This document shows, piece by piece, positions 1 to 38,905 of a stretch of 38,905 bases of DNA. Position 1 is the first letter of the stretch, and every line of letters starts with the position of its first letter. The notes under the pieces were generated by a model, which saw only the letters and a list, made by a program, of their open reading frames with translations, made no database searches and was not told where the DNA came from. Source of the stretch: a virus; the IMG/VR virus record IMGVR_UViG_3300025158_000681. One strand, written 5' to 3'. Both the position numbers and the translations under genes were made by a program.

Positions 1-99
1 AGAATTAATGTCTAATTCTTGTGTTAAATCTAATTTCAATCTAGTTTCTATCGTATTAATCATATGATTTAGACTAACAATTAATGAAAATTTGTCAAA

Positions 100-127
100 T
101 TTTTCAACAAGATTTCAGAGGGGCTTG
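100..127 (+). repeat. Truncated IS200/IS605 (TnpB) right-end remnant, copy 1
   Basis: tttttcaacaagatttcagaggggcttg matches (1 mismatch) the terminal 28 bp of the 127-bp repeat at 2189-2315 and 10815-10941. Confidence 0.7.
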
Positions 128-168
128 AATCTATGAGGGCTTTTTTCTAGTTGTCTTAAGAAATATAA

Positions 169-1002
169 TCAAACTTCTCTACCATTATTCCAATGTAATT
201 TTTTAGCTAAAACACTAAAGAAATTCCAATCTTTTGGCACAATAATATTTGATTCTTTTTGCATTAACCGCACACAAAATTTATCCCCTGGATTTAACTC
301 ATTTGTTAACATTCCATCACTAAACACTTTAGCTTTATTGTGGACAGTTATATAAACTGTTGACATTTTACTTATAATTAGAGGTCTTGCTCCTAGTGTT
401 GTTGGGGCAACCATTAACAATTGAATACATTTAACTACAGGGTCAACAACAGCACCTCCAGCATTCATATTGTAAGCTGTAGAGCCACAAGGACCTGAAA
501 CAACTAAAGCATTAGCCCGATAATGACCAGCCCTACTAATTTGTTTTTTATGTTCAATCTCTATTGAAAAATCAACAATCTCATTTGGACATGCTGCAGT
601 AATAGCATAATCATTAACAGCATAACCCTTTTTTTTATTAAAAAAATCAGAAAGAATGCTACGTTTTTCAATTCTAGGGTTATTTTTCTTATCAATTAAA
701 GAATTAATATCTGAAGATAAAATATCCTCAATACTATATGGTGTTAAAAACCCAACATTTCCCGCATTAACTCCAATAACAATAGAATTTTTATATAGAT
801 GATTTCTCATTGTGTGAAGCATCGTTCCATCACCACCAATAGAAAAAACATAATCAACAAATTTTGATTTTGATGTTGCCTCAACAAAACCAAAATATTC
901 CATTTTTTCTTTAATATAGAGACTTAACTGATCAACACTTTTTTGTTTCTCTTTTGTTTCTTTATCATAGTCTAATTTTTCACAAATTTTAAAATTACTC
1001 AT
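169..1002 (-). CDS. nadK: NAD kinase
   Basis: GGDGT, NAGNVGFLT, ND and GPCGSTAYNMNAGG motifs of the NAD kinase family. Confidence 0.95.
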   Translation of the reverse strand: MSNFKICEKLDYDKETKEKQKSVDQLSLYIKEKMEYFGFVEATSKSKFVDYVFSIGGDGTMLHTMRNHLYKNSIVIGVNAGNVGFLTPYSIEDILSSDINSLIDKKNNPRIEKRSILSDFFNKKKGYAVNDYAITAACPNEIVDFSIEIEHKKQISRAGHYRANALVVSGPCGSTAYNMNAGGAVVDPVVKCIQLLMVAPTTLGARPLIISKMSTVYITVHNKAKVFSDGMLTNELNPGDKFCVRLMQKESNIIVPKDWNFFSVLAKKLHWNNGREV

Positions 1003-1008
1003 AATTAT

Positions 1009-1257
1009 TCAACTCCGAATATTATCTAACATTTTTGTAACATCTACACCTAATTGTTCTAAATCCATAATGGCATCAACAATTTTTCCATTACCTTAAG
1101 TTTGCATTAAAATTTTAATACATTCCTTAATAACTAGTTCTGCTAACATCTCTTTATTAAATGATGTTATGAAATCAGGATAACCATTACAACCAGCAGG
1201 ATAAAATTCTTCTCTATTTGTTGCTTGTTGAATAAGCTCATTAATTCGTTCATTCAT
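1009..1257 (-). pseudogene. Small phage protein (MNERI...AELVIKEC type) with in-frame TAA at 1096-1098
   Basis: Manual translation MNERINELIQQATNREEFYPAG...LMQT*GNGKIVD...NIRS; resembles ORFs 11811 and 34105. Confidence 0.55.
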
Positions 1258-1363
1258 TTAATGTGCCTCATTTTTTATCTTTAGTTTACTTCAATTTTGT
1301 TTTATATTTATTTAAAAAATTATTTCTGCATCTTGCCGCGACTTATATGTTTTCATATTATTT

Positions 1364-1648
1364 TTAAGTTACGCTAACAATAGGTTTTGTTCCATCAAAA
1401 CCCCAATCATTATAGGCATTATCATATGCCCAATTGTAATCTTCCCCATCAACATTTGGATTATTATTTTCATAATATTGATATTCTTTGTTACCTGCTC
1501 TATCAATACCATCTTTATTGTAGCCGTAAGAATCAAATCCATCTGGATCATATTGTGTCCAGTCCTTGTACTTTGTTGAATATAATGACCACCAGTGTTG
1601 ATCTTCTTGATATGCCTTGCTTACGGTAGGAGAATATTTACCACGCAT
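1364..1648 (-). CDS. Hypothetical phage protein with YDxxGFDxYGYNxxGxDRxG motif
   Basis: ORF track; aromatic/Gly/Asp repeat typical of phage hypotheticals. Confidence 0.7.
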   Translation of the reverse strand: MRGKYSPTVSKAYQEDQHWWSLYSTKYKDWTQYDPDGFDSYGYNKDGIDRAGNKEYQYYENNNPNVDGEDYNWAYDNAYNDWGFDGTKPIVSVT

Positions 1649-1984
1649 TTTAATTCCTCTTTAGAGTATTGTTTATTAAGTGAATTTATAATTTAAAAAT
1701 AATACAAGCCATGAAAGTGTCTCTTTACCTTCATCGTAGTGTTGCTCTGCTTTTTTTATCCAGTATTCAGACCATTCTTCTTTCATTAATATCTCCAAGT
1801 AAAAATTATTTAATAAAACAAGCACCAATCGATAGTATTATAACAATAATAGTAACGAACAATTCATATTTTTCTTTTTCTTTTTTATTTAAAGGTTTCA
1901 TTTTTCAGTAAAGTCTAACAACGATAGTTGTTTTTTTCGTAAGTCATTATGCTGACCAGACTAGAATATTTTTTATTTAAAATT

Positions 1985-2069
1985 TGGTGCCCCTAGCCGG
2001 ACTCGAACCAGCACTCCTTTCGGAAGAGGATTTTGAGTCCTCCGCGTCTACCAATTTCACCATAGGGGC
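1985..2069 (-). tRNA. tRNA-Leu(CAA)
   Basis: Full cloverleaf, anticodon loop CTCAAAA, long variable arm, encoded CCA. Confidence 0.95.
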
Positions 2070-2188
2070 ATTAACTTTTCATTTTCGATTGTAACACCAC
2101 CTTTCAGTTTTGTAAAGAATTAAATCATTAAAAAATAACATAATAAAATTATTTATTATTTTTTTATGTATAATAACACTAGTTTCTA

Positions 2189-2315
2189 CAAGCCCCTCTG
2201 AAACCTTGTTGAAAAACAAGTCGCTTGGTAGGGTTTGTTAAACCAAGCTGATAAACCTACAATTCTAAAGATAGCTTATGCTAGCTTTTGTTCTACTTAA
2301 AAGGATTAATTTCTT
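2189..2315 (-). mobile_element. Stand-alone TnpB right end / reRNA scaffold, copy 2
   Basis: 127 bp, 6 mismatches to 10815-10941, which overlaps the 3' end of the tnpB remnant; no adjacent tnpB ORF. Confidence 0.7.
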
Positions 2316-2336
2316 CATTATCTTAGCTGCAATTGG

Positions 2337-2398
2337 TTATCAGTACCGAGTGTAAAACACTGGCTTTCAGGCCGGTGATGTAAGATCGACACTGATAA
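2337..2398. other. Structured 62-nt element, possibly a decayed tRNA-Glu(TTC)
   Basis: 8-bp closing stem ttatcagt/actgataa; internal arm ctggc-tttcag-gccgg resembling a Glu anticodon arm; T arm degenerate. Confidence 0.35.
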
Positions 2399-2464
2399 AT
2401 TTAAATTAAAAACAACAAATATCATAAATAAATATATTAGATGGAATTAATCCAATATAATAAA

Positions 2465-3193
2465 TTATCCCCAAGTAGTAATAATAGCAGGCTCAACTGT
2501 AGTTCTAAATGTAATTTCATCCACATAATCAAGAAGTATTCCACTTGCTTTTGCAATTAAATAAACTAACGGTTCTACATTTGGATGAAACACCTTTGTC
2601 TCACGAATAGCTTTATAGACAAGGGAACTTCCAAAACTTTTTTGGTAAAGTATATACAGAACTGATGTCATCACTTGTGAGTCAACAATTAAACCTCTTG
2701 AAATTTTTTTATCTGGCAAATATCTTGTAAGAAGTTTTTCAATTTGTTTATTTTCATTACTTTTATATAAAAATCCAGATGTTGGATAAAGTGGTTGCTT
2801 AAGGATTTTAGCCTTAAATTTGTAGTGTGTATTTTCATAATAATCAATATCATCATCAAAGTGTTCTTTCTTCAGAAGGTCTGGAGTTCTAAATAAAATA
2901 CCTTTATATGAATCGCAATTCATAATTGTAGAGATAAGTTCTAATGGTTTCCATGAATAATCTTTATTACCTTTATAATATGAAAACATTAGTGAATCTC
3001 GTTCTGCATCTGGTGATGTTGATTGAGTTCCATAATTTTCCATTAAATTGAATAAATCAATTTTAAACTGTTCGATTGAATTATCGTCATAATCAAGATT
3101 TTCAAGAATATCTGAATAGTTTGGCTTTAAAAATGACTTGAGTTGGTTCTTATTAAGGAAATAACCAATTTGTTTAGTAATTCGTGTGCTCAT
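2465..3193 (-). CDS. Hypothetical protein
   Basis: 242-aa ORF with upstream SD-like ggtga. Confidence 0.75.
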   Translation of the reverse strand: MSTRITKQIGYFLNKNQLKSFLKPNYSDILENLDYDDNSIEQFKIDLFNLMENYGTQSTSPDAERDSLMFSYYKGNKDYSWKPLELISTIMNCDSYKGILFRTPDLLKKEHFDDDIDYYENTHYKFKAKILKQPLYPTSGFLYKSNENKQIEKLLTRYLPDKKISRGLIVDSQVMTSVLYILYQKSFGSSLVYKAIRETKVFHPNVEPLVYLIAKASGILLDYVDEITFRTTVEPAIITTWG

Positions 3194-3233
3194 AATAATT
3201 TCACCTATACTTTAAATTTATTTATCACATTTA

Positions 3234-3527
3234 TTAAAATAATTTTGGTAAAAGCTCTAGCTCTTTTACAATTTTATCTATTAAGCCTGGTGGTGTTTTA
3301 TCAAAATCTAAACCACGGTCATAATTATAAGACATTTGTTTAAAAAAATCTTTATTAGGATTGCGCTGACTTGTCTTCCCAACTGCTAATTTAGATACCC
3401 GGCCATTATTTATACCATATGTAGACGGAGTATCATATACTTTTGCACAAACCCAACGGTCTTCAATAATTGCAGTAATCCAACCTGTATCGTTATGTGG
3501 AGAAAGAATAATCATAATATTTCCCAA
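3234..3527 (-). CDS. Conserved phage hypothetical (AKVYDxxSxYGINNGRVSKL; DUF7678-like from memory)
   Basis: Motif recognition. Confidence 0.65.
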   Translation of the reverse strand: MGNIMIILSPHNDTGWITAIIEDRWVCAKVYDTPSTYGINNGRVSKLAVGKTSQRNPNKDFFKQMSYNYDRGLDFDKTPPGLIDKIVKELELLPKLF

Positions 3528-3589
3528 TGTTATATCCTTTGATATTATAACACTAATTTTAACTGTTTTTAATTTAATTTAAAAATTTC

Positions 3590-3618
3590 CTTGTTTTTTA
3601 AAAAGTAAACACCATCTA
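3590..3618 (+). promoter_or_regulatory. Putative sigma32 (RpoH)-type promoter for grpE-dnaK-dnaJ
   Basis: CTTGtt-N14-CaCCATcTA versus consensus CTTGAA-N13-15-CCCCATnT. Confidence 0.5.
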
Positions 3619-3647
3619 ATAATACATATCATAGATTAGGAGAAATA

Positions 3648-4151
3648 ATGAATGAAAAAAATGAATCAGATATAGTTAAAGATGAAACTAACGAATCTAA
3701 AATAGTTCAAACTTCAGAAAATAAAACATCTGAACAAAAATATTTAGAAGAGATTTTATATCTAAAAGCCGAAAGAGAGAATATCTCAAAAAGACATTTA
3801 GAAGAAAAAAATAAAATTACTAAATATGCCATAGAGAATTTTGCAAGTGAATTAGTTTCAATAAAAGAAAGCTTGGAATTTGGCTTGGCAATAGAAACAG
3901 ATGACGTAAAAAGTTTAAAAAATGGAATGGAATTAACACTTCAACAATTAACAAATGTTTTTGAAAAGTTTGGAGTAAAAGAGATTAATCCAATAGGTGA
4001 AACATTTAACGCTTATGAACATCAAGCAATAAATACAATTCATCATGAAAGGCCAGAAAATACTGTCGTGGAAGTTTTAAGAAAAGGATACTCTTTAAAT
4101 GATCGGTTATTAAAACCAGCATTAGTTGTAGTATCAAAAGGTAACGAATAA
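3648..4151 (+). CDS. grpE: Nucleotide exchange factor GrpE
   Basis: GMELTLQQL, F..YEHQAI, VVEVLRKGYSLNDRLLKPALVVV; directly upstream of dnaK. Confidence 0.95.
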   Translation: MNEKNESDIVKDETNESKIVQTSENKTSEQKYLEEILYLKAERENISKRHLEEKNKITKYAIENFASELVSIKESLEFGLAIETDDVKSLKNGMELTLQQLTNVFEKFGVKEINPIGETFNAYEHQAINTIHHERPENTVVEVLRKGYSLNDRLLKPALVVVSKGNE

Positions 4152-4174
4152 CATTTAAATAAAGGAGAATTATT

Positions 4175-6076
4175 ATGAGTAAAATTATAGGTATAGATTT
4201 AGGAACAACAAACTCTTGTGTTGCTGTTATAGAAAATGGTAAAGCAAAAATAATTGAAAATTCTGAGGGTAATAGAACTACCCCAAGTATTGTTGCTTAT
4301 CAAGAAAATGGTGAAATTTTAGTTGGAGTTTCTGCTAAAAGACAAGCAGTAACAAACCCACAAAATACACTATTTGGTGTGAAGCGTTTAATTGGACGTT
4401 CTTTTGATGAAAAAATGGTTCAAAAAGATATTTCCATGGCTCCATATAAGATTGTAAAATCTAAAAATGGTGATGCTTGGATTTCCGTAAGAAATAAAGA
4501 AATATCTCCACCAGAAATTTCTGCTCAAGTATTAATGAAAATGAAAAAAACTGCGGAAGATTATTTAGGTGAGAAAGTTACTGAAGCAGTTATTACAGTG
4601 CCAGCTTATTTTAATGATGCACAACGACAAGCTACTAAAGATGCAGGTAAAATTGCAGGATTAGATGTTAAACGTATCATAAATGAACCAACTGCAGCAG
4701 CATTAGCTTTTGGATTAGATAAAAAAGAAGGTGACAGAAAAATCGCAATATACGACTTGGGTGGTGGTACATTTGATATTTCAATAATTGAAGTATCTAT
4801 GATTGATGGAGAACATCAGTTTGAAGTATTATCCACTAATGGAGATACATTCTTAGGTGGTGAAGATTTTGATATGAGATTAATTGACTATCTAGTTCAA
4901 GAATTTAAGAAAGAATCAAGTATAGATTTGAAAAATGATGTGCTTGCATTACAAAGACTTAAAGAGGCGGCAGAAAAAGCTAAAATTGAACTATCTTCAA
5001 GTAATCAAACAGAAGTAAATTTACCATACATTACTGCTGATGCAACAGGTCCAAAACACTTTGTTCATAAAATAACTCGTGCTAAACTAGAATCTTTAGT
5101 TGATGATTTAATTCAAAAAAGTATTGAGCCTTGCAAAATAGCTATAAAGGATTCAGGTGTTTCACTTTCTGATATTAGTGATGTTATTTTAGTTGGTGGA
5201 CAAACTCGTATGCCAAAAGTTCAAGAAATGGTTCAAAAATTCTTTGGTAAAGAACCAAGAAAAGACATCAATCCTGATGAAGCTGTTGCATTAGGTGCAG
5301 CTATTCAGGCTGGTGTTTTAAAAGGTGAAGTTAAAGATGTTTTATTGTTAGATGTTACTCCATTGTCATTAGGTATAGAAACAATGGGAAATATCATGAC
5401 AAAGCTTATTGCTAAAAATACAACCATTCCAACTAGAGCTTCACAAGTTTTTTCTACTGCTAGTGATAATCAAGATGCAGTTACAATTCATGTGCTACAA
5501 GGAGAAAGAGAAATATCTTCTGGGAATAAGAGTTTAGGTCAATTTAATTTAACTGACATTCCACCATCTCAAAGAGGAATTCCACAAATTGAAGTTACAT
5601 TTGATATTGATGCTAATGGAATATTACATGTCACAGCAAAAGATAAGGCTACAGGAAAAGAAAATAAAATAAAAATCCAAGCTTCTTCTGGTTTATCTGA
5701 AAGTGAAATCAATAAAATGATTAATGAAGCTGCCACAAATGCTGAAGATGATAAAAAAGTTGTTGAACTAATTCATTCAAAAAATCAATTAGATTCATTA
5801 ATTCATACTTCTAAAAAAACAGTATCAGAAAATAGTGATAAATTATCTTCTGACGAGAAGAATGAAATTGACTCAATAATTAAATCTTCTGAAGATGCAA
5901 TTAAAACTGACAATAAGGAAACTATCGATAAAGCAACTGAAAAGTTAAGTACATCTATTCATAAAGTTTCTGAAAAGATTTATTCTACAGAAACAAAAGA
6001 TTCTAAATCAACAACTGCAACACCAGAACCTGAATCTGATGTGGTTGATGCAGAATTTTCTGAAATGGATAAATAA
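4175..6076 (+). CDS. dnaK: Chaperone DnaK (Hsp70), proteobacterial type
   Basis: [52 protein letters not shown] tail. Confidence 0.99.
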
Positions 6077-6081
6077 AGTTA

Positions 6082-6159
6082 ATATCCACCATTAATTGGT
6101 GGATATAATTACTGAATTGTAGTTAACTTATTAAAATTTAATTAAATAAGTTAACTACA
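6082..6159. terminator. Two inverted repeats between dnaK and dnaJ
   Basis: atatccacca/tggtggatat (6082-6106) and 15-bp tgtagttaacttatt/aataagttaactaca (6118-6159). Confidence 0.5.
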
Positions 6160-6181
6160 TATTTATAATCAATGGAGTATT

Positions 6182-7042
6182 ATGAAAAAAGATTATTATA
6201 AAACATTAGGTGTTACTAAAACATCTTCTGCTGATGAAATTAAAAAAGCCTATAGAAAAATGGCTATGAAATATCACCCAGATAGAACAAATGGGGATAA
6301 ATCTTCTGAAGCTCAATTTAAAGAAATTGGAGAAGCTTATGAAGTTTTAAGTGATGAAAATAAAAAAATGAGATATGACCATGGTGGTGACGAAAATACT
6401 CATCAACAACAGGGATTTAGTCCAAATAATTTTAATCAAAATGACTTTCATGATATTTTTTCTCAATTTTTCAATAGTAGCTATAATTCTAGAACAAATT
6501 ATAGCTCTAGAGATGTTGACTTAGATTTAGACTTTCAACTTAGTGTTTCTCTAGAACAAGCTGTTTTAGGTGCCGAGATAAAAATTGAATTGCCAAAATA
6601 TGAAAATATAGACACAACTCCTATTAAAAAAGTAGTTCCCCTCACAATAAGAATACCTGCTGGAGTTGATAATGGAACAATACTTACAGTATCTAATGAA
6701 GGGAATTCTACAAAAAATAAAAAAGGTAATTTAAATTTAAAAATTAAAGTTACACCACAAGATAACTATACTCGAAAAAACTATGACCTGTATTTAACAC
6801 AAAAGGTTGATTTTGTTACTGTTCTTTTAGGTGGAGAAATAAATGTAGAATCTATTACTGGTAATTTAAAACTCAAAATTCCTGAATGTTCTAAAAATTT
6901 AACTACGTTAAGATTGAAGGGTAAAGGTATCAAAAAACTTAACCAAAATGAACATGGTGATCTTTATGTTGTAATTGATATGATTACACCAAATGTTTTA
7001 TCAAAACAACAAAAAGACTTGCTGAAAAAATTTAATAAATAA
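6182..7042 (+). CDS. dnaJ: DnaJ-family co-chaperone lacking the zinc finger (class B / CbpA-like)
   Basis: J domain with HPD, C-terminal DnaJ_C (IPAGVDNG, LRLKGKG, GDLYV); no CxxCxGxG repeats. Confidence 0.92.
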   Translation: MKKDYYKTLGVTKTSSADEIKKAYRKMAMKYHPDRTNGDKSSEAQFKEIGEAYEVLSDENKKMRYDHGGDENTHQQQGFSPNNFNQNDFHDIFSQFFNSSYNSRTNYSSRDVDLDLDFQLSVSLEQAVLGAEIKIELPKYENIDTTPIKKVVPLTIRIPAGVDNGTILTVSNEGNSTKNKKGNLNLKIKVTPQDNYTRKNYDLYLTQKVDFVTVLLGGEINVESITGNLKLKIPECSKNLTTLRLKGKGIKKLNQNEHGDLYVVIDMITPNVLSKQQKDLLKKFNK

Positions 7043-7055
7043 AAAATCCATCTGG

Positions 7056-7111
7056 ATGTACCGATAAAGCATTACAAAATGCATATCTATTGTAATGCTT
7101 TATCGGTACAT
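7056..7111. terminator. 22-bp perfect inverted repeat between convergent genes
   Basis: atgtaccgataaagcattacaa - 12 nt - ttgtaatgctttatcggtacat. Confidence 0.7.
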
Positions 7112-7139
7112 GAATATTATTTAATATTTAAAAAAAATC

Positions 7140-7398
7140 TTTTTTATTAACCCCATAATACTTATGAGGGTCTTTATGATATTCGTAATCATCTTTTGTT
7201 TCATAAGCACCTTTACTTGCTAGGTTACTTACTTCACTTTCAATTTCAGAAACTACATCTTGAATTTTTTTTTATTAACCCCATAATACTTATGAGGGTC
7301 TTTATGATATTCGTAATCATCTTTTGTTTCATAAGCACCTTTACTTGCTAGGTTACTTACTTCACTTTCAATTTCAGAAACTAAACCTTGAATTTTTT
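7140..7398. repeat. 128-bp tandem duplication of the 3' end of ORF 7253-7726
   Basis: 7140-7255 identical to 7268-7383. Confidence 0.95.
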
Positions 7399-7726
7399 CT
7401 TTAGTAATGCCACCCTTATAAATATTTGAAACAGAAGCTTGAGCTTGACCTACAGCATATCCAGTAATTGATTGTACGTTTTCACTCACACTTTTAACTG
7501 TTTTTACATTATCTCCAGCACAATAAAAGTCATCCATTACTGAACGTGCAAAACTTTCAAAATGATCAAAATATTCTGGAGACACTTCTGGATTAAAATA
7601 AAACACTTCGGTTCCTTTAGTAGTTGAAGATGAAACTATCACCCAAGATGTATCGCAAAGACCTTCGTTTTTTTGTTTTTCAGTGTTAAATAATGGTTGT
7701 GCTTCAATATTTTTAGATTTAGTCAT
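7253..7726 (-). CDS. Hypothetical phage protein with C-terminus altered by tandem duplication
   Basis: ORF track; the second repeat copy would end ...YYGVNKKDFF*. Confidence 0.7.
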   Translation of the reverse strand: MTKSKNIEAQPLFNTEKQKNEGLCDTSWVIVSSSTTKGTEVFYFNPEVSPEYFDHFESFARSVMDDFYCAGDNVKTVKSVSENVQSITGYAVGQAQASVSNIYKGGITKEKIQGLVSEIESEVSNLASKGAYETKDDYEYHKDPHKYYGVNKKKFKM

Positions 7727-7770
7727 AATAATCCCTTTGTAAAATGATATTAATATTATAATATATATTA

Positions 7771-7847
7771 TATTTGAAGTAAATAGTTAGTTAGTTAGTA
7801 TATTTTTACAAATGAAAATCTAAATCTAAAACTATTTACTTCAAATA
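7771..7847. repeat. 18-bp inverted repeat in a divergent promoter region
   Basis: tatttgaagtaaatagtt / aactatttacttcaaata, each flanked by an outward-facing TATAAT. Confidence 0.7.
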
Positions 7848-7880
7848 AAATATATATATAATTAATAAAAGGATTAATTT

Positions 7881-9533
7881 ATGAAAGAAAGAAAAAAATT
7901 AAGTGACTTGTCAGATGAACAATTATCAGATATTCTCGTTGCTAGCATTACTTCATATAATGTTTATTTAGAAGAACATGCAAATATTAATAAAAATAAA
8001 CTTGTTTCTGAAACAGTTGATAAAATCAAATACGAAATATTTAATCCAACTTCACCTCAAGAAATTGAAAAAACTGCTATAGAGGTTAGAGAATTTATTC
8101 AAAAATTTAACAAACGCAATGTTTATACAGCAGATAATATTGCATCTAAATTAATGGATGTTTATATTATTAAATATTCAGATTTAAATCCTTTTGAGTT
8201 ATGGGCTAAAGCTAAAGATGACAGCAAAACTCTTATTAATAGAGAAGTTGTTGATTTTTTAAAAAGCAAATTAAATTACAATCCAGAACAATTTAAAACG
8301 TTGGTTAATTGTGTTAATCAACCTTCTGACCCATATCCTCTTATTATTGAAAAAGAAACGTTATTAGAAAAAGATATTTTAACTAAAATTAACCTTAAAG
8401 AAATTAAAGCCTCTCTAGTTGGATTAGAGTATTCTAAAAACCTAAGATCTATTGAGGCATCTTATATTGGCAGAACTACATCTAATTATTTAAATATAGA
8501 TGATAAAACATCTAATGTTGTTTTAATTAACAATGGTATGTTTAGTATTGCTAAAAGTAAATATAGAAACTCAACCTCCGACACCGATATTGACCAGGAG
8601 CAAGATAGAGAAGAATTTGGTGCTTGCTTCAATGCATTTTTTAAAAAAGAAAATGGAGAAGATGTTTTACATATAGGTTTTAGAGGAACAGAACCAAAAG
8701 CTCAAGAATTGATTAAATATGCACTTGATGATTACATGAACATGGAAAGACATTATGATTTAATGGAGCCTCTTATTAATGAAATTATTGAAAAAGCGAA
8801 AACAGAAAGAGGTCCAAATAATCCTTTAAAAGTTAAGGTTGCAGGACATAGCTTGGGGGCAGCAATGGTTGAAAAGTTTTTAGAAAAAAATAAAGATACT
8901 GACACTCTTAAATTTAGTGGTGTTGCTATTGCCTCTCCAGGTTCTGAAAATAAAGCAAACATACTTATCGATTTTGCTGAAAAAACAAAATTTCTAAAAT
9001 ACCCCTTTAGCCTTATTACTAACATTGTAGTTGGATTATGTAGCATTCCATTGATAACATTAGATTCTGGTTTAACTAATTTATCAAAATTTAAATACTT
9101 AAGTTTTTTAAAGGTTGGTCATTCAGCTTTGGAAGGCTTATTTTCATATAAAGAGGAAGATTCTAGATTAATAAATGTTAACCATGAAAATGACTTAGTT
9201 CCACTAATTGGTAGTCTAGCTTATAAAACTCAAAAAAATGAAGTTATTTTATCTGATGTTAATCAGGATGAAGGGGCTATGACAAATCATAAATCTTATA
9301 ATTATTATGGTGAAATTGCTAAAGAAATCATCAAAAGACCACAAATGTATTGTGAATTTAAATCTGTATTTTTTGTTGAAGAAGCAATGAACAACACTTC
9401 ATCTCTTGAAAAAGTTAGTAGTGGTAAAATGTTCACTTTAGAAATGGATAAAATAACTGATAAAATTAGAGAAATGAAAGATAGATATCTAAATTCTCCA
9501 CATTTGGGACAGTCTTGTGATTTTCTTGTTTAA
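7881..9533 (+). CDS. Alpha/beta hydrolase (lipase class 3-like) domain protein
   Basis: HIGFRGTE, nucleophile elbow AGHSLG, NHENDLVP, downstream His (NHKS). Confidence 0.75.
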   Translation: MKERKKLSDLSDEQLSDILVASITSYNVYLEEHANINKNKLVSETVDKIKYEIFNPTSPQEIEKTAIEVREFIQKFNKRNVYTADNIASKLMDVYIIKYSDLNPFELWAKAKDDSKTLINREVVDFLKSKLNYNPEQFKTLVNCVNQPSDPYPLIIEKETLLEKDILTKINLKEIKASLVGLEYSKNLRSIEASYIGRTTSNYLNIDDKTSNVVLINNGMFSIAKSKYRNSTSDTDIDQEQDREEFGACFNAFFKKENGEDVLHIGFRGTEPKAQELIKYALDDYMNMERHYDLMEPLINEIIEKAKTERGPNNPLKVKVAGHSLGAAMVEKFLEKNKDTDTLKFSGVAIASPGSENKANILIDFAEKTKFLKYPFSLITNIVVGLCSIPLITLDSGLTNLSKFKYLSFLKVGHSALEGLFSYKEEDSRLINVNHENDLVPLIGSLAYKTQKNEVILSDVNQDEGAMTNHKSYNYYGEIAKEIIKRPQMYCEFKSVFFVEEAMNNTSSLEKVSSGKMFTLEMDKITDKIREMKDRYLNSPHLGQSCDFLV

Positions 9534-9663
9534 AACTTAATATTGAGACTAAAATTTTTAAACCAGGCATTAAGTCATGGTTTAATTACATTACAATATT
9601 ATTGTTGACTTTTTTTGTTTTTACGATTAATACTTTATATATTTATTTTTCAAAAGGCAAAAT

Positions 9664-10482
9664 ATGAGTAAAGTTATTGTAGTTACTTCAGGGAAGGGTG
9701 GTGTCGGTAAAACGACAACAAGCGCAAGCATTTCTGCTGGACTAGCCCTAAAAGGTTTTAAAACTGTAGTTATTGATTTTGATGTAGGATTACGAAATCT
9801 TGACCTAGTAATGGGTTGTGAAAGACGTGTTGTTTTTGATCTTATTAATGTTATCAATGGTGAATCTAATTTGAACCAGGCTTTAATTAAAGATAAACAA
9901 TGTGAAAATCTATTTATATTGCCAGCTTCTCAAACTAGAGATAAAAACTTCTTGACAGAAGAAGGTGTGGAAAAAATAATTGAAGATCTTAAAACTATGG
10001 GGTTTGATTTTATCATTTGTGATTCTCCTGCTGGTATTGAAATTGGAGCACTTATGGCCATGAGGTTTGCAGATGAGGCTATTATTGTTACAAATCCAGA
10101 AGTTTCTTCCGTTAGAGATTCAGATAGAATTATTGGTATGTTATCTAGCAAAACTAAACTTTCTGAAAATGGTGGAACAGTTAAAACTCATTTATTTATT
10201 ACTCGTTATAATCCAACCAGGGTTGAAACTGGACAGATGTTATCTGTTGAAGACATTCATGATATTTTGAGAATTAATGTTTCTGCAATTATTCCAGAAA
10301 GCAAAACTGTTCTTCAATGCTCTAATCAAGGAGTTCCAGTAATTCATATGCATGATACTGATGTCTCTATTGCATATAAAGATGGTGTTGATAGAATTCT
10401 TGGTGAAACTATTGAAATGAAATTTATTACGGCAAAAAAGAAGAGCTTTTTTGAAAAACTCTTTAGTAAGGAGCAAGATTAA
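9664..10482 (+). CDS. minD: Septum site-determining ATPase MinD
   Basis: SGKGGVGKTT, DFDVGLRNLDLVMGCERRVVFD, LPASQTRDK, C-terminal amphipathic SFFEKLF. Confidence 0.98.
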   Translation: MSKVIVVTSGKGGVGKTTTSASISAGLALKGFKTVVIDFDVGLRNLDLVMGCERRVVFDLINVINGESNLNQALIKDKQCENLFILPASQTRDKNFLTEEGVEKIIEDLKTMGFDFIICDSPAGIEIGALMAMRFADEAIIVTNPEVSSVRDSDRIIGMLSSKTKLSENGGTVKTHLFITRYNPTRVETGQMLSVEDIHDILRINVSAIIPESKTVLQCSNQGVPVIHMHDTDVSIAYKDGVDRILGETIEMKFITAKKKSFFEKLFSKEQD

Positions 10483-10484
10483 TT

Positions 10485-10769
10485 ATGGCAAGACTAATAG
10501 ATATAATTAAAGCCTCTTTTGGACAAAAACAAAATCCAGCCTCTGCATCATTAGCAAAAGAAAGATTACAAATTATTATTGCTAGAGAACATTCTACTTC
10601 TCAAAAAAACTTTTTACCACAATTGGAGAAAGAGCTTCTTGATGTTATTAAAAAATATGTGAATATTAATGAAAAAAATATTCAAGTTTCACTTAATAAA
10701 GATGGTGATATTGAAATACTTGATGTTAATATAATTATTGACAATGATAGTCTTAAATTAAAAAAATAA
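10485..10769 (+). CDS. minE: Cell division topological specificity factor MinE
   Basis: SASLAKERLQIIIARE, FLPQLEKELLDVIKKYV; adjacent to minD. Confidence 0.95.
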   Translation: MARLIDIIKASFGQKQNPASASLAKERLQIIIAREHSTSQKNFLPQLEKELLDVIKKYVNINEKNIQVSLNKDGDIEILDVNIIIDNDSLKLKK

Positions 10770-10814
10770 TAATAATTAAGACTTAATTAAAAACACCTAA
10801 TATTTACTTATTAG

Positions 10815-10941
10815 CAAGCCCCTCTGAAACCTTGTTGAAAAACAAGTCGCTTGGTAGGGGTTGTTAAACCAAGCTGATAAACCTACACTTCCAAAGATAG
10901 CTTATGCTAGCTTTGGTTCTACTCAAAAGGATTAATCTCTT
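10815..10941 (-). ncRNA. Putative reRNA scaffold, copy 3
   Basis: Repeat overlaps the stop codon of ORF 10919-11119 and ends gaggggcttg, as expected for a TnpB right-end RNA. Confidence 0.55.
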
Positions 10942-11639
10942 GAGCAGATTGTGGTTTAACTACCGTAGGTTGAATATAATCCATTATGTTTTTATACCAA
11001 TGATTTCTATTCTTTCTTAAAGCTGAATAAACTTCATTCCATTTCAACTCACCTACAAACAACCTATTGCTCTGCTTGGGTTGTTTGTGATAAGGGAATT
11101 TAATTTCTTCTTGATACATCTTCTTAAAACTTACATTATTTTCAGTTTTTTATTTACTTTATTGTTAGCCTTAGTTAATTTTATATTTAAATAATATAAT
11201 TTAGTTCTTAGTTTAGCTAGGTTATTTTTATCAACTACTGTTTAAATATAATCTTTCTTAGCCATTTTGATAACTAAATCAGATAAAGTTTTTTTTTAGA
11301 TTTAATAGCTTTATATAAAGATAAAATATTATCTTTAGTATCTTCAATATAACCTTTATTTAACTCTAATACTGAATTAATTTTACCTGATAATTCAATA
11401 GAAATTGAATTATATTGTCTTGCATTAATTTGATATTTAGTTTGGTAACTAGACTTTAATTCATTAATCTTAGACTTAGGCAATATATCAACTTTATTCT
11501 TAATTTTATAAGAAATAATATCTTTATATAATTTACGTTGAATATAATTATGCAATACAACAACTTTATCTAATTGAGTTTTAATTTCAATTAGATTATA
11601 CTGATTTTCAAGTAATGTTGAAGTTAATGTTGTTTGCAT
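10815..11639 (-). mobile_element. tnpB: Degenerate, internally deleted IS200/IS605-type element (tnpB-related remnant plus right end)
   Basis: N-terminal LKSSYQTKYQINARQYNSI..ELSGKINS resembles TnpB-related accessory proteins; frameshifts and stops between 11119 and 11274; C-terminal fragment runs into the repeated right end; no RuvC seen. Confidence 0.65.
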
Positions 11640-11810
11640 TTAGTTTAAATATTTAACCAGTAATGTAAACTAAATCTATTGTTTTAGCAAGTTGTTTTAT
11701 TTGTAAATTTATCAAATGAATAGGTTTGATTAACTTTTTCTATATCTGCAAGTTACCCTAAAAAAACAAAAGCATTGATATAGTAATGACTTTTGCCATT
11801 TTTTGTTTAT

Positions 11811-12056
11811 TCATGACAATTCCTTTAATTTAATTCCAAAACTAGCCCCTAACTTCTTTTGCCACATAATTATTTCTCTTAAACTAATAGTTCCATCCTC
11901 AGATGCATTTATATCCTTAATCATTAATCCACCAGCAATAATAATTTCTTTTGATAATAATTGAATAAACATTTCTAACCAACCATCCTCATCTGCTTTA
12001 CTTTCTAAGGTTAGTTCATTTGTTTTTTCAATAATTTTACCTATTTTTTCGTTCAT
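11811..12056 (-). CDS. Hypothetical phage protein
   Basis: ORF track, SD-like agag. Confidence 0.6.
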   Translation of the reverse strand: MNEKIGKIIEKTNELTLESKADEDGWLEMFIQLLSKEIIIAGGLMIKDINASEDGTISLREIIMWQKKLGASFGIKLKELS

Positions 12057-12304
12057 ATATAACTCTCTTTTTAATAGGCTATTATTATGCCCTAGTTTGT
12101 AAAAAAAATAAACTATTTATTTAAAATAAATTTATTTTAGTAACACAGCCTTAAAATCAATCATCATTTCTTTCATTGAACCACGGTAATACCAAATCAA
12201 GCCACACATTAAATAAAGAGATAATGATGCATGGGCATTTACTTCACGCATTAATTCAAGGGCCATAGGTGATTTAAAGCTCCAATATATCCAATAACAA
12301 CCAT

Positions 12305-12637
12305 CTACAGCAAACTTAATCTAGTGCTGTGCTCTTCACCTGTCCATTCTTCTGGCGTTCTAATGTCGTCTCCGTAGTCAAGAATAAAAGGCTCGGTGTC
12401 ACGCTCTCCAATCAGGAACTTTGCACACTCTGCTGCCCATGCAACACGATTCCAAAGCTCGCCTCGCGCAAGACTAATACCTCCACAGTTTCCGACTAGA
12501 CCATCCCATTTATCTACTCGCACCAAAAGTGCTGTCCAATTTCGTTTCCCGTTGGACTCTGGAAAGCTAGTCAGCCGCACAGTCAATTTAGGTTGCACAC
12601 CAATAGCCGACTTGAGAACGTCTTTCATATCTTTCAC
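12305..12637 (-). CDS. Hypothetical protein, GC content above background
   Basis: ORF track. Confidence 0.65.
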   Translation of the reverse strand: MKDMKDVLKSAIGVQPKLTVRLTSFPESNGKRNWTALLVRVDKWDGLVGNCGGISLARGELWNRVAWAAECAKFLIGERDTEPFILDYGDDIRTPEEWTGEEHSTRLSLL

Positions 12638-12680
12638 ATTTAACTTTCAACACATTATTCCGTAGATCCAAAATTAATAG

Positions 12681-12757
12681 TGGTGCGACATGCTGGGTTC
12701 GAACCAGCGACCCAAGGATTATGAGTCCTTTGCTCTAACCAACTGAGCTAATGTCGC
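12681..12757 (-). tRNA. tRNA with CAT anticodon (Ile2-like; Met not excluded), copy A
   Basis: Cloverleaf, loop CTCATAA, T arm GTCGCTGGTTCGAA resembling enterobacterial tRNA-Ile2, CCA. Confidence 0.9.
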
Positions 12758-12823
12758 ATAAGATTTTACATTTCTGTAAGTGACCTAATTAAGATTATTA
12801 TAGCATATATTGTCTATGTTTTT

Positions 12824-13342
12824 TTAAATACTATATGGATTTTTCTTCTTCTTTGTATTTTTATTTTGTTCTTTTTGCATTTCTGTTTCAATTTCTTTTG
12901 CATACTCTTGATTAGAATTGGCAATTTTAATTGGAAAAATAAACCCATAGCCGAAAAGTTTCTGATTAAGAGCAGCTGCATCTTTCCAATCTTCAACTTC
13001 TCCATCCGAAGAAATGGCAAAATGATTTGGAGCATGATGTTCCACAATCATTAATGTTGCTGTTACAGCTAAATCGTATGGGTTTTGTGCAGTTTTACAA
13101 AAATTAAATTGAGAATCAAATCCTTTACTAATAGCAAAGGTTTCATACTCTTCATCACCTACACCATTAAAATTAATATAACCAGCAACTTCATCAACCA
13201 TTACCTTACTAGGGTGATTGGAAGTAAGTTTAATTTTTGATTTTTTAAGACCACTAATAATAACCTTTGTATCTTTGCAAATGTTGCTCCAAGCATCATC
13301 TGAAATTTCTTTTTTTTGTTGGAAGTAGTGAGTGTATCCCAT
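12824..13342 (-). CDS. Conserved phage hypothetical (MGYTHY...FCKT..PYD family)
   Basis: Motif recognition. Confidence 0.75.
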   Translation of the reverse strand: MGYTHYFQQKKEISDDAWSNICKDTKVIISGLKKSKIKLTSNHPSKVMVDEVAGYINFNGVGDEEYETFAISKGFDSQFNFCKTAQNPYDLAVTATLMIVEHHAPNHFAISSDGEVEDWKDAAALNQKLFGYGFIFPIKIANSNQEYAKEIETEMQKEQNKNTKKKKNPYSI

Positions 13343-13416
13343 TATGTTTTCCTAAGTTTGTTTAGATGATTAATTATATCACATTATCTTTGTATTTTAT
13401 GAATAATTACCTTTAA

Positions 13417-13593
13417 TCAGTCACTAAAAACTAAATTTTGTGGACCATAATTAAAAGAGGTTGGACTAATTTCCAATTTTGTTCCATCAGTGAAATGAAA
13501 GATACAAGTATGCACACTTCCATCTTCAAGAGAGGTTTCAGAAACATCAATAGTTTCAATCTTTTTTCCAACACAATCTAATAGAGTTTTCAT
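13417..13593 (-). CDS. Small hypothetical protein (58 aa, MKTLLDCVGKKIETI...)
   Basis: Manual translation; SD aagga upstream. Confidence 0.55.
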   Translation of the reverse strand: MKTLLDCVGKKIETIDVSETSLEDGSVHTCIFHFTDGTKLEISPTSFNYGPQNLVFSD

Positions 13594-13613
13594 TTTTTTC
13601 CTTTAAAAATATT

Positions 13614-13690
13614 TGGTGCGACGTGCTGGACTCGAACCAGCGACCCAAGGATTATGAGTCCTTTGCTCTAACCAACTGAGCTAACGTCGC
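13614..13690 (-). tRNA. tRNA(CAT), Ile2-like, copy B
   Basis: Near-identical to copy A. Confidence 0.9.
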
Positions 13691-13770
13691 ATAAGATTTT
13701 AAATTTCTGTAAGTGACCTAATTTAGATTAATTATACCTCAAAAATTACCCCTTTTTTATAATTTCATAT

Positions 13771-14103
13771 TTAAATTTTAATTGTTTTTGTATTCACACC
13801 TAAATTAACATTTAACCTATCTTTTAAGGTATATAAATCATTTTCCATAACTAATTCCTCATAAGTTTTAATAGGTTGATATTTCCATAACAATGGATTA
13901 TCATTTAAAAAAATTATTTCATTAACTTCTTCTGGAATATAATATAATGTATTTAATTTGTTATAACTACAGTTAAAATGTCCATCAATTTTTTGTGGAC
14001 AATACTTTAAACTTGTTAATTGATTATCCCCACAATTAAAACCACCAATTATCTTAGATTTATTTAACCAGACTTCTATTTCTTGTTTTGTTTTAAATTT
14101 CAT
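13771..14103 (-). CDS. Short leucine-rich-repeat protein
   Basis: FNCGDNQLTSLKYCP and FNCSYNKLNTL repeats. Confidence 0.7.
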   Translation of the reverse strand: MKFKTKQEIEVWLNKSKIIGGFNCGDNQLTSLKYCPQKIDGHFNCSYNKLNTLYYIPEEVNEIIFLNDNPLLWKYQPIKTYEELVMENDLYTLKDRLNVNLGVNTKTIKI

Positions 14104-14120
14104 TCTTTTATTAACAATAA

Positions 14121-14459
14121 TTAAATAAATTTTAGCTTAATATCTAGTCCTTTAGTGCGAGTTAGTTCAAAATTACCAATTAAACTATTAATAAAATTTA
14201 AATCTTCTTCTGTCCCCATTTGTCTAGCCATTTTAAAAATTTCAAAACTTATTTTTTTTTGCTTATTTAATTTGTTGATCGCTATGTTAATTGCAATGCG
14301 TTTATTATGAACATCCACACTTCTCTCCCGTAGTTCCTTGAGTTTCACCTCATCTTTTTCTTTTGGCATGCAAGCCTCACAAACCTCTTTTGAAATCTGT
14401 TTAAGAATTTGATTTGTATTCTCCCAATCCTTATGTATGTTGGAAAGTTCTGTGTTCAT
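14121..14459 (-). CDS. Hypothetical protein
   Basis: ORF track. Confidence 0.6.
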   Translation of the reverse strand: MNTELSNIHKDWENTNQILKQISKEVCEACMPKEKDEVKLKELRERSVDVHNKRIAINIAINKLNKQKKISFEIFKMARQMGTEEDLNFINSLIGNFELTRTKGLDIKLKFI

Positions 14460-14474
14460 TTTTTCTTTCTACTT

Positions 14475-15090
14475 TTAATTTTTTAACAACTCTAACATCG
14501 CTTTTGTTTGGTTAGCTACATCTTCATATTCTTTTAGTTTATCTTCAAGAAATTTTTGAGTATCAAAATTTAAACTACCGTGATTACTTGTAACCAACCT
14601 TTTACTCCCATTATCATTTACAACCCAAGCTAAAGAATCACTTTCCCAACCAGACCAAAGAACATCACACATGGTTAATGCTTTAAACTGTTCTCCATTA
14701 ACAGTAATATTTAATGCTTCCTGGAGTCTTTTTTCTTCTTTAATTTTATAAAACTTTTCTATGTTTTCTTTATTAAAGTCTGAAAAACATTTAGTGCAAA
14801 CAGATTCAAAAATTTCTTTATAACTTTTGACCAATTCTCTGTTCTCTTCCTTTTCTAAAGGGTCATCATTACTTCCATAAACATAATCACCACGAATTTA
14901 TTTAATTAATTCAATAATAGGTGTATATTTTTCTTTATAGTAAGAAGCATATATTTCTTGAATCCAACTATAAACATCTTCAACACTTTTATCTTTAATA
15001 TAATTCAATTCAAAATAGAAGTCTCAGAAGCAATTGGTTCTTTATTAAAAAACTCGATACAAAACTTTTTATAATCTTTAACTTCCATAA
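14475..15090 (-). pseudogene. Disrupted hypothetical gene; 3' part is ORF 14475-14834
   Basis: Reading frame continues upstream through an in-frame TAA near 14899 and a frameshift near 15020 to an ATG near 15090. Confidence 0.5.
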
Positions 15091-15104
15091 TTCGCTTTCT
15101 TTTT

Positions 15105-15638
15105 TTAAAATCTGATAATGTTTGCACTTAGAGCTTGGGAACTTTTCATACGATATTTATAACCATCGCACTCTACCATATATCCACGACGACCAAGCAC
15201 CTCATTCACTTTATAGTCTTTCCCATTGTAAAATAAATTCATGCCTTCTGTAATTTTAGGCTTATTTTTTTTGCTATAAATTTTTGAATTACAACGATTA
15301 CGCCAATTAGTAGCATATTCATTATCTGTTGGTGTTAGAAGCTTAAGAATTCGTGCCGGACAACTATCTTCATTTGGTCCCATTGATTCAGTCATGTCTT
15401 TATATCCAAAATTATAATAACCCTTAGCATAATTTAGCAAATAAACCACAGCAAAAACAGTGCGCTCTCCAGTTTTCAAATCAATCCGTTCAACAGCACC
15501 ATAATAAGTCCTAAAACTCACAACTCCACCATCTAAAACTGTATATTTTGCATCAGGATTATTCCAAACTAACAACTCTTTTGCAATGTATTTTCCAGCA
15601 GAAATATGTTTGTCTTTATTCAGATATGTCCAACCCAT
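15105..15638 (-). CDS. Conserved mobile-element protein (DUF6927-like from memory)
   Basis: MGW start, FGYKDMTESMGP..CP..IL.LL, WR motif. Confidence 0.7.
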   Translation of the reverse strand: MGWTYLNKDKHISAGKYIAKELLVWNNPDAKYTVLDGGVVSFRTYYGAVERIDLKTGERTVFAVVYLLNYAKGYYNFGYKDMTESMGPNEDSCPARILKLLTPTDNEYATNWRNRCNSKIYSKKNKPKITEGMNLFYNGKDYKVNEVLGRRGYMVECDGYKYRMKSSQALSANIIRF

Positions 15639-15770
15639 GATTGTCTCCTAAGTTTATTTCAATGATTGAATTATACCACTATTTGAGAGGAAAATAAAAA
15701 ATAATTTATCATTAAAATTTATAAAAAAACCTTAATTATGATATAATTAATTTTTTAAAAAAGAGGTTCT

Positions 15771-16454
15771 ATGTCTAGTATTGATGTTGTTGATAATGTT
15801 CATTGTGCTAATCTTCACTTGGAAAACTCTAATATTCCAATCTATTGGGTTCAAAGTGTTTTAAAACATGATAGAACAAAGTGTGATGTTACTCCAAAAG
15901 ACTTAATGGTCGGCGGTGGTAGTGGTGAGCATCCAGCTTTGCACATTAAAAATGCAGATTTACTTCCATTATGGTTGTTATTGAGAAATATGGAAAATGA
16001 AGATTGCTCATTAAGCAATGCAGAGTCTTTAGAACTAATGTTTTTTGATAAATTAAAATCACGTGCAAAAACAACTATGGAACAAAAAAACTATGAAGAT
16101 TTTCCATATCAATTTGATAATTTTATGTGCATTGCTGATTGGTCACTATCAACATTAGGTAAAGTGGAAAATACCTTTATTCAATCACCTATTAAGGATG
16201 AACTTTCATCTTATGCTGAAGTTTCCCTATTGGTAAGCTTGGCAATTTTTGTAATGTTTGATATGCCAAAACAATTTTTTGAGGATGATGCATATGAAAT
16301 TATGGAAAATCTTAAAAAAATCAATAAAAATAATTATTTAAGTATGTTTACTATTTCTTCTCCATTAAATAGTCAAAAAATGGGGCGCACTATTAAGAAT
16401 GGAAAGGTTATTGGGGGATACTCTTTAACTGACTATTGTTCTATAAATCACTAA
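15771..16454 (+). CDS. Hypothetical protein
   Basis: 227-aa ORF after TGnTATAAT and gagg. Confidence 0.75.
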   Translation: MSSIDVVDNVHCANLHLENSNIPIYWVQSVLKHDRTKCDVTPKDLMVGGGSGEHPALHIKNADLLPLWLLLRNMENEDCSLSNAESLELMFFDKLKSRAKTTMEQKNYEDFPYQFDNFMCIADWSLSTLGKVENTFIQSPIKDELSSYAEVSLLVSLAIFVMFDMPKQFFEDDAYEIMENLKKINKNNYLSMFTISSPLNSQKMGRTIKNGKVIGGYSLTDYCSINH

Positions 16455-16883
16455 CTCCTTCACAATCTACTATGCATATTGTGATATAATTGCTTATCAA
16501 AAAATTCACTCAAGGATACACCATGTCTAATTCAAATACTTTATCAAAAAAAAAATTTTAAATTTACGTTCTGGATAAACATATTGGGAAGTGAAAAAAA
16601 ATCAATTTGGGCTATATCGTGTAATTAATTTATCTCCACTAGGGAAAAAAGTTAAAAGCTATTTGAACCCATCATCAAACATTTTTTGTAAATGTTTATT
16701 TTTTAGTGCTGATAAAACAATCACTTTTTCCTCTGTGTCTCCATCACAGCTTTCAATTAATTTAGCCTTATCAATATCCGATGCAGGATTTCCTCTTAAT
16801 AAAATCCACATTAAACAAGCAGAAATTAGCATTACTAAAAAACACTCAGAATATTTTCAAAAATATACATATTTGTTCCTTTT

Positions 16884-17108
16884 TTAACGAAAATAAGAAA
16901 TGTTATTTAATAATTCTTCTTTCATAATGCTTTTAGCTGAAGCTAAAGTATTTATTCCAGTACATGCTTGAATCTTGTTTGTAGGAATATGATAAACGAT
17001 ATAGCCTTTATATCTTTTTTCAACCCTCCAATTTCCAGTTGAATCTGACCATGTTTGGTCTTTACCTTTTTTTAATCCTAATGCAGTTGCAATATTATTA
17101 TTTGACAT
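16884..17108 (-). CDS. Hypothetical protein
   Basis: ORF track, SD aaggg. Confidence 0.6.
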   Translation of the reverse strand: MSNNNIATALGLKKGKDQTWSDSTGNWRVEKRYKGYIVYHIPTNKIQACTGINTLASAKSIMKEELLNNISYFR

Positions 17109-17284
17109 ATTTAACCCTTTTTAAAATATAGTAAATAAATTTGAGTAATGAAAATATTGATTATTGATTCGTTTAAACTATACACGCATTATACGATAGT
17201 CCTAGGAGAATTACTTAATAAACGGTAAGCACGTCGAAAATTCTTTTATCTTATTTACAATAATCAAAATCTTTTTTCTATTTA

Positions 17285-17401
17285 AACAGTTAGCAGGAAT
17301 CGAACCTACATTTCAGGTGTTTACTAAATTGATAGTCTCTGTGTACTTTAGAGTAGTTCCACTTGTTTCAACCCTGCGTCTTCCCATTGGACTATAACCA
17401 T
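17285..17401 (-). ncRNA. tRNA-like RNA (Phe GAA-like) with about 46 extra nt in the anticodon arm
   Basis: Acceptor atggtta/taactgt, D arm gtc/gac, T arm gtagg-ttcgatt-cctgc, anticodon stem cagg/cctg; no CCA. Confidence 0.6.
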
Positions 17402-17689
17402 AAAAAAGTGTTTTGTTTATATAGTAATTGGAAAACACTTTTTTATGAATATAACTTAGTCTATTATATAACAAACATTACTTTATTTGTTAGTTTTATT
17501 AAAAATAACTAAATTAATCTTCCTCTATTAAAATTCTTTCAAACTTAATACTTCCATGAATTCGTCGTTCAATTTGAAACCATAATTTTCGATGAATATT
17601 TTCAAAAACATGATGAACAACAATTTTCTCATCTTCATTAACTTTTTTAACAAAACTTTTTAATAGTAATTGTTCACTTTTAGTTGGCC

Positions 17690-17930
17690 GATAATTTTTT
17701 TCATTAATAATATCTTAAAGTATTGGATTTTGCCATTTTCTTTTTATGTGGAGTAGCACTTATTGTTTTTGATGTATTACAAATTGGACAATTTACATAA
17801 TAAATTTCACGATTTTCATATTCATCATAGTCTGGTAGTTCTTCTTTGTATTTTAGATCAGAATCTTCATATTCTGCAACACATCCACAGTTACGACAAG
17901 TAAATGTATTTTATGGTTTTGAAAGTATTT
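17690..17930 (-). pseudogene. Zinc-ribbon protein remnant (CxxC...CxxC)
   Basis: ...KP*NTFTCRNCGCVAEY...VNCPICNTS; in-frame TAA, no ATG; boundaries approximate. Confidence 0.5.
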
Positions 17931-17972
17931 TTATAAATAATATCTCTTTACTTAATATTATTAACTAATCTA

Positions 17973-18058
17973 TGGTGGACAGGGCTGGATTCGAACCAGC
18001 GTAGCCTTTCGGCGTCAGATTTACAGTCTGATGGTTTTAACCACTCACCCACCTGTCC
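17973..18058 (-). tRNA. tRNA-Tyr(GTA)
   Basis: Cloverleaf, loop CTGTAAA, long variable arm, CCA. Confidence 0.95.
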
Positions 18059-18354
18059 ATATTGGTATTATAACATATATTTATGATATTTATGATATTT
18101 AATTTCTGTTACTCCAGGAACTGCACTTATATTTTTTGGTTCCTTATTTTATGTATAATTAAGCCAAAAGTCATGATTTTAATAAAAATGACTTAACTTC
18201 CCATTAATTAATAAATTTTAATTTAACACTTTAATTTTGAATTTATACTATTATTAACTTTTAAAGTTTTTTCTCTTAACTTGGTAACTTCTTCAACAAT
18301 TAATTTTTTTACACCATTTGCTAATGAACCAAATATTTAATTAAGTTTATCATT

Positions 18355-18771
18355 TTAGTCTTCTTTTTTAATTAATTTCCAAATTTGTTTAGCTTTAGAA
18401 ATTTGAATTGGTCCAGCACTATAACTATTTTTTGAAAAAAATGATAACTCACCATCACCATATGAATCTGTAACAGTTGATTGAATCATTTCTCCACCAT
18501 ATAAGAACAGATAAGATTGAATTTCATTTGTCTTAAAATTATTTACTTTTACTTCTTCTTTAGTAATCTCAACTAATTCAATGCTTTTAGAAAGACTTTC
18601 TTTGTAGTAATTAACTAAGTAAATAGCATCTTTTTCTTCAAAATTTAATTCATTAATTAGAAAATCTTCAGCCTTTTCAAAATCTTGTTGAGAAATCATA
18701 GCATTAAAACAGCTAATAATCATTGAATTACCTGCATATTTATTAAAAATTTCTCTTGTTTTTTCATTCAT
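18355..18771 (-). CDS. Hypothetical protein
   Basis: ORF track. Confidence 0.65.
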   Translation of the reverse strand: MNEKTREIFNKYAGNSMIISCFNAMISQQDFEKAEDFLINELNFEEKDAIYLVNYYKESLSKSIELVEITKEEVKVNNFKTNEIQSYLFLYGGEMIQSTVTDSYGDGELSFFSKNSYSAGPIQISKAKQIWKLIKKED

Positions 18772-18829
18772 ATTTTCGCCCTAAAAGTGATTCCCAACTA
18801 TTATTGTAGCATACTATTATTAAAATACC

Positions 18830-19054
18830 TTACCATTTTCCATATGGGTTTTCTTCCTCATCGTCTTTATTAATTAATGTATTTGATTCTCCCCCTTTTT
18901 CATATATAGCTCCCTCTAAAAGCCCTTTTAAAATCATTAATTCTTGAAGGCTTGGGTCACGAAACCCATCAAACTCACCATATGAGTGATATAGACCATA
19001 CTTTTTTACTTTTAATAAAAACTCTTGTGTAATTGGTGTAATTTCTTGACTCAT
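18830..19054 (-). CDS. Hypothetical protein
   Basis: ORF track, SD aagga. Confidence 0.6.
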   Translation of the reverse strand: MSQEITPITQEFLLKVKKYGLYHSYGEFDGFRDPSLQELMILKGLLEGAIYEKGGESNTLINKDDEEENPYGKW

Positions 19055-19170
19055 TATTTTTTCCTTAAATATTTTAAAATATGCAATTTATTAAGCTAAG
19101 TAAAATTATAACATGCTTATTCTTTTTTTATTGAAAATAGTTAAATTTATTAATATTTCTACTAAATCTG

Positions 19171-19349
19171 TGCTATAATCATGTCATGAATTAGAAATAA
19201 TTCTTGGTGTCTCACCAGCAGTATTCCTCAAATGGCAAACGAGATTAGTTAAAAACGATGTTAGATTTACAACCAATTTGGTTGGCAATCAAATTAACGA
19301 GGAACGATTTGTACCGTAATGGACCAACCAATTTAATTGGAGAATTAAT
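19171..19349 (+). promoter_or_regulatory. Extended -10 promoter followed by a long structured 5' leader
   Basis: TGcTATAAT at 19171-19179; several helices, including one covering the SD. Confidence 0.5.
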
Positions 19350-19799
19350 ATGTCTAATATTTTAAAAACAAAAGCTAATTTCTTAAAATCTTTTTTAACT
19401 AAAAAAGGATACAAAGTAAAACATACAGAGTGTCTTGAAGCTTTATCTCATTTGGAAAATGGCTCTTGCTATAATGTTGCTAAAGAAAAAATTATTAGGA
19501 TTTTAAAAGATGGAGAACATCTTACATTTAAAGAATTAAAAGAAAAAAACTTTACTGTTGATGTTGTCATTAATATGGACATGGACACCATTATGTGCGG
19601 AATTGAAGCTGTTAACGAGGCTGCTTCTGATGCCGTTACTGGTTCTGATTATGCTCTCTGTGATCTATCCTATCAAGTTCATCCTTATTTTTATGGTGGT
19701 GGGGTTGCAATTCGTGTGACAGGATACATTGAAGACATTGAAACACTTTCTCATCTTAGTGACTATGAAGAAGATGATGATGATGAAACTGATGATTAA
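19350..19799 (+). CDS. Protein with N-terminal 'glyoxalase superfamily' (Glyoxalase_8-like) helical domain and acidic tail
   Basis: KTKANFLKSFLTKKGYKVKHTECLEALSHLENG..YN pattern. Confidence 0.6.
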   Translation: MSNILKTKANFLKSFLTKKGYKVKHTECLEALSHLENGSCYNVAKEKIIRILKDGEHLTFKELKEKNFTVDVVINMDMDTIMCGIEAVNEAASDAVTGSDYALCDLSYQVHPYFYGGGVAIRVTGYIEDIETLSHLSDYEEDDDDETDD

Positions 19800-19955
19800 T
19801 TAGTGTAAAAAAAACACCAAAATAATGCTATAATACAGCTATGAAAGTTGTCCCTACTCTGACCTTTAATTTTCACTGCCACTCAGTTAATGCTATTGTT
19901 TTTTTAATATTCAACAATGCATAATTTAAAATAAAGAGTAAGGATTAGTACTTGA

Positions 19956-20216
19956 ATGAAAAACTGTAATTTTAATAAGGAGTATATTATGTCTAAACCA
20001 ACTATTGAACAAATTGCAAAGATGGCAGAATTAGCATGTTTCTATATTGACCCACAAGGATTGTGGCTTCGAATTGATTCTTGTGAATTGGAAGATGGAT
20101 ATTTCAACTGTCACAACGAAGACAGCGGAGAAGAATATGAAATCCCTTTTGATGAAATTACTTTAGAAGGACAAGAATCCTTTCAAGAATTAGTAAAAAT
20201 GGAGCTAAATGGTTAA
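19956..20216 (+). CDS. Hypothetical protein (true start probably MSKPT)
   Basis: ORF track; SD aggag before the internal ATG. Confidence 0.65.
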   Translation: MKNCNFNKEYIMSKPTIEQIAKMAELACFYIDPQGLWLRIDSCELEDGYFNCHNEDSGEEYEIPFDEITLEGQESFQELVKMELNG

Positions 20217-20369
20217 AAAATAAACTAGCATTAAAAAGGATAAATTAAAACTTTATCCTTTTTAAATTTTTATAATATTAATAATATATTTATTTACTAC
20301 TAATAACAATATTAATTTAAAAAATTTAATTATTCATGATATAATTGCAACTCTTAAGATAGGCAAAAC

Positions 20370-21684
20370 ATGACAAATTCAGAATACATCCTAAAAAAAA
20401 TTGATTCTTTTTATTCTCCTAGAAATAGTAAGGTTAGAATTCCTTATTCTCTTCTTTGTGCAAATCATCTAACAATTATTGAATTATTAAATGATTTTTG
20501 GATAGATATTAAACTAAGTAAACCTGTAGATAAAGAATTTGTAATTTGCATTCAAGACTTAACTCCAATTGGAAAAGGTAAGTTTGTTTGTGACTACTAT
20601 TATGAAGATAATAATTTTGTTGCTAACTTAGGTGATTCTGATTCTTATGGATATATCACTCATTGGATTTCATTTGAAAATATTAATAAATCAACCATTG
20701 ATTTTAATGAAAAACTAAAAAACCTTACTCTTCCCATATAATAATTTAATATAGTAATTATTTTTTAATGAAGAAGTTTTAAAAGATGAAGAAATTTTTA
20801 ACACATGTTTAATTAAAGATGCTCAAACATATACTGTTCTTAGATATAAATTAAAATTAATTCCACAATACGGAACAAAAGAAAAAGCATTATTCTTTTT
20901 AGATTTAAATCCAGCAGTTTTTGAGTTTTTGGGAAGTAAATTTCAAGAGGATATTGATATAGCAAAAAAAGCCATTTCTATTAATATCAATAATGTTAAA
21001 TATTTAAAAAAATCAATTAGTTCAAAAATTTTTAACAATAAGGAATTAAATGAAAAATTATTAACTCATAATTTAGATTATTTTAATAAAATAAATAACA
21101 AATTTAGAGATAATGAAGAGTTTTTTACACACTATATCAAACAAAAACCAAGCTTAATTGAATATGCAAGCAAAAGGCTTAAAAATAATAAAGATTTTGT
21201 CTCACTTGCATTAACAGCATATAATCTTCTTGAAAATATTCCAGATACATTTAAATCTGACCAAGAAATGATGCAAAAACACATTTCTTCATGCCCTCAC
21301 TCTATTTATGAAATATCAAAATTTCAAAATGTAAAACCTTTGATTATGAATATACTTCATGATAAACACTATATTTATGAATACTTAAATAATGAGAGAA
21401 AAATGGATGATGATTATATTTATGCTGTATTAAATCACAACACTTTCTTTTAAAAAACAGATGACCCTTTACATCCATATCAACAAGCTAGTATCTTTCA
21501 GATATTGCCCAAAATTTTACAAGAAAATATAATTAAAGAATATATCACCGAAGGATATGATATTAATCAAGAATTTGATACAAAAATATTATCTTATTCT
21601 AGAAATAAATATACAAATCTTTATTTGAGAAAAAATTTGAATAAAAAACTAGAAATTGTAGAGACAAAAAAAATTAAAATTTAA
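20370..21684 (+). pseudogene. Disrupted DUF4116-repeat-like gene
   Basis: IEYASKRLKNNKDFV repeat; frame of ORF 20929 is open from 20758 and continues past TAA 21451-21453 to ...ETKKIKI* at 21684; ORF 20370-20741 is possibly its 5' part. Confidence 0.55.
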
Positions 21685-22050
21685 TTAAATTTGGTTAAGA
21701 TTATTGACGTTTAAAGTTGGCATAGAATTTCCCCTTATATTTAATAACGAAGATTTAATGCTTTCATGATTTGGTATTTTTGTTATAGATTCTTGGATTC
21801 CAATGATTGATTCATTAAATTGAGGAAAATCTTCTTTCAATTTTTCAGCCAATATAATTCTTGATTTTTGTAAAACCTCATTTGGAAAACTATCTTTAGA
21901 GTCTGAACCCAACCTAGCTAAAATCAATAACCCTCCAAGCACACCACCAACAACAGCAATATCTGGAAGCACAGTGCTTACTAATCCAACTACTGCAACA
22001 ATACCAACGGCTAAGAAGGCAGCGAATTTTTTCATTCCACTTAAAGTCAA
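21685..22050 (-). CDS. Hypothetical membrane protein (two N-terminal hydrophobic helices)
   Basis: ORF track. Confidence 0.65.
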   Translation of the reverse strand: MTLSGMKKFAAFLAVGIVAVVGLVSTVLPDIAVVGGVLGGLLILARLGSDSKDSFPNEVLQKSRIILAEKLKEDFPQFNESIIGIQESITKIPNHESIKSSLLNIRGNSMPTLNVNNLNQI

Positions 22051-22265
22051 TCCTGTTTTTTCAATTTATCTATGTATTTAGCTTCATTTTCTTCTGTAAC
22101 TAAATTTATAAACCCAGTTATTTCAATTCTTCCTTCTAATTGATTAACTTTTAATCCAATAGCTTGAAGATTAGAAACAATTTTTTCTTTATCTAAACCT
22201 AAATCTTCATTTGAAACTTCAGACCTTGCTGTATCTGAAAGTGTAGTGTGACTAGTCCCACCCAT
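22047..22265 (-). CDS. Hypothetical protein, probably the 3' part of a disrupted gene
   Basis: ORF track. Confidence 0.4.
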   Translation of the reverse strand: MGGTSHTTLSDTARSEVSNEDLGLDKEKIVSNLQAIGLKVNQLEGRIEITGFINLVTEENEAKYIDKLKKQD

Positions 22266-22623
22266 ACTTGAAGATGTTCTTGCTATTGAAACCCTATAGT
22301 TTTTTTGAATTTTTTCAATTAGTTCAATATTTTAATAATCTATTCCAATGAAAAACAGATGACCAGCAACCACATACCAATGAATGCCTGTTTTTTTTGA
22401 TACGGTTGATATTACTGTAGTAGTTTTAACCTGGAATATATGGGTAATTATCTCTGATAATTTTTTGCAGTATTAGTTACAATTTTTTCACATATAAGAA
22501 TATTAAAAAATTAATTATACTTATAGTTTCCCAAAACATAAACCAGCTAAAATCTTCATGTCTTCATTTTGTTTTTCTTCATTTTTTAGTTTTTTTAAAA
22601 AAACATTATATTTTTAAAATATT

Positions 22624-22700
22624 TGGTGCGACCAGAGGGGTTCGAACCCTCGACCCAAGGATTATGAGTCCTTTGCTCTAACCAACTGAGCTACAGTCGC
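22624..22700 (-). tRNA. tRNA(CAT), Ile2-like, copy C (variant T and acceptor stems)
   Basis: Cloverleaf with compensatory changes, CCA. Confidence 0.9.
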
Positions 22701-22789
22701 ATAAGATTTTACCTTTCTGTAAGTGACCTAATTTACATTATTATACAACAAAATTAACCTTTTTTTAATAGTTTCACATTTAAATATAA

Positions 22790-23000
22790 TTGAAACAACC
22801 AGGATACTTCTCCTGAGTTTCTTACATAGAAAAAGTACCTTGAAAAATCAAGATGCTTTTGAATGATTACTTTTGGATGAAGCCTAGGAAAATGCCTGTG
22901 AGGCCATTTTGCCACTGTTCATAGTGATACTGGTGCAAGTTGAAACCACCCACGGTTTCTATCAACATTCTTCTACGTCAGGTAACATTATTTACCATGA
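22790..23000 (-). ncRNA. Candidate structured ncRNA
   Basis: ORF-free, GC above background, multiple hairpins, promoter and leader shared with tRNA-Leu at 24195. Confidence 0.4.
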
Positions 23001-23051
23001 CTCTATTATACATCAATTAATATTGAACTTTATTAATCTTTAAAAAAATTA

Positions 23052-23166
23052 TAACAAAGGTAGGATTCGAACCTACAATTACCAGCGGTTTACGGGGAAG
23101 ATTTTGGTGTCCTTCTCTAAGATAAATCCCCTAACCACATGTGTCTACCAGTTTTGTCACTATGAA
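23052..23166 (-). ncRNA. Degenerate tRNA-like RNA with elongated anticodon arm
   Basis: Leu-type D arm (aactggtagac), perfect T arm gtagg-ttcgaat-cctac, arm gtggtt/aaccgc enclosing a gggga/tcccc helix. Confidence 0.5.
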
Positions 23167-23183
23167 ATAATTTCTTTTAAATT

Positions 23184-23268
23184 TGGTGCCTAAGGACGGA
23201 ATCGAACCGTCACGGATTTCTCCGGGGGATTTTGAATCCCCTGCGTCTACCAATTTCACCACTCAGGC
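23184..23268 (-). tRNA. tRNA-Leu(CAA)
   Basis: Cloverleaf, loop TTCAAAA, CCA. Confidence 0.95.
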
Positions 23269-23290
23269 TTTCACATTAATACAAAAACTA

Positions 23291-23360
23291 AACTATCAGT
23301 GAGATTCGAACTCACGACATTTACCAACAAAAGTCTACCAACTAGCCCACGATGTTTAGT
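23291..23360 (-). pseudogene. tRNA remnant lacking an anticodon arm
   Basis: T arm gtgag-ttcgaat-ctcac and D-loop-like agttggtaga. Confidence 0.5.
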
Positions 23361-23448
23361 TAACTGTTTGGTGCAGTCTTTTTTATATTAAAGATATTAT
23401 AACACTAAAATAAATCAAAACTTTACAAATTTTTATTTATTTCTTATT

Positions 23449-23522
23449 TGGAGCGGAATATCAGAATCGAACTGATGACAACAGTTTGGAAAACTGTAGT
23501 TTTGCCATTAAACTAATCCCGC
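23449..23522 (-). tRNA. tRNA-Gly(TCC)
   Basis: Cloverleaf, loop TTTCCAA, U discriminator, CCA. Confidence 0.93.
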
Positions 23523-23624
23523 AAAAAATTTTACACATTGAAGAACTTCCATTCTTGCATTTAAACGGCGTGTCACCGTAACCATTTGTCTCGCCAGAGT
23601 TACTTTAAGATTATTGCCTTAAAG

Positions 23625-23705
23625 ACTTATCATTAGGAATCGAACCTAACTCCCTTCACAACAGCCCTCGGTTAACGAGATGGTTTTAATCCATCCTTTA
23701 GAAAA
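23625..23705 (-). pseudogene. tRNA remnant
   Basis: T arm ttagg-ttcgatt-cctaa; other arms degenerate. Confidence 0.4.
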
Positions 23706-23733
23706 ACTCTAGTCTTTCTAAAAGACAATTATT

Positions 23734-23806
23734 TGGAGCGGGGTAGAAAGAATCGAACTTCTATAAAAGCTTTGATGGCTACGTAATACCATTATACGAA
23801 CCCCGC
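23734..23806 (-). tRNA. Degenerate Gly-body tRNA with TCA at the anticodon position
   Basis: GCGGGGT/ACCCCGC-TCCA acceptor and Gly-type D arm; loop CATCAAA (A33); weak anticodon and T stems. Confidence 0.55.
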
Positions 23807-23812
23807 AAAAAA

Positions 23813-23928
23813 TTAATCCATAGAGTCATCAGGATTATCTCTGTCTCTTACTCAAGATTATCTGAGACAGTTTGATTGAATATCTAGTCAATCCTTCTAG
23901 TAATTCTGTTTTATCAGAATCTTATTTC
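23813..23928 (-). ncRNA. Four-hairpin spacer RNA, copy 1
   Basis: 8 differences to 24363-24479; stems conserved. Confidence 0.5.
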
Positions 23929-24003
23929 TGGTCCGGCATGGAGGAATCGAACCACCATATAGACTTTAGAAGAGTCTTGTCCTATCCGTTGAACGAATGC
24001 CGG
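23929..24003 (-). tRNA. tRNA-Arg(TCT)
   Basis: Cloverleaf, loop CTTCTAA, CCA. Confidence 0.93.
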
Positions 24004-24111
24004 AATATTTTTATCATATTTAAATACATTAAGTTTTTAATCTGAAACTCTGCAATCCTTGTTCAGCTTCAATTTAACTTTAACCTGGGGGCAAGCTAAT
24101 GTATTTAAATA

Positions 24112-24195
24112 TGGTGCGAGAGGCGGGATTCGAACCCGCAAGCCTTTCGGCGGGAGATTTTAAGTCTCCTGTGTATACCGTTCCACCACACTCGC
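24112..24195 (-). tRNA. tRNA-Leu(TAA)
   Basis: Cloverleaf, loop CTTAAAA, CCA. Confidence 0.95.
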
Positions 24196-24235
24196 TTTAT
24201 TTACCATAATACTATTATAACATTAATTTATCTCT

Positions 24236-24281
24236 AATTTATTTAGATTAACTTTATTTATTAAATTAATCTAAATAAATT
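24236..24281 (-). terminator. 16-bp hairpin closing the Ile2-Leu-Arg-Gly operon
   Basis: aatttatttagattaa / ttaatctaaataaatt directly after tRNA-Gly. Confidence 0.55.
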
Positions 24282-24355
24282 TGGAGCGGAATATCAGAAT
24301 CGAACTGATGACAACAGTTTGGAAAACTGTTGTTTTGCCATTAAACTAATCCCGC
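24282..24355 (-). tRNA. tRNA-Gly(TCC)
   Basis: Near-identical to 23449-23522. Confidence 0.93.
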
Positions 24356-24362
24356 AAATTTG

Positions 24363-24479
24363 TTAATCCATAGAGTTATCAGGATTATTTCTGTCTCTTA
24401 CTCAAGATTACCTAAGACAGTTTGATTGAATATCTAGTCAATCCACCTAGTAATTCTGTTTTCTCAGAATCTTCATTTC
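24363..24479 (-). ncRNA. Four-hairpin spacer RNA, copy 2
   Basis: See copy 1. Confidence 0.5.
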
Positions 24480-24554
24480 TGGTCGGTCTAGCAGGAATCG
24501 AACCCACATTCATTGCTTAGAAGGCAACTGCACTATCCGTTGTACTATAGACCG
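24480..24554 (-). tRNA. tRNA-Arg(TCT)
   Basis: Cloverleaf, loop CTTCTAA, CCA. Confidence 0.93.
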
Positions 24555-24602
24555 ATAATTTATCATATTTAATAACACTATTATTAGTAGTAGTATTAAA
24601 TA

Positions 24603-24689
24603 TGGTGCCTTGGGCCGGAATCGAACCGGCATGGAGTTTCCTCCGAGAGATTTTAAGTCTCTTGTGTCTACCTATTTCACCACCAAGGC
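24603..24689 (-). tRNA. tRNA-Leu(TAA)
   Basis: Cloverleaf, loop CTTAAAA, CCA. Confidence 0.95.
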
Positions 24690-24696
24690 TAATTGA

Positions 24697-24773
24697 TGGT
24701 GCGACGTGCTGGACTCGAACCAGCGACCCAAGGATTATGAGTCCTTTGCTCTAACCAACTGAGCTAACGTCGC
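24697..24773 (-). tRNA. tRNA(CAT), Ile2-like, copy D
   Basis: Same body as copy B. Confidence 0.9.
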
Positions 24774-24815
24774 ATTCATTTTTGTTAGGCTACTTTCGTT
24801 TCCTACCATGTCTGT

Positions 24816-24844
24816 ATTATATATCAATTTTTTGATTTTGTACA
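24816..24844 (-). promoter_or_regulatory. Possible internal sigma70 promoter just upstream of the tRNA operon
   Basis: TGTACA-N17-TATAAT on the minus strand. Confidence 0.45.
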
Positions 24845-24952
24845 GAATTTTTTAAAATCTTTTTGTATTTTTTGTTTTAATATCAATAACTTAATACGAT
24901 ATTTTAACCTAATACTTTAAGTTTATTTTTATATTCTAAATTTTAAAAGAGC

Positions 24953-24980
24953 AAAAAAAAGACAGCCTATTTAGACTGTC
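24953..24980 (-). terminator. Intrinsic terminator (attenuator helix 3:4)
   Basis: RNA GACAGUCU-AAAU-AGGCUGUC followed by U8. Confidence 0.85.
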
Positions 24981-25015
24981 TTTTGTTTATTCTTGGTTAC
25001 TTACTTATTTAACCC

Positions 25016-25102
25016 TTACGAAACACAAACAAAAGACTGTCCAGGAGATAATATTCTTATCCCTCTCAATCTTAAGCCTAATAATATAGTTGTGTGTTTC
25101 AT
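25016..25102 (-). CDS. Putative leader peptide MKHTTILLGLRLRGIRILSPGQSFVCVS
   Basis: Manual translation; ATA/TTA/TTG/AGA/GGG/GGA cluster; 3' part complementary to the terminator 5' arm. Confidence 0.7.
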   Translation of the reverse strand: MKHTTILLGLRLRGIRILSPGQSFVCVS

Positions 25103-25135
25103 TTAATTTCTTTTTACTTTTGTAACAATGAATGT

Positions 25136-25164
25136 ATCATATCTCATTTATATTTTTTTGTCAA
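25136..25164 (-). promoter_or_regulatory. Sigma70-type promoter of the leader peptide
   Basis: TTGACA-N17-TATGAT. Confidence 0.8.
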
Positions 25165-25327
25165 TATTTTTAAAAAAATATTTATAAAAATAAAAATTTG
25201 ACTTATTTCGATAATTATACAACAATTAATTTATGAATAAACATTAAAAAATTAATTTTCAAATAAGGCTTAAAAAATTTACGGGATTGGCTCGTCTATT
25301 GTTTTAAGTTTTTATAGGGAAATTAAA

Positions 25328-25636
25328 ATGTTAAAAAACTCTCTACAACAGTTCATTAAAGAACAATCACCATTTTGTGCTATTTATTTAATTGGTAATA
25401 ACTGACCAGTTAATTTAGAATTCAAAACATTAGACATTCACAATAATAGATTATTTTATACAAATAAAACAATTAATGATGATTACTTTTTTATAAACAA
25501 TATTAAATTATTAAACAAAGGTAAGAATGATTTCTTATTTTATATTCATAAAAATATTGCCCAAAAAGAAACATATAAAATTAATTCACAATTAAATCTT
25601 ATTGTAACAATACCTAGTCTCTATTGGTTTGAATAA
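25328..25636 (+). pseudogene. 102-codon ORF with one in-frame TGA (25403-25405)
   Basis: Manual translation MLKNSLQQF...GNN*PVNLEF...LYWFE. Confidence 0.45.
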
Positions 25637-25691
25637 CTAAAAAAGCAGCAATCGCCGCTTTTTCTTTAAACTAAATTAACCGTTAACCGTC

Positions 25692-26123
25692 TTAATTATT
25701 CAGGAAATATTCCAATATTTTAATATCTCCATATGAGATGCCACTTTCACTATCTATTAGTAGTAAATTTTTATAATTTTTACTAAAAAATCTTTCCATA
25801 TCATCTAATGCTATCCAAGATTTATTATCTATATTATTCTCTTTACAACACATTAAAATCTCTTCCTCTCTTCCTCCAATACCATATGTTTCTTTAATTA
25901 TTGGAGTCACTCCTACTATTCTCTTTTGAATGTCTTTTTCAAAAAAAACCTTTAATTTCTCAATCGAATGTTCTTCTCTCCAGGAACTAGAGATAACAAT
26001 ATTAACATTATCTAAAAATGGTCTAATGGCAGAACAAAATAATGGAACATGTTCGAAAAAACCTTTACCATTTATTCCCTCACCATGAAGAACACCATCA
26101 AAATCTAAAAATATTGTTTTCAT
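25692..26123 (-). CDS. HAD-superfamily phosphatase (HAD_SAK_2 / RNA-repair type)
   Basis: IFLDFDGVLH, VISSSWRE, GVTP, WIALDD motifs. Confidence 0.85.
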   Translation of the reverse strand: MKTIFLDFDGVLHGEGINGKGFFEHVPLFCSAIRPFLDNVNIVISSSWREEHSIEKLKVFFEKDIQKRIVGVTPIIKETYGIGGREEEILMCCKENNIDNKSWIALDDMERFFSKNYKNLLLIDSESGISYGDIKILEYFLNN

Positions 26124-26368
26124 TTAATTAATAGATTAAAACAATATACTAATTCAATAGAGTTGTTTTCTGTATATGGCAAATTAATGTTTCCCATATA
26201 CATTTCATGGCCAAAAATATTAGTAAATTCCCATAATGGCATTACCACTTCATCTAGAACTTCTGTTTCTTTAGTTTTACCAAATTGTTCTAAATATTTT
26301 TTATAAACATCTTTACCATTTTTTGTGAACTTACATTTTATTTGTTGATTTAGATTTACTGTTGTCAT
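26120..26368 (-). CDS. Hypothetical phage protein
   Basis: ORF track; PLWEFTNIFG motif. Confidence 0.65.
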   Translation of the reverse strand: MTTVNLNQQIKCKFTKNGKDVYKKYLEQFGKTKETEVLDEVVMPLWEFTNIFGHEMYMGNINLPYTENNSIELVYCFNLLIK

Positions 26369-26927
26369 ATTTCCCCTTTAGTTAATTTTAAGTTATATTG
26401 AAATAATTAGACTATTTTATATTCAAAAGCAATAATAGTCAAATTATGGGGTTTTCCATTTTTGCACAAATCTACAGGTCACTTATTGACATATATCAAT
26501 TATCACAAAATATTAACTGAAGTACAATTGATAATTCTCAACAACAATTCATTTTCATAATATTCCAGATGTTGACTCATATGATAAATAGCAAGATAAT
26601 AACACACCAAGCTAATGATTATGAATTAATGGTTACACTAAAGATTATTTTTAAATTAAAAAGTCTAATCATTTTATTATTTGAGTTTAAAAGGAATTTA
26701 TATGTTAATTTCTAAGGCAAAACTTCTATTTTTTTCATTTCAATGTGCAAAAACGAGTTATGAACTGAATAAACTAATGACTCGCAATACTTGTCGGCGT
26801 AAAAACCCAAGATTTAATTCTGGACGAAGAGAAATTAACTTGTTGGTTTATTTAAAAAAATTTACTTAGCTCTACCTCTAGTTTTTTATTTTTATTTTTA
26901 TATAATTAAAATACAAAAGAAATAAAA

Positions 26928-28286
26928 ATGATAATTAAAGAAGAAAAAACTCTAAGCAAGGAAGACCTAATCGCAAGAGGTTGGACTGAAGATTTAATTG
27001 CCATATTAAGACCTCATCCTGTAATAATTGATGATTCTATATTTTGGAAATTTAATGATGTCTTGGCAAAAGAAAAATATGTCACATTTAAGAATTTTCA
27101 AAGTATTGATGAGTTTAATAAAATACAAACTGAATATCTAGAAAAATTTGAAAAGCAAACTGAAAATGGCATCAACTATGTTGAAAATCTTTCTATAGAG
27201 TTAACTAATGATAACTGCTTACTTAGTAACCTGGATAAATATAATCCATTAAAAAATATAGTTCATTTTGTGGATGACTTTGAAGTAAATGAAAATAGCT
27301 CTTTTACTTTATTTACTGATGGCTCATTTAAAAAGATTGGAAGAGAATGTTTTTCTAGCAATGCCGGTTGGATAATAAATAATAAAACCAATAAAATTGT
27401 GGTTGAATTTTCTAATGTTGAACCAATAATAAAACAAAGGTATGCACATGAAAACACAATGCCAGAATTTGAATTAATTGGTATTCAAGCTGGAGTTAAT
27501 TTAATTAAAATGTTAGGATTGAAAAACGTTCAATGCTATACAGATACAATTTCTGAAGCTAGCACAATAAGTTTAGCTCTCAATGGCTTTGGTAAAAGTA
27601 GACTTAATGAATTACAAGATATTTATAATCCAATAATAAAAATATTAAAAGAATCTAACTCATCTATAGCTTGGATTCCAAGAGAATTTAATACTCATGC
27701 TGATGCATTAACAAAAATATCAGGAAATGCCTGGTTTGAAAAATATAAAAAAGATTTTATGAATGTAGATAGTATTAAAAATAATAACTATCAAATTGAT
27801 AGAACAAAAGAGTTCTTTTTTAATCATGAAAAAATTAAATATTCAAGCACTAAAAAATTAGATAATAATCCAATAGTTTTATATCATGGAACTGAAGAAT
27901 TTGATTTTATTTTTATGTATCATGCAGATACTAATTCTATTGAATTAATTAAACACGAATCTGTTGACTTTTCACATATTGATGAATCATTACCCAAAGG
28001 TGTTAAAAATATTAAACGAAGTCAAAGATCAATTCACAACATACTTAAATTTCTTAAAGAAAACCATGAAGACTATAATCTTTCATTGAAAAATAGCGAT
28101 GTATCAATATTAAGAAAATTAAGACCTATTGAGCCTCATTTACAAGAAGAATTTTTTGAATTTCATAAATTTCTTGATCAAGCTAACAAAACTATTACCA
28201 TAACTGATATTGAAGATTCAGTTAGAAAACTTATTAGATCAGAAGTTAAAGCATTAACAAGAATCTATTCACCCCCATCTCCATAA
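26928..28286 (+). CDS. RNase HI-like (RVT_3-type) domain protein with extra N- and C-terminal regions
   Basis: LFTDGS, E(F)E..GI, CYTD, WIPREFNTHADAL. Confidence 0.8.
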   Translation: MIIKEEKTLSKEDLIARGWTEDLIAILRPHPVIIDDSIFWKFNDVLAKEKYVTFKNFQSIDEFNKIQTEYLEKFEKQTENGINYVENLSIELTNDNCLLSNLDKYNPLKNIVHFVDDFEVNENSSFTLFTDGSFKKIGRECFSSNAGWIINNKTNKIVVEFSNVEPIIKQRYAHENTMPEFELIGIQAGVNLIKMLGLKNVQCYTDTISEASTISLALNGFGKSRLNELQDIYNPIIKILKESNSSIAWIPREFNTHADALTKISGNAWFEKYKKDFMNVDSIKNNNYQIDRTKEFFFNHEKIKYSSTKKLDNNPIVLYHGTEEFDFIFMYHADTNSIELIKHESVDFSHIDESLPKGVKNIKRSQRSIHNILKFLKENHEDYNLSLKNSDVSILRKLRPIEPHLQEEFFEFHKFLDQANKTITITDIEDSVRKLIRSEVKALTRIYSPPSP

Positions 28287-28293
28287 AGAATTT

Positions 28294-28518
28294 TTATTTT
28301 TTCTCTACTAAAATCAAATAACTTTGACCCTTACCACCACGTTTTAAACCAGTATTTTGATTCCTCCCACATGGTGTTGCCCACTCATCTAAAGCCTTAA
28401 TAAACTCACTATATACAGCATCTCTTTTTTCATTGTTGGAAAAAACCATTGTTCCTGAACGAGACTCTTCTTTGTTTTTTGCTCCAAGTAACCACAATCT
28501 TTCTGTTTGAATATTCAT
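28294..28518 (-). CDS. Hypothetical protein; frame extends upstream without a start codon
   Basis: ORF track. Confidence 0.5.
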   Translation of the reverse strand: MNIQTERLWLLGAKNKEESRSGTMVFSNNEKRDAVYSEFIKALDEWATPCGRNQNTGLKRGGKGQSYLILVEKK

Positions 28519-28595
28519 TCTACTGCGAGAAATTACCTCATATCCATTACTTGCAATAAACTTAAAATATTCACCATCATCATCTCCACAATATG

Positions 28596-28700
28596 TTACT
28601 TGAAAGAAGTATCAACTGAACCAATCGCTTCACTAGCATTAGCAATTCCAAGGCTTGAAGTAGCAAGAATTACAGACAATAAAATATTTTTAATTTTCAT
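28596..28700 (-). pseudogene. CreA-like N-terminal fragment (signal peptide + IGSVDTSFK*)
   Basis: MKIKNILLSVILATSSLGIANASEAIGSVDTSFK* resembles the CreA start AEEIGSVDTVFK. Confidence 0.4.
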
Positions 28701-28815
28701 GATTTCCTTTTTTATTAAATAAGAGTATATTACTTTGATGTATTTATTCTAACATGAATTGCATCTAAATAATTCAGTTGCTTGCAAGTATTTTTATTTA
28801 CTAACAAGTAACATC

Positions 28816-29076
28816 TTAATCTTGTTCTTTTTCTTTTTTAGTTGAATTTTTTATTTCTTCAATTTCTTTTTTTGAATATTCATAATTCCAACCACCATAA
28901 TTCCAGGTGCTAAATGTTGCCTTTGATGTTGCAATCATATGATTTGGCATTTCTTTATGTGTTCCAGAAAACCATTCTTCCTCAAAAGCACATGACATTT
29001 TTGCAAGCTCATGCTCATAACTTAATTGATAAACCCACCAAGGTAATACATTATTAAAGCTCATTATTAATTCCAT
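28816..29076 (-). CDS. Hypothetical protein
   Basis: ORF track. Confidence 0.6.
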   Translation of the reverse strand: MELIMSFNNVLPWWVYQLSYEHELAKMSCAFEEEWFSGTHKEMPNHMIATSKATFSTWNYGGWNYEYSKKEIEEIKNSTKKEKEQD

Positions 29077-29419
29077 TTTTAAAATATAGATATGGCAATC
29101 CGTGTTTATAACTTAAATATTCCCAATCACCATTGCAATCACTTCCATCCATAATCCAGATTAATGCTCGTTCACGAGTAATTGCTCCGGTATCTTTGAA
29201 CATCGCCACTAGCTTTTCAAATTCTTCAATGGCAATCTTTTCCCGATGAACATCTTCTTCATTTGATAGTTCTAATGAAATTAATAAATTGTCCCACTTT
29301 TCTTGTTTTTTATCATCATTAGACTCTTTCCATTCACACCAAAAATCAACACTTGGACGAAATCCAAATGCATCTTTATGTAAATCAGAAACAATATTAT
29401 CATCAAAAGTATAAGTCAT
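29054..29419 (-). CDS. Conserved phage hypothetical (SDLHKDAFGFRP)
   Basis: Motif recognition. Confidence 0.7.
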   Translation of the reverse strand: MTYTFDDNIVSDLHKDAFGFRPSVDFWCEWKESNDDKKQEKWDNLLISLELSNEEDVHREKIAIEEFEKLVAMFKDTGAITRERALIWIMDGSDCNGDWEYLSYKHGLPYLYFKNGINNEL

Positions 29420-29585
29420 AATTATTTTTGTTCGTTGATATATTCTTATTATATCATTAAACTTGAGTTCAATTAATCAAATTTAAAATTTAAGGCAAAT
29501 ATTTGTTTTATATATTTCCACTCTAATTGAAATCTCCAAAAAACTCCTTGTGTTATTGGTTGACGAATAAAATCAAAAGTCTCAC

Positions 29586-29855
29586 TTATATTTTTTGATG
29601 GAACAACATTTGTATCAATATCTGTTGATCTGACAAAAAGCTAGAAATTGCTACTGTTGTTTTTATATGACCAACAATTAAAATTAAACTTACTGAAATT
29701 GCTATTAATTTAATAATTATTCCATAGTTTTTTTCTTGAATGCTATCAAGCCAAAAACCTAAAACAAACAACAATAACATAAAGAAAAACTCTAATTTCA
29801 CTAAAAGAATTGAACCCAATAGGACACCTAATTTATAACTTATATTCACAAGCAA
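29586..29855 (-). CDS. Hypothetical membrane protein
   Basis: Hydrophobic ORF. Confidence 0.5.
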   Translation of the reverse strand: MLVNISYKLGVLLGSILLVKLEFFFMLLLFVLGFWLDSIQEKNYGIIIKLIAISVSLILIVGHIKTTVAISSFLSDQQILIQMLFHQKI

Positions 29856-29906
29856 ACTCCATTAATTTATTAATATTCTATATCTATTACTTAAAACACG
29901 ATTCAA

Positions 29907-30377
29907 TTAATTTTGCTCATAACCTAAATAATCATTATCATGATTTACACCTATAATTTTTTCTTTTGGCTGCCATGTAAATTGCCTACCTATCGTCATG
30001 TGTAGTCTAAAATCTGTGCGTAAATTTAACTCACGACGAATATCAACTAATTCTTTAGAATATACTGTTAAAGACCAAAATCCCAATGTCTTTCCAATTG
30101 TCCTGGATTATATCTTACCGTTAATTGTTTATTTTCATACTTTAACCCAACAGGATTTTCACCATTAACCTCTTGTGGTCTAATTACTGTAATATGAGTT
30201 CCAAATAATGGAGATTGTAGCTTTAGCCAACCTCCATACTTCTTCTTAATTAACCATTGATAATATTCAGTTAAATTTTCACCAGGTGTATCTAGAATTA
30301 AATTTTTTTGTTGATCTTCCCTGGTTAACACAGGTCTGACCTGGACTATAAAGAAGTGTGCCTTGAATTGATAACAT
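29907..30377 (-). pseudogene. 2H phosphoesterase-like gene with two frameshifts
   Basis: Rejoined frames give about 155 aa with GTHITVIR and RLHMTIGR (two HxT motifs). Confidence 0.65.
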
Positions 30378-30525
30378 ATTAATAAGGTTAAAAATTATTT
30401 ATTTAAACATTCCTCATCTACACCACAAACGTTGGATAACTCTGATAAATCAAAATAAGCTTCGTTGCTTTTTGTTTTTATAACATTTTTTAATGCATCA
30501 ATAAATTTCATCTTTTTTCATCCAC

Positions 30526-30726
30526 TTATTTATTTCCAGATCTTATCATTTTTTTAACAATTTCAATTTCAGATAACATATCTGATAATTTTGATTTCAT
30601 TTTTTCATATGTAATATTATCTTCTTCATTACTTTTCCCAGTAACTATCTTAAAGTAAAAACTACTACATAAATTCTTTTGCTTTTCTAATTCTTTTTCC
30701 ATTAAAATTAATCTATCTTTCAACAT
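30526..30726 (-). CDS. Hypothetical protein
   Basis: ORF track. Confidence 0.55.
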   Translation of the reverse strand: MLKDRLILMEKELEKQKNLCSSFYFKIVTGKSNEEDNITYEKMKSKLSDMLSEIEIVKKMIRSGNK

Positions 30727-30741
30727 ATTTCTTCCTTTATT

Positions 30742-31053
30742 TTATTCAAATTTAATTAAAATAATACTATAATCACTAATAACTTCTAACCATTTTTGAT
30801 TTCCAAAATCACGACCATATTTACAATTATTGATTTCAACAAGTAAATCTTCAAAATTTTTGATTTCACCTGTATTATCGTATCTACCACGAAATAGACA
30901 CTTTTCTCCATCATAAGAAATCCACAAAGGACTTTTCATTCCTGTATTCATATCGTACCAGACGATACCAGTACTTTTATCTTTAATCATCGTGATTTCG
31001 ATTTCATTATCTAAAACATCTACTAACATTTCATCAAACTCTAATTTATTCAT
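30742..31053 (-). CDS. Hypothetical protein
   Basis: ORF track, SD aagga. Confidence 0.65.
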   Translation of the reverse strand: MNKLEFDEMLVDVLDNEIEITMIKDKSTGIVWYDMNTGMKSPLWISYDGEKCLFRGRYDNTGEIKNFEDLLVEINNCKYGRDFGNQKWLEVISDYSIILIKFE

Positions 31054-31104
31054 TTTAAATCCTTAAGTGTTAATATCCTAGACATTATAACATATTAAGT
31101 GTTT

Positions 31105-31431
31105 CTATTCTTCTTTTTTTGGTTTCCATAATTTTGCAAATTTTAGAACATTTGGTAAATTACTATTTTCAACTGGACAAACAACAGCACAAGACTTACG
31201 AGCCTCTAGGGTATTATTTTCATGCCCTAAATGAACATTGGGTAGTTGTGATATCTTATCAAATTCTTTCTGATTAACTCTCACTACACATTTCTTAAAT
31301 GATTCATTAAACCATCTCTTATACATAGAATCATCTTGAAATTTTATGTGGGCTGATAGTATTGAATGTGCTACTAAAGTTGGTGTCATGTAATCAGGAA
31401 ATTCATCCAATACTGCTATATAAAGTTTCAT
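31105..31431 (-). CDS. Peptidyl-tRNA hydrolase PTH2-like protein
   Basis: KLYIAV...VAHSILSA...W...SFKKCVVRVNQKEF pattern of the PTH2 fold. Confidence 0.55.
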   Translation of the reverse strand: MKLYIAVLDEFPDYMTPTLVAHSILSAHIKFQDDSMYKRWFNESFKKCVVRVNQKEFDKISQLPNVHLGHENNTLEARKSCAVVCPVENSNLPNVLKFAKLWKPKKEE

Positions 31432-31499
31432 ATTTTAATTCCAATGTTTTTGTTTCAAATAATATACCATAACATTACAGATAATCAATACAATATTTT

Positions 31500-31724
31500 T
31501 TAGTATTTATAATGATTACAAATAAACTTAGTCATTGGTAGTAATTGAATATCATCTAACGATTCTGCCCTTAACATATGAAGAGCTATTTGAGCATCAA
31601 CCCAATCTTTACCCACTATTGGTAACATATAGAACTCAATTTCTTCAATATCTTCAAGATACCACATAACATCTGCATGCTTCATTTGGTTATCTGTTAA
31701 ATCATCAATTCTAATGTAGTTCAT
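31500..31724 (-). CDS. Hypothetical protein
   Basis: ORF track. Confidence 0.6.
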   Translation of the reverse strand: MNYIRIDDLTDNQMKHADVMWYLEDIEEIEFYMLPIVGKDWVDAQIALHMLRAESLDDIQLLPMTKFICNHYKY

Positions 31725-31768
31725 ATTTTTCCTGTAATTGTATTAATAAAAATTCTTACAAAATATAA

Positions 31769-32140
31769 TTAACGATAGTGGGTTAGTAGATAAAAATCCG
31801 GCTTCACATTTAAAGTCGTTCCAAAAACTTTAATGATTTCTCCTTCTACATTTTTCTTTACTTTTGAACTTACCTTTGGCATTTTTGTTGTTTGAATATG
31901 CTCATAATTCTTGGATTTTTTAAAAATTTTACCAAAAAAATTATAGTTACCATCCATTCCATCAGAAATAATAGAACAACCATTAATTTCTACAACTTTT
32001 TCATCAAAAGCTGAATCATGATATTTATCAAATAAATCATCTTTTTCATCCATAGAATACTTCTGATTTAATGCCAACTCTGAAGTGTTAAATGGTAACA
32101 TATATCCATAACACAAATATTGATTTACTTGAACACTCAT
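31769..32140 (-). CDS. Hypothetical protein
   Basis: ORF track, SD aggag. Confidence 0.7.
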   Translation of the reverse strand: MSVQVNQYLCYGYMLPFNTSELALNQKYSMDEKDDLFDKYHDSAFDEKVVEINGCSIISDGMDGNYNFFGKIFKKSKNYEHIQTTKMPKVSSKVKKNVEGEIIKVFGTTLNVKPDFYLLTHYR

Positions 32141-32154
32141 TTTTATCTCCTAGT

Positions 32155-32838
32155 TTATTTTCTACCGTAATCAGCAGGAATCTCACCCCATTGTTTTGTT
32201 TCCCATTTTAAAATTTCACCATCAGATATTAATTGTTGGTTTTCATTTAAAAACTTTTCTGCCTTGCTGATTAAGTCATCTAATTCATGTGTGGCTTTTC
32301 CTGTCTGATTAGCTGTTGTATTCGCTTTGCACTTACGACACCAAGCCATTGCTGTGACTGAATCTGTATAAATCTTAATTGGCAAACCTTTATCTTTTAA
32401 ATATTTAATAGAAAAAACTAAGCCTAAAAATTCAGCAATATTATTTGTTCCACCTTGATATACCTTTGATGAAAAAGCCCTTTCATTACTAGGATGCCAC
32501 ACTGCTTGAAACTCACAATTTAAACCATTAGATGCTCCATCTACAGTTAAAAAACCATCTAGTGGAACATTTTCTTGTTCCATACTTTTTACTTTTGTTA
32601 TTTCTTCTTTTTTTGTTGAGCTTGAATTTTTACCATAATATCCAGAATTAAACTCAATTAATGCTTGCTCTTTTGTAGGTGAAATTAACTTTTTGTATTG
32701 TGCTCCAGCAAATTTTTCTGTTTGCAATTTACAATCATTCCAATTGTCGTATACACCTGTAACTCTACCAACCCAAACACCATAAAATTGTGCCATAATT
32801 AACTCACTATAAATAATATAGGGTAAATTATAGCTCAT
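32155..32838 (-). CDS. rnhA: RNase H1 with N-terminal viroplasmin/hybrid-binding domain
   Basis: FYGVWVGRVTGVYDNW..C...F.GA.YK; VDGA, TNNIAEFLGLV, IYTDSVTAMAW, KWETKQWGEIPADYGRK. Confidence 0.9.
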   Translation of the reverse strand: MSYNLPYIIYSELIMAQFYGVWVGRVTGVYDNWNDCKLQTEKFAGAQYKKLISPTKEQALIEFNSGYYGKNSSSTKKEEITKVKSMEQENVPLDGFLTVDGASNGLNCEFQAVWHPSNERAFSSKVYQGGTNNIAEFLGLVFSIKYLKDKGLPIKIYTDSVTAMAWCRKCKANTTANQTGKATHELDDLISKAEKFLNENQQLISDGEILKWETKQWGEIPADYGRK

Positions 32839-32875
32839 TTTTTATTTTTTGTCACTTAATTTAAAGCAACAGTTA

Positions 32876-33067
32876 TCATGGAAACCCATCATGTATCACA
32901 CCATCCAAATAGCGACCACATGCTTTTTTACCAATATGAAACATAACTGTATCTACAAATTTACCATCAGGTTTACGACCATCAATTTCAACATAATGAA
33001 TCTTGTTTTTACGTTCTTCATCCTCATTCAATTCAACATAAGCCCACTCTCCCCATTGTTTAAACAA
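32876..33067 (-). CDS. Hypothetical protein (5' end probably frameshifted)
   Basis: ORF track. Confidence 0.45.
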   Translation of the reverse strand: MFKQWGEWAYVELNEDEERKNKIHYVEIDGRKPDGKFVDTVMFHIGKKACGRYLDGVIHDGFP

Positions 33068-33214
33068 AAATGGAACTCCGGCCTCATTACATTGATTTCT
33101 TAAGCTACGCCCCCAGCTTGGATTAAAGATTTAATAGAAAGCCCCACAAAAATCAACAATATTTCGGCTGTGCTTGTTTATTTAATGGCTTATTTGGAGT
33201 CGTTGATGATTTGT

Positions 33215-33775
33215 TTAAGGAATAATTGATTTTACTTTAATTGAAATAGGCTTAATACTTCCCAATTTCCCCCAAGTTATATCATAGGCATTAAACCCAA
33301 TATGATAAACATAATTAAAAGCATGTAATCTTTCAACAAAATCCATCGGAACCATACTTTTTGTTTCATTAATAATATATTTCCACAAATCAGGATCTAA
33401 ATCTTCCCAATCGGCTTCGTTATTTTTTTCATTAGTTAATTTTAAAGAACCAATTTTTGCCGCAAGTCGCAAGATTGCATGTCCTTCATCAACTCCTTTT
33501 TCTTCTCCCCAAAATTCTTTAATTGAAGAATTCTTGTTAATTTGTTTCCATACTGTGTGTTTTGAAAAATCAATTGTCATTCCAAGGGTTTTTGCTAGAT
33601 TGTATTTTGCACTAATATTGGTTAGAGGATTCCACCAATCACTTCCAACTGCACCATTTGGTGCAATCCCACAACTCACTGTGTCATTACTATCTTTCCA
33701 ATGTTGATATTCTCCTTTTATTCCAGCCGCATTAGCTGCTAGTTCTAAAAGTTCTTTATTAACTTGATTAATCAT
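33215..33775 (-). CDS. Conserved phage hypothetical (ELLELAA.AAG...WNPL family), apparently fused
   Basis: Motif recognition. Confidence 0.7.
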   Translation of the reverse strand: MINQVNKELLELAANAAGIKGEYQHWKDSNDTVSCGIAPNGAVGSDWWNPLTNISAKYNLAKTLGMTIDFSKHTVWKQINKNSSIKEFWGEEKGVDEGHAILRLAAKIGSLKLTNEKNNEADWEDLDPDLWKYIINETKSMVPMDFVERLHAFNYVYHIGFNAYDITWGKLGSIKPISIKVKSIIP

Positions 33776-34104
33776 AATAGCCCTTCCACAAAATTGTGTT
33801 GGTTTCTTAATTAGAAATTTAATTTATTCAAAATCTTTTTTCTTATTTCCGTTTGCACGAGATTGATGATGAAAATCTTGTTTTTTATTTTTACGATTTT
33901 TACAAATCCCATCATCAAATGCACGATTTTGCTTTTTTGTTTTAACGAATGATTCTGTATAAGATTGGTTCATTTTGTTTAATTACTTTGTTTGTTGCGA
34001 TAAATCTATTATAGCATCTTTTTTACATAATTTTTCTTCTTAGATTAATTTAGATAGTTTATTTTCTTGATATTTCTCACACTTATTAATATAGTCTAGA
34101 TTGA

Positions 34105-34323
34105 TTAGTTTAAATCAGCACATTCATCATACTCAAAAAATTCTCTAATTTTATTTCCAGGAGATGTATCGAAATGTTCTATATCAATTTGAATACATTT
34201 TTCAATAATTAACATTGCAAAATTTTCCATCATTGCTACGTATCTAGGTCCCAAATCTTCAAATGGTTGTAGTCCTGCGCGGGTTGCAATATCTATAAGT
34301 TGTTTATTTACAATATTCTCCAA
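34105..34323 (-). CDS. Small phage hypothetical (FA.LII.KC family)
   Basis: ORF track. Confidence 0.6.
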   Translation of the reverse strand: MENIVNKQLIDIATRAGLQPFEDLGPRYVAMMENFAMLIIEKCIQIDIEHFDTSPGNKIREFFEYDECADLN

Positions 34324-34349
34324 TAATTTATATTATTTATTATTTTTAT

Positions 34350-34498
34350 TTACTTATTTAGTTTTTCTTGATATTTTCTATGTTCTATAATGGCATTCTC
34401 TATTTTCCATTTCCCAAGCTCAAGGAATTTTATTGCTTCTTTTTCTGAAGCACCTGTTCTGAGACAAAACTATATTACATTAGCTTTGTTTTTTTCAT
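34350..34498 (-). pseudogene. UBA-like three-helix protein remnant
   Basis: I*FCLRTGASEKEAIKFLELGKWKIENAI; frameshift in an A-run plus an in-frame TAG. Confidence 0.4.
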
Positions 34499-34536
34499 TA
34501 GTTGTTCCTAACTATCACTATGGCTAACTTTAATTT

Positions 34537-34950
34537 TTAGTTAATATATTGATAAGGCTTATCCCAATTACCAACATTAATTGAAAGATACCAACCAATA
34601 TCAAAACAATCGCTTTGGATGTCGCTGTTATCATGGTTTCCAAGATTCATTGCTTCTTTCAAATCCATCATAAAATCTAATGCTGTTTCACTATAATTTT
34701 CTTTAATTGAAAATTCGTTAACTTGCATGTAAGTTGGCTTAACTTTATTCTTATCATAATATGATTTTGGCTTTTTAATGGCAATATCATACATATTCCC
34801 AATTAGATCAATTTTGCCAGATTTGATGTTGCACACAAGTGTTGAATGATTTTTCACACCAATTGTTCCTTTCATTCCGTACTTTTTTAGCACTTCCTTG
34901 ATAGCAGGAGCAAGTTTTGCCTTAGTTTCTTGTGACATGTATGCCATCAT
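34537..34950 (-). CDS. LPD29-like phage protein
   Basis: N.GNHDNSDIQSDCFDIGWY resembles the NxDxSDxMTDYF motif. Confidence 0.55.
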   Translation of the reverse strand: MMAYMSQETKAKLAPAIKEVLKKYGMKGTIGVKNHSTLVCNIKSGKIDLIGNMYDIAIKKPKSYYDKNKVKPTYMQVNEFSIKENYSETALDFMMDLKEAMNLGNHDNSDIQSDCFDIGWYLSINVGNWDKPYQYIN

Positions 34951-35125
34951 TTTTCCTTGGTGTGTTTCTATGTGTTTATTATACTATACTTTTTTATAGT
35001 TTTTATTTATTTCCAATTATCTTTTTAATAGCATCAGGTAGATAGTCTCTCATTTTACTATTTTTTTTGATTTAAAAAATATTTTTTGATATAATTACAT
35101 TAGCCTAATAAAAAGATAATTACAA

Positions 35126-36232
35126 ATGAATGTTCATTCTAAATTTAATAATAAACTACTAGATTTCCTTAGCCGCAGTAATATAGGAGTTTTATATTTT
35201 TTTAAAAATGATACTGAACATTTATTTGTTGGTTCTATATATAGTGAACAATTTAAATCTTTTTTACCTCATCCTGAGTGTTTCAGTATTCAAAATAAAT
35301 CTAGTGATTTTTTGTTTTCTAACTTAGATATTAATAAATCTTTATTTGAACAAAAAACTAATTCAGGTAAAATTTTCAAACTTGGATTTGAAAATTCATT
35401 AATTCAGCCATTTATTAATAGTGTCTTAAATTCAGATGATACTGAAATTAAAGATTATTTAATTGATAATGCTCACCTTATTGGTAGAAAAGATTTATTT
35501 TTATATAATGCAGATACGCCTAAGTCTTTAATAAGTATAATGAAAATGAAACATATTGATACTAATGATTCAGGTAATAAAATATATAGAGCAAATGTTC
35601 TTAGTCTTCCTTTGTTTAATGTTGTTTTAGCTAAACTTAAATCAACGGATATAGATTTTACTTCTCAGTTGAAATGTTTTTTAACTCCATATATTAATAA
35701 TTTTAAGAAAGAAGAATATTCTAGTACAATTATTCTTTTAATTAAAGATAAGTTTCCTTTACAAGTTGAAGAGTTTAAAAATTTTTTAAACATAAATAAA
35801 AAACCTAATTCTCTTATAAATATAAGCACCTCTCTCGTTTCTATTCAATATTCTAAAAAAGAACTATATAATTTGGCTAAAGTTAATAAAGTTATTAATA
35901 AAGACCAATTTTGGAATACTTTTAAATTAGTTGAAACTTTTTTGAATAAAAATAAAAAAGAAATTGGAATTAATTATGTTATTATTAATGGATATAAGGA
36001 TACTGATGATTCTTTCAATATAATTATTGAAAAAAATGAAAAATTTAAAATTAGTAATTTAATGACCAGTACTTTTTTATTGAAGGTTTACACTTTGTTT
36101 TTTGGTCATGAAAAATCATATAAATTAAATAAGTTAGATATAGATAATGGATTGTCTATTTTTAGGTATGTATCACTTAATAGTAATATGGATAACAATA
36201 ATTCTAATCCTAAGATAATAGTTAAAATTTAA
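35126..36232 (+). CDS. Hypothetical protein
   Basis: 368-aa ORF after TGnTATAAT. Confidence 0.75.
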   Translation: MNVHSKFNNKLLDFLSRSNIGVLYFFKNDTEHLFVGSIYSEQFKSFLPHPECFSIQNKSSDFLFSNLDINKSLFEQKTNSGKIFKLGFENSLIQPFINSVLNSDDTEIKDYLIDNAHLIGRKDLFLYNADTPKSLISIMKMKHIDTNDSGNKIYRANVLSLPLFNVVLAKLKSTDIDFTSQLKCFLTPYINNFKKEEYSSTIILLIKDKFPLQVEEFKNFLNINKKPNSLINISTSLVSIQYSKKELYNLAKVNKVINKDQFWNTFKLVETFLNKNKKEIGINYVIINGYKDTDDSFNIIIEKNEKFKISNLMTSTFLLKVYTLFFGHEKSYKLNKLDIDNGLSIFRYVSLNSNMDNNNSNPKIIVKI

Positions 36233-36312
36233 AATTTAAATATTTTATTCTTCAAAGTGTTTTTTTATTACAACCCACACTTTTGATTTTTTTTAAAAGC
36301 AAAATTTATATT

Positions 36313-36546
36313 TTATTTCACTGCTAGAATGTCGGCAAGTATTCTTTTTAACTCATCAATGTTTATTTTTAGCATCTCAATTGTTACATGCCAAGTTTCG
36401 TATAGTTTTTGGTATGCATCCATTTCACGAGAAAGTGATTGTTGCATATCACTATAATTTGCAAGGAGAATATTCTTTCCTGCAATTGTGTTTTCAAGAT
36501 TTGCAATAACCTTATTTAGTGTCATGTTTTCCCTTTGATTTGCCAC
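36313..36546 (-). CDS. Hypothetical coiled-coil protein
   Basis: ORF track. Confidence 0.6.
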   Translation of the reverse strand: MANQRENMTLNKVIANLENTIAGKNILLANYSDMQQSLSREMDAYQKLYETWHVTIEMLKINIDELKRILADILAVK

Positions 36547-36581
36547 TATTATAACATAATTAATAGCCTAAATTAGAATTT

Positions 36582-37409
36582 TTACATTTTTGGCTTATGG
36601 AGCTTATCTTTTACTTCTACCTCTAATTGAAAACACTTATCGAAACTTATATTTTGAGATAAATCATATAGTTTACTCATGCCTCTTGGATTGCAGATAA
36701 CATTTGTTCCTTCTACATTGTAGTTAAATGAACTATGAGTATGACCATGAACCCAATAGTCACAGAACCCCATTAATTCTGGTAAGTTATTTACCCAATA
36801 TGCACTAGTTAGAACATCTTTAAAATGTTTTGACAATGATTCTATATGTGGTGCAAAATGTGTTACAACAAATTTTGTATTTTCTGTTTCGTTTACCATT
36901 AGTTCATATTTAATAAAATTATAACTTTTTATAAATTCAGTTTCCATATCTTTTGGTGTGATTGGAATATAGTTATTTTTTTCTATATCTGGATTCTTCT
37001 TATATATAGCATTGAAGTCCACAACATTTGTTTTGCACCAGGTCATAACCTCTTCTTTCCAATTATAACCTCCACCTTCAAAATTACTCCACAGTGTACT
37101 TCCAATGAAATGAATTCCTTCTATATCTATGGATTCATTTTGAAGAACATGTATATTGGGAAATTCTTTTGTAATCTCTCTAAGTTTATTTATAACATCA
37201 CTCATGCACTTACCTTCATATTCATGATTCCCTGGAACATAAATTACAGGCATATTTTCTGGAATATTGTAGTTGAAAAAGTTTGGCAATAAACTAAAGT
37301 CTTGGCTTATATCTCCAGCCAAAATTAAAACATCACAAGAAAGTTCTTCTAATTTCATATTAGAGACTTCTAAATGTAAATCACTTAGTATTCCTATTTT
37401 CTTTTTCAT
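36582..37409 (-). CDS. Calcineurin-like metallophosphoesterase
   Basis: SDLH, AGD, PGNHEY, THFAP, HGHTH motifs. Confidence 0.92.
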   Translation of the reverse strand: MKKKIGILSDLHLEVSNMKLEELSCDVLILAGDISQDFSLLPNFFNYNIPENMPVIYVPGNHEYEGKCMSDVINKLREITKEFPNIHVLQNESIDIEGIHFIGSTLWSNFEGGGYNWKEEVMTWCKTNVVDFNAIYKKNPDIEKNNYIPITPKDMETEFIKSYNFIKYELMVNETENTKFVVTHFAPHIESLSKHFKDVLTSAYWVNNLPELMGFCDYWVHGHTHSSFNYNVEGTNVICNPRGMSKLYDLSQNISFDKCFQLEVEVKDKLHKPKM

Positions 37410-37465
37410 ATTTTACTTTGTTTTATTATAGTGTAACACATTCAGTTATTTATTCCATACTTATG

Positions 37466-37996
37466 TTATATGTTATATAAAGTAGAAAACTGTTCATTTA
37501 TTTTCTCTAATTTTGGTAATATTATACTTTTACTAAAACCATCGTTTGGATTTTTATTATAATAGTTACAATCTGATTCTGGTGCAATCTTAAAAGTTTT
37601 TTGGTCTGCGATGTATTTTATTAATTTTGTCGTTACATCTGATTCAAATAATTTTTCTTTATTTACTTCCTTTATTTTTTCTTCAGCTATAGTTTTTTGC
37701 TTATCTGTTTCATAAATTATTGATGAACGATGATAATAAGAAAAGCAATCTTTCTTTATCCAACTGTTCATTGTTGGATTATGTATGCTATAGAATATAT
37801 TCAATATTTCTAATAAGCTTATTCCATCTTCATATTCTAATTTTACTGATTCTATTTTGTCTTCATCTCTAAATTTGAAATCATAATTGTGTAAATGGTA
37901 ATAACCACTCTCTACACTTAATATTCCATTTATTTTTTGATAGACTGCCTCTAAAGACCAAAAGCATGTCCCACTCAATATTATTTGTTCTTTCAT
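37466..37996 (-). CDS. msrA: Divergent peptide methionine sulfoxide reductase A
   Basis: GTCFWSLEAVY, HNPT, RSSIIY, NYY.KNP...I.PKL. Confidence 0.8.
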   Translation of the reverse strand: MKEQIILSGTCFWSLEAVYQKINGILSVESGYYHLHNYDFKFRDEDKIESVKLEYEDGISLLEILNIFYSIHNPTMNSWIKKDCFSYYHRSSIIYETDKQKTIAEEKIKEVNKEKLFESDVTTKLIKYIADQKTFKIAPESDCNYYNKNPNDGFSKSIILPKLEKINEQFSTLYNI

Positions 37997-38078
37997 TTTA
38001 TCCTCATATATTTTTTTAATTTTAATCTCTTTATTAATTTTGTCAAAAAATTATTTATCTTTTTTTATTTTTTTATTC

Positions 38079-38107
38079 TTGACAGCAATTTAATATGGGC
38101 TTATAAT
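38079..38107 (+). promoter_or_regulatory. Perfect-consensus sigma70 promoter
   Basis: TTGACA-N17-TATAAT. Confidence 0.9.
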
Positions 38108-38139
38108 TCAGTTCCAATTAACTTTTAAAGGATTCTTTC

Positions 38140-38343
38140 ATGGCAACAAAGCAAAAAACCGCAGTAGCTTCTCCAACTAAATCTACAGGAAATACTATTA
38201 ATCGCTTTCGTCGTAATGCGGCTACTCGTAAGTGTTTACCAAAACAATTTAAGGTTCTTTTTGCTGGTGCATCTCGACCTGAGTTTAAGGCTATGTTCCT
38301 TGCATGGCAAGATGGTCGCAAGAAAGTTAAAGCTACTGATTAA
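38140..38343 (+). CDS. Small basic protein, probably highly expressed early
   Basis: Consensus promoter, SD aagga, CGT/GCT/ACT-rich codons, downstream hairpins. Confidence 0.75.
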   Translation: MATKQKTAVASPTKSTGNTINRFRRNAATRKCLPKQFKVLFAGASRPEFKAMFLAWQDGRKKVKATD

Positions 38344-38353
38344 TTTTAATTTT

Positions 38354-38429
38354 CCTAGATTTTAAAATCTAGGTCTAGTAATTAAACAAAAAATAAGTAA
38401 TGGATTTATTCTGTTACTTATTTTTTGTT
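38354..38429 (+). terminator. 20-bp palindrome plus 16-bp hairpin
   Basis: cctagattttaaaatctagg; aacaaaaaataagtaa/ttacttattttttgtt. Confidence 0.6.
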
Positions 38430-38905
38430 GCTTTAAATTTCATTTAAAAATTTACATAGAAATTAATACCTATTATCTAAACATTTAATTTAATTTTGAT
38501 ACTTTTATTTCATTTCCTAATTTTTATTAGCAATCTTTTTTAAAAATATTGTTTATATATTCCTCAAGTATAAGAATATTTAATTCACTTTCATAAAGAA
38601 TAAATATTTCTACCTAATGCAAAAAACATATAGGATTATAATTAACATTTCATCCTTAAAGTATTAGTTAATTTGTCTGTGTATATACAAAAAAAATATT
38701 TATCTAATTTTGTCTCATAAATCTCGGCATTTTAACCTTATTATTTATGCATATCCTCTGTATATATACATTCTTCTTTTTTACAAAAAAAATCTATAAT
38801 TAAGGAAAGAAATATCTTTATTTTCCTTGCTTTTATTGCTGTATATATACATTTTATTTGCTTTACATATCTACTATCTTTATGTGACAATGTTTTATAT
38901 GCCAT

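Follow-up and report, generated by a model that had tools for sequence, protein, structure and literature searches.

Organization of the leader and tRNA array

The window analysed here, the whole 38,905-nt stretch of virus record IMGVR_UViG_3300025158_000681, carries on its minus strand a promoter (P1), a short leader open reading frame (ORF), an intrinsic terminator, a second promoter (P2) and an array of four tRNA genes (Table 1). The phage is giant and AT-rich. P1 matches the consensus at 11 of 12 positions and has the top promoter score of the 3.5 kb between positions 23000 and 26500, which bears out the promoter described in the original prediction. The 28-codon ORF and the tRNA array (24773-24282), both read earlier from the sequence, were also recovered, and a terminator scan placed the expected intrinsic terminator at 24984-24957, with 12 pairs (four of them G-C), a loop of four and a U run behind it. 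The hairpin that had been said to close the array is present as an inverted repeat, but it consists of A and T only and is not a canonical G+C-rich terminator. The assignment of the CAU tRNA to Ile2, flagged at the outset as uncertain, is supported but not proven: the longest near-full-length match in E. coli is 85.9% identical, is annotated as tRNA-Ile with anticodon CAT and has a near-identical T arm, and other tRNAs score just slightly below it.

Table 1. Positions of the leader, its RNA segments and the downstream tRNA genes
Feature	Position	Strand	Remarks
Promoter P1, sigma-70 type	25136..25164	-	TTGACA-17-TATGAT; -35 at 25164-25159, 17-nt spacer, -10 at 25141-25136
5' untranslated leader, A-rich, weak Shine-Dalgarno sequence (SD)	25103..25129	-	read from sequence
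Leader ORF, 28 codons plus stop	25016..25102	-	between promoter and terminator
Stall zone (putative), codons 6-18	25049..25087	-	12/13 codons read by downstream tRNAs
Segment 1	25067..25073	-	minimum free energy (MFE) fold; predicted to pair with 5' half of segment 2 if leader untranslated
Inner hairpin within stall zone, then U-rich run	25044..25063	-	candidate RNA polymerase pause hairpin
Segment 2, antiterminator strand (codons 21-26)	25027..25042	-	15/16 pairs with segment 3
Segment 3, A tract plus terminator 5' arm	24973..24988	-	
Segment 4, terminator 3' arm plus U run	24953..24968	-	
Promoter P2	24816..24844	-	TGTACA-17-TATAAT; between terminator and first tRNA; 10/12
tRNA, anticodon CAU, Ile2-like	24697..24773	-	
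tRNA-Leu (UAA)	24603..24689	-	
tRNA-Arg (UCU)	24480..24554	-	
tRNA-Gly (UCC)	24282..24355	-	
AT-only palindrome	24236-24281		after the four-tRNA array; inverted repeat, not a canonical G+C-rich terminator

Conservation of the leader in metagenomic relatives

A metagenome scan with the tRNA core yielded relatives (L116/L102/L095/L120, L123, L090, L124 and L093) that represent five further lineages, ~70-77% identical, in which the leader lies directly upstream of tRNA arrays. The original prediction had called for a search of related phages for an upstream ORF and a terminator ahead of tRNA arrays, and this combination, together with the complementarity, is kept in all five diverged relatives. 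All six lineages share one -35 hexamer for P1 and retain its -10, and all helices are retained with compensatory changes. The flanking genes differ between the main lineages. Each locus has one leader copy, placed upstream of a tRNA array, and neither nhmmer nor a covariance model detected additional copies in the loci searched.

Other searches were less productive. Among cultured phages no close relatives were found, and only the tRNAs matched. The neighbouring HAD-domain protein alone led to no relative in IMG/VR, where its alignment returned distant relatives only (at most 42% identity), and exact or degenerate leader and tRNA patterns had no match in IMG/VR. HAD-domain proteins at 50-63% identity had no tRNAs nearby, and their synteny was uninformative. 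A degenerate leader pattern had a single match among the species genomes, in a Patescibacteria-labelled contig; it lies inside an unrelated coding sequence and was rejected as a chance match.

The second promoter, listed earlier as a possible complication, proved to be real and conserved. P2 is conserved in at least four lineages, with identical hexamers and spacing in L116 (by scan) and in L123 and L124 (by eye), and its -10 and start region recur ahead of other tRNAs of the window, most of which have a close promoter of their own and no leader. Because a good sigma-70-type promoter follows the terminator, the tRNAs need not rely on read-through from P1. In L093, only a weak 9/12 promoter-like site is found between the terminator and the first tRNA, ~60 nt away.

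Codon content of the leader ORF

A recount agreed with the earlier statement that 13 of the 16 codons at positions 6-21 of the ORF fall within the ATA, TTA/TTG, AGA and GGA/GGG sets. The putative stall zone, with all but one of its 13 codons read by the array, is the single best of ~78,000 13-codon windows in six frames; the next-best elsewhere contains nine such codons. Array-read codons make up 11.5% of the long ORFs of the window, a background against which the leader ORF as a whole has P ~4e-6. The exception in the stall zone is a conserved GGC codon, which a standard UCC anticodon would not read and whose bases are paired in the 1:2 helix (alignment columns 28-29 with 75-76).

When the leaders were aligned codon by codon, 11-12 of the 13 codons were array-read in each of five lineages (L093 being left out). 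The stall zones differ at 20 codons, 16 of them non-synonymously, and 17 of the 20 remain array-read against 38% expected (P ~2e-5). The comparison of lineages is limited to six that are not independent, and part of the definition of the codon sets followed inspection of the arrays. Across the six leaders, isoleucine is encoded 12 times by ATA and never by ATT or ATC, arginine 15 times by AGR and never by CGN, and GGT and CTT are absent; in the genes of the window, the corresponding shares of the codon families are 65% for ATT, 49% for GGT and 20% for CTT. Leader codon choice singles out isoacceptors, not amino acids.

The covariation between leader codons and array anticodons that had been proposed as a check was found in part. 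Codons stay array-read while the amino acids change, and differences in array content are followed in some cases: tRNA-Val (UAC) occurs in the arrays of L116, L123 and L093, whose leaders contain GTA or GTG, and tRNA-Leu (UAG) in that of L116, whose leader contains CTA. IMGVR_UViG_3300025158_000681 has neither of these two tRNAs, nor the matching codons in its stall zone. Asn codons occur near the N terminus of the L123 and L090 leaders, and no Asn tRNA is known in the part of the array examined.

Signs of translation

The start, stop position and frame of the ORF are kept in 6/6 lineages at a length of 26-28 codons, and any indel within it either has a length divisible by three or is compensated inside 10 nt. 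In every lineage the +1 frame is interrupted by 5-7 stops; the +2 frame is free of stops in two lineages. The caution expressed earlier about a weak SD holds for IMGVR_UViG_3300025158_000681, where several real genes of the window have an SD as weak as that of the leader, and 4/5 relatives have AGGA 8-12 nt upstream of the ATG. Comparison of the lineages indicates that the C-terminal peptide of the IMGVR_UViG_3300025158_000681 leader is frame-shifted for about three codons. Across lineages, the peptides resemble one another fairly well in their central part. We infer that the ORF is translated, that ribosomes stall on it, that transcription reads through into the tRNAs and that P1 acts early.

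Alternative folds of the leader RNA

The perfect 11-bp complement between 25037-25027 and 24988-24978, pointed out in the original prediction, was confirmed and, with one A-A mismatch, grows to 15 of 16 pairs, thereby taking in the entire 5' arm of the terminator. This duplex of segments 2 and 3 (2:3) is stronger than those of 999/1000 dinucleotide shuffles in IMGVR_UViG_3300025158_000681 and of at least 999/1000 in every lineage. Predicted energies are -25.6 kcal/mol for the ORF domain (1:2), -20.8 kcal/mol for the 2:3 hairpin and -14.5 to -18.9 kcal/mol for the 3:4 terminator. The whole-leader fold has a z of -4.96, and in the MFE fold the ORF closes on itself.

At equilibrium, ribosome-masked folding of the full-length RNA retains the terminator even when the mask represents a stalled ribosome. 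Switching thus has to be kinetic, as in classical attenuators, and the nascent transcript was modelled instead. In a transcript ending before segment 4, a ribosome footprint at codons 6-16 leads to 2:3 pairing, and a footprint at codon 21 or later, or at the stop, does not. Constrained folds form the terminator when the ribosome is near the stop codon or absent. The same footprint-dependent switch appears in masked folds of 5/6 lineages (L090 was left out, and its hairpins were folded separately). The constrained folds support a classical four-segment attenuator, in which segment 2 would be released by a stall and masked once the ribosome sits at the stop codon, and the masked footprint flips the fold in the way the original prediction foretold.

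The structure of the terminated state is 96.6% paired across the six lineages, compared with 44-65% in slid controls. Six of its pairs are changed on both sides, a number matched by 1/500 shuffles, and its covariation score is matched by 0/500. Helix 1 (1:2) is 100% paired in the six lineages, and helix 2 (the inner hairpin) and helix 3 (the 3:4 terminator) each contain three pairs with both sides changed. L093 has changes at three neighbouring positions of segment 3, and its segments 2 and 4 are changed to match. For the 2:3 helix, no covariation above shuffles was detected on the model-fitted alignment, in which it is 78.8% paired with one double change, a count that understates the pairing because the MAFFT and the model-fitted alignments alike misplace segment 3 in L124 and L093 with respect to this helix; its pairing across lineages was therefore scored from an anchor-registered table. 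The support for the predicted 2:3 helix is conserved complementarity together with essentially one lineage's compensated change. Moreover, segment 1 resembles segment 3 and segment 2 resembles segment 4, so part of the 2:3 complementarity could stem from a duplicated hairpin.

Proposed mechanism and alternative explanations

We consider it likely that the leader works by ribosome-mediated (leader-peptide) transcription attenuation and thereby controls whether transcription from an early, host-type promoter reads through into the phage tRNA array; on the folding models, the phage probably makes more of the array tRNAs when ribosomes read their codons slowly. RNA polymerase would start at P1 and transcribe the 28-codon ORF, pausing perhaps at the inner hairpin. 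Within codons 6-18, ATA would be read by the Ile2-like tRNA, TTA and TTG by Leu-UAA, AGA by Arg-UCU and GGG by Gly-UCC. If these charged tRNAs were scarce, slow decoding would leave the ribosome on segment 1, segment 2 would engage the terminator 5' arm in the 2:3 duplex, and with the terminator blocked transcription would continue through P2 into the tRNA genes. If decoding were fast, the ribosome would reach the stop codon and cover segment 2, allowing the 3:4 terminator to form; with no translation, 1:2 would form, and so would the terminator. In effect, the tRNA products would feed back negatively on their own synthesis; several tRNA species would serve as inputs, and any single one could trigger read-through. 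The attenuator interpretation put forward in the original prediction is thus supported, by computation only. On balance, and with less assurance than for the attenuator itself, we favour the broader proposal that tRNA arrays are autoregulated by the translation speed of their own codons, with the leader as a multi-input isoacceptor sensor that would also register tRNA loss, for example to host anticodon nucleases. That the device detects anticodon nuclease cleavage is speculation.

The leader might instead be an independent small unit, which we regard as unlikely: the transcript from P1 to the terminator would be a ~175-nt structured small RNA or would encode a 28-residue peptide, the terminator would do nothing beyond insulating, and the tRNAs would be transcribed from P2 or other tRNA promoters only. 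The strong structure of the terminated RNA (z -4.96) and its covarying helices would suit such a unit, as would the conservation of P2, the close, leaderless promoters of most other tRNAs and the fairly similar central peptide. However, it leaves unexplained the retention of the ORF, its stop position and its frame despite radical Arg, Gly, Ile and Leu swaps inside the array codon set, the isoacceptor-specific synonymous choice, the complementarity of segment 2 to the terminator arm throughout the lineages, and the constant place of the leader directly before a tRNA array although the flanking genes differ. The frame shift over about three codons in the C-terminal part of the IMGVR_UViG_3300025158_000681 peptide also speaks against it. 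The MFE fold, with the ORF closed on itself, would suit a small RNA alone, but this reading is kept only as a rival because the relatives retain both the reading frame and the codon set.

The same architecture would serve a true attenuator that is tied more loosely to the array and responds to overall translation capacity or to starvation for Ile, Leu, Arg or Gly; a ribosome stalls for want of charged tRNA, and lack of an amino acid would therefore set off the switch too, as is known from trp, his and ilv attenuation. We give this a low probability, since the codons match the isoacceptors of the array (ATA only, AGR only, no GGT or CTT) rather than amino acids, leader codons track the array for Val-UAC and Leu-UAG, and the regulated genes encode tRNAs, which are unable to relieve amino-acid starvation. 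It is very improbable that the choice between 2:3 and 3:4 is made independently of translation, by a protein, a small ligand or a tRNA in the manner of a riboswitch or T-box, the ORF being incidental. Alternative helices and a conserved inner hairpin are indeed present, and tRNA-sensing T-box leaders are an established class; nevertheless, neither an Rfam family at threshold nor a T-box match was found, the start, stop, frame and SD of the ORF are conserved, and the inner hairpin has a freely varying loop that nonetheless keeps to the codon set. Finally, short ORFs are common in AT-rich DNA, where after an estimated ~10% of ATGs the next 27 codons are free of stops, and a short ORF could lie beside a terminator by chance. 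Such a coincidence is hardly credible for an ORF whose codon window ranks first of ~78,000, whose shuffle frequencies are 1 in 1000 or less and which is conserved in six lineages.

If the attenuator model is true, it would explain how AT-rich giant phages adapt the supply of their tRNAs to the mismatch with the pool of the host, and the leader would be a natural sensor that reads the decoding speed of rare codons directly. E. coli uses ATA, AGA and GGA rarely, and plasmids supplying the tRNAs for them exist, so the codon-sensing model is directly testable in that host. A leader of array codons followed by a switchable terminator is, moreover, a rule by which further phage genomes can be screened at the sequence level.

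Comparison with known attenuation systems

No Rfam family reached its gathering threshold; Phe_leader scored 24.1 bits against a threshold of 55, and L20_leader 22 against 59. T-boxes matched neither at the gathering score nor among matches up to E = 10, and no amino-acid leader family besides Phe_leader was listed up to that value. No published control of this kind was found for tRNA genes.

Two established systems also tie charged-tRNA supply to genes of the translation apparatus by attenuation, namely the pheST attenuator (pheM) and the T-box leaders of synthetase genes. pheM differs from the phage leader in controlling a synthetase and sensing one amino acid, whereas T-boxes recognize uncharged tRNA by direct binding and work without a ribosome; to our knowledge, neither controls tRNA genes. 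Close parallels in design are the ilvGMEDA, thr, trpL, hisL, leuL and pheL leaders of enterobacteria, in which, likewise, a promoter is followed by a short ORF bearing a string of regulatory codons, four segments pair in mutually exclusive ways (1:2, 2:3 and 3:4), and the regulated genes are preceded by an intrinsic terminator and its U run. In both, the stop codon is placed so that a ribosome that has finished would mask segment 2, and the use of several codon families as inputs recalls the ilv (Ile/Leu/Val) and thr (Thr/Ile) leaders. The phage leader has no sequence or Rfam-level relation to them, however, and unlike them it is located in a phage and has a second promoter past the terminator. 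Its codons, moreover, are isoacceptor-specific (ATA not ATT, AGA not CGN, TTA not CTT, and no GGT), and it would for this reason report tRNA species rather than amino acids. It also precedes tRNA genes rather than biosynthetic enzymes, so that the product would act back on decoding directly. For amino-acid and synthetase genes, control by ribosome-mediated attenuation is textbook knowledge; if the model holds, tRNA genes would be a new class of target for it.

Leader elements and codon run

The promoter, short ORF, 11-bp complement, terminator and four tRNA genes of the original prediction are all present on the minus strand.

Features of the leader, the tRNA array and related elements in the window
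Feature	Position	Strand	Remark
Promoter P1, before the leader ORF	25164-25136	minus	11/12 consensus positions
Leader ORF	25102-25016	minus	28 codons
Perfect complement	25037-25027 with 24988-24978	minus	11 bp
Terminator	24984-24957	minus	with U run
Promoter P2, before the first tRNA	24844-24816	minus	10/12 consensus positions; conserved
Array tRNAs	24773-24282	minus	anticodons CAU, UAA, UCU, UCC
CAU tRNA paralogues	12681-12757, 13614-13690, 22624-22700, 24697-24773		
HAD-domain gene	25692-26123	minus	immediately upstream of leader
Small ORF	start near 25328	plus	<50 codons; in 530-nt gap upstream of P1
Terminator-like hairpin	25281-25295	plus	inside the same gap
Further promoter-like site	25225-25210	minus	extended -10 type; upstream of P1
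Promoter/start-region motifs before tRNAs	24799-24821, 24197-24219, 22988-23010; also 12760-12800, 13695-13735, 22705-22745		
tRNA-Arg/tRNA-Gly spacer	24356-24479, 23813-23928		~120 nt; two copies, 93% identity
tRNA-like sequences	23735-23810, 23290-23350, 23060-23170, 23560-23700		acceptor and T-arm motifs
Phe-like tRNA	17285-17401		insertion after anticodon

The codons tested as those read by the array (ATA, TTA, TTG, AGA, GGA and GGG) account for 11.5% of codons in the long ORFs of the window, where ATT, GGT and CTT are common (65%, 49% and 20% of the Ile, Gly and Leu codons, respectively). They make up 13 of the 28 leader codons and 12 of the 13 at 25087-25049 (codons 6-18, the putative stall zone), which ranks first among ~78,000 13-codon stretches in all six frames; the next best elsewhere holds 9. 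The proposed match between codon run and array tRNAs holds against this background, and the run is not explained by AT richness.

The window has four paralogous CAU tRNAs, that of the array included. The array copy is likely, though not proven, to be Ile2, because its longest near-full-length E. coli match (85.9% identity) is annotated as tRNA-Ile with anticodon CAT and the two T arms are nearly identical. The D and anticodon arms are identical across the four copies, and the acceptor and T stems carry compensatory changes; together they would supply an unusually high dose of one tRNA species, probably Ile2.

Folding of the leader

Folded alone, the whole leader closes the ORF region into a domain and also forms the terminator (-48.3 kcal/mol, z -4.96). 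Of the alternative pairings among its four segments, the 1:2 ORF domain has a separate fold energy of -25.6 kcal/mol, the 2:3 antiterminator hairpin (25042 to 24973) -20.8 kcal/mol and the 3:4 terminator -14.5 to -18.9 kcal/mol. The switch was modelled on a transcript lacking the still-unmade segment 4, with the ribosome footprint masked, and behaved as predicted: with the A site at codons 6-16, the 2:3 hairpin forms and consumes the entire 5' arm of the terminator, and this hairpin is partly lost with the ribosome at codon 18 and gone from codon 21 to the stop. Without a ribosome, segment 1 holds segment 2. Since footprints at codons 6-16 give the 2:3 hairpin, the modelled read-through positions coincide with the codon-run zone. 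The full-length RNA at equilibrium still favours the terminator, so in this model the choice must be kinetic. Slow reading of the zone codons would let 2:3 pair and occupy the terminator arm, with read-through to the tRNAs.

Conservation in other lineages

The invariant part of the CAU tRNA, used as a metagenome query, retrieved 60 loci, and blastn and nhmmer located the leader in eight of these. The expected combination of upstream ORF and terminator before tRNA arrays was thereby found in five further lineages (L116/L102/L095/L120, L123, L090, L124 and L093), with one leader copy per locus and ~70-77% identity to the window over the leader. The array lies directly downstream in every lineage, and the main lineages do not share flanking protein genes. 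The -35 hexamer is identical throughout, and the -10 hexamer, ATG, inner hairpin, segments 1-4 and U run are kept, as is an ORF of 26-28 codons with its stop at the same place. Poorly conserved are the untranslated leader, the loop from stop codon to segment 3 and the post-terminator spacer. Four relatives have an AGGA-type SD; the corresponding position in the window is simply A-rich. Indels in the ORF comprise three bases each; a single base gained in the window is compensated by the loss of another within ~10 bases, so that three segment 2 codons are read in another frame with the stop position unchanged.

The leader and first tRNA (565 nt with spacers) are identical in L116:2673-3237, L120:28-592 and L095:715-1279. 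Because the neighbouring 232-residue protein is only 86% identical among these contigs, recent exchange of the module between related phages is suggested.

Codon-by-codon alignment was possible for four lineages, which together show 20 codon differences from the window within the 13-codon zone. Sixteen of these alter the amino acid (Arg to Gly, Ile or Leu; Ile to Gly), and 17 of the 20 changed codons are still in the array-read set. Single-base changes drawn at random, stops excluded, would be expected to keep ~38% there (P about 2e-5, indicative only, because the test takes the lineages to be independent and the codon set was chosen once the arrays had been seen). Over codons 3-19 in all six lineages, Ile is encoded by ATA 12 times and never by ATT or ATC, Arg by AGA or AGG 15 times and never by CGN, Leu by TTA or TTG 28 times and CTA once, and Gly never by GGT. 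GGC, which participates in the 1:2 helix, is the sole conserved codon outside the set. From these alignments it is the codons that appear conserved, not the amino acids.

Array content and matching leader codons
Lineage	Array	Leader
Window	CAU, Leu-UAA, Arg-UCU, Gly-UCC, then second set with Leu-CAA	no Val codons in zone
L116 group	adds Val-UAC, Leu-UAG	GTA, CTA (TTA, TTA at these positions in window)
L123	Val-UAC; Arg-UCU and Gly-UCC-like with anticodon-loop insertions	GTA
L093	Val-UAC x3, Asn-GUU, Pro-UGG	GTA x2, GTG x1, AAT x1

Leader codons go along with array anticodons, as anticipated, for Val-UAC with GTA and Leu-UAG with CTA; exceptions are the early-ORF Asn codons of L123 and L090, which have no known Asn tRNA in the array portion sequenced (contig ends cut the L090 and L124 arrays). 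With four informative lineages, a suggestive pattern and not a test, leader codons seem to follow array content in part.

The L123 Arg-UCU tRNA (102 nt, within L123:7570-7853, minus) has an Rfam match and no ARAGORN call. Like the Gly-UCC-like tRNA of that locus, it carries an insertion of ~25-30 nt directly after the anticodon, as does the Phe-like tRNA of the window; none of these insertions is long enough to be a group I intron.

RNAalifold recovered the 1:2 helix, inner hairpin and terminator, with six pairs changed on both sides. On a model-fitted alignment, 96.6% of cells pair (44-65% in slid controls); the six double changes were matched by 1/500 shuffles and the covariation score by 0/500. 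For 2:3, with two lineages out of register on this alignment, 78.8% of cells pair versus 39-55% in slid controls, with no covariation above shuffles. Registered by anchors, each lineage has 9-14 contiguous 2:3 pairs. In every lineage the 2:3 duplex also outscores at least 999 of 1000 shuffled versions of the upstream leader. Three adjacent segment 3 bases are changed in L093, with segments 2 and 4 both changed to match; segment 1 is altered too.

Genomic setting and other tRNA promoters

With a G+C content of ~28%, the window is AT-rich and appears to derive from a giant phage. It encodes GrpE/DnaK/DnaJ-like, ParA/MinD-like, NAD kinase and RNase H-like proteins, an RNA-repair-type HAD domain and 13 or 14 tRNAs. 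Metagenomic contigs of 100-220 kb contain the same DNA; among cultured phages no close relative was found, matches being to tRNAs only. The HAD domain is of the 'Swiss Army Knife' RNA-repair type, and in relatives (L003, L005) its gene adjoins an RNA 2'-phosphotransferase-like or CCA-adding enzyme-like gene, a neighbourhood that appears to be one of RNA repair or tRNA maturation.

P2 is good and conserved, and most other window tRNAs lack a leader and have a promoter of their own close by, so the tRNAs apparently have sources of transcription besides read-through. On top of these the attenuator would contribute a regulated portion of tRNA synthesis, with host-type P1 perhaps acting early in infection. 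The terminator-to-first-tRNA interval of L093 has only a weak promoter-like site, consistent with P1 transcripts being intended to extend into the tRNAs.

Window tRNA genes are mostly single units with extended -10 type promoters. A -10 box with a conserved CATGGTA-type start after it is found at three sites, and three of the four CAU tRNAs share a 30-nt 5' leader. The tRNA-Arg/tRNA-Gly spacer, partly conserved at the same place in L090:9823-9905 (80% over 84 nt), might be a structured RNA that is freed when the tRNAs are processed. The four tRNA-like sequences, for which ARAGORN and Rfam at threshold gave no call, may be decayed copies or unusual tRNAs within the cluster.

Interpretation and comparison with known systems

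Each testable sequence-level feature of the leader-peptide attenuator class was found, and independent comparative evidence supports the original reading: the leader is quite probably a codon-sensing attenuator of the tRNA array. Two less likely readings compete with it: a self-contained small RNA or peptide unit, for which P2 speaks and against which the changing amino acids speak, and a less specific translation sensor, against which the zone's isoacceptor bias speaks.

Rfam placed the leader in no leader family and not among T-boxes. Full-text literature, with subscription papers mostly outside its scope, held no leader-peptide attenuator before phage or bacterial tRNA genes. Old reports are said to describe attenuator-like features near E. 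coli tRNA-Phe genes; literature on pheU and pheV contained nothing relevant. In its mode of working, the putative tRNA attenuator resembles the multivalent leader-peptide attenuators of ilvGMEDA and thr.
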